Positions 1 through 45,828 of a stretch of DNA of 45,828 nt are shown in pieces. Source of the stretch: Malassezia furfur (lineage: Eukaryota). The DNA is taken from NCBI GenBank assembly GCA_052055015.1, contig JBQJIT010000037.1. One strand, given 5' to 3'. Under the pieces are notes generated by a model. It did not search any database, was not told where the DNA came from, and saw only the letters and a program-made list of their open reading frames with translations. Position 1 is the stretch's first letter. Each line of letters opens with the position of its first letter. Made by a program: the position numbers and the translations under genes.

Positions 1-2
1 CG

Positions 3-1817
3 CCGAACCGCCTGCTGTACATCGAGTCGTTCCCCGGCAAGTCGCCGCAGCAGGCACGCTCGATGCTTGCCAACGACTCGCCTACCAAGCCGCTCCGTGC
101 CCGCACCACGGCGCCCCTGACCCCGCTCACGCACCGCGCGGGCCGTGGCGCGGCACACGAGAGTCCGCGCGCCCACACGCCGGGCACGGCGTCGGCGGCG
201 CGCCTCGACCTGGCGCGGCGCATCGCGCCGATGTACGACGCGTCGGCACCGATGCCCACCGCGTGGGACAAGATGGCGTTCCGCCGCACCGATACCATCC
301 GCCCCGCGGACCTCTTCCACCCCGCGGCGCCGTCGGCGTGGATGCTTGCGCCCGACGCCTCGCCCGCGGACTCGGACGAAGAGGCACCCACCAGCAGTGC
401 GGCGTTACACGATAGCGACGACAAGGCACACGCGGGGCGTACGCGCGCACCGCGGCGGCCGGCGCCACTGCAGCGCTCCGCGTCGGCCGTCGCGCCCATG
501 GCGCCGATGCACGGCGACGACGTGTTTGCGCACGCCGCGCCGCCCGGCGACGCGCCGCCCACGGCCACGGCGCTGCACGACGTGTTTGCCGAGCCGCTCA
601 CCTCGACGGACGCGCACCGCACCGAGTGGGACCGCCCGGATGGGAGCCGTGTGGTGAAGCTCGTCTCGGAGGAGCTGCAGGCGGCGATCGACTCGGGCAC
701 GCTGCAGACCGAGCCCAAGCCGCGCTTCTTCCGCCTGCCGCCGGGGCACGGAAGCAGCAAGGCGAAGCCTGCGTCGGTGTCGTACGCGGGCCTCATTGGG
801 CAGGCGATCCTCTCCTCGTCGGACGGGCGGCTGAGCCTCGCCGAGATCTACCAGTGGATCAGCAGCATGTACCCCTACTACGAGCGTGGCGACCGCGGCT
901 GGCAGAACAGCATCCGGCACAACCTGTCGCTCAACAAGAGCTTTGTCAAGCTCGAGCGCGAGTCGAGCATCCCGGGCAAGGGCGGCTGGTGGGCCATCCT
1001 CCCGGGCCACGAGTCGCGCTTCCAGAACGGCATGTATCAGCCGAACGCGGCGCGCACAGATGCCGCGGCCGCACAGCCCGCGGCACGCACACTCAAGACG
1101 TCGCATTCGGCGCCCACGCACGTACTGCGCTCGCCGATGCGCGAAGGCGGCAAGAAGCGGCACGGCGCGCAGCAGGCTTCGCCCGAGCCGAGCGACGAGT
1201 CCATGTCGGACGTGTCGTTCAAGCGGCCCAGAACGGCGCGCACGGCGCGCGCCAACATGCACACGCCCATGCGCCTCGACGCCCCGCAAAACTCCTCGAG
1301 CGGCACCGGGCATGCCCACCTGCCCGGGCTCACCGACGCCACGTCCTCGCCCGCGACAAGCCCGCTGCAGAGTTTGTCGCACGACTCACACACACACGTG
1401 CCCTCCGTTCCGCGGGCATGGCACACCGAGCTCGGGTCGTATGCGCCCGGCACGGCGGACCGCTCGCCGCACAAGTCGACGGCTGTGGCACCGCCGCCGA
1501 ACGCCGCCGCCTATGCCCGCTCTGTGCCTGACATGCCCGAGTTTCCTACCAACCCTTTGTATTTCCATTCCGAGCCGCCGCGCGCCTTCCCGCCCTCGTT
1601 TTCCCCTTCGCGGCGTGCACCCATGCACATGATGCCCATGTCCCAGGCCCCGATGCCGGGCATGCACACCTATCCGCACACGGCCTATGTCGCCTGTACG
1701 TATCCACCGGCGCCGGACGCCGCCTTCTTGCCATGGCCCGAAAGCCACGGCGGGGACGCGGGCCTCCATCAAGGCGCCGCAAGCCCCTCGCGTCTCGGCT
1801 GGCCACATGCGCCCTAA
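3..1817 (+). CDS. Forkhead (winged-helix) transcription factor, probably 5'-truncated by the window edge
   Basis: Forkhead domain KPASVSYAGLIGQAILSS...LSLAEIYQWI...GWQNSIRHNLSLNKSFVK...GKGGWW. The frame is open from nt 3 to the ATG at 63, so the true start may lie upstream. Confidence 0.9.
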   Translation, partial: PNRLLYIESFPGKSPQQARSMLANDSPTKPLRARTTAPLTPLTHRAGRGAAHESPRAHTPGTASAARLDLARRIAPMYDASAPMPTAWDKMAFRRTDTIRPADLFHPAAPSAWMLAPDASPADSDEEAPTSSAALHDSDDKAHAGRTRAPRRPAPLQRSASAVAPMAPMHGDDVFAHAAPPGDAPPTATALHDVFAEPLTSTDAHRTEWDRPDGSRVVKLVSEELQAAIDSGTLQTEPKPRFFRLPPGHGSSKAKPASVSYAGLIGQAILSSSDGRLSLAEIYQWISSMYPYYERGDRGWQNSIRHNLSLNKSFVKLERESSIPGKGGWWAILPGHESRFQNGMYQPNAARTDAAAAQPAARTLKTSHSAPTHVLRSPMREGGKKRHGAQQASPEPSDESMSDVSFKRPRTARTARANMHTPMRLDAPQNSSSGTGHAHLPGLTDATSSPATSPLQSLSHDSHTHVPSVPRAWHTELGSYAPGTADRSPHKSTAVAPPPNAAAYARSVPDMPEFPTNPLYFHSEPPRAFPPSFSPSRRAPMHMMPMSQAPMPGMHTYPHTAYVACTYPPAPDAAFLPWPESHGGDAGLHQGAASPSRLGWPHAP

Positions 1818-1950
1818 TTCGTCGCCGGCGCGCTCTCGTTGTTTGTTTCGATAGTGCCCCTGTACTTTACTGGCCCGTGCATATCTGCCACAGTCCGAGC
1901 GCACGCGCCACGTGCGACGATAAGCCGTCCAAGGCCGTGCTTCATACACC

Positions 1951-3306
1951 ATGTCCTCCGACCTCGCAGCCTACGGCAAAGCGCACGTCTCGACCGGTAT
2001 CGGCCGCCAGACCGACTTTGTGTTCGAGGAGGGACACGGCAGCTATGTCACGACCGCGGACGGGACGCGGCTGCTCGATCTATCCTCGTACGTCCCCTGC
2101 TCACCTCCAGTGGTATCGGCGTCGTCAACGTCGGCCATTGCCACCCGACCGTGACCAAGGCAGCCCAAGAGCAGTGCGCCAAGATCACGCATGCCCAGGT
2201 GAACATTGCTTTTAGTGGGCCGCAACTCCGCCTGCTGCAGGACCTTGAGGGAATCATGCCCTCCAAGGAACTTGACACCTTTTTCCTCGCCAACTCGGGT
2301 TCCGAGGCAATCGAGGGCGCCGTGCGCATCGCGCGGCAGTCGACCAAGCGCCAAAATATCATTGTCGTGCAGGGTACGTGCTCGCACACAGCTCACGCCA
2401 CCAGGCTCCTACCACGGACGCACCGCCGGTGCCGCGTCGATGACGCGCTCCAAGACGGCGTACAGCGCCGGCGTGGGGCCGCTGATGCCGTGCGTGTACA
2501 CCTCGCCCTTCCCGTACTACGCTCAGTTGCTCCTCAAGCCGGACGCATCAGAGGACGAGATGGTCGACTACTGCCTCAAGCGCCTGCGCATGCTTCTCGA
2601 CCAGGAGACGGCGCCACGCGATACGGCTGCCATCTTCCTCGAGCCGGTGCTGGGCGAGGGCGGCTACGTCCCCGCGCCGCCTGCGTTCATCCGTGGCATC
2701 CGTGACATCTGTGATGAGCATGGAATTGTGTTTGTCGCCGACGAGATCCAGAGCGGGTTCGGGCGCACCGGCAAGATGTTTGCGATGGAGTACTCGGGCG
2801 TCGTTCCGGACCTGATGACCATCGCTAAGGGCATTGCCAACGGCTTCCCGCTCAGTGCAGTCGTCGGCAAGAAAAAGTTTATGGACGCCATGCCGCCCGC
2901 GTCGCTCGGCGGTACCTACACGGGCAACGCTGTGGCATGTGCGGCGGCTCAGGCCGTCCTTCGCGTGTTCCGCGAAGAAAAGGTGCTTGACAATGTCGCA
3001 GCGCGCAGCAAGCAGCTCTTCGATGGGCTTGCTGCCATCAGTCAAAAGCTTCACGGCAAGCTCATTGAGGATGTGCGTGGACAAGGCCTGATGGTCGCGA
3101 TCCAGTTCGTATCCCCAACAAAGGAGCAGGTGCGTGGGCGCGTCGTCAAGGGATGCACTGAGCGCAACATGATTCTGCTCTCGACGAGCATCTTTGACGT
3201 GGTGCGCATCATTCCTCCGCTCACCATCTCCGAGCAGGAGATGGCCGATGCGATCCGCATCCTCGACGAGAGCATCGCAGATGCAGCGAAACAGCTCGCA
3301 GCCTAG
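1951..3306 (+). CDS. PLP-dependent class III aminotransferase (4-aminobutyrate/acetylornithine aminotransferase-like)
   Basis: Removing introns 2088-2110 (23 nt) and 2374-2404 (31 nt) gives LDLSSGIGVVNVGHCHP...QGSYHGRT...EPVLGEGG...ADEIQSGFGRTG...DLMTIAKG, all class III signatures. Substrate cannot be determined from sequence. Confidence 0.9.
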
Positions 3307-3508
3307 CGCTTCCGTAGCCCGGACCCCTCCGCTCCCCACACACACTCGTGCGTTCCCTGGCCCGATGCACGCCCGATACAGGGCCGGCGTGCATGACAGG
3401 GCGATGGTGGATTGGCTGTGTAAACTCTACCACTAAAATGCCACGAGTGGAGCGCGTGTCCTTACGCTCTTCTGCCGTCTCTATCTTTGTGCCCGCTGAC
3501 CCCGCGCC

Positions 3509-4343
3509 ATGGTGGGTTTGTGGCAGGTGCCGTTGCTTTTCCTCGCTGCACTGGCAGCCAGTGTGAGCTCCAAGGATCTCGCTAGCTCACGGGCGGCACC
3601 CGCAGCAGGTGTCTTGCAACAGGTACCGCGTGCCGGTACGTCTCGCATCTTCTCACCCAGCACCGTCGGCTTCCGAGTCTCTTTCCCAGAAGTCACACCC
3701 GACGCACACGCTGGAGCGACGCGTAACACGATCCGCGGAGCTGTCTACCATGTCGCCTGTGGGCGTCTACATTCCTGAAGTGTACGGCGTCAGGAACCCG
3801 GGCAACCGAGACGACACTTCGTTGTACTACTACGGCAGCGGCTTTCGCCCCGAGACGTCCGTCTTTCTGCTTGTGACCGGCTCTCCTGGTGTGGGTGATG
3901 GGCCACAGACCACATACCTGTACGAGGGGCCATCCGAAGCCTATCTTGCCAATGTGCTCCGCACTGCCGACCTCCATGATGGCAACGGAACGATCACGGG
4001 TCGCTTCAACGTTGACTGCTTGTACCCGAAAGGGTTTGGTAGCGGAGGATGGTGCAAGCTTGGGCGGATGACCACACAGGGCACGACGATGGTCTCCACC
4101 TACAACTCGACGATGCGCCCGCAGAGCACCATGACACCTGTACTGGGCCTGGTGGACAAGATGCGGCAATCGACCGCTACTGGCATCCGTAACGTGGATT
4201 TCCCCAAGACCCAGAGCGATGCGCGGGATGGGGTACAGAATGCGGCGCAGCGCGTGGCGCCGCTTGCGATCGCCACAAGCCCGGTGCTTGCGGCCTTGTG
4301 GACTGCCCCGCTGGCGCTGCTCGTGGCGATGCTTTGTTTGTAA
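3509..4343 (+). CDS. Putative secreted, probably GPI-anchored cell-surface protein of unknown function
   Basis: Signal-peptide-like N-terminus MVGLWQVPLLFLAALAASVSS. Intron 3636-3660 (25 nt, GTACGT..CTCAC..CAG) joins it to the 3609-4343 frame. The C-terminal tail is hydrophobic (LAALWTAPLALLVAMLCL). Confidence 0.65.
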
Positions 4344-4400
4344 ACTGAATATACCAGCCACACTAGGGGCGAGGAGATAGGTAGAAACTGAATTGGATTT

Positions 4401-7400
4401 CTATGCGGCAATCTCACACATAAGGTCACCTTGCACCAGCGAATCGTTCTCGGCGGCGGTCACCCGCTTGATCTTGCCCGCGATCGGCGCCGAGACGACC
4501 GTCTCCATCTTCATGGCGCTCATGACAAACAGCGGGTCGCCCTTGCTCACCGACTCGCCCTCCTTGGCGCGCACTTCCACCACGACGCCTGCGAGGGGCG
4601 AGCCCACGCTGCCAGGCTCGCTGCTCGCCTTCTCGCGCGCGACCGTCTTGACGTCGGCGCTCTTGTCCTTGACCTCCACGGTGCGCGGCTCGCCGTTCAG
4701 CTCAAAGAACACTTCACGGATACCAGTCTCTTCGTTGAGCGGTCCGACGGCCAGCAGCTTGATGATGAGCATCTTGCCGTTCTGCAGCGTGACGTGCATT
4801 TCCTTGTTGAATTGCGGCTTGCCCAGGAAGTCGCGCGTTGCCACGCGGCTCAGGTCGCCATACTCGTCGACAAACTGCTGGAACTCCTCAAAGACCTTGG
4901 GATACATGGCCCAGCTCACCGCGTCGCACTCCGACATGGGCCGCTTGAACTTCTGCTCGAGGTCCTTGCGGATCTTGGCGAAGTCGAATGGCTCGAGCTG
5001 AGCGCCACGGCGGCCGTCGATGCGCTCCTTTTTGCGGATGATCTTGCTGCGCAGCGGCTCGGGGAATCCGCCCGGCGGCGTACCAAGGTAGCCCTGGAAG
5101 TACTCCACGACAGACACGGGGAAGTCGAGGTCCTCGACACGCTCCTTGACGTCCTTGGCGCTCAGCTTGTTGGCCACCATGAACTGTGCCAAGTCGCCAA
5201 CAACCTTGGACGAAGGCGTGACCTTGACAATGTCGCCGCACAAGTGGTTCGCCTCGATGTACGCATTCTTGATATCGTTCCACTGCGAGCCAAGCCCGAG
5301 CTGCTGCGACTGGAACATAAGGTTGGTGTACTGTCCACCGGGCATCTCGTGGTCAAACACAGACGAGTCCGATGACTTGACGTTCGCCTCGAAGCACTGG
5401 TACAGCGTGCGCACCTGGGCCCAGTACAGGTTCAGGTTCATGATGGACTCGTGCGAGATGCCCGTGCCCAGCCCGGTCTGCTCCAGCGAGCTGACGATCG
5501 CACCCATCGACGGCTGAGAGGTGAGGCCCGACATGGAGTCGATCGCACAGTCGACCACGTCCGCGCCGGCTTCGGCGCAGGCAAGCATGCTTGCGACGGC
5601 GATGCCGGCGGTGTCGTGCGAGTGCACGTGGATCGGCAAGTCGGGGTATTTCTTGCGAATTGTGCCGACGAGCAGGCGCGCTGCCTGCGGCTTGAGCAGG
5701 CCGGCCATGTCCTTGATGCCGAGGATGTGCAGGTCACCGGTGCCCACCAGCTTGTCGACCAACTCCATGTAGTAGTCGAGCGTGTACTTGGGGTGCCTCT
5801 TGGGGTTTGCGACATCGCCCGTGTAGCACACGGTGCCTTCGACGACACCACCGGCCACCTTGGCGGCGTTCATGCCGAGCTGTAGCGACTCAAAGTTGTT
5901 CAGCGAGTCAAACACGCGGAAAATGTCTAGGCCGTTCTCGACGGCGCGCTTGCTGAACTCGTAGATGGCGTTGTCGGGGTACGACGTGTAGCCCACGGCG
6001 TTTGCACCGCGGATCAGCGCCTGGAAGGGGATGTTCGGCACGTACTTGCGCAGCGTACGCAGACGGTCCCACGGGTCCTCGTGCAGGAAGCGCATCGCCA
6101 CATCAAACGTCGCACCGCCCCAGCACTCGAGACTGAACGCATTCTTCAGGGCATGGCTCGTCTCTTTGGCAATGTTCACCATGTCAACCGTGCGCAAACG
6201 CGTCGCAAACAGGCTCTGGTGCGCATCACGCCACGTCGTGTCCATGATGAGTGTGCCCTTGTAGGCACGCACCGCCTTGGCGAATGCCTCGGGGCCCTCC
6301 TTGACAATGATGTTGCGCCAGCCTTCTTGCGCAGGCACACTGGTGTCGATCGGGTGGCCGGCATCGTCAAAGATGGTTGGCACCGGAATCTCTTCGTGGA
6401 GCCCCGGTTCACCGACCTGGCCCGCAATGGAGCTGCCGTTGATTAGCAGGTCACCGAGGTACGCCAGCACTTTCTGCGCGCGATTCTGCGAGTGGATCAG
6501 GTCGAACAGCTCGGGGGTGTCGTCAATCATTGTCGTCCAGGTGCGCGCCTCGACAAAGTAGGGGTGCGTCAGCAGGTTGATCAGGTAGGGAATGTTGGTC
6601 TTCACGCCGCGAATGCGGAACTCAATGAGCGCACGGATCATGCGGCGGCGCGCCAGCTCGTACGTCGCGCCACGGCACGTCACCTTGACCAGGAGCGAGT
6701 CGTAGTGCGGCGTGATCTGCGAACCGACAAATGCCGAGCCGGCATCCAGACGTACGCCCGTGCCACCTGCGGCGCGGTACACATCGATGCGGCCCGTGTC
6801 CGGCTGGAAGTTGGCCTCGGGGTCCTCGGTGGTGATGCGGCATTGGATGGCGGTGCCGCGCGGCACAATCGTATCCTGCGACAAGCCGAGGTCCTGAAGC
6901 GTGCGCCCGGCCGCAATCAGGATCTGCGACGCGACAATGTCCACGCCCGTGATCTCCTCGGTGATGGTGTGCTCCACTTGCAGACGGGGGTTAATCTCAA
7001 TGAAGTAGTGGCGGTTTTGCTGGTCCACCAAGAACTCGGCAGTACCAGCGTTGCGATAGTTGGCCGTCTCGGCGAGGCGCACCGCATCGGCCAAAATGGC
7101 CTGCCGCACGTCGTCGGGAAGGTTGCTTGCCGGTGCAATCTCCACCACTTTCTGGTGACGGCGCTGGACCGAGCAGTCTCGCTCGAACAAATTGATGCAG
7201 TGGTTGTCTCCGTCCGCAAGGAGCTGCACCTCAATGTGACGGGGGTGGTCCAGGAACCGCTCGATAAACACGGTCGGGTCGCCAAACGCCGAACGCGCCT
7301 CGGACACGGCACGCTCGAACGACTCGCGGAAGTCCTCCATGCTACGCACAACACGCATGCCGCGACCACCACCACCCATGGCGGCTTTGATGATCACGGG

Positions 7401-8009
7401 GAAGCCCACTTCCTTGATGAATGGCTCAGCGGCATCGTAGCTCGCAATCGGGCCGGGCGTGCCAGGCACAATAGGAACCTGCGCATCACGCGCCAGGTCG
7501 CGCGCCTTGGTCTTGTCGCCCAACGAGTCAATCGTCTCGGGGCGCGGGCCCACAAACGCAATGCCGGCCTGTTCGACCTTGCGCGCAAACTCGGGGTTCT
7601 CCGAGAGGAACCCGTAGCCGGGATGGATCATATCCACCTTGTTTTCCTTCGCAATACGCACAATGTCGTCCATGGCCAGATACGCAGCCACTGGCGACAT
7701 ACCCTTGCCGACCTGGAACGCGTAGTCGGCCTTGTACCGGTGGGCCGACATGCGGTCCTCATGGCTGTAGATTGCGACCGTCTCCAGGCCCAGTTCGTGT
7801 GCCGTACGGAAGATGCGAATGGCAATTTCCTAGGGGTGAGTATGCACTGCAATGCTCGTACGTACACCACGGTTGGCGACCATCAGGCGGCGCAGAGGCA
7901 CGCCGGACCGACTGCGGAGACCATCCCGCACGGACTCCAAAGTACGGAAGTCAAAGTCGGCAGTCGCCGCACTTTCACCCAAACTTTGTTCCGGTTGACT
8001 GTTTGCCAT
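4401..8009 (-). CDS. PYC1: Pyruvate carboxylase
   Basis: ATG at 8009; removing intron 7830-7865 (36 nt) restores VANRG|EIAIR. Biotin carboxylase motifs (HPGYGFLSEN, GGGGRGMR, RDCSVQRRHQK), carboxyltransferase motifs (RDAHQS, HVHSHD) and the biotinyl motif AMKM are present. Confidence 0.98.
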
Positions 8010-8696
8010 CTTCGAGGACGGGAAACCTATACAGACCAGAAAATAAAGGTCCTGGTCTTGCTTGCCAAGAGGGGGAGGACAAGCTATCGGGCTTGCCGCG
8101 ATAAATGTCGTAAGGTCCCCTGGGTCGCCGATTCCTCTGGCTCGTACACTGGGCCCAAGTGATTGGCGCGATTTCACCAGCACTGCAGCACCGCGGACCA
8201 GCGTGCAGCTAGTTTCCAAAAAATCTCCACATATTGCCGAGTTGACACGGTGCCTCGCTGGGCCGCGCGTAAACTTGGTACGTGCACGGGCACGGCCCGA
8301 GTGCGATTCGGGCGCGCCAGCACTGGTCGAACTTGCGCGACCACGAACATCAGCGCAAACTACAACACCACAAAGTGTTCATACTTGCTCAAATGCCATA
8401 TAAACCATCAATATTCCGGCATAATACAAACAGTGATACTAAATACAAAGCGTGATCAGAGCGTCGGGCAGTCACTAAAAGTAACTGCACCTATACCCTG
8501 TTGGCAACAGCCATCACAAAGAGAAAAATTGCTGAATCGTATAAAACGAGTCAGACGATGTGGTTCGTTTTGTTTGCGATAAGCAAAAGTCTACGTCTCG
8601 GTAGGTACCTCAGTGACCGTAGAGCCTGTCCATGCAGAAAGATGAGGATCCACCATGATGCACGCGCGCTCTATATACGTTTTGCACAAAATTCGC

Positions 8697-8765
8697 CACG
8701 TGGTACGGCATTTGGCCGTTGTATCACGTGGTGAAGCGACGCCAAACTATTCAGTCTTGCACGTG
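8697..8765. promoter_or_regulatory. Three CACGTG (E-box/G-box) elements upstream of RPS18
   Basis: CACGTG at 8697-8702, 8725-8730 and 8760-8765, lying 73-141 nt upstream of the RPS18 ATG. Confidence 0.55.
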
Positions 8766-8837
8766 ATCTATTCGCTGCAGCGCAGGAGGCAGGATTCCCA
8801 TACGGCTCCGCCGCTTGTCTAGTTCACCACCGTCACC

Positions 8838-9619
8838 ATGTCTCTCGTGCCGCCTGACCCTTCGCAGCAGTTTGCTCACATTCTTCGGTACGTACCGACC
8901 CGCGCCGGGATGCCTTGAACGTGTGCTAACCATTTAGTCTGCTCAACACCAACGTTGACGGCAAGCGCAAGATCATGTACGCCCTGACCGAGATCAAGGG
9001 TGTGGGTCGCCGCTACTCGAACATCGTCTGCAAGAAGGCCGATGTCGACCTGCAGAAGCGGTATGTATTAACAAAAGTCTTGCGAAGAAGGGAGGGAATA
9101 CAACGGCTTTGCATTACGGCTTTTCGTGATTTTCTTTACGAGACAATATCCGTCGAAAATATGGCAGTACGCCTTGGAACGACTGTGAAACCATCTTGGT
9201 TGTGGTGCAAACGAAGTCGGTACTAATGTGCTTGACATCCACGCTTTGTTTCACATCGTCCCCGCATACCCGTTGTCATTCCCTTCCTTGGAGCAGACTT
9301 GTGAAAGGACTATTACTAACCTTTCAGTGCTGGTGAGCTGAACTCGGATGAGCTTGAGCGCATCGTCAACATCCTCCAGTCGCCCGCCGAGTTCAAGATC
9401 CCCAACTGGTTCCTTAACCGGCAGAAGGACTTCACCACCGGTAAGGACACTCAGCTGCTCTCGAACGCTGTGGAGGCCAAGCTGCGTGACGACCTCGAGC
9501 GCATGAAGAAGATGCGCATCCACCGTGGTCTGCGTCACTACTGGAACCTCCGTGCCCGTGGTCAGCACACCCGTACGACGGGTCGCCGCGGTCGCACTGT
9601 GGCCAACAAGAAGAAGTAA
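8838..9619 (+). CDS. RPS18: 40S ribosomal protein S18 (uS13)
   Basis: Exons 8838-8887, 8938-9060 and 9328-9619 (introns of 50 and 267 nt) give [34 protein letters not shown]...[15 protein letters not shown]...[24 protein letters not shown]. Confidence 0.97.
9061..9327 (+). other. 267-nt RPS18 intron 2 with long-range terminal stem
   Basis: GTATGT...TACTAAC..CAG boundaries; 9075-9106 is complementary to 9270-9300. Confidence 0.8.
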
Positions 9620-10125
9620 ACGACTGTCGCTATTACAAAAGCCATGCATTTGCCGCTCATCGGCCCACAGAGACTCTTATACCGTGTGTGGGTGCGGCAA
9701 GGGAATATTGCTCGTCCAGTGGCATGTGCAAAAAAATCAAAAGGCAGTGGTCCTTTTTCTCATTGTACTTGGACACCCTTTTGCCATTCCGAGTAGTGTG
9801 CGGTGTATAGCCTGCCCATTACTATTGACGGGTGAAATGTATCCGATTTTCCTGGATGTCTTCAGGTTCGATAAGATCAGATTTGCAGCGCAGCCACACT
9901 ATTTGCTCACCGCTTGAAAAGGAGGCGGAAAAATGGGAACTGTGCACCAATAGGCTTAGTCAACCCTGCAGCTGGAGTTAAGGTCGGAGCTTGGACGTCC
10001 GTTGTTTTTCGGATCTTCTGGGCGCTTGCACTTAGCTCGCACGACCAACGGGGCTTTCTCTTCATTGTAGAAACTCCGAACTTCCAACCCACCACTCTCC
10101 GGTTTCATTCATATTACTCTAAATC

Positions 10126-11181
10126 ATGACGATCGAAGTGCAGGCTCCGCCACCGTCGCCATCGGCGCCCGCGGCACCGCTGTCTGCTATCATTGACTCT
10201 GAGATTGAGATTGAATACGAAGGTCTTGGTGGTAACTACCCGCTGCATATCAATATGATTGCCGGATCGCTGGCGGGTATTACCGAACATGCTGTAATGT
10301 TCCCTGTGGATCTTGTTCGCGTACGTATACGCATAATCTGACTTTCGCAGACTCGTATGCAGGTCCTGACAGCGTCGCCCGCCGCGACGTACAGTGGCAT
10401 GACCGAGGCACTCACCCGGATCAGCTCTGTGGAAGGCTTCAAGGGTCTTTGGAAGGGTATTGCTTCGGTTATTCTCGGCGCCGGCCCTGCGCACGCGCTC
10501 TACTTTGGCACCTACGAGCTTGTCAAAGACCACACGGGTGGCAATCGAGAGGGATTGCAGCTGCTGAGCACGGGTGGGGCTGGTGCAGCCGCCACCATCG
10601 TGTCTGACGCATTCATGAACCCTTTTGATGGTGCGTCGCTCATTGCTTACCACAGTGATTAAGCAACGCATGCAACTGGAGGGCAATCCCTACACGTCGG
10701 TGATGAACTGCGCGCGTGATCTGTACAAGACCGAGGGGCTCCGTGCATTCTACGTCTCATACCCCACGACGCTGACTATGACCGTGCCTTTCACTGCGAT
10801 CCAATTCGCAACGTACGAATGGGCCAAGAAACTTTTCAACCCGACTGACTCCTACTCCCCTATGACGCACGTGGTTGCTGGTGGCTTTGCCGGCGCCACG
10901 GCGGCCGCGCTCACAACTCCTCTTGATGTGGCCAAGACCCTGCTGCAGACGCGTGGCTGCTCGCCGGATCCTGTGATCCGGAATACCACGAGCATGATGC
11001 AGGCGTTTAGGATCATCCAGCAGCGTGAGGGATACCGTGGCTTCATGCGCGGATTGACGCCGCGTATCTTTACCCACATGCCGTCGAATGCACTGTGCTG
11101 GCTGGTATGTTATACACGACTTACACCTAGTCCTACGAGAGCTTCCGCTTCATGCTGCGTGAGCAGAACTACATCGCTTGA
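10126..11181 (+). CDS. MRS3: Mitochondrial carrier, mitoferrin (Mrs3/Mrs4) type iron transporter
   Basis: Introns 10321-10350, 10631-10655 and 11105-11130. Motifs EIEYEGL...AGSLAGITEHAVMFPVD..TRMQ, GAGPAHALYF, MNPFDVIKQRMQ, AFYVSYPTTL, TTPLDVAKT. Confidence 0.9.
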
Positions 11182-11313
11182 AAGCGCGATGTTTTTTGTT
11201 TTAAAAAGGTTATATCCCATCATGTTTCCAAATAGGTTGTAGGTGTATCGCTTGTTCGATGTTATCGTTATATACAGAGCCACAAAGCTCGATGAACCCC
11301 AGATCGAGCGGGC

Positions 11314-13197
11314 TTAGTTACGACCCAGGAATTGGTAGATCACCAACGACACGAGACGCGACAAACTTTCGGGGTGGTGGACATAAGTGCCCATAATCAG
11401 CGAAATACTCACCGAGGCGAGCCAGAAGTCGCCGTATGGGACGCGTGGCAAAACACCCTTGCGGCGGCCTAGCGCCCAGTACGACTCGAGTGCCTTGGGC
11501 AGCACATAAGCGGACAGCTCACTGCGCCGACGCGGTTGCTCGACAAACAAGGCGAGGCAGGACAAGAAGCCAGGGATCATGTTCATCCGCCCGTCTTGCA
11601 GCATGTCGGAGATGCGCATAGCCGTCCTGGACTTGCTCAACCGCGGGCTATAGCGGATCGAGTCTGAAATTTCGTGGAAGACGCAGAAGCAGGACTTGAC
11701 AATCGCGATGTACACAGCCAGGAACGCCGACGAGCGCGCAGCACTAGAAAAGGAGCGCACCGATGCATTCACTGGGTCGCGCATGAACGTCTTAGGGCGC
11801 AAAAAGACCGTCGGGACAACGTAGAGGGTGAGATAGACCGGCATAATCCACTTCCAGCGGCCCACCAGGTTCGTCAGGAGGACACGGAAGTGGTTCGTAG
11901 AGTACGGGTGGGACAAGGAACAGGCGGGGAAGTGGCGCATGTCACCGCGATCAAAGTAGCGGTACATTTTGGCGATCATATCGCCCGAAACACCCTTAGG
12001 GTAGTACTTGTTCGGCGGAAGGTCTGGGTACTTGAGCGGGCTGGTGCTGATCGGTTCGGGCAGCTGGCCGCCAAAGAGCTCGACGAGCGTCCACGGGTTG
12101 GCACCAAGCGGGTCCTCTTGCGTGCAACCCACGAGCATGTCGAGCATGTTGCGCGGCAGGTCCGAGGCCTTGGTGATCCAGCGGCTGTACGACGGCGGCA
12201 ACAGGGTCGGGTCAGTGAGCCATGCCCAGATGATCTGCATGTTGGCAATGCCAAACACCAGCACGGATCCGTATGGAATGTCGATGTAACCGTGCGACCG
12301 CGCAAAGCGATACGAGCCTTCCAAGCCACGCACAAACAGCTGCGGGCCAAACGACTGCACCAGGCTCTTGCGTTCGACCAGGAGCGCGATCGACGAGACC
12401 GCACCACTAACGTAGGCATGCCAGTAGCGCACGCGTGGGTCATACGTAGACAGATGGCGCCGGTGTTGCTCCTTACCAGGTGACTTGTGGTGATGATGAT
12501 GGTGGTGATGGTGGTGATGCTTGTGCGACTTGTGGTGCTTACGCGACTTCATCGACATCGACAGACCGTCTTCTTCCTCCGACGGCTCTGGCACAGCGAG
12601 GTTGGGCTCCGTGCGGCTGCGTGCCTTTGAACCATGCGAGCTGCTGCGCTTGGGGAACGGCGTGAGAAGACGGAGCGCATTGTTCACAAACTTGAACAGG
12701 CCCGACCACAGGCCGAACATCAGCGCGAAGCGCACCGTGTCCTCGGCCAGGAACGACTGCTTGAACAAGTCCGAGCGGCCGCGCCGCGTGCGCAGCAATT
12801 TGATGAGCGCAAATAGATAGGTCAGGCAGCCACGCAGGCCGTACGAGATCATGAATGCGCGCGCGCCGGCCCGAAAGACGTGGACAATGAGGCGCTCCCA
12901 GTCGCTTGGAATGCGTGCCTCTTCGTCCTTGGGACGCCAGAGCTTGTTTTGGATGTTGCGGCGGACCTCGGAGGAGGGCTTCGTGGACATTTCATGAAGT
13001 GCACTGAAGCTGAGCGAACGCTTCAAGCTCTCCATCGTCTCAGAGAGGTTGGGCGTCGTCGCGCCCGACTGCAGCTCGCGCCATGCAGCGAGTTCGTCAT
13101 CGCTTTCGTTCACAAGCTCTTCCTGAAGCGTGGGGGTGGGAGGTAGCGACGTTAGTCGATCAGGAAAGGGCCGTTTCTTCTCCTTCTCCTCGCTCAT
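11314..13197 (-). CDS. TMEM135/PXMP4-like integral membrane protein
   Basis: Single 627-aa ORF with family-like segments RFALMFG..SGLFK, AYVSGAVSSIALL, QIIWAW..P.LLPPSY, SAARSSAFLA and EQPRRRSELSAYVLPKALES. Confidence 0.75.
   Translation of the reverse strand: MSEEKEKKRPFPDRLTSLPPTPTLQEELVNESDDELAAWRELQSGATTPNLSETMESLKRSLSFSALHEMSTKPSSEVRRNIQNKLWRPKDEEARIPSDWERLIVHVFRAGARAFMISYGLRGCLTYLFALIKLLRTRRGRSDLFKQSFLAEDTVRFALMFGLWSGLFKFVNNALRLLTPFPKRSSSHGSKARSRTEPNLAVPEPSEEEDGLSMSMKSRKHHKSHKHHHHHHHHHHHKSPGKEQHRRHLSTYDPRVRYWHAYVSGAVSSIALLVERKSLVQSFGPQLFVRGLEGSYRFARSHGYIDIPYGSVLVFGIANMQIIWAWLTDPTLLPPSYSRWITKASDLPRNMLDMLVGCTQEDPLGANPWTLVELFGGQLPEPISTSPLKYPDLPPNKYYPKGVSGDMIAKMYRYFDRGDMRHFPACSLSHPYSTNHFRVLLTNLVGRWKWIMPVYLTLYVVPTVFLRPKTFMRDPVNASVRSFSSAARSSAFLAVYIAIVKSCFCVFHEISDSIRYSPRLSKSRTAMRISDMLQDGRMNMIPGFLSCLALFVEQPRRRSELSAYVLPKALESYWALGRRKGVLPRVPYGDFWLASVSISLIMGTYVHHPESLSRLVSLVIYQFLGRN
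12487..12519 (-). repeat. CAY trinucleotide tract encoding poly-His (11 His)
   Basis: Plus strand gtggtgatgatgatggtggtgatggtggtgatg, inside the TMEM135-like ORF. Confidence 0.9.
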
Positions 13198-13358
13198 GGT
13201 CGGTTGCTAGACAGGGGCGGTCCGGGCGCAGCGAATTCCGCCCCAAAACATTCTCCGGTCGGGTGTAGCCGCCGGCGATGCAGCACGTGGAATCTCGATT
13301 ACGCCACGCCGTGGGCGCAACGTCCTGCTTACGTAAGCAGGGACGAGCGGAAAAGAAA

Positions 13359-13585
13359 GGCAGACGGTACCCCGGAGGGTACAGTCTGCCCGATCCAAAG
13401 ATTTCAACGTACTGCCACCCTTAGGGCAGCAGCGAGGGGCAAATCCTCCTGTATGGACAAAAGGGTCGCCGTGCAATGGGAGCATTCACCCCTCCCGCAC
13501 CACATGCGTGAGCGTGTTGCGGAACGTCAAGGTCTGTCGTGTTAGATCCGTCCTAATAGGTCGATTTTCATATACGTACAAGTAT
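13359..13585 (-). ncRNA. U1: U1 spliceosomal snRNA gene containing a spliceosomal intron (exon 1 13585-13580, intron 13579-13534, exon 2 13533-~13359; ~181 nt mature)
   Basis: The spliced 5' end reads AUACUU|ACCU. Downstream come helix H (UUGACGU/ACGUUGA), SL-I with a 10-nt loop GCUCACGCAU, SL-II with the U1A motif AUUGCAC, SL-III, an Sm-like site AAUCUUUGG and a GC-rich SL-IV with a cUCCGg loop, followed by a T-rich tract. The 3' end is inferred from SL-IV. Confidence 0.9.
13534..13579 (-). other. 46-nt spliceosomal intron in the U1 snRNA gene
   Basis: Minus strand GTACGTatatgaaaatcgacctattaggacggatCTAACacgaCAG. It has the same donor, branch and acceptor consensus as the mRNA introns in this window. 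Confidence 0.88.
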
Positions 13586-13615
13586 GAGAAACTCGTAGAT
13601 GCGGAGGGCGGCCCC

Positions 13616-13622
13616 TTTTATA
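13616..13622 (-). promoter_or_regulatory. TATA box of the U1 snRNA gene
   Basis: TATAAAA on the minus strand at -37 to -31 relative to the AUACUU start at 13585. Confidence 0.7.
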
Positions 13623-13746
13623 TTTTTTGAGCCCCGCTGCGGCGGCTGCACATTGGCCAGCTCCACCGGCCCAGCAAAAATGGCCGCTACAGGGCTACAT
13701 TAATTCCTCGAATCTTTTTGGATGGCGACGCGGCGCATATGGACCA

Positions 13747-14695
13747 CTATGGCGAATGATGCAGGGCCTCGGTCGCCTCGTTGCTCGTCTTGGTAATCGC
13801 CTCTTGAAGCGACTTGGGGCAGCTCTCGACCAGGCTCGAGAGGTTCGGCAGAATGCGTGAGAGGAAGAACTGCTGCGCGACTTGCGCTCCCTGCGTGTGA
13901 GCCAATGCGTGGACGTACCCTGTAGTGATAGATCGCACCCATCACCGCCTCGACACACGCGCCGCGCACCTTAAAGAGGCCGGTCTCTTGCGTCCCTGTC
14001 GCAGGATCGACACGCTGGTGTCAGCTGGGCATGAGTACATACAATCGTCGGGTGCCAGCGCATGACACGCTCGAGCTGCAGAGAGCGCCCGACATGGTCG
14101 CCAAGCGTCTGCGTCCGGAGGAGGTTGTCCACGCCCTGCGGCGACGAGAGGATATTTTGCAGGAACCGGATTTCGGCCTCGGGAAGCGATTCTGCGCGGC
14201 CCGCCTTGGCGAGCACATCGAACAGATAGAGGGAGAGGTAGGTTTTCAGAGCGCGCCGGCCTGGGTGTGAGAGTGTGCAAACGTACCGAGGAAGGCGAGG
14301 CGGCGGTTATGGCCTTGCATGCCGTACATCCAGCTTTCATGCGTGAGCGCAGTGACGGCCAGCGCCGCGTTGTCGCCAAGGAGCGCGTGCTGGTCGCCCG
14401 ACAGCGAGCGGTACGAAGAAAATTGCTCGCTGTTGAGGAATGCCAGCATGTCCGCAGGCTTCAAGTCGCTGCCGAGCGCACCGGACGAAGGGTGCACCGA
14501 CTGCTGCTGCGTATGTGCCGTGGGATGTGCGCTGGGCGCGGCGTTGTGCGCAATGGCGGTGGTGTGCAGGCCACAGGCGCGCAGTAAGAGTGGCTGCGGC
14601 GCGCGCGCAAAAGTTGCAGTGCGCGCGCTACCGACGAGGCGTGCGCGCGCCACGATACGTGTTCCTGTCCGGAAGGATGCGGTGCCCATGTTCAT
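13747..14695 (-). CDS. MRPL15: Mitochondrial ribosomal protein mL57 (MrpL15), RNase III-like fold
   Basis: Introns 14261-14286, 14015-14042 and 13891-13918. Presequence-like N-terminus; ALTHESW..G..GHNRRLAFLGRRAL...GLFKVRGACVEAVMGAIYH..GAQVAQQFF. Start is at 14695 or 14689. Confidence 0.8.
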
Positions 14696-14858
14696 CGTTG
14701 CACACGCGCGCTACTCCGCAAGGCACAGCGACGAGGAAAGTGGGTCGTGGAAGCCGGGTGGACGAAGTCTTCGCAGATGGGGAATTAAGCATACATCCAC
14801 GCCGCCGCGAAGCGAAAGTTCGATTTTCGCGCGTACGACGCCTTGGGTTTTGTCAACG

Positions 14859-15842
14859 ATGTCTGTGGCGGAACCGTATGTGGCTGCGACTAACGCCAGA
14901 CTTGCTCCTGCTGCTCCCAAGGCCGCCAACTGGGCGGATGATGACACTGAGGATGGCGCTTGTACGTTTCGCGCGACTCACGCAGCTTCGAGCTCGCCGC
15001 GCGTCGAAGTGCGCGACGAAGGCAACGGTGTGCAGACCGTGATTGAATACCGCACCAACGCGGATGGCAAGCCTGTCAAGGTGACGCGCCGCATCAAGCG
15101 GACGCTCGTGTCTACGCGCGTGAACCACGACGTGGCCGAGCGCAAGCAGTGGGCCAAGTTTGGTCTCGAGAAAAACTCCGCCGCCGGCCCGCACGGCGGC
15201 ACCACCTCGATCGGTGCCAATGTGCAGGTCAAGCTTACCGCGGGTGGCACCAAGGAGCCCGAGCAGGACCCGACAGATGCGATGCGCGAGAAGCTCGCGA
15301 ACAAGCGCGTCCAGTGCCGTCTATGCAAGGGCGACCACTACACGGCGCGCTGTCCGTACCGCGACACACTCGAGGCGATCCCCGGCGCGGGTGGCGAGAC
15401 GCCCGAGGGCGAGGTCGCCAAGGCGGCGCTGCAGGCCGGCGACCCTGCGGCCGCCGCCAAGATCAACCCGGCCGCAAGCCAGGCCCGTGCTGGGCTGGCG
15501 CCGGGCAAATACGTCCCGCCGAGCCTGCGTGCCGGCGCGGTGCCGACGGTGATGGGCAGCGGTGCGCCGCACCGCGACGACTCGTCGACGCTGCGTGTGA
15601 CGAACCTGAGCGAGGACGTCGAGGAGGACGACCTGCGCGACCTCTTCCGCCGTTACGGCCGTGTGACGCGGATCTACCTGGGCCGCGACCGCGAGACGGG
15701 TGCGTGCAAGGGCTTCGCCTATGTCAACTTTGAGGACCGTGCGTCGGCGGACCTGGCGCGGCAAAAGCTGGACGGCTTCCCGTACAGCAACCTGATCCTC
15801 AGCTGCCAGTGGTCGCAGCCGCGTGGGGAGCGTCCTTCGTAG
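14859..15842 (+). CDS. TIF35: Translation initiation factor eIF3 subunit g
   Basis: NWADDD; VAERKQWAKFG; Zn knuckle CRLCKGDHYTARCPY; KYVPPSLR; C-terminal RRM (TLRVTNLSED, KGFAYVNF). Two probable 24-nt in-frame introns at 14876-14899 and 14962-14985. Confidence 0.95.
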   Translation: MSVAEPYVAATNARLAPAAPKAANWADDDTEDGACTFRATHAASSSPRVEVRDEGNGVQTVIEYRTNADGKPVKVTRRIKRTLVSTRVNHDVAERKQWAKFGLEKNSAAGPHGGTTSIGANVQVKLTAGGTKEPEQDPTDAMREKLANKRVQCRLCKGDHYTARCPYRDTLEAIPGAGGETPEGEVAKAALQAGDPAAAAKINPAASQARAGLAPGKYVPPSLRAGAVPTVMGSGAPHRDDSSTLRVTNLSEDVEEDDLRDLFRRYGRVTRIYLGRDRETGACKGFAYVNFEDRASADLARQKLDGFPYSNLILSCQWSQPRGERPS

Positions 15843-15884
15843 AGTGTACCAATCGGATATGTGCTTCGCGAGATCTACCGGCCG

Positions 15885-16651
15885 CTACGAAAAGAAGCTG
15901 GGGTCAGTGCGCCGCGGATACGTACGCGCGGTGGGGGTTCGGGCCGAACAGATCGAGGCGCAGCTCGGGCAGCATGTCGGACTCGAGCAGGCGCAGCCGC
16001 TCCTCCAGCGTGTTGTTCAGCTGGATGCGTCCGCCGTGCCCGGCGAGGATCAGACCGCCTGCGGAGTCCTTGCTGAGGCCTTCCTTGACCGAAACCTTGG
16101 TGTCGCGTCCGGTGATCTCCTTGTACCGCTTCACGGCCGACTCGGACACGTCCTGCACCAGCTGCACGTCGCCGGAGCGCGCCGTGACTTCCACGGACGG
16201 CTCGACGAGGTCCAGCAGGCCTTGGAGCAGCAGGTTCTCGAGCAGCTTCTTGTATTTGGCCTGGTCCTTGGACAGCTCCTTGAGCTGTGCCTTGGTCTTG
16301 TCAAACAGGCCCTCGAGGCGCTCCTCACGGAGCTTGAGCACCTCGAGACGCGCCTTGTTGCTCTGGTTGGACTTGGCACTGCGTCAGTGGGGGCACGCAC
16401 ATCTTCTGCTGCGTCTCGACCTGCTTCTTCTTCTTCTCAAACTGCGCATCCAGGTTCGAGCTCTCCTGCTGCACGATCTTCGCCTGCCGGTCAGCGGTCG
16501 CACGGCTTCTCTCACCCACCTTCTCGATCGCAAACTCCTCATCCGCCTTCACCTGGATCTCGCGCGCCTTCTCCTGAGCCTCCTGGCGAATGAACTCCAC
16601 CATCTTCTTCAGCTCCGTGTTCACCTCTTCATCATTCATAGCGTGCGACAT
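15885..16651 (-). CDS. VMA4: V-ATPase V1 subunit E
   Basis: Introns 16484-16519, 16379-16400 (22 nt) and 15898-15925. ELKKMVEFIRQEAQEKAREIQVKADEEFAIEK...NNTLEERLRLL...LFGPNPHRAFFS*. Confidence 0.95.
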
Positions 16652-16993
16652 CGTGAACGGCGAGTAGGCTTCCGGCAGTCGGTGGATACGATAGTGCTGG
16701 CCCGCACGGGATTGCGTGCCGCGAGACCTACTAGGTCCTCACCTCCACACTGGTGGAGGCGGCGCCGGTCGTGGCCGCCGCCGCCGCACACCGCACACGG
16801 AGCCGGCCACAGCACGAGTATACAACCGCGCAGGCACTGCGTCTAACCCCCCTGTATTCGTGGCATACGACGGACGCTAAATTGCATTACCAAAGAACCC
16901 CTTTTCGCGGGCTCGTCAGCCTATACGTAGATGCTACGCCCACTGAGTTCTCTCTTTCCTTATGCGTTTCGTCGTTTGTATACATCCTACACC

Positions 16994-17581
16994 CTATGCA
17001 GACCGCACAAAGTTGCTCGCCTTGATCGACGCACGGTTCTTCTTGCGCAGGGTCCGGCGCGTCTTGAGCTCTTCTTCGTGCACCTCGGTCGGGGTCTTGG
17101 GCAGCGCGTCCTTTGCGGCTTTCGCCGCGGCCTTGGCCTGCGCAGCTGCCTTTTGTTGCGGCGTCATGTTCAGCAGACGCGCCGCCTCCTTCGCCTCGGC
17201 CGCCTGCTGCTTTTTGAGTTGCTGCCGTGCGATCTTCGCACTGCGCTTGTACGCCGCACGCGCCTCACCCTTCGACATGCCCGTGGTATCCACGTCGCCT
17301 GCAATCAGCGTCTTGGAAGAGACTACTGCAGGGTCTTCGAGCAGGTCCCATAGCCAGGAGGGGTATTCGCTGTCGGGCTTTGCGACAGGGTCCGGTTTGT
17401 CCTTGTAGATGGAAAGACCAGTGAACACCGTGCCCGCGGGTGCCACTGACTGGGCGTCCGGCTTGGCAGGCGCCTTCTCGGCATCCGAGTGTGCCATGCG
17501 CACCGCAGTGCCTGCGGACTCCCACGGCGCACGGCGCAGCGCACCGGTGATCGCGCGGCTTGCCGCAAGACGAAGGGCCAT
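16994..17581 (-). CDS. MRPL37: Mitochondrial ribosomal protein mL54 (MrpL37)
   Basis: APAGTVFTGLSIYKDKPDPVAKPDSEYPSWLWDLL and C-terminal LRKKNRASIKASNF; presequence-like start at ATG 17581. Confidence 0.85.
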   Translation of the reverse strand: MALRLAASRAITGALRRAPWESAGTAVRMAHSDAEKAPAKPDAQSVAPAGTVFTGLSIYKDKPDPVAKPDSEYPSWLWDLLEDPAVVSSKTLIAGDVDTTGMSKGEARAAYKRSAKIARQQLKKQQAAEAKEAARLLNMTPQQKAAAQAKAAAKAAKDALPKTPTEVHEEELKTRRTLRKKNRASIKASNFVRSA

Positions 17582-17596
17582 CGTTGGAAGAGGAAG

Positions 17597-17602
17597 CACG
17601 TG
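17597..17602. promoter_or_regulatory. CACGTG box in the 51-nt mL54/RAX1 bidirectional promoter
   Basis: CACGTG lies between divergent ATGs at 17581 and 17633. Confidence 0.5.
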
Positions 17603-17632
17603 ACCCAACGCGACGCGGTTGTGTTGCTCGCC

Positions 17633-18579
17633 ATGGCGTCTGGGGAGCGGAGGCGCCTGCCCACGCTGCTCGAGGTGCTCGAGCGGCGCACAGCGGCGCC
17701 AGTCGACCTAGACGCGTTTTACCGGTTTACCTTTATGTGCAATGAGGCGGATGCCATCGACTTTTGGCTCGACGTGACGGAGCACGAGCGCATGTGTGCG
17801 ATTTATTTGTATTTGGACGACGACAGCGCGCCTGTGCCGGTGACTGGCGCCTGGCGCGGGAGCAGCAGGTACCAGAACACGTCCTACGTGCATGTCGACC
17901 AGACGGAGAAGGAATTGCCGCGCGAGACGAAGATTGCGCTGTTCGACCTGGTCGCCAACGCCCAGCGTGTGTACGAACGCTACCTTGTCCCAGACGCCGC
18001 GCACGAGATCCTGCTGCCCGAAGCAGTGCGTTCGTCGATGCCGTGGCCATCCGAGACACATGCCATGACGGGAAATGCCAAGGAGCTGCTCCAACTCTTC
18101 CATCTCCCGCGCAAGTAGGTGGCTCGCACTCACGCAGCTATATTTTTCAGCGCCTGGACAGCGGCGTCTACTCTGCCTTTTTGGAACAGCATACATTTTG
18201 CAACATTACGCGGTTTACTGCGTGGGCCCGCCTGTCGGTCGGGCTATTACTCTTCTGGGTCGCGCTGGCCGTGGGGTTCAGTATGGTGTTCCTCGACGCA
18301 CGGCGGCCGACGCGCGTTTGGGTAGGTGCGCCGCTAACGCAGATTGTACTTCCGATGGCCTTGGCCATGTACTTTTTGACGGCCTACATGTACAATATCG
18401 ACCCTGCCCTCGTCCTGGCGCGCCGCACACAAGTCGCACCACGCACCTACGTCCGGGTAGACGAGCCGTTTGTGTACCGCCAGCACTGTCTCCACGCGGC
18501 CGGTGCAGTGGGTATCGCGGTGCTGGCCTGCGCCGCACTCACGGTTTTATTTGTGTTTGTGCCGGGGCATCGCCTCTAG
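17633..18579 (+). CDS. RAX1: Rax1-like RGS-domain membrane protein (polarity/bud-site selection)
   Basis: RRRLPTLLEVLERRTAAPVDL..FY...AIDFWLDV..H, with three C-terminal TM segments ending VPGHRL. Introns 18115-18137 (23 nt) and probable 18322-18342 (21 nt). Confidence 0.85.
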
Positions 18580-20243
18580 AGCTCTGTGTGAGCCGCATAC
18601 GTACGTGACAGGGCGCGCGCGCGCCGCGTCGTCACCTCTGATACCCGAATGGCTGTGCGCAGCTGCACGACCGCCTGCACCAACGACTCGGCGTCCACCC
18701 ACTTGGCCGCGGCGTCGTGCAGCACATGGTACACGGCCGAGGCCGATGACGCGGCGAGCAGCACCGGTGCCGTCTGCGCAAGGATCGCGTACGCGACGCG
18801 GAACAGGACAATGTGGCCGTCGACGAGCATCATGTCCCACACGCGAAACAGCGTTTCGATGGGGAGGCATGAGGTGAACAGAGACAAGAACCACGCATAC
18901 GTCACCGCAGGAAGTTCGACATGGAGCGCAGTAAAATGTGCATGCACCTTGGGCATCCCCGTACGCACAAGACCGAGCAGCACGCGCTGATCTGCTTGCG
19001 GCACTCGCATGCTCGATGCATAGAAGCCGTCGGGCAGGATGTGCTGGATGATCCCGCTCATGGTCCAGAACGCGTCCTCCTCGTGGGTATAGGTGAGCAG
19101 CAGGATGGCTGCAAGGTTGTTCATGCCCTGGCAATAACCCTGCGCCGGGTCTCTTGCACACTGCGCCTCGAGGAGCCGCTGGAGCTTCTCAACACCGGGG
19201 CCTTTGCCGCCGAAGAAAGAATTGGTCGGCATCGTGCGCCGTGCGTCGAGCGCGATTTGGCGGTCGCTGTGCGAGACACTTGCGACCAGGTCCTGGTATA
19301 GACCCGGCTCGGCCAGTTCTGCGGCTCGCACACACTCGGCCCACACCATGGGCCGATAGCACATGGGAATCCCCTGCTGGCACATCCGCTGAAAGGCGCG
19401 CCAGATCGCTTGGCCCGTGGACGTCGAGTGGTCGAGCTGGCGCAGCGTGTGGAACAGGTCCTGCCAGGGCGTTTCGTGGTGGGTATACTCGGCGGCGAGG
19501 TAGGCATCCCATTGGGACTTGCGCTCCGCCTGGTATGCGTCATACACCTCCGACGGCACAGACGGAGACGACTCGGGTGTATATAGAAAGCCATACCGAT
19601 CGATTTGGATACCCTCATCTTGCAAGGGCGGAAGGAACGGCGGCGGTCGCGACTCGACCGGTACCATGTGTGCGAGTTCAACGACGGGGGCCATCGGCAG
19701 CGCCGTCTCGGACGAGGCAGGCGACGATGCCCGCGATACGGGCTGGGTATTGGGCGTTGCTGTGCGCTGCGGTGACGCGCTTACGGGCGGCTCGTCGGCC
19801 AACACCACGCTTTGGAGCCATGCGAGTGCGTCGGATCCGGCATTCGCGGGCGGCTCGGTGGGTGCGGGGCTGGAATCGGCAGCCGGCGGCCCAACGAGGT
19901 CGTCCAACATGGCTTCGCGGAGCGAGCACGGGAGACTCGGTGCTGTTGGCGACACATCCGGCGCATTTTCCATCCATTCCGGCTGCACGAGTCGCCGGAT
20001 GAGCTGTGCAAGCACCTCGACGAGCTCGGCGCGCGGCGTGCGATCCTGCAGAATTTGGCGGGTGCGGTCGGTGAGCAGCGGCGCGAGGGTGCGCGTGGTC
20101 TCGTTGGTCTGCCGACTGGAAGGCACCAGTACCGGCTCCTGCGGCTTTTGTATGTCAATGGGCCACGACGTGTGTTCCTCGGCAGCCTCGGCGGCGCACT
20201 CGAGCGGGTGCGAGGCCACCAAGGACCTCGCCGCGCTCCGCAT
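18576..20243 (-). CDS. TBC-domain Rab GTPase-activating protein
   Basis: GIPMCYRPMVW, QIALDARRT (Arg finger), GYCQGMNNLAA (Gln finger), WFLSLFT..LP.ETLFRVWD. Start codon is uncertain. Confidence 0.9.
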   Translation of the reverse strand: MRSAARSLVASHPLECAAEAAEEHTSWPIDIQKPQEPVLVPSSRQTNETTRTLAPLLTDRTRQILQDRTPRAELVEVLAQLIRRLVQPEWMENAPDVSPTAPSLPCSLREAMLDDLVGPPAADSSPAPTEPPANAGSDALAWLQSVVLADEPPVSASPQRTATPNTQPVSRASSPASSETALPMAPVVELAHMVPVESRPPPFLPPLQDEGIQIDRYGFLYTPESSPSVPSEVYDAYQAERKSQWDAYLAAEYTHHETPWQDLFHTLRQLDHSTSTGQAIWRAFQRMCQQGIPMCYRPMVWAECVRAAELAEPGLYQDLVASVSHSDRQIALDARRTMPTNSFFGGKGPGVEKLQRLLEAQCARDPAQGYCQGMNNLAAILLLTYTHEEDAFWTMSGIIQHILPDGFYASSMRVPQADQRVLLGLVRTGMPKVHAHFTALHVELPAVTYAWFLSLFTSCLPIETLFRVWDMMLVDGHIVLFRVAYAILAQTAPVLLAASSASAVYHVLHDAAAKWVDAESLVQAVVQLRTAIRVSEVTTRRARALSRTYAAHTEL

Positions 20244-20289
20244 CGTTGGCCTACGCGTACCTCCACACGGCGCTCTTTACCGACCGACG

Positions 20290-22829
20290 ATGGCCGGCCA
20301 GGGAAGCAGCACGGCGGCGATGGAGGAGGACAAACTGCGCATCGAGATGCTCGGTGCTGGGCAGGAAGTCGGGCGCAGCTGCTGCTTCATCTCGTTCAAG
20401 GGCTTCAATATTGTGTGTGACGCGGGCGGTACGTGCCATGGCTGACGCAGTGCATCCGGCGTACACGGGGCTTTCCGCGCTGCCTTTCCTCGACCAGGTA
20501 GACTGGAGCACGGTGGACGCGCTGCTCATTACGCACTTCCACCTCGACCATGCGGCGGCGCTCACCTACATCATGGAAAAGACCAACTTCCGCGACGGGA
20601 AGGGCAAAGTGTACATGACGCACCCGACCAAAGCGATCTACCGCTTCCTCATGTCCGACTTTGTGCGCATTTCGAACGCGGGCAGCGACCGCATGCTATT
20701 TGACGAGTCCGAGATGCTTGCGTCGTGGCGCCAGATCGAGGCGGTCGACTACCACCAGGAGGTGGTGGTGAGCGGCGGTCTGCGGTTCACGCCCTACCAT
20801 GCGGGTCATGTGCTGGGCGCGTGCATGTTCCTGATTGACATTGCCGGGCTGCGTGTGCTGTACACGGGCGACTACAGTCGCGAAGAGGACCGACACCTCG
20901 TGCAGGCCGAGGTGCCGCCCGTGCGGCCCGACGTGCTGATCTGCGAGAGTACCTACGGCACCCAGAGTCTCGAGCCGCGCCTCGAGAAGGAGATGCGCTT
21001 TACGGCATTGATCCACTCGATCATCAAGCGCGGTGGGCGTGTGCTGCTGCCCGTGTTTGTGCTGGGCCGCGCCCAGGAGCTGCTGTTGCTGCTCGACGAG
21101 TACTGGTCCGCACATCCGGAGCTGCACACCGTGCCGATCTACTACGCATCGTCGCTGGCACGCAAGTGCATGTCGATCTACCAGACCTACATCCACACCA
21201 TGAACCAGCACATCCGCACACGCTTCAACCGGCGCGACAACCCGTTCGTGTTCAAACACGTGAGCAACCTACGCAGCCTCGACAAGTTCGAGGACAAGGG
21301 GCCGTGTGTGATGATGGCGAGCCCGGGCTTTATGCAGAGTGGGATCAGCCGCGAGCTCCTCGAGCGCTGGGCGCCGGACAAGCGCAACGGCGTGATTGTG
21401 AGCGGCTACTCCGTCGAGGGCACCATGGCGCGCGACATCCTGAGCGACCCCGACGAGATCGTCGCGATGAACGGGCAGCGAATCCCTCGGCGACTGTCGG
21501 TCGACTATATCTCGTTCTCGGCACATGTTGACTACACGCAGAACTCGCACTTCATCGACGAGGTGCGCGCGAAGCATGTGGTGCTCGTGCACGGCGAGCT
21601 GAAGAACATGAGCGGCCTGCGCGCTGCGCTTCAGAGCCGGTACAACGGGCGTGCCGAGGAGGTACTTCTGTACATGCCGCGCAACTGCGACCCACTCTTT
21701 ATCCCCTTCCGTCCGGACCGCACCGCCAAGGTGATTGGCGCGCTCGCCGAAAAGCCGGCGACGGAGGGCAAGGCGATCAACGGGCTGCTCGTCGCCAAGG
21801 ACTTTTCGTATACGGTGCTTGCGCCCGAGGACCTTGCCGAGTTTACTGGGCTGGGCACCAGCGTGATTGTGCAGCGCCAGCGCGTCGCATTGAACGTCGG
21901 CTGGGAGGTCGTCCGTTGGCACCTCGAGGGCATGTACGGCACTGTGCAGGAGGGCGTCGATGTACAGGGCGTCAAGACGCTGCGTGTGATGAATGTGGTC
22001 GACATCAAGCAGCCCCGCACGCACGAGCTCGTGCTCGAGTGGGTCTCGAGCGTGTCGAACGACATGGTCGCTGACTCGGCCGTCGCGCTGCTGCTCGGCA
22101 TCGACAGCTGCCCCGCGACGGTGAAGATGACGATGCATGACCATGCGTGTGCCCACGCCGCACCCAAGCCCGACGAAAAGCGCGAGCAGCACTTTACGTT
22201 TGTCGAGTCGCTCTCGGCCCTGCTCGAGGCGCACTTTGGGCAGGTCGAGATGATCGAGGTCGGCGGCATGGTCGACGCCGAGTCCGAGGCGCGGCCGCTC
22301 TTGTCCGATGCACCGGCGAACACGGACGCTGGTGAGCACGCGTCGTCTGCGCCGCCCGCTGCGGGTGAGCAACATACCCCCGATGCGCCTGCTGATGCAT
22401 CCGCCGACGCGCCGACCAACGCACCGAACGAGGCGCCGCCTGCCGGCGACGCACGGGCCACCGAGGGCGAGGCCGAGCCGGCCTCGCCGCCGCACTCGCC
22501 GGCGCCTGCCGTGTCGCCACTCGAGGCACTATGTAGCCGGATTTATGGCCCCCTCCGTGCGGCCATGAAGGTGGAGCTCGACGGCGAGCCGGTCGTGATT
22601 GAACTGGAGCATTTGGTACGTGTTTGGACTCACCCAGTCGGTCTATTGTCATGCGGACGGACTGCGGCACCGCGTCGAGCGGCTTGTGTCGATGATGCGC
22701 ACCACGAGCCAGTCGCTCTCTGACTCCTTCCATCTGATCCCCCCCCGCTCCACCATGCTCTTCCAGGGCAAGCACAGCGAGGTGGAGCTGGACGAAAAGA
22801 TCCGGACAATTGATTCCGATACGTCGTAG
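20290..22829 (+). CDS. YSH1: mRNA 3'-processing endonuclease Ysh1/CPSF73
   Basis: LGAGQEVGRSC, THFHLDH, AGHVLGA, YTGDYS and FSAHVD (MBL/beta-CASP). Introns 20429-20450 and 22616-22637 (22 nt each). Confidence 0.97.
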
Positions 22830-22831
22830 CA

Positions 22832-25690
22832 CTACAGGAAACGAATGGTGCGCCGCTCGCGGTCGCCCGCCAGCTGGATCACGCCCTCGGCCTCGAGCAC
22901 CTGGAGCGCATTGTGCAGCTCGGCGGTGTCGATCGGCGTAGAGCTCTGCTCGCGGAGCGCACGCACGGCGTCGGCGAGGCGCACAGGGCGCGTGCCGCCG
23001 CCCGCGAGGTTCGACATGACGTTGAGCAGCTCGGTGCGCAGGTCGCCTGCGAGCCTGCGCTGGTGCAGCGAGCGGCCTGTCGTGATCAGGTCGAGATCGA
23101 TCAACCCCGTCGTGGGGTCGGTCGCGCTCGACTTGGCCGCCTCACGGATCAGCCGGTTGGCCTCCTCGACGTCGTCGACGGTGACGAGCGTCGCGAGGCG
23201 CATGCGTGCATGCGCCTCACTGAGACGGATCATGCTCTCGAGCTGGCGCGTCGTTGCCGTGATGCGGCGCTCCGCACTGCGCGGGTCTTCGCCGGCCTTG
23301 CGCAGCTCGACGTAGCGCAGCGCAAGGCGGTCGGCGGCCTCGCCCGTGAGCACCGGCGAGATGTTGGCACGTGCGTACGAGATGTACGCGGTGAGCAGCT
23401 CGACAGGAAGCACGTCGGTTGCGGCCGAGTTGGGCGCGTCCTCGAGGTAGAGGCCGACGAGGTGGCGCGCAAGGCGCCGGTCGTTGACCTCGTCGACGTG
23501 GTCCAGCACGAGGTAGACGAGGTCGAAGCGGCTGATCAGCGTCGGCGGCAAATCGATGTTCTTGGAGATGGGCAGCTTGGGGTTGTACTTGGACCCGATC
23601 GGGTTGGCCGCCGCCAGCACCGATGTGCGCGCGTTGAGCGTGGTAATGATGCCCGCCTTGGCGATCGACACCGTCTGCTGCTCCATCACTTCGTGCAGCA
23701 CACTACGCGTGCCGTCCGACATCTTGTCGAACTCGTCGATGCAGCACACACCGCCGTCGGACAGCACCAGTGCGCCACTCTCGAGCACGAGCTGCTTCGT
23801 CTCGGGGTCGCGCGTCACGTAAGCCGTAAGACCCACCGCGGACGAACCCTTGCCGGATACGTACATACCACGTGGCGCAATTTTGTGCACGTACTGCAGC
23901 ATCTGGCTCTTGGACGTACCAGGGTCGCCGACGATCAGCACGTTGATGTCGCCGCGGTACCGCGGCCCGCCCATCCCGCCGCCAGACGCAATCGACTTGT
24001 TCGTACCGCCAAACAGCTGGAGGAGCACGCCGCGCTTCATATCCTCCATCTCGTAGATCGACGGCGCCAGACTGCGTGCCAGCAGGTCGTAGACGTCGTC
24101 ACGGCGCGCAATCTCCTCGATCTGCTCGCGGATCTCTTGGCGTGGGAGCAAGTCGACGCGGCCCGTCGACGGCGGCGGAAGCGACGCACTCTCGCCGGTC
24201 GCCTGCGCGTGCGCATTGAACTCCTCGCCCTCGTCGTCTCCACCGACGCCGACCGACTGTACGTTGCTCTGGTCGCGCGTCGACACGTCCACCGCCAGGC
24301 GCCGGGCGTTGTTGAGACGCACGTGCACCACGTCCACGTATGTCTTGAACAGGCTCTTCAACGAGCGCTGCCGCGGGTTCACACGCACGGGAATGCCGCG
24401 GAAAATGCCCGTGACTTCGATCCGGTCACCGGGCTTGCAGATATCCACCAGCTCGTCGTACACGCATAGACTAAGCGTGTGCGGCGTCTGACCATCGGGC
24501 ACAACGTCCGGCGTCTCCTGCAGACGGATCACTTGCCGGTCCGCAAACTCGCACCGGTTGTGGATGAGCGACAGCGAGCCCAGCTGATTACACACATCGC
24601 GCGGGCACCGCTGTGGCTCGGTAATGCGTCCACGGTCGATCTCAACCTTGACTGTGTGGTTACACACCAAACACCGAAAGAAGGCAACCTTCATATCGGG
24701 GATGATGGGCGTCACACGGATGACCAACCCACGCACCGTCGTCAGTTTGTCAATGTCCTGCGGGTTCAGCTCGCGCATGTTGGTCGCCGTGCCGCCATAT
24801 GGCCGCACTTTGTAGTTGAGCGTCTCCATCAGCTCAATCTGCTCGCGCGTCGTTTCGCCGTCGTCGTCGGCCGCACGGCGCAAATCCTCTTCGGCGAGCT
24901 CGAGCATTTCGTCCTTGAGGATCTGGTCCATGATGGGCACCACCTCTTGCGGGTATCTCTCAAGCTGGAGGGCAAGGCGCTTCGATGGTGGGAACGCAAT
25001 CAAGTCGGTGATGCGCAGGTTGAGGTTCGTCTGGTTGGTGAAACGCATCTGGCGCAAATAGTCCTCGTAGAGAAGTAGCTCGCCATTCGCATCCGGAGGC
25101 CACGCCTGCGACAAGCCGTGGCTCCGTGCATACGCCCACCGGTACTTTAGCCGGAAGCCACGCAGGAAGGCACGGAAGACCTGCATCGTGTCGCCAACCG
25201 ACACGTTGGTTCCCCAGATCACCTTTTCGTTGCCGGACCGGATCTGCTCCTCTTCCTCCTGCGACAGGCTCTGCGAGAAGGTCAAAGCATCAGACGGCGC
25301 ACTTGGCGTGCCGCTGTCCGAGTCGGGCGCACGCAATGGCACCTGGCGCCGGCGGAAAACGCTCGGCGAACTGCCGGTGACTGACGAGTGAATATCGCCA
25401 CGGCGGCTGCGCCGCGGCGTCGTGCCGGACGACGGTGGGAAAAAGAGCGGCTCACTGTCGCCCGACAAGCTCGACGCCGCCCAGGTGCGGCGCACGGGCG
25501 GCGTCTGCTGCGGCTGGCTGGGCGACGACATGGGAAAGGCCAGCGGGGACCGGTGGGAGCCGGACGACTCTGATGGAGGCCGCCGCGGCTGTGAGTGCCG
25601 CCCAGGACTGCTGGACGGAATACCTAGACTCGACTCTTGCGCATCGTACGAATGTCCGTCCGAAGACGGCGCGCCGTACGGATCTGCCAT
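22832..25690 (-). CDS. MCM4: DNA replication licensing factor Mcm4
   Basis: IWGTNVS, Zn finger CLVC..CPRDVC, LIHNRCEFADRQ..LQETPD.VPDGQTPH, Walker A GDPGTSKSQ, IDEFDKM, SRFD. The likely ATG is 25690. Confidence 0.97.
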   Translation of the reverse strand: MADPYGAPSSDGHSYDAQESSLGIPSSSPGRHSQPRRPPSESSGSHRSPLAFPMSSPSQPQQTPPVRRTWAASSLSGDSEPLFFPPSSGTTPRRSRRGDIHSSVTGSSPSVFRRRQVPLRAPDSDSGTPSAPSDALTFSQSLSQEEEEQIRSGNEKVIWGTNVSVGDTMQVFRAFLRGFRLKYRWAYARSHGLSQAWPPDANGELLLYEDYLRQMRFTNQTNLNLRITDLIAFPPSKRLALQLERYPQEVVPIMDQILKDEMLELAEEDLRRAADDDGETTREQIELMETLNYKVRPYGGTATNMRELNPQDIDKLTTVRGLVIRVTPIIPDMKVAFFRCLVCNHTVKVEIDRGRITEPQRCPRDVCNQLGSLSLIHNRCEFADRQVIRLQETPDVVPDGQTPHTLSLCVYDELVDICKPGDRIEVTGIFRGIPVRVNPRQRSLKSLFKTYVDVVHVRLNNARRLAVDVSTRDQSNVQSVGVGGDDEGEEFNAHAQATGESASLPPPSTGRVDLLPRQEIREQIEEIARRDDVYDLLARSLAPSIYEMEDMKRGVLLQLFGGTNKSIASGGGMGGPRYRGDINVLIVGDPGTSKSQMLQYVHKIAPRGMYVSGKGSSAVGLTAYVTRDPETKQLVLESGALVLSDGGVCCIDEFDKMSDGTRSVLHEVMEQQTVSIAKAGIITTLNARTSVLAAANPIGSKYNPKLPISKNIDLPPTLISRFDLVYLVLDHVDEVNDRRLARHLVGLYLEDAPNSAATDVLPVELLTAYISYARANISPVLTGEAADRLALRYVELRKAGEDPRSAERRITATTRQLESMIRLSEAHARMRLATLVTVDDVEEANRLIREAAKSSATDPTTGLIDLDLITTGRSLHQRRLAGDLRTELLNVMSNLAGGGTRPVRLADAVRALREQSSTPIDTAELHNALQVLEAEGVIQLAGDRERRTIRFL

Positions 25691-25695
25691 GGTCG

Positions 25696-25731
25696 ACGCG
25701 ACGAAGCGCGCGGCGGCGCTGGTGCCACGTG
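25696..25731. promoter_or_regulatory. MCM4/MAD2 bidirectional promoter: ACGCGA (MCB-like) and CACGTG
   Basis: ACGCGA at 25696-25701 and CACGTG at 25726-25731 lie within the 54 nt between the divergent ATGs. Confidence 0.45.
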
Positions 25732-25744
25732 GCTCCACTCTACC

Positions 25745-26464
25745 ATGGCGCAGGCGCAGGCGCAGGCGGCGCCGACGCGCACGCACCTCACGCTCAAAGG
25801 GTCCACGGCGCTGGTGCACGAGTTCTTTAGCTACTCAGTACAGAGCATTCTCTACCAGCGCTCTATTTACCCCTCGGAGGATTTCCGGACAGTCAAAAAG
25901 TTTGGGCTCCAGATGCTCGCGACGACCGACGACGACCTTGCCGACTACCTGGACCGCGCCATGGCGCAGCTCAAGACATGGCTCGAGCAGAGCAAGGTAC
26001 GCCGTCTCGTGGTCGCCATTGTCGAGAAAGAGTCCCAAGAAACGGTCGAGCGGTGGCAGTTTGACATCGAGGTCGTGAACGAAGGCTTGGATGCCGCACA
26101 GCCGTACGCACACTACCGACTCACGCAGCGATGCACCCATCGGGAAAGACGCGCCCAAGTCGATGCAAAAAACAGACGCGCAAGTCAAAGCTGAGATTGC
26201 AGCGATCATTAAGCAGATTACCGCGTCGTGTACCTTCTTGCCGATGCTCGAGGAGCCCTGTACGTGGTGACACTAACCTCAGGCGCGTTCCAAATTCTCG
26301 CCTATACCGACTCTGACGTACAGGTGCCCGTGGAGTGGACCGATTCCAACGCGCGCCTCATCGCCGAGGGCCAGGCGGAGCAGGTGAAGCTCCGCAGTTT
26401 CTCCACTCATGTCCATCGTGTCGATGCGATGGTGGCTTACCGGCGCGAGGAGGACGATGTATAG
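25745..26464 (+). CDS. MAD2: Spindle checkpoint HORMA protein Mad2
   Basis: LTLKGSTALVHEFFSYSVQSILYQRSIYPSEDF, ERWQFD, IIKQITASCTFLP, VKLRSFST..HRVD. Introns 26104-26128 and 26260-26282. Confidence 0.96.
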
Positions 26465-26485
26465 GCAACATATTGTACACTATCG

Positions 26486-27347
<862 letters not shown>

Positions 27348-27379
27348 GCTCACGAGCCACCTGGCGAGGTGGATTTCGC

Positions 27380-27385
27380 CACGTG
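27380..27385. promoter_or_regulatory. CACGTG box between divergent SIW14 and ATP20
   Basis: gcCACGTGg in the 133-nt intergenic region. Confidence 0.5.
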
Positions 27386-27480
27386 GAGTACGGCCGAGTT
27401 GTTCCGGGCGCCTGATTCAAGCTCGGCCGTGAGTTTCTTGTTTGTCTCCAGCCGCACGGCGCCTTTTCGACTCGATTCCC

Positions 27481-27979
27481 ATGCTTCGCCAGATGATCCG
27501 TGGTGCGACGCCGCTGTCGCAGGCGTCTCGTCTCGCTACTCGCCAGACGGTCCGTTCCTACTCGACTGCGCCCAACCAGGGCAATGCCCTCATGGAGCGT
27601 GCCCAGCAGCTCGGTTCTCAGGTGGCCAAGACCGCGGAGCGCCTTCTCGGTCGTTACTCGGAGCCGATCATGTACAACCTGCGTGTTGCTGGCTCGCTGT
27701 TGAAGCAGGTGTACATCGCTGAGAAGCTCACGCCCCCTACGCAGCTCTCGACCTGGACCGCGGCGTATCGCCAGATGTTTGCCAACGTTACCAACCCGTC
27801 GTGGTGGACGCACACGCTCCCTGGCGGCGAATGGCGCCGCGTTGCGCTCTACGGCACCGAGGCTGTCGGCATTTTCGCTATCGGCGAAATTGTATGTGGC
27901 CTGACTAACCCAGATTGGCAAGCGCTCGCTCGTTGGATACAAGCTCAACACCAAGGGCAAGGACGCGGGCCACCACTAA
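27481..27979 (+). CDS. ATP20: Mitochondrial ATP synthase subunit g
   Basis: YNLRVAGSLLKQVYIAEKLTPP...EAVGIFAIGEI|IGKRSLVGY after removing intron 27892-27913 (22 nt). Confidence 0.92.
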
Positions 27980-28003
27980 ATGTGTTGTAGCACCAAACAC
28001 CCA

Positions 28004-28666
28004 TTATTCCGCTTTGGTGTGCGCTGCTGGTCCGAGAATACGCATGATTCGGCAGACCATATCGACCATGATCCACGCAGGGATCAGCAGAAAAGGAATA
28101 TAGTTCCTCGCGGTCAGATCATCACGTACTGGAGGAGGAAGGCGAGGTTCGCATCGGTCAGAGAAGCGCGTTCGGTACCCATGATCACCGTCGCAATACA
28201 TTGCAGTGTCGTAAAGCTCGCTGCGTCAGTCATACACTTACCGATCGCTCCATACACAACCAGCAGGGGATAGATGCGCCGGTCGTCTGCCTGTCAGCGC
28301 GCGCGACCTACCGTGCCAGAGCGCATACATCCCCAACAAGAACGCTGGCACCTGGATGACGAACTCGCTGAGCAACGACATGCGGAACCAAATGTAGTTG
28401 GGCAACCAGGTGCTAGGGATCAAAGGGTCCGCACTTTTCTCGAGATAGTCTGTGTAAGCGTGTGCAAGCGCACCTTGAAGTACGTCACGGAGCACAGCTG
28501 GGACATAGTTCGACGGAACGAGACCCTGGACTGCGGTGAGTCACAACCACCTACTGTCGACAAGTGCACTAGCGAGTAGATGGAACGCAAAGTACACAAA
28601 AAAGATCAGGTCTACGTATCGCTTGTGCAATGGCACCACGGCCTGCGCACGCGCAACTGCGGTCAT
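28004..28666 (-). CDS. EXPERA-domain (TMEM97/TM6SF-like) membrane protein
   Basis: Introns 28531-28554, 28287-28311, 28221-28241 and 28107-28129. R..DLIFFVYFAFHL...VDIQ...Y...SADPL...WF....EFVIQVP...NYIPFLLIP..IMVDM. Confidence 0.8.
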
Positions 28667-28711
28667 GGTCGAAGGTAGATGCCTCCACACGTACGTCTGG
28701 CGGATGTGCAG

Positions 28712-29224
28712 CTACGGAGACTTGAGGCCCTCGGCGGCTTCGGCAAGACGGTCGGTCCGCGCAGCCATCACAAAGTCATTATGGTGCAACTGTAGGTAAG
28801 TAGCATAACATACGCCATTCAGGGAGTGACTCCACCAGTACACCGCGACGCTGCCCCACTCGAGCAGGATTGCGGGGTGGTGGCCTTCGGCATCGGCTTC
28901 TTTGCCAACCTCCCCCGCAAACTTTGCCGCTGTGGCAAAATTTTTGAAGCGGTATACTTTAAACAAAGAGTCTGGGAGCTCCTGAGGCTCGCCTGCCACG
29001 GGCTGCGGGCGGAGGGCCCAGCCGGGAGCAAGCGACACAAGCGATTTCTGGATCTCGTCCTGGCTCATCTTTTCGATGCCGAGCTCCCGAATCGCCTTTT
29101 TGCTGCATGGAACACAGTGGCCATCGGCTAGATTCTGAAGTGACATGGCTGTAGAAAAGCGACGCGGAGCGGCAAGCGAGCAACGAGACACCAAACGCAC
29201 GGCCTGCAGGGATGGTCGCAGCAT
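28712..29224 (-). CDS. Pterin-4-alpha-carbinolamine dehydratase (PCBD/PhhB family) with mitochondrial presequence
   Basis: CVPC, YRFKNF..A..F...V...ADAEGHHPAI...W..V...WWSHSLNG|LHHNDFVMAARTD. Probable 24-nt in-frame intron at 28790-28813. Confidence 0.92.
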   Translation of the reverse strand: MLRPSLQAVRLVSRCSLAAPRRFSTAMSLQNLADGHCVPCSKKAIRELGIEKMSQDEIQKSLVSLAPGWALRPQPVAGEPQELPDSLFKVYRFKNFATAAKFAGEVGKEADAEGHHPAILLEWGSVAVYWWSHSLNGVCYATYLQLHHNDFVMAARTDRLAEAAEGLKSP

Positions 29225-29254
29225 GTCTGTGCGCTGACTAAGCTCGTCACCAGC

Positions 29255-29733
29255 ATGTCCTACTTCCTGACGCACCTGCCGTCCGGTACGTGGCGCGCGA
29301 TTAACGCAGGGTGGCACGTGGACCAGGCGATATTGTCTGAAGAGGAGCGTGTCGTGGTGATTCGTTTCGGGCATGACTGGGTGCGTGCTTTGGCTGACTG
29401 ACCCAGGACGAAACATGCATGGTGATGGACGAGACGCTATTTGGGATTTCCGAGCGCGTCAAGAACTTTGCGGTGATTTACCTGGTGGACATTACGCAGG
29501 TTCCCGACTTTACCAAGATGTATGAGCTTTACGACCCATGCACGGTCATGTTCTTTTTCCGCAACAAACATATAATGATCGACCTGGGCACCGGTAACAA
29601 CAACAAAATCAACTGGGCCATCGACAACAAGCAAGAGATGATCGACATTATTGAGACCGTGTACCGAGGCGCTTCCAAGGGCCGCGGTCTTGTTATCAGC
29701 CCGAAGGACTACTCGACGCGGTACCGCTATTAA
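29255..29733 (+). CDS. DIB1: U5 snRNP thioredoxin-like protein Dib1/Dim1
   Basis: Removing introns 29286-29309 and 29381-29406 gives MSYFLTHLPSGWHVDQAILSEEERVVVIRFGHDWDETCMVMDETL...SPKDYSTRYRY. Confidence 0.97.
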
Positions 29734-31564
29734 TTATATATCCCATTCCTCCTCGTCATCTTGTCCCCATTCCTCGTCCGTGCCCGGCTCGCCTTCCGTT
29801 CCTTCCTCTGCTCCATACGCCGCACATGCGCTCTCGAGCGTCTCGCGCAGCTCGCGCAAGCCATCGAGGCCGCCAATGGCTCCCTCCGTCTCGTCCAATA
29901 GGGTCCGTGCGCCGCTGGCGACGCCGTACGCCTCCAGGGGTTCTCGGCGGCTCACCACGTGGGTCACCAAGGCACGCGCATCGCGGAGCAGCGACAGGGT
30001 ATCTGGGGTCGTCCGTAGCGATGCCATAGCAGGCATAGCGCTGGGCTTTGTGTGCACCTCATGCTCACTGGTCAGTGGACGTCCGTCTCGAGTGAGGTTG
30101 CGGAAGATGGACGGATAGGCACTTTGAAGCGGATAGGCAAGACGCGAATACGTTCTGGGTGAGTTCCATAACATACACATGGAGCAAAGGTGACTGCGCC
30201 GGGTTCCACTTGTGAATCGCGGCCAGCGTGGGTGTTTCTGCCATCGGATCGGCGTCGCGTGCAACCACCGCCTCCGCAAACGGCGCTGCGGCAGTCGGAG
30301 GAGCGACAGCGGACACGACCACGTCGTCGTCCAATCCAGCTCGTATGCCGTGGGAGTACGATAGCGAGGCATCGTACCATGTGCGCCCGAGAACGGCCGC
30401 AGCTGCGGATGAGTCGGGTCGAGCTGTATCGATGCGCATATTCCGAGCAGCAAACATGGCCTCGATGAGCGCATCGGTGGGGTCCGGCTTGGCACGAATG
30501 GGAGCAAGGAGCGGAGTAGGGAATACGCCACCGAGCTGCGCCAGTTTGGTATCCTTGCGCCAGTTGAGCTGCGATACGATGCGACCCCAGCTTTCCAGCT
30601 CACGTAGACGCGTACTAAGTGTTGCTGTTTCCATGTACGTCGCCATCACAGCACTGCGCTCGTATGGATCGTCGGCGTCGTAGTGAACATGCTCGCTCTG
30701 CGCAGCATCAGTACCCAATGGGACTTGCAGCGTCGCAAGGTCGAGTGAGGAGGCGAGTGAGAACACCTGGTTCATAGCATACACTTTGCGTAGCCGCTGG
30801 CTGCGTTCGGAGTCATCCATTGGTGCGCGGCTTGCGACATGGAAGACGACGCGTTCCGTCTTGGGGTATTCGTCTGCAAGCCACGCCAGGTACGCACCGT
30901 TCACGCCCGAGAACGCATCCGATGCGCTCGAGGTGACTTGGAACGCCTGCATCAAGTCGCTGTCCTCTGCAAGCCAGCGCACGTTCTCGTCCACGATGGC
31001 ATGGTCGCGCTCCATGGCCTGAGCCACTGCATAACCCTGCTCGTACGTGTCAAAGGCCTGGATGCCCGGCTGCAGGAACGCCGTGCCGTGCAAGCTGGGC
31101 GCACTCACCGGGACCAGCGTCCGCGGATGCAGCATGCACCGTGCATAATCTGACCAGTACCGCAGCGGGCGTCCCTGCGGAGCGGTGTCTTCTTCGTGCG
31201 CGGTACCTTCGTCTTCGCGCCGCAGCTGGTCGGCGTACCAGCTGGACTCGATGGGCTCGCCAGTCTGGACCACCTCACCCTGCCACTGCTGTCGCATTTC
31301 GTCGTCTTCCTCGGCCCCATACAAGGCATTGTGGGTGCGCAGCGTGCCAAACTCAGGCCGCACATCGAAAAAAAGCGCGCGCGGGGTGTAGGTGGATTCG
31401 CCGTGCACGCCGAGCCCCTCGCGAAACGACACATCGTGGTCAACGAGGGGCGCACTACTCGATGGTCCATACTCCATGTACGCCTCTTGCGTGTTCCAAA
31501 AATGAGTCGCGACATGGTTCGCCGGCGTGCCGAAGGCGACATGCACCACCTCCTTCGGATGCAT
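29734..31564 (-). CDS. DML1: Dml1/Misato tubulin-like protein
   Basis: KEVVHVAFG..ANHVATHFWNTQEAY, TYTPRALFFD...FGTL, RYWSDY....HPRT, R.LAEDSD.MQAFQ, YP.IF. Intron 30155-30176 (22 nt). Confidence 0.92.
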
Positions 31565-31585
31565 CGTGTGTGGAGGTCGTCGACG

Positions 31586-34293
31586 ATGCCCGACGAGTGG
31601 CAGCCGGCGGCCGATTGGCACGCGCTCGGCGATGCCTACTACCGGCGCACTACACAGTATGAGATGGTCTGGCCGATGCAGCACCTGGACCAGTTCTGGG
31701 TCGCGTCGTCGATGGACGGTGGCCTGATCGGTACGTCTGATGCGCTCACGCAGCCCTGCTCCGCGACCCGACGCAGCTCGTGGCCGTCGGCGGGATGGGC
31801 ACGGTGGAACCGAAGATCAAGGTATACACAGGTGTCGGACAGCTGCTCGAGACGCTTCCCGTATGTCCATGGCTAACGCAGTGGGATAGCGCACGGGTCG
31901 TGCAGTTCGGCTTCACCTGGCGCGACGAACTGGCGGCGGTGACCGACGATGGGCAGGTGCGGCTGTATGCGCTGCTAGACGCGGGCCACAAGGGCCCCGA
32001 ATGGACCGAGGCAACACAGAGCACACAGTATACCGTACTGTCGCTCGGCGAGTCCGCCAGTGAGATTGGCGTCGCTAGTGCCGTGGTGCTGCCGACATGT
32101 GTGTATGCGTTGCTGCGGAACGGCACCATCGCCCAGTGTTTCTTCCCCGGCATCGACGCATCCTACACAGCCGAGTCGCCGTGGACGGACCGCAAGGCGC
32201 CGCTGTCGCCGCAGCAGCACCCCGCGGTGCCCGTTGATCCCCAGAGCATTTCTGCGTGGAGCGTCTGTGCGGCGACGCACACGGTGTACGTCGCGACACC
32301 CGAGACGCTGTATGCGCTGCACGGCGATACCTACACGCTGATGTCCATTGATGCGCCGCTCGATGCGGTCTGCGCGAGCCCCAACGGGAAACTCCTCGCG
32401 CTCGTCGCCGACCAGAAACTGCGCGTGGTCAAGGCAGACCTGTCGCGGACGCTGCGCGTGTGGGACATGACGACCTCGGAGGCATACGCGGCCAGTCGTG
32501 GTGCGCCCCCCGTGCTTGCCCCACTTGCCGAACCGTCGTTCAATGCGCCGGTGCGCGACAAGGGCGGGATCGGCGGCACGGGCGCGACGCGGCTGGCATG
32601 GTGCGGCGACGATACCGTCGCGGTCGCCTGGAACGGCTCCGTGCAGGTAGTCGGCCCGCTCGATGACCCGCTCACGCTGCCGGTGCCCGGCGCGGTGCAC
32701 CTGTTTGGCCACCACGACGGCCTGCAGCTCGTCCACGCCGAGGCACACGAGTACCTCGACCGTGTCGACCCGGCGACCGAGGCCGCCCTGCGTCCGGGGT
32801 CGACGCACGTCGCGACCATCCTGCTCGAGGCTTCGCAGCTCGCCCAGAAGAACAGCCCACGGGCGTATGAGGCCGTTGAAGCGCTGCGCAAGGACCTTGC
32901 GCATGCCGTGCATGTGTGTGTGTCGGCGGCGTCGCAGGCGTGGGATGTGGCGACGCAGCAGGAGTTGCTCAAGGCCGCGCTATTTGGCAAAACGTTTCTC
33001 GATGCGTACGACAGTACGGCCTACTTGCGCACTGCGCGGACGCTGCGTGTGCTGAATGCGGTGCGCGACTATCATGTAGGCATCCCGGCGCGCTACGATG
33101 CCGTGCAGCGGCAAGGCGCGTCGATGCTGCTCTACCGGCTGTGTGTGCGGCGCATGCACCACCTGGCGGAGCGGATCTGTGACTATCTTCGCGTGCGCCC
33201 CGACGAGGTGCTCAAGCACTGGGCGCGTGCCAAGGTGGCGCACATGCGCGGCGACACGGCGCAGCTTGCCGAGCTGATCATCGCCAAGTTTGAGGCCGCA
33301 GGCGCACTCAACTTTGCCGAGATTGCACTCACGGCCTGGCACGCCGGGCACGTGCGCCTCGCGACGATGCTGCTCGACCACGAGGCGCGCGCCGTGGGCC
33401 AAGTCCCGCTGCTGCTGCACATGCACGAGGACCGCCTTGCGCTGCAGCGCGCGGTCGAGTGCGGCGACGCCGACCTGGTCTACTATGTCCTCTTCCGGCT
33501 GCAGCAGCGCATGTCCCGTGGCGAGTTCTTCCGGGTAGTACAGGCGCCACTCGAGGCGCCTGATGTGCCGCTGCCGAGCAAGACGGTGGGCGTGCGCCCC
33601 CGGTGCGACGCGACGTATGCGGCGCTCGCTGCGCGCCTTTTGGAGCGGTATGCGGTGCAGCAGGACCACGAGCTACTGCGTGACTTCTATTTCCTCGACG
33701 ACCGCAGCGCGTCGCAGGCGCTGCTGCGTATCACCGAGGCGCCCACCGACGCGGCGCACTACGACGAGCGCGTCGCAGCGCTACGCGCCGCGGCCAAGCA
33801 CTTTGCCGAGGACCGCCAACATACCCAAGACGCACGGCTTTCCGAGGAGGCCGCGTCCCTGCTCGGCTTCCAGGCGGGTCTCGACAAGGAGCTCGCGACG
33901 ATGGGTGTACGTGCCGCGGGCGACTCGCTCGTCGGGCTCCCGTTGATGCGCACCATCGAGGTGTGCCTGCAGCACGGCCTGCACAAGCGTGCCGAGCGCC
34001 TGAAGCACGAGTACAAGGTGTCAGACCGGATGTATTTTGCTGCCAGGACGCATGCGTTCATCGCGGCGCAGGACTGGCCCGGCCTCACCAAGTGCGTCGG
34101 GAAGCGGCCGCCCGGCGGCTTTGAGCCAGTGGTGAGCATGCTGCTACACGCAGGGCACGTAAGCGAAGCGTGCCGCTTTGCGCGCCTGGGCGTTGCCGAC
34201 AAGAGCAGCCGGCACGCTTTGCAGGCGCTCGTCGAGCGTTGTCCGATGGAAGAACACAAGGCTCAGTTGTGTGCTGCGATCTCGCCTACGTAG
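31586..34293 (+). CDS. VPS16: HOPS/CORVET subunit Vps16
   Basis: ADWHALGDAYYRR...YEMVW, GGLIALLRD, SPNGK, AWCGDD, QELLKAALFGK, LRVLNAVR...VGIP, VLKHWA.AK, QVPLLL. Introns 31731-31753 and probable 31861-31881. Confidence 0.93.
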
Positions 34294-36237
34294 ACAGCCC
34301 CGGGAGGCTTCGCCGCCACTCGGCGTACCACGCAGGAAGGAATCCGGGCGCGTCTTGCACGCCGCGCTCGATTTTGTCCATGGTGCACAGAAGCTGGGTG
34401 AGTTGGGCAAAGCACATACCTCGTAGTTGAGCTCCTCGCTGATGACCGAGTCGTGCTTGTACAGCGGGTGGCTGCTCACGAAGCGCCGCATCCAGGTCGC
34501 CGCCGTCATGAGTGTGCCGTCGGCGCGCTCGGCGACGAGGTCGATGTACGAGTCGAGCTGCTTCCGCGCAGCCTCGTTCAGCTGCTGTGCGTCGAGGTAG
34601 CGGCGGACGAGCGGCACAAAGCCCAGCATCTCCTCGCTCCCGTCGCCATGGAACAGCTGGGCGAGCGTGTACTCGCGAATGGTGCGCGACGCGCCGTCTT
34701 TGTTTTCCGACGTCCACGCGTTGCAAAACGAAAACGTCTGGGTATGAATGGCATCACGCTGCTGTGCGCGCTGCATGTTCACATCCACCTGCGAGAGTGG
34801 CATGTACAAATTAAGGCGGAAATGCAGAATGGCGCGCGCCAGCAGCACAACAAATACGCTGAAGGCCGCGTTTTCAAAGTCGGTCAGCTGGATCTCCATC
34901 GGGCGGAACTCGATGCGCCACCCGATCCGGTCGCCTGGCGGCGGCGGCTTAAACCGCATCGTTTGCCAGTTGGTCGACTGTAGGTTCTCAAAGTGGTCGT
35001 TCGACTCGTTGTCGTCCTGGTCGATGCGCTCCGAGAAGATCACCAGCGGGTCACGCACGAACAGGTGCGCGACGTGCTCGGCCAGCAGCGGGTCGACGCC
35101 CTCGGCCTCGAGCCGATCGCGCACGGCCGTGTCCATTTCAAGTGCCATATCGTTGTCCTCCTTCGGCACATCGGGGTGCAGATAGGAATCGACCGAATCG
35201 TACCGGCTCTTGCGCAGCCGCCGTGGTACCGTGCGGGAGTTGTGCATGGGTTCGTCCGGCTTCACAGGCGCCTCGCCGCGCTCTGCATTCGTGCGGTCGT
35301 CTACTGCGCCGGATATGACGTTCCAGCGACAGTCGACATCCGCGACGTATCCGCGGTAGAACGGCGAGCCAGCGGTGACAGCAAGAAACAGCGGCGTGAC
35401 GGGAATTAGCTGGTCATAGAGTTTGCGCGCTTCGAGAATGTCGTGTGCCTGCATGGTGACCTGCAGGCAGCAGCAGCCCATCCCAAATCCCATGGCATCC
35501 ATGTAAATATGATCAGGCTTCGCCGCACCGAGCTTGGCCTCGGCATCTTCGGGGAAGAGGTCGCGGTCGTAGGGGATCGTTGGATCGATAAACGGCCGTG
35601 CGGTGTTTTCGTCGCGGTAGACAGGGACATTAATGCGCACTTTGGAGCCGCGACGATTGCGAATGTTGGCAGTCAGCGTAGGGAAGCGGACGTGCGTGTT
35701 GATAAGATCGTCAGGAAGAAAGAGGGAGCGACTCGCCGTGCCGTTCGGCTCGAACGGCGGGTCAGTAAAAGGAGTGTCACATACGCCCAGGCGCGGGAAG
35801 GACGTAAGTGTCATGGGAATCTCGTTCTCCTTCAGATGCTTGCGGATAATCATGCGCCGCACGCGCATGTCCTCCTCGACGCGCAGCAGGTCGCGTGGGT
35901 CGGCAGAGAAGGGCTTGCCCGGCGTGCTTTCAATCATGTAACGCCCGTACTCGGGGTGGAACGTCGGGCCGTTCCCCTCCTTGCACACCTCGGCGCATTT
36001 TTGGAGCACGCTCAGAATCTCGCCCTGGCGTAACGAGAGTCGCGCGGCGTGGTGAGGCCGGTCGAGCGCGACGATCATGTACTCCAGCTCGTCGCCCCAA
36101 AACATGGCATCGCCTGTACGCCCACGGAACCTGCGCCAGAGCGTGAGGAACTGCTCGACGCCGTGGTCGCGCACATGCTGTGCAAGCGGCACCGCATCGT
36201 CCCAGTCCAGCGGCGTGCCAAGCGATAGAAGTCCCAT
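34286..36237 (-). CDS. GSH1: Glutamate-cysteine ligase catalytic subunit
   Basis: MGLLSLGTPL.W, WGDELEY, FHPEYGRYMIESTPG, HIYMDAMGFGMGCCCLQVT, HFENLQSTNWQTMRFKPPP, GWRIEFR. Intron 34394-34419 shifts into the last exon, which ends at 34286. Confidence 0.97.
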
Positions 36238-36314
36238 GCTGGCCTAAGTGAAAAGGGAGGCCGATAAAATCCGAGCTTAATTCCACGTCAACGTCGATCG
36301 ACGACGGACGCTGC

Positions 36315-38105
36315 ATGCCCCTGCAGCGGACGTGGTGGAGCGTCGCGGTGTGGGTCGGTGTGGGCGGATCTGGTGTGCGTGCCGAGTCTATAGACGTGGT
36401 TCCACCGACGTTGCTCCTCACATCACTCTTGGGCGCGATCTCTGTGCTCCTCCTTGCCTCGTTCTGGGCGCTTTCTCCCTCTACGGTTGTAGCCCTCCAG
36501 TGGGAAGCGCAGCGGTGGTGCGACATGGCGCTCGACATGGTCCGGGATGCGGCACAGGTGCCACTGTCGGTCGGCACACTTGTCCTGCGCCCGTTCGGCT
36601 TCCAGGGCCGGTCTCGGCCCCAGTCCCGTCGTCGCACACGCGGCCCAGCACCAAGCTGGGTGCGCGGGGCGTACCAGCAGTACGGCCAGGAGCCTGGTCC
36701 GCTCCCGCCCGACGCGGCGTCGGCGGCGCTGCGCATGTCGCGCGACAGTGAAGCGCCCTACTACCTCGGCCTGTACAACCCCAACATCTACTGTTTCATG
36801 AACAGTGTCGTGCAGAGTTTGTCGAGCGTCGCCTTTTTTGCGCACTTTCTCGACGCGCTCGTGCGCATGGCCGAGCGCTACGATGTGCCGACGCCCGTCG
36901 TCGACGCCTTGCGTGAGCTGGTCGTGATCCTCGATACGCCCCAAAAACGGCGGGGCGCATTGACCCCCAAGCAATTTGTCCAGGTGCTTGGTGGCGTGTC
37001 GCAGTCGCATGGTATGCGCACGCTGATGAGCGCGCACCAGCAACAGGATGCACAGGAGCTTGCGCTCCTCATCCTCCACGCACTCGACCAGGAGCTGGGC
37101 GCCGTGCAGCGCGAGCGTGGGCTGCAGCTCGAGACCCAGAGCGCCGGGCTCCGTGGTGCTACTGCCCCCTCCACCCTGGCCTTTGGCCAGCTGCGCGCAA
37201 GCCTGGGGCGTGACGGCGACGATGTCGCGAACCCGTTCCGCGGCACAAGTGCACAGCGCACATCGTGTGCGCGGTGCGGCTACACCGAGGCCATCCGCTA
37301 CTTCTCGCAGACCGACCTAAGCCTGTCGGTGCCGATGGGCGTCCGAGCATGCACGCTGGAGCAGTGCCTGGCTGCCTGGACACAGCTGGAGCAGGTCGAA
37401 TGGGTGTGCCACCGGTGCAGCATCATGGCGACGCTGCGTCGCGAAAAAGCCGAGGTGCTGCGCCTCAAGGCGGCGGGCCGAGACACGGCGCGCGCCTCCG
37501 AGCGGGTCCAGCGCCTCGCCTACGTCCTGCAGCAGGGCCTGCACGAATCCGAGGTGAGCGAGAGCACGATCCTTGATGGGATCCAGCTCATTCGCGAGCC
37601 AAGCGACCAGAGCACGAAGCAGGTCATGCTCGCACGCACGCCAAGCGTGTTGATGCTGCACCTGAACCGCTCGTCGTTTGTGTACGGCTCGATGGGCCCC
37701 ACGAAAAACAATGCGCGCGTCATCTTTCCCGAGCTGCTCGACGTCGCGCCCTACACCACCGGTGCGATGCTCTCACTGAACCCAACCGAAACGTTGTCGC
37801 GCACACACACGTCGCGGTGCATGTACCGACTGAGTGCGGTGGTGGTGCACTACGGTGCGCATCATGCGGGCCACTACGTGGCCTTCCGCCGGCGACCCAA
37901 GGACGCGTGGACGCGCATCTCGGACGACCGCGTCGAGCCATGCACGCTCGATGACGTCCTGGCGCAGAACCCCTATCTGCTGTTCTACGAGAGCACCGTG
38001 CCCCATTCGATACCCGCGGCGCGTGCAATGCCGCACGCGCGTCTTGTCCACAGCTGGGGCACGAGCCGCACCACGTCGCGTGAGTCTACGCCGCTACATA
38101 GCTAG
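36315..38105 (+). CDS. Ubiquitin-specific protease (peptidase C19) with N-terminal hydrophobic anchor, Ubp1/Ubp16-like
   Basis: Cys box GLYNPNIYCFMNSVVQSL, QQDAQE, His box HYGAHHAGHYVAFRR...W.RISDD, and an N-terminal TM segment. Confidence 0.9.
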   Translation: MPLQRTWWSVAVWVGVGGSGVRAESIDVVPPTLLLTSLLGAISVLLLASFWALSPSTVVALQWEAQRWCDMALDMVRDAAQVPLSVGTLVLRPFGFQGRSRPQSRRRTRGPAPSWVRGAYQQYGQEPGPLPPDAASAALRMSRDSEAPYYLGLYNPNIYCFMNSVVQSLSSVAFFAHFLDALVRMAERYDVPTPVVDALRELVVILDTPQKRRGALTPKQFVQVLGGVSQSHGMRTLMSAHQQQDAQELALLILHALDQELGAVQRERGLQLETQSAGLRGATAPSTLAFGQLRASLGRDGDDVANPFRGTSAQRTSCARCGYTEAIRYFSQTDLSLSVPMGVRACTLEQCLAAWTQLEQVEWVCHRCSIMATLRREKAEVLRLKAAGRDTARASERVQRLAYVLQQGLHESEVSESTILDGIQLIREPSDQSTKQVMLARTPSVLMLHLNRSSFVYGSMGPTKNNARVIFPELLDVAPYTTGAMLSLNPTETLSRTHTSRCMYRLSAVVVHYGAHHAGHYVAFRRRPKDAWTRISDDRVEPCTLDDVLAQNPYLLFYESTVPHSIPAARAMPHARLVHSWGTSRTTSRESTPLHS

Positions 38106-38560
38106 TGTACGCCGAGCTTCTTTTCCATCGCAGTATGAATATCGGGCGCGTCGCCAGACACGCCGGACGGCAAGAAGTCGGCCGTGTCGAGCTCCTCGTC
38201 GCGCCCGTCGAGAATGTCAAGGTGCACCTGCGCGACGCCGCGCGCGGGGATATGCGGGTTCTTGGCAACGATCTTGCGCTCCATCATCGTGCGCACGGGC
38301 ATACCGAGCCCAAACACGTTGCGCTGCGTCGCAAGCTTCCAGTTGCGCTGCGTCGCGTCCCAGTGCTCCAGGCGGTGCCGCACAGGGTGGTAGCTCGACG
38401 CGGCAGTTTCCGCCTGCAGGCTGCGGAGGCCGTGCCGCATGGTGTCGTGGACACCGATTTCACTGTGCACCGTGGCTTGTGCATCGGTGTGGGTATGTGT
38501 GGGCGCGTTGCGCGGCACAATCTCCAGCGTGGTCTGGGTGAGCGGGCGCCGACGCACCAT
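38102..38560 (-). CDS. UMP1: Proteasome maturation factor Ump1
   Basis: LEIVP...GVHDTMRHG...HPVRHRLEHWDATQ...FGLGMPVR..ME...HLDILDGRDEEL...HTAMEKKL. Probable 24-nt intron directly after the ATG (38534-38557). Confidence 0.92.
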   Translation of the reverse strand: MVRRRPLTQTTLEIVPRNAPTHTHTDAQATVHSEIGVHDTMRHGLRSLQAETAASSYHPVRHRLEHWDATQRNWKLATQRNVFGLGMPVRTMMERKIVAKNPHIPARGVAQVHLDILDGRDEELDTADFLPSGVSGDAPDIHTAMEKKLGVH

Positions 38561-38602
38561 GGTCGTGGAGTGGAGGGTCGTCGCCGCGCGTCCGTGATCG
38601 GC

Positions 38603-38623
38603 CACGTGGCCACGCAAAAAAGT
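38603..38623. promoter_or_regulatory. CACGTG box plus AAAAAAGT tract in the UMP1/MTR4 bidirectional promoter
   Basis: CACGTG at 38603-38608; AAAAAAGT at 38616-38623. Confidence 0.5.
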
Positions 38624-38636
38624 CGCCTGCTCCACC

Positions 38637-41600
38637 ATGGCGAAGCGCAAGAGCGAAGAAGGCGTGAAGGCCGCGGCGGGCGACGACGGCAAGAAGTCGC
38701 GCACCATCGAGCCGACGGCCGTTGTCACAGATGAGTTCACGTCTGAGGCGGTACGTGAGGTTCCTGCCGAGGCGGCGAACGCAGAAAAGGATACGCAGAG
38801 CGACATGTTCAAACTGTCCCACTCGGTGCGGCACCAAGTCGCCATCCCGCCGGGGTACGACTATGTGCCGCTCTCGAAGCACGTCCCCAGTAATCCGCCG
38901 GCACGCTCATGGCCGTTCACACTGGACCCGTTCCAGCAAACGTCGGTGTATTGTATTGAGAGGAACGAGAGTGTCTTGGTCTCGGCGCACACCTCGGCCG
39001 GCAAAACCATCGTGGCCGAGTACGCGATCGCCCAGGCACTGCGCAACGGACAGCGTGTCGTATATACCAGCCCCATCAAGGCCCTGTCCAACCAGAAATA
39101 CCGCGAGTTCGCCGCCGAGTTTGGTGACGTCGGACTGATGACCGGCGACGTGACAATCAACCCGAGCGCGTCGTGCTTGGTCATGACCACGGAGATTCTG
39201 CGTTCCATGCTCTATCGTGGCTCAGAGATCATGCGCGAGGTCGCATGGGTCATCTTTGACGAAATTCACTACATGCGCGACAAGGAACGCGGCGTCGTGT
39301 GGGAGGAGACCATTATCCTGCTCCCGCGCAAGGTGCGCTACGTGTTCCTTTCGGCGACGATTCCCAATGCCATGCAGTTTGCTGAGTGGATCTCGCAGAT
39401 TCACTCGCAGCCGTGCCACGTCGTGTACACCGACTTCCGGCCGACGCCGTTGCAGCACTACCTCTTCCCGCAGGGCGGCAACGGCATCCACCTCGTCGTC
39501 GACGAGAAGTCTGTGTTCCGCGAGGACAACTTCCAGAAGGCGATGGGCGCCCTGGCCGATGCGCGCGGCGACGACCCCGCGAGCGCCGACAGCGGCAAGG
39601 GCCGCAAGGGCGTCACGAAAAAGGGCGGGCCGCAGGGCGGGCCGTCCGACATCTACAAGATCGTCAAGATGATCATGATGAAGCACTACAACCCCGTCAT
39701 TGTGTTTGCGTTCAGCAAGCGGCAGTGTGAAGCGCTTGCGCTGCAGATGTCCAAGCTCGAATTCAACACCGACGAGGAAAAGGCGATGGTCTCGACCGTC
39801 TTTAACAATGCGATCGAGGCGCTCAGCGTCGAGGACCGTGCGCTGCCGCAGATTGAACACATCCTGCCGCTGCTACGCCGCGGCATTGGCATCCACCACG
39901 GTGGCCTGCTGCCGATTCTCAAAGAGGTCATCGAGATCCTCTTCCAAGAAGGGCTCATCAAGGTGCTTTTCGCCACGGAGACGTTCAGTATCGGTCTCAA
40001 CATGCCCGCCAAGACGGTGGTGTTCACGGCCGTGCGCAAGTGGGACGGCAACGAATTCCGTAACCTGTCCTCGGGCGAGTTCATCCAGATGTCCGGCCGC
40101 GCCGGTCGTCGTGGATTGGACGACCGCGGGATTGTGATCATGATGTTTGACGAGAAGCTCGAGCCGGGTGCCGCCAAGACGATGGTCAAGGGCGAGGCCG
40201 ATCGGCTCGACAGTGCGTTCCACCTGGGCTACAACATGATCCTCAACCTCATGCGCGTCGAGGGTGTCTCACCCGAATACATGCTCACCAACTGCTTCTT
40301 CCAGTTCCAGAACGCGGCCAGTGTCCCACACCTCGAGGCACAGCTCGAGGAGGCCGAGGCGGCGCGCGATGCGATCCATGTGGACGAAGAAGAGGCAATC
40401 GCCGCCTACTACACCATGAAAAAGACGCTCCGGCAGCTCGAGCAGGACCGGATGGAGGTCATGCGGCACCCTAGCTATGCGCTGCCATTCCTCCAGGCGG
40501 GCCGCCTCGTCCAGGTGCGCCATGAGGCCCTTAACTTTGGGTGGGCGTGCGTGGTGTCGTACCAGAAGCGCGTCCCGCCCAAGGGAATGGAGCTCGATCA
40601 GCGTGCGCCGGCACACAGCCTGTACGTGCTGGATGTGGTGCTGCACTGCGCGACCGGCACGGTAGTGCCCAAAAACCGCGAGATGTCGCCGTCGTTTGCC
40701 GGTATTTCGCCGCCGACGTCGGGCGACAAGGGCGAGTGGCTCGTGGTGCCGGTGCTGCTGTCGACGGTGGATGCGCTGAGTGGCATCCGCATCTTTTTGC
40801 CCAAAGATCTGCGCTCGCGCGACGCGCGCGTCCAGGTGGGCAAGAACATCGCCGAAGTCCAGCGTCGCTTCCCGCAGGGGCTGCCGCTGCTCGACCCAGT
40901 GAAGGATATGAAGATCAACGACGAGGCCTTCCAGCAGCTACTCGGCAAGATTGAGATTCTCCAGGGCCGCATTGCACAGGCGCCCATTGCGCAGGACGCA
41001 CGGCTCAAGGAGCTCTACGAGCAGTATGCCGAGAAGCAGGCGGCCCAGGACAAGGTGGCTGCGCTCAAGGACAAGATTACCGCCGCGCACAATGTGCTTC
41101 AGCTCGACGAACTCAAGTGCCGCAAGCGTGTGCTGCGCCGCCTCGGGTTCACGAGTGCCGACGATATCGTGGAGCAAAAGGGGCGTGTCGCTTGCGAGAT
41201 TAGCACGGGCGACGAGCTGCTGCTCACCGAGCTGATTTTCAACGGCACGTTCAACGACCTGTCGCCGGAGATGTGCGCGGCGCTGCTGTCGTGCTTTGTG
41301 TTTGGCGAGCGGAGCGAGCACCCCGTGCGTCTCAAGGAGGAGCTTGCGGCGCCGCTGCGCGTACTGCAGGATACGGCGCGGCGCATTGCGCGTGTGTCGG
41401 TCGAGTGTCGCCTGCCGGTGGTGGAGCAGGAGTATGTGCAGAGCTTCAAGGTGGAGTTGATCGAGGCGGTGCTGCAGTGGTGCCAGGGCGCCAAATTCTC
41501 CGACATCTGCAAGCTGACCGACGTGTTTGAAGGCTCAATCATCCGTGCCTTCCGCCGGCTGCAGGAGCTGCTGCGCCAAATGACGCAGGCCGCCAAGGCG

Positions 41601-41696
41601 ATCGGGAATGTGGAGCTCGAGCAGAAATTCGAGCAGAGCCTCGTGAAGCTGGAGCGCCCCAACTCGATCATCTTCAGCCCGTCGCTGTATCTGTAG
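38637..41696 (+). CDS. MTR4: Exosome/TRAMP RNA helicase Mtr4 (Dob1)
   Basis: [42 protein letters not shown], arch/KOW insert and C-terminal IIFSPSLYL. Confidence 0.97.
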
Positions 41697-41722
41697 ACAA
41701 GAAGTACATGTGCATGCCTATT

Positions 41723-43384
41723 TTATTCCTCAATGTTCATCTCGTCTATATCGTCGAGCAGCTCGTCCATCTCGACGCGCGGGAACTCGGCGTCCGAGCC
41801 GTCGTCGGTCTCGTAGTCGGTCGAGAGGCCATCGTCGTCCGCAGCGACCGGCGCCTCGTCGCCCTCGTCCTCGTCCATCTGGGCCGGGTCGCGGTACTGC
41901 TGCGCGGCGGCCTTGCGGGCGCGGCGCTCCGCGTCGCGCGCCTCCTTTTCTGCGTCGCGGTACAGGTTGACCGTCTGGCGCATCTCCTTGTCCTCCTCGA
42001 GCTCGCGCAGGAACAGCTCGTAGTCGCGCTCCACACGCTGCGAGTCCAGCCCACCACGGCGGCCGAGCGCGCCGCGGCCGACGGCACCCTCCACCGAGGG
42101 GTCCTCGGCCTCCTTGGCAATGCTCTTGAGCTTCCAGTTGCGCTTCGAGCGGCGCTTGCGCTCGGGGTAGCTCTTTTTCACCAGCACCACATCGGGCATG
42201 CGCTCGGGCGGGAGGGTATCCCACTCTGCCGAGTTGAAGTTGGCCGTGCGCAGGTGGTAGCCCATTACCGTGTCGCCCGGCTGCAGAATATGGCCGAGGT
42301 GCGTGCGTGCATGGTATACCGCGTCCGCCTCACCAAACGACGTCGCATTCATGGGCGAGACTTGTACGTCCGCCGACAAAAACTTGGTCTGCACCTGGCC
42401 ATGCGGGCCGTGCGCCGTGTTGCCCGTGGTCTCGATGTCAAGCACCAGGAACTCGACCATCTCGGGGATGGTGCTCAGCGCAGGGAACGGATCGCGCCAG
42501 TACTTCTCCGCCGTCAGATCCGCCATCTGGAGCGTATGCGGGTCGATGAATTTGATCACGTTGCTGATGCGGTACGGCAGCACCAGCTGTCCGATGCCGC
42601 CGAGCGACTGGGCGACGCGCGGCGGAAGACACACGAGGTCATCCTTGCAGATGGGCGCGATCTCAACACTGTAGGTAAACTTGTAGTTGCTCGTGCTTGT
42701 GTGCACATCCTTGCTGATGAGCTGCTCCGACTTGTTCATGCGCACGGGCACAACAGACGCCAAGAACTCGCACATGCGGATGGCGTGTGCGCGCTGTGCG
42801 TAGAAAAAGTCGAGACCGTCGCGCTTCTCCTGCACGGAGATGGTCTCGCGATGCGCATTGTACTTGAGGATGAGCTGCTCGAGGTACAGGAAGGTGCGCT
42901 TGTGCGCCACCTTTTGGCGCACCTGCACCGAGGCGCGCCACATGTTCTTCGCCGCGAGACGCGTGCAGTCGGGGCACTGCCCGTACTGCACAAGGAACTC
43001 GACCTCGAACACCTGCTGCAGGATCGTCGAGGCAAACACCTCCTTCTGCACGGTGAGCTTCACGCGCAGGCGCTTGCTGTGCGGCTCAGTCCAGATGAAG
43101 TTGGCATCAATCAGGCGCACATTCTTCAGGCTCTTGAGCTTCTTCAGGCAGATCGCCAGAAGCTCGCGGCTCTCGGGCTGCGCAATGACCCACGTATTCG
43201 GGGGATTGAGGTACCGCTCGCAGTTGCGGCAGAAGTTCACGGTCGCCTGCTTCGGAATCCATTCGGTGATATCGACCGTATTCCGGAGACAGTTTGCGCA
43301 TAGGTTCGCATTGTTCGGCTCGATGGGTGTGCCACAGTCGGCGCACAGCACCATGTGCTGCGCCGGGTTCGCATGGTACTCCAT
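41723..43384 (-). CDS. NMD3: 60S ribosomal export adaptor Nmd3
   Basis: CADCGTPIEPN.ANLC..C, LIDANFIWTEPHSKR, VQVRQKVAHKRTFLYLEQLILK, and an acidic C-terminus with NES-like ELLDDIDEMNI. ATG at 43384. Confidence 0.97.
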   Translation of the reverse strand: MEYHANPAQHMVLCADCGTPIEPNNANLCANCLRNTVDITEWIPKQATVNFCRNCERYLNPPNTWVIAQPESRELLAICLKKLKSLKNVRLIDANFIWTEPHSKRLRVKLTVQKEVFASTILQQVFEVEFLVQYGQCPDCTRLAAKNMWRASVQVRQKVAHKRTFLYLEQLILKYNAHRETISVQEKRDGLDFFYAQRAHAIRMCEFLASVVPVRMNKSEQLISKDVHTSTSNYKFTYSVEIAPICKDDLVCLPPRVAQSLGGIGQLVLPYRISNVIKFIDPHTLQMADLTAEKYWRDPFPALSTIPEMVEFLVLDIETTGNTAHGPHGQVQTKFLSADVQVSPMNATSFGEADAVYHARTHLGHILQPGDTVMGYHLRTANFNSAEWDTLPPERMPDVVLVKKSYPERKRRSKRNWKLKSIAKEAEDPSVEGAVGRGALGRRGGLDSQRVERDYELFLRELEEDKEMRQTVNLYRDAEKEARDAERRARKAAAQQYRDPAQMDEDEGDEAPVAADDDGLSTDYETDDGSDAEFPRVEMDELLDDIDEMNIEE

Positions 43385-43399
43385 CGTTGTCGGCGCCAC

Positions 43400-43426
43400 A
43401 CTTTTTTCCTAAGTGGAGGTCACGTG
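43400..43426. promoter_or_regulatory. CACGTG box plus AAAAAAGT tract (minus strand) in the NMD3/RING bidirectional promoter
   Basis: CACGTG at 43421-43426; plus-strand ACTTTTTT at 43400-43407. Confidence 0.5.
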
Positions 43427-43484
43427 GAAGTACGGTGGCTGAGCAGCCCCACGGCCTCCACGGCGTCTTATCCCCGCACGCGCC

Positions 43485-44684
43485 ATGGTGCTCCAGCCCG
43501 CACCGCCGGTGAACGCGGGCGTGCGCCCGCCGCCGCCCGCCCACTTTGGCAGGTACCACTTCCCGTCGAACCTCGCCGCCCTCGGCCCTGCTGTATCGTT
43601 CTCACCGCGCGCCATGCCACACACCGCCCAGTCGCGCGCACCGCCGCCCACCGAGCCGCCACCACCGACCGGGCCTGTGCGTTTGTACGGCCCGGACGTG
43701 GGCGACCACTTTGTGCATCATACGTCGCAGAGAGGTGAATCAGACACGCAAACGCTGCCGTCATCTACGCTATCGCAGTGGATCGACGGTGATTGTCGCC
43801 AGCAGCTCACGAGCCTGGACCTGTATGTCCACCTGCACCGCACCGCCGCGAAGCTCGCCACCTTTGCGCAGAACACGGCACCCGACACACAGGAGCTTGC
43901 GCAACCTGCGCTCAAACTCGACCACACCACTGCCAGAGCGCTAGAGCTCACTACACCGACGCATACGCTGTCGATCGCGTGCGATTGTGTTGCGCCGCGC
44001 GCGCGCCTGGATCTGTATATGGTTGAGGCGCAGCGTGCCTCGCACACGCAGACACCCCCCACGTCCACGACGCACGGAGCACCGCACCCCCACGGCTGGC
44101 GCCTGGCGTCCGCCGACGTCGTGCACGGCCTCGAAATGTCCGTCACCCTTCCGCTGGTCCTCGACGAGCACTGGGAACCGGCCGACAGTACGGGCCCGCT
44201 GCATCTTGCAGTCGTGATGGAGGCGCTCGATGAGGATGGGCAGGTGCTGACCGAGCCCAACGCCGAGACAATGTACTTTACCGCCGAGCGTGCCGCGGAT
44301 AGCGGCACGTGGCGTCTGCACAACGGCGCACAGACCGTGTACATTCACGGCTATGCGATGCAGCTGCACCAGTTGTTTGGCATGACCGCGCACCAGGATG
44401 GCCCGGTGGTGCACGAGGGCGAGGAGGATGCGTCGCATGCCATGGCGATCGACCCGGATCTGAACAACGACGCCACCGAATGCCCCATCTGCATGACGCT
44501 CGAGCCGACGACCATCCTGCTGCCGTGCACGCATGCGCTGTGTCTCGAGTGTGCGGCACGCATCCGCGAGAGCGTCGAAAAGTCGCGTATGCACGATGTC
44601 AACCACGGTCGTGTGCCACGGCTGCGGTATGCGTGTCCCATCTGCCGTGCGTCGATCCAGTCGATGCTGGCCTTGTCGCGCTAA
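43485..44684 (+). CDS. C-terminal C3HC4 RING finger protein, putative E3 ligase
   Basis: ECPICMT....ILLPCTHALCLECA...ACPICRASI. Confidence 0.85.
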   Translation: MVLQPAPPVNAGVRPPPPAHFGRYHFPSNLAALGPAVSFSPRAMPHTAQSRAPPPTEPPPPTGPVRLYGPDVGDHFVHHTSQRGESDTQTLPSSTLSQWIDGDCRQQLTSLDLYVHLHRTAAKLATFAQNTAPDTQELAQPALKLDHTTARALELTTPTHTLSIACDCVAPRARLDLYMVEAQRASHTQTPPTSTTHGAPHPHGWRLASADVVHGLEMSVTLPLVLDEHWEPADSTGPLHLAVVMEALDEDGQVLTEPNAETMYFTAERAADSGTWRLHNGAQTVYIHGYAMQLHQLFGMTAHQDGPVVHEGEEDASHAMAIDPDLNNDATECPICMTLEPTTILLPCTHALCLECAARIRESVEKSRMHDVNHGRVPRLRYACPICRASIQSMLALSR

Positions 44685-44700
44685 GTGTAGTATAGAAGAG

Positions 44701-45828
44701 CTAGATAACGTCGTCCATCTCGAGGTCTTCGTCGTCGTCGGCACTCGCCTCGGCGCCGGCTTCGGCAGGCTTCTCGGCAGGCTTCTCGGCACCAGCCTCG
44801 GCGTCGGTGCGCGCGCGCTTTTGGGGCGCATCGTCGGTGCCCTCGGGCTCGGCGGCGCGCTTCGCGTCGTGGTCGAGCTGCGAGGCATAGCGCGTATAGT
44901 AGTCGACATCCACATCGACGTCCAGCGCCTCGGGCGCAGCACTCGCCTCGGCGACGCTCGCCTCCTCGGCGCGGCGCTCGGCGTCGACCTTGCCGAGGCC
45001 CGTCTGCTCGCCGCTGACCGTCGACGCCAGGTGCCACGCGGGCAGCGTATTCTGTGCGCGCTGCGCCTCCTCCTCGCGCGCGCGCTGCTGCTGCCGCACC
45101 AATTCGTTGGCTGGGTCGGTGCCGCTGAGCTCGACGGTGACCTGCGGCACCTTGGGCTTGGGCGGCGGACGCGCGCCGGGCACAAGCTGGGTGTCGTCGC
45201 GCTCCGTCTCGACCTTCCACGGTTGTTCGGCGGCGTTCTTGGCGAGCCACGCGTGGATGTCCATGGGCGGCAGCGCGACACCTTCAAGGCTGCGCAGCGC
45301 CTGCTGCACACCGTGCAGCTGCTCGTTGAATCGGGTCAGGGTATCTTTGGACTTGCGCACGTCGTCTGCATCCTCGTTGTCGACTAGCTCCGTGAAGCAG
45401 CCGGGCACCTCGCACACAAACACATTGCGCAGCGGGTCGAGGAGGTGGGCGACCTCGAGCGTGGAGTAGGATCGCTTGCAGCGCGGACACACGTACCCCT
45501 TGTTGTCGAGGCCGTTGCGCAAACGCGTGTCAATGTCGCGGCGCATCGCGAGCATGCGCCACTTGGTCACATCCAACACCTGCTTGTAGTCGATGTAGTA
45601 GTAGGTGCGCGCAAACGAGCGGCTCATCACCCCCTCCTTGGTCTCCTGCGTGCGGTGGATGGACACGATGCGGTCCTCAACCATCTTGGCCGCAAGCGAT
45701 CCGAGATCGCGGGCCTGCAAGCCCACGCGGCGCGCGAGCACATCGCTGGGGATCCTGCGTCAGCCTCAAAGCAACGACCTACACGACGACGCTCACGAGC
45801 TGGTCGATGAGCAGGATGTGCCCATCGT
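44701..45828 (-). CDS. TFA1: Transcription initiation factor TFIIE alpha subunit, 5'-truncated
   Basis: TYYYIDY...DVTKWR, Zn ribbon YVCPRCKRSYSTLEV..L......FVC...C..ELV.N, and NTLPAWH..STVSG. Intron 45755-45782; the frame is open to the window end. Confidence 0.93.

Follow-up and report, generated by a model that had tools for sequence, protein, structure and literature searches.

The 5' end of U1 snRNA pairs with 5' splice sites, and U1 is in this way the first recognizer of introns. The locus described here lies on the minus strand of a stretch of DNA of 45,828 nucleotides (the whole of which is termed the window in the following; G+C content, 62%) and carries a U1 sequence in which precisely this recognition sequence is divided by an intron of spliceosomal type. 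It raises the question of whether such a gene can be functional and, in a wider sense, whether a core machine may be required for its own production. The evidence presented below points with high probability to a functional U1 snRNA gene of the RNA polymerase II type from a Malassezia species, the transcript of which would need splicing; splicing would here put together the recognition sequence itself, at a point six bases behind the cap.

Anatomy of the split gene and identity of the RNA

All elements of the gene are read on the minus strand. The first T of a TATA box (TATAAAA, 13622-13616; putative promoter element) precedes the A of ATACTT by 37 nt, with 30 nt between the two motifs. The six nucleotides of ATACTT (13585-13580) correspond to nt 1-6 of mature U1 and constitute exon 1, the first of them being the presumed start and cap site as judged from the TATA spacing. 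They are directly followed by the intron (13579-13534, 46 nt), which starts with GTACGT, ends with CAG and is assigned to the spliceosomal type by its sequence signals: the 5' splice site reads GTACGTAT (8 nt, 13579-13572), the branch site CTAAC (13545-13541) places the branch A at 13542, 8 nt before the intron 3' end, and the 3' splice site CAG occupies 13536-13534. Exon 2 (13533 to about 13359, 175 nt; first bases ACCTTGACG) continues with U1 nt 7 onward (ACCU...), as delineated by the alignment to the Rfam model RF00003, the MFE fold and covariation. The U1 5' end AUACUUACCU is interrupted in the genomic sequence and becomes contiguous only once 13579-13534 is taken out and 13580 is joined to 13533.

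The full RF00003 model (positions 1-166) was aligned to 13539-13359 of the unspliced sequence with a score of 38.5 bits (E = 2.2e-8 for a 401-nt stretch and 2.5e-6 for the whole window), which falls short of the gathering score of 69.5 bits, a curated cut-off that does not represent a biological feature; a default Rfam scan of the window accordingly leaves U1 unreported. Model positions 1-6 (AUACUU) are forced onto the 3' end of the intron (CGACAG), and the alignment proceeds normally from ACCU onward; the score is partly lowered because the intron displaces these first six model positions. The low value (38.5 versus 69.5 bits) is counted against a working U1, as is the C inside the U run of the Sm-like site AAUCUUUGG. 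At E <= 0.1, 13539-13359 is the only U1-like match of RF00003, i.e. a second one is absent from the 45.8-kb window.

The RNA spliced in silico (13585-13580 joined to 13533-13359, 181 nt) has an MFE of -84.6 kcal/mol, compared with -60.5 +/- 4.4 kcal/mol for 200 mononucleotide shuffles (z = -5.4), and its MFE fold leaves nine nucleotides free at the 5' end and AAUCUUUGG unpaired, the helices being H, SL-I to SL-III and SL-IV. The four-way junction (13530-13404; fold and covariation) is formed by helix H (7 bp, 13530-13524 with 13410-13404), SL-I (13522-13495), SL-II (13494-13434, with a lower stem of 11 bp, 13494-13484 with 13444-13434) and SL-III (13433-13411). In the loop of SL-I, CUCACGCAUG aligns with partial identity to GAUCAaGAAG of the model (loop of the U1-70K type, putative binding), and the loop of SL-II carries AUUGCAC (13477-13471), which by its position in the fold is a site of the U1A type with putative protein binding. 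The stretch AAUCUUUGG (13403-13395), single-stranded between helix H and SL-IV and aligned to AAUUUgUGg of the model, is the putative Sm site; SL-IV (13390-13359, 7 + 6 bp), delimited by both alignment and fold, is the 3'-terminal hairpin. The original prediction of a split U1 gene had been made from the sequence alone: its coordinates for motifs, exons, intron and helices all proved exact (the former on re-reading of the sequence, the latter being identical in the MFE fold of the spliced RNA), and its U1 identity call, for which a search with the U1 covariance model had been named as a check, is supported by the RF00003 alignment over the whole model on unspliced DNA (below the cut-off), by the fold and by the comparative loci described below.

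A U4 gene at 8511-8643 (minus strand), 5 kb from U1, is the sole feature in the default Rfam scan of the window and offers a local comparison for the promoter. Its TATA box (TATATA) stands 34 nt before the first base defined by Rfam, preceded by CCTC; for U1 the distance is 37 nt to the A of ATACTT, preceded by TCTC, and 89 nt to ACCT. Such a spacing would fit a transcription start at ATACTT and appears incompatible with one at ACCT; a start at ATACTT would result in a first exon of 6 nt. As to the origin of the DNA, the closest named relative of the neighboring ORF 11317-13197 (minus strand) in a protein search is Malassezia yamatoensis (69% identity), followed by other Malassezia and then by Ustilaginomycotina, which identifies the host as a Malassezia.

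Comparison of the intron with an mRNA intron of the window

Host introns were sought in the window as short GT..YTRAY..YAG stretches that bridge long open frames. In a carrier gene, the upstream frame stops at position 30 of the Mito_carr profile (Pfam) and the downstream frame resumes at position 31; because these two profile positions join across the 30-nt gap, the stretch at 10321-10350 (plus strand) is a genuine mRNA intron. At the 5' site it has the same eight bases, GTACGTAT, as the U1 intron, and the 3' parts of both are built alike (CTGAC, 9 nt and a CAG end in the mRNA intron; CTAAC, 8 nt and a CAG end in the U1 intron). On the intron side of the U1 precursor 5' splice site, GUACGUAU could pair with U1 at seven of eight positions (+1 to +3 and +5 to +8), the range across 36 genes being 4-7 of 8; the exon side (CUU) has no pairing to U1 to offer. 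This missing pairing is counted against the preferred explanation of a spliced, functional U1 gene, and so is the capped first exon of 6 nt, which would be very short for the exon-binding surfaces of the spliceosome.

Occurrence of the same split in metagenomes

Metagenome contigs were scanned for the pattern ATACTT+GTNNGT, 22-52 nt, AG+ACCT, 40-70 nt, ATTGCAC; the scan requires the intron and is silent on the frequency of intronless U1 genes. Among the 42 loci obtained, 35 are by inspection U1 genes split between nt U6 and A7 (U6|A7) and seven are not U1-like; the 35 split genes represent 19 clusters (grouped at 90% identity or more across the opening 125 nt of exon 2). ATACTT abuts GT and AG abuts ACCT in all of the 35 (both demanded by the scan pattern). 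Their introns have a length of 42-59 nt and end without exception in CAG or TAG, and a YTRAY motif with 8-12 nt between the branch A and the YAG end is present in 34 of them (L026: CTAAA).

The Rfam search was run on 40 of the 42 loci (L037 and L040 were omitted as gene-level duplicates of L015 and L007, respectively). RF00003 matched 30 of these at E <= 0.01 with 24.7-52.5 bits, each under 69.5; the ten misses comprised all seven non-U1 loci as well as L005, L006 and L034. Exon 2 of L006 is 99% identical to that of L016, which matched RF00003; L034 seems to contain a second intron. Judged from the compared sequences, the intron at U6|A7 is a conserved feature and no accident: the comparison of intron positions envisaged at the outset yielded the identical split in the window and in 35 metagenome U1 loci. 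Together with the host-like splice signals and the TATA spacing, this occurrence elsewhere supports the initial view that an mRNA-type intron follows a 6-nt exon 1.

Most of the clusters (17 of 19) belong to a group with a shorter U1, whose Sm site begins after about 111 nt of exon 2, and with introns that are rich in C and 51-59 nt long. By eye, this group shares ACCTTCTTGCGAT, CTGCATTGCACAGCGCGG, CTCCTTCGGGGGC and GGGGCAATTTTTGCTGGACTGC with the U1 sequences printed for Stagonospora nodorum, Aspergillus and Neurospora (PMC2396436, Supplementary Data 1), a resemblance according to which it probably derives from Pezizomycotina and perhaps from Dothideomycetes; convincing coding ORFs are absent from the 400-nt flanks of the metagenome loci. 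Because the U1 genes printed for the named species are uninterrupted (PMC2396436), intron-bearing and intronless U1 genes both exist among similar fungi, possibly even within one genome.

Selection on the split gene and alternative explanations

The two Malassezia-like clusters (L004 = L008 = L011 and L006/L016) contain a U1 of the same type as the window. In an alignment of the window with L004, L006 and L016, exon 1 and GTACGTA are invariant and the TATA spacing is 37 nt in all sequences, and the intron length differs between the lineages (42 to 46 nt). Identity between the three lineages amounts to 82-86% in exon 2, 17-49% in the intron interior and 43-49% in the upstream flank; the Sm-like site reads AAUCUUUAG in the Malassezia-like loci and AAUCUUUGG in the window. 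At the level of sequence comparison, a diverged intron interior beside a conserved exon 2 is the signature of a spliced intron in a gene under selection. The second alignment was restricted to exon 2 and comprised 28 distinct sequences (the window and 27 loci; six duplicates, the truncated L021, L034 and the seven non-U1 loci were excluded). In the structure predicted by RNAalifold, helix H and the three stem-loops of the junction (SL-I to SL-III) comprise 31 pairs, of which 29 display two-sided compensatory changes; AUUGCAC is invariant, a motif demanded of the loci by the scan pattern. Because the helices keep their pairing through two-sided changes, the comparative data indicate that the intron-split loci are working U1 RNAs and no decaying copies.

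These alignments bear on the alternative that survives best, i.e. that the split locus is a paralogue, whether redundant, minor or silent, and the working U1 stems from an intronless gene elsewhere, so that no self-dependence would exist. Intronless U1 genes are indeed the rule in most of the fungal sets printed in PMC2396436, and many of the fungi treated there possess several U1 copies; likewise, the U1 printed for Stagonospora nodorum is intronless, and the larger metagenome group resembles Dothideomycetes by eye. However, exon 1, the splice sites, the branch site, the TATA spacing and the high exon identity are all kept in three Malassezia-type lineages in which the intron interior has drifted, and compensatory changes in the helices would be unexpected of a silent copy. 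The single U1-like match in the 45.8-kb window also argues against a paralogue of this kind, as does the one U1 listed for M. globosa (PMC2396436, supplement file 2), which may be of either kind. A silent or dispensable copy is, in consequence of these points, regarded as unlikely.

Considerably less probable still is the possibility that the 46 nt are retained, or that the RNA begins near ACCU with a truncated but working 5' end. It would agree with the Rfam alignment of the body without exon 1; yet a U1 that lacks AUACUU is left with little of its pairing sequence for 5' splice sites, the exon/intron abutments in 35 of 35 U1-like loci and the branch motif, present at a distance of 8-12 nt in 34 of them, speak for excision, and the TATA spacing suits a start at ATACTT, unlike one at ACCT. 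That splice-like motifs came to lie before a U1 body by mere chance, a view for which nothing but the shortness of the motifs can be adduced, is effectively refuted by the comparative data: the pattern used in the metagenome scan (ATACTT+GTNNGT, gap, AG+ACCT, gap, ATTGCAC) has one match in the window and none in 100 window shuffles, 35 of its 42 metagenome matches are U1 genes, and the probability that ATACTTGT falls within about 80 nt, that AG abuts ACCT and that CTAAC is present within a span of about 10 nt is estimated at roughly 1e-6.

Relation to known introns in small RNA genes

Takahashi, Tani and Ohshima reportedly described a spliceosomal intron in the U1 gene of Rhodotorula hasegawae in 1996 (in J Biochem 120:677). 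The gene of this species (= Erythrobasidium hasegawianum; D63681.1) is printed in PMC2396436 as ...CTTC ATACTTA GTTAGT ... TACTAAC ... TTTCCAG CCTGCAG..., and in the passage of a 2018 review on U6 that deals with U1 (PMC5855946), Takahashi et al. 1996 is the sole citation for a U1 intron. Like the window, the printed R. hasegawae gene contains a GT...AG spliceosomal intron within the 5'-splice-site recognition sequence, only a few nt from the cap site, and its U1 body is by eye of the same basidiomycete type (CATTGCACGGCGAC, long SL-II). The two differ in the insertion bond: according to the printed sequence, R. hasegawae has a 7-nt exon 1 (ATACTTA) and an exon 2 with CCTG at its start, which defines the bond as A7|C8 because only a split after nt 7 restores AUACUUACCUG, whereas the window and the 35 metagenome loci are split at U6|A7, one bond upstream. 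They also differ in intron length (about 64 nt in the printed R. hasegawae gene versus 46 nt in the window) and in subphylum (Pucciniomycotina versus Ustilaginomycotina). The precedent invoked in the original prediction does exist, as documented by the printed gene D63681.1, but the intron resides at a different bond.

Uninterrupted U1 genes are printed for Aspergillus, Neurospora, Magnaporthe, Sclerotinia, Stagonospora, Puccinia and Sporobolomyces (PMC2396436, Supplementary Data 1); those of Sporobolomyces roseus and Puccinia graminis, which also belong to the Pucciniomycotina, are among the U1 genes printed there without an intron. A hidden intron of about 48 nt was considered for the U1 of A. 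fumigatus, for which 132-nt cDNAs and genomic spans of 180 and 179 nt are given (PMC2377427, Table 3), and was rejected, none being mentioned there; the excess of the spans is most likely padding, and the U1 genes of A. nidulans, A. niger and A. terreus are uninterrupted as printed in PMC2396436. The canonical intronless U1 (RF00003) and the predicted RNA of the window have the 5' end, the four-way junction, the AUUGCAC loop, the Sm site and the 3' hairpin in common. In contrast to canonical U1 genes, in which ATACTTACCT is uninterrupted, the gene of the window would have to be spliced to yield this sequence, and it scores under the threshold.

Introns of the mRNA type have been documented in the U6 genes of many fungi, Schizosaccharomyces pombe among them (Tani & Ohshima 1989, 1991; Canzler et al. 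2016; summarized in the respective passage of PMC5855946), and R. hasegawae has them in U2 and U5. As in the U1 of the window, these spliceosomal introns reside in a critical conserved stretch of a spliceosomal RNA, and their usual explanation is reverse splicing. U6, however, is a Pol III transcript located at the catalytic core, whereas U1 departs from the spliceosome before catalysis; it is pointed out in the same part of the review that proximity to the active site is no explanation for a U1 intron, since U1 leaves earlier, and that reverse splicing is less obvious in this case (PMC5855946). The fungal U3 snoRNA, as treated in the relevant part of PMC5832005, offers a further parallel: it is likewise a small structured Pol II RNA with a TATA promoter and a spliceosomal intron near its 5' functional region, and the intron is widespread. 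U3 is nevertheless a different RNA with a different function, and U1 is absent from the listing in that part of PMC5832005.

In the full-text literature searched, a body that leaves most subscription journals outside its reach, no report of a U1 intron in Malassezia or of a widespread U1 intron was found, R. hasegawae being the sole species named there for an intron in U1. Relative to this literature, the U6|A7 bond, one off the published case, and the splitting of this same bond in many fungal lineages are new; the breadth of 19 clusters over which the U1 intron occurs may be unpublished.

Proposed maturation of the RNA and its implications

About 37 nt past the first base of the TATA box, transcription of the gene would begin with the A of AUACUU and yield a capped precursor that consists of the 6-nt exon 1, the 46-nt intron (GUACGUAU...CUAAC-8 nt-CAG) and the 175-nt exon 2. 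The precursor 5' splice site would be recognized by its intron side, probably with the aid of the cap-binding complex. Excision of the intron by the major spliceosome would join U6 to A7 and generate the single-stranded 5' end AUACUUACCU that pairs with 5' splice sites; the remaining RNA would be an ordinary basidiomycete-type U1 with helix H, SL-I to SL-III, Sm site and SL-IV. Because the intron cuts the recognition sequence, the unspliced RNA should be unable to act as U1, and new U1 would therefore be obtained only from cells that already hold working spliceosomes including U1. If the locus were the sole U1 gene, new U1 would require old U1, a positive dependency whose use for control is a matter of speculation.

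A more far-reaching proposal is that the U6|A7 intron, common to Malassezia and at least 17 clusters of U1 genes that by eye are Dothideomycete- or Pezizomycotina-like, and one bond off the sole published U1 intron, is either a very old intron lost many times or the product of an insertion hot spot, and that the gene of the window may be the sole Malassezia U1 with an obligatory self-dependence; taken as a whole, this proposal is tentative and rather more doubtful than convincing. If it were true, a hot spot would imply the repeated entry of introns into the very RNA that pairs with the introns' own 5' ends, and the self-dependence would amount to a heritable bootstrapping loop in the compact Malassezia genomes, which could also set U1 levels. 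The split gene further bears on the entry of introns into non-coding RNAs in general, the early exit of U1 being awkward for reverse splicing at the active site (see the corresponding passage of PMC5855946), and it provides a natural test for the shortest first exon that is tolerated by the spliceosome.

The suspicion that such a gene is easily missed by standard annotation is borne out by the default Rfam scan, which omits the U1 of the window, and by the scores of the detected split U1 genes, which lie under the Rfam U1 threshold in 31 of 31 cases (the window and 30 loci). Since all of them fall under this threshold, intron-split U1 genes are likely to be missing from fungal annotations, or truncated at ACCU, including those of the skin yeast Malassezia.

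Structural features and introns of the U1 genes

In Malassezia-type U1, approximately 21 extra nucleotides, which appear as an insertion in the Rfam alignment, are located in the loop of stem-loop SL-II immediately 3' of the AUUGCAC motif (upper part of SL-II, window positions 13446-13482, minus strand); this extension is able to form a small additional hairpin. By eye, similar extensions (CATTGCACGGCGAC...) are present in the U1 sequences that Supplementary Data 1 of PMC2396436 prints for R. hasegawae, Sporobolomyces roseus and Puccinia graminis.

The introns of the second, non-Malassezia U1 group (among metagenome loci L001-L041) have a C-rich tract in common and, after it, a CCCCTACNTTT-like motif of loose conservation, both positioned upstream of the branch site; these common interiors suggest that the introns share an ancestor or that their interior is under constraint. 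A conserved downstream element is also found in this group, consisting of TTTTCATTGA, a short hairpin and then TTGAGGAAGA, about 10-60 nt beyond the Sm site or 3' hairpin; it may serve as a signal for 3'-end formation. In some of the group's members (e.g. L012, L029, L036, L020, L024 and L033), a 3'-terminal hairpin seems, by eye, to be missing. The metagenome U1 gene L034 contains, besides the intron at U6|A7, an apparent second one of 58 nt (GTAAGA...ACTAAC...CAG; L034 positions 562-619, plus strand) in the 3' strand of stem-loop SL-III; the latter would be the reason why this gene was missed by Rfam.

Genes and introns in the vicinity of U1

Beyond the 3' hairpin of the window's U1 gene, at a distance of 18 nt, a perfect 18-nt palindrome (CCTGCTTACGTAAGCAGG, 13324-13341) is situated upstream of the ATG of the neighboring gene (13197). 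This palindrome may act either as a hairpin for 3'-end processing or as a binding site of the bZIP type (TTACGTAA). On the other side, a gene on the same strand as U1 (13703-14306, minus) ends about 80 nt ahead of the U1 TATA box; its second part gave a weak Ribonuclease-III-like match, and it includes a candidate intron of 28 nt (GTATGT...CTGAC..CAG; 14015-14042, minus). Very short introns can occur in this host, as indicated by the 30-nt mRNA intron (GTACGTAT...CTGAC...CAG; 10321-10350, plus) of a mitochondrial-carrier gene, whose flanking frames meet at positions 30 and 31 of the Mito_carr profile. Divergently oriented to the gene upstream of U1 is an intronless ORF (14319-15839, plus) with eIF3g (translation initiation factor 3 subunit G) and RRM domains.

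A U4 snRNA gene (8511-8643, minus) is present 5 kb from U1 on the same strand; the RF00015 match (48.9 bits, threshold 46) spans the full model. The gene is uninterrupted by an intron, and its first base lies 34 nt downstream of TATATA.
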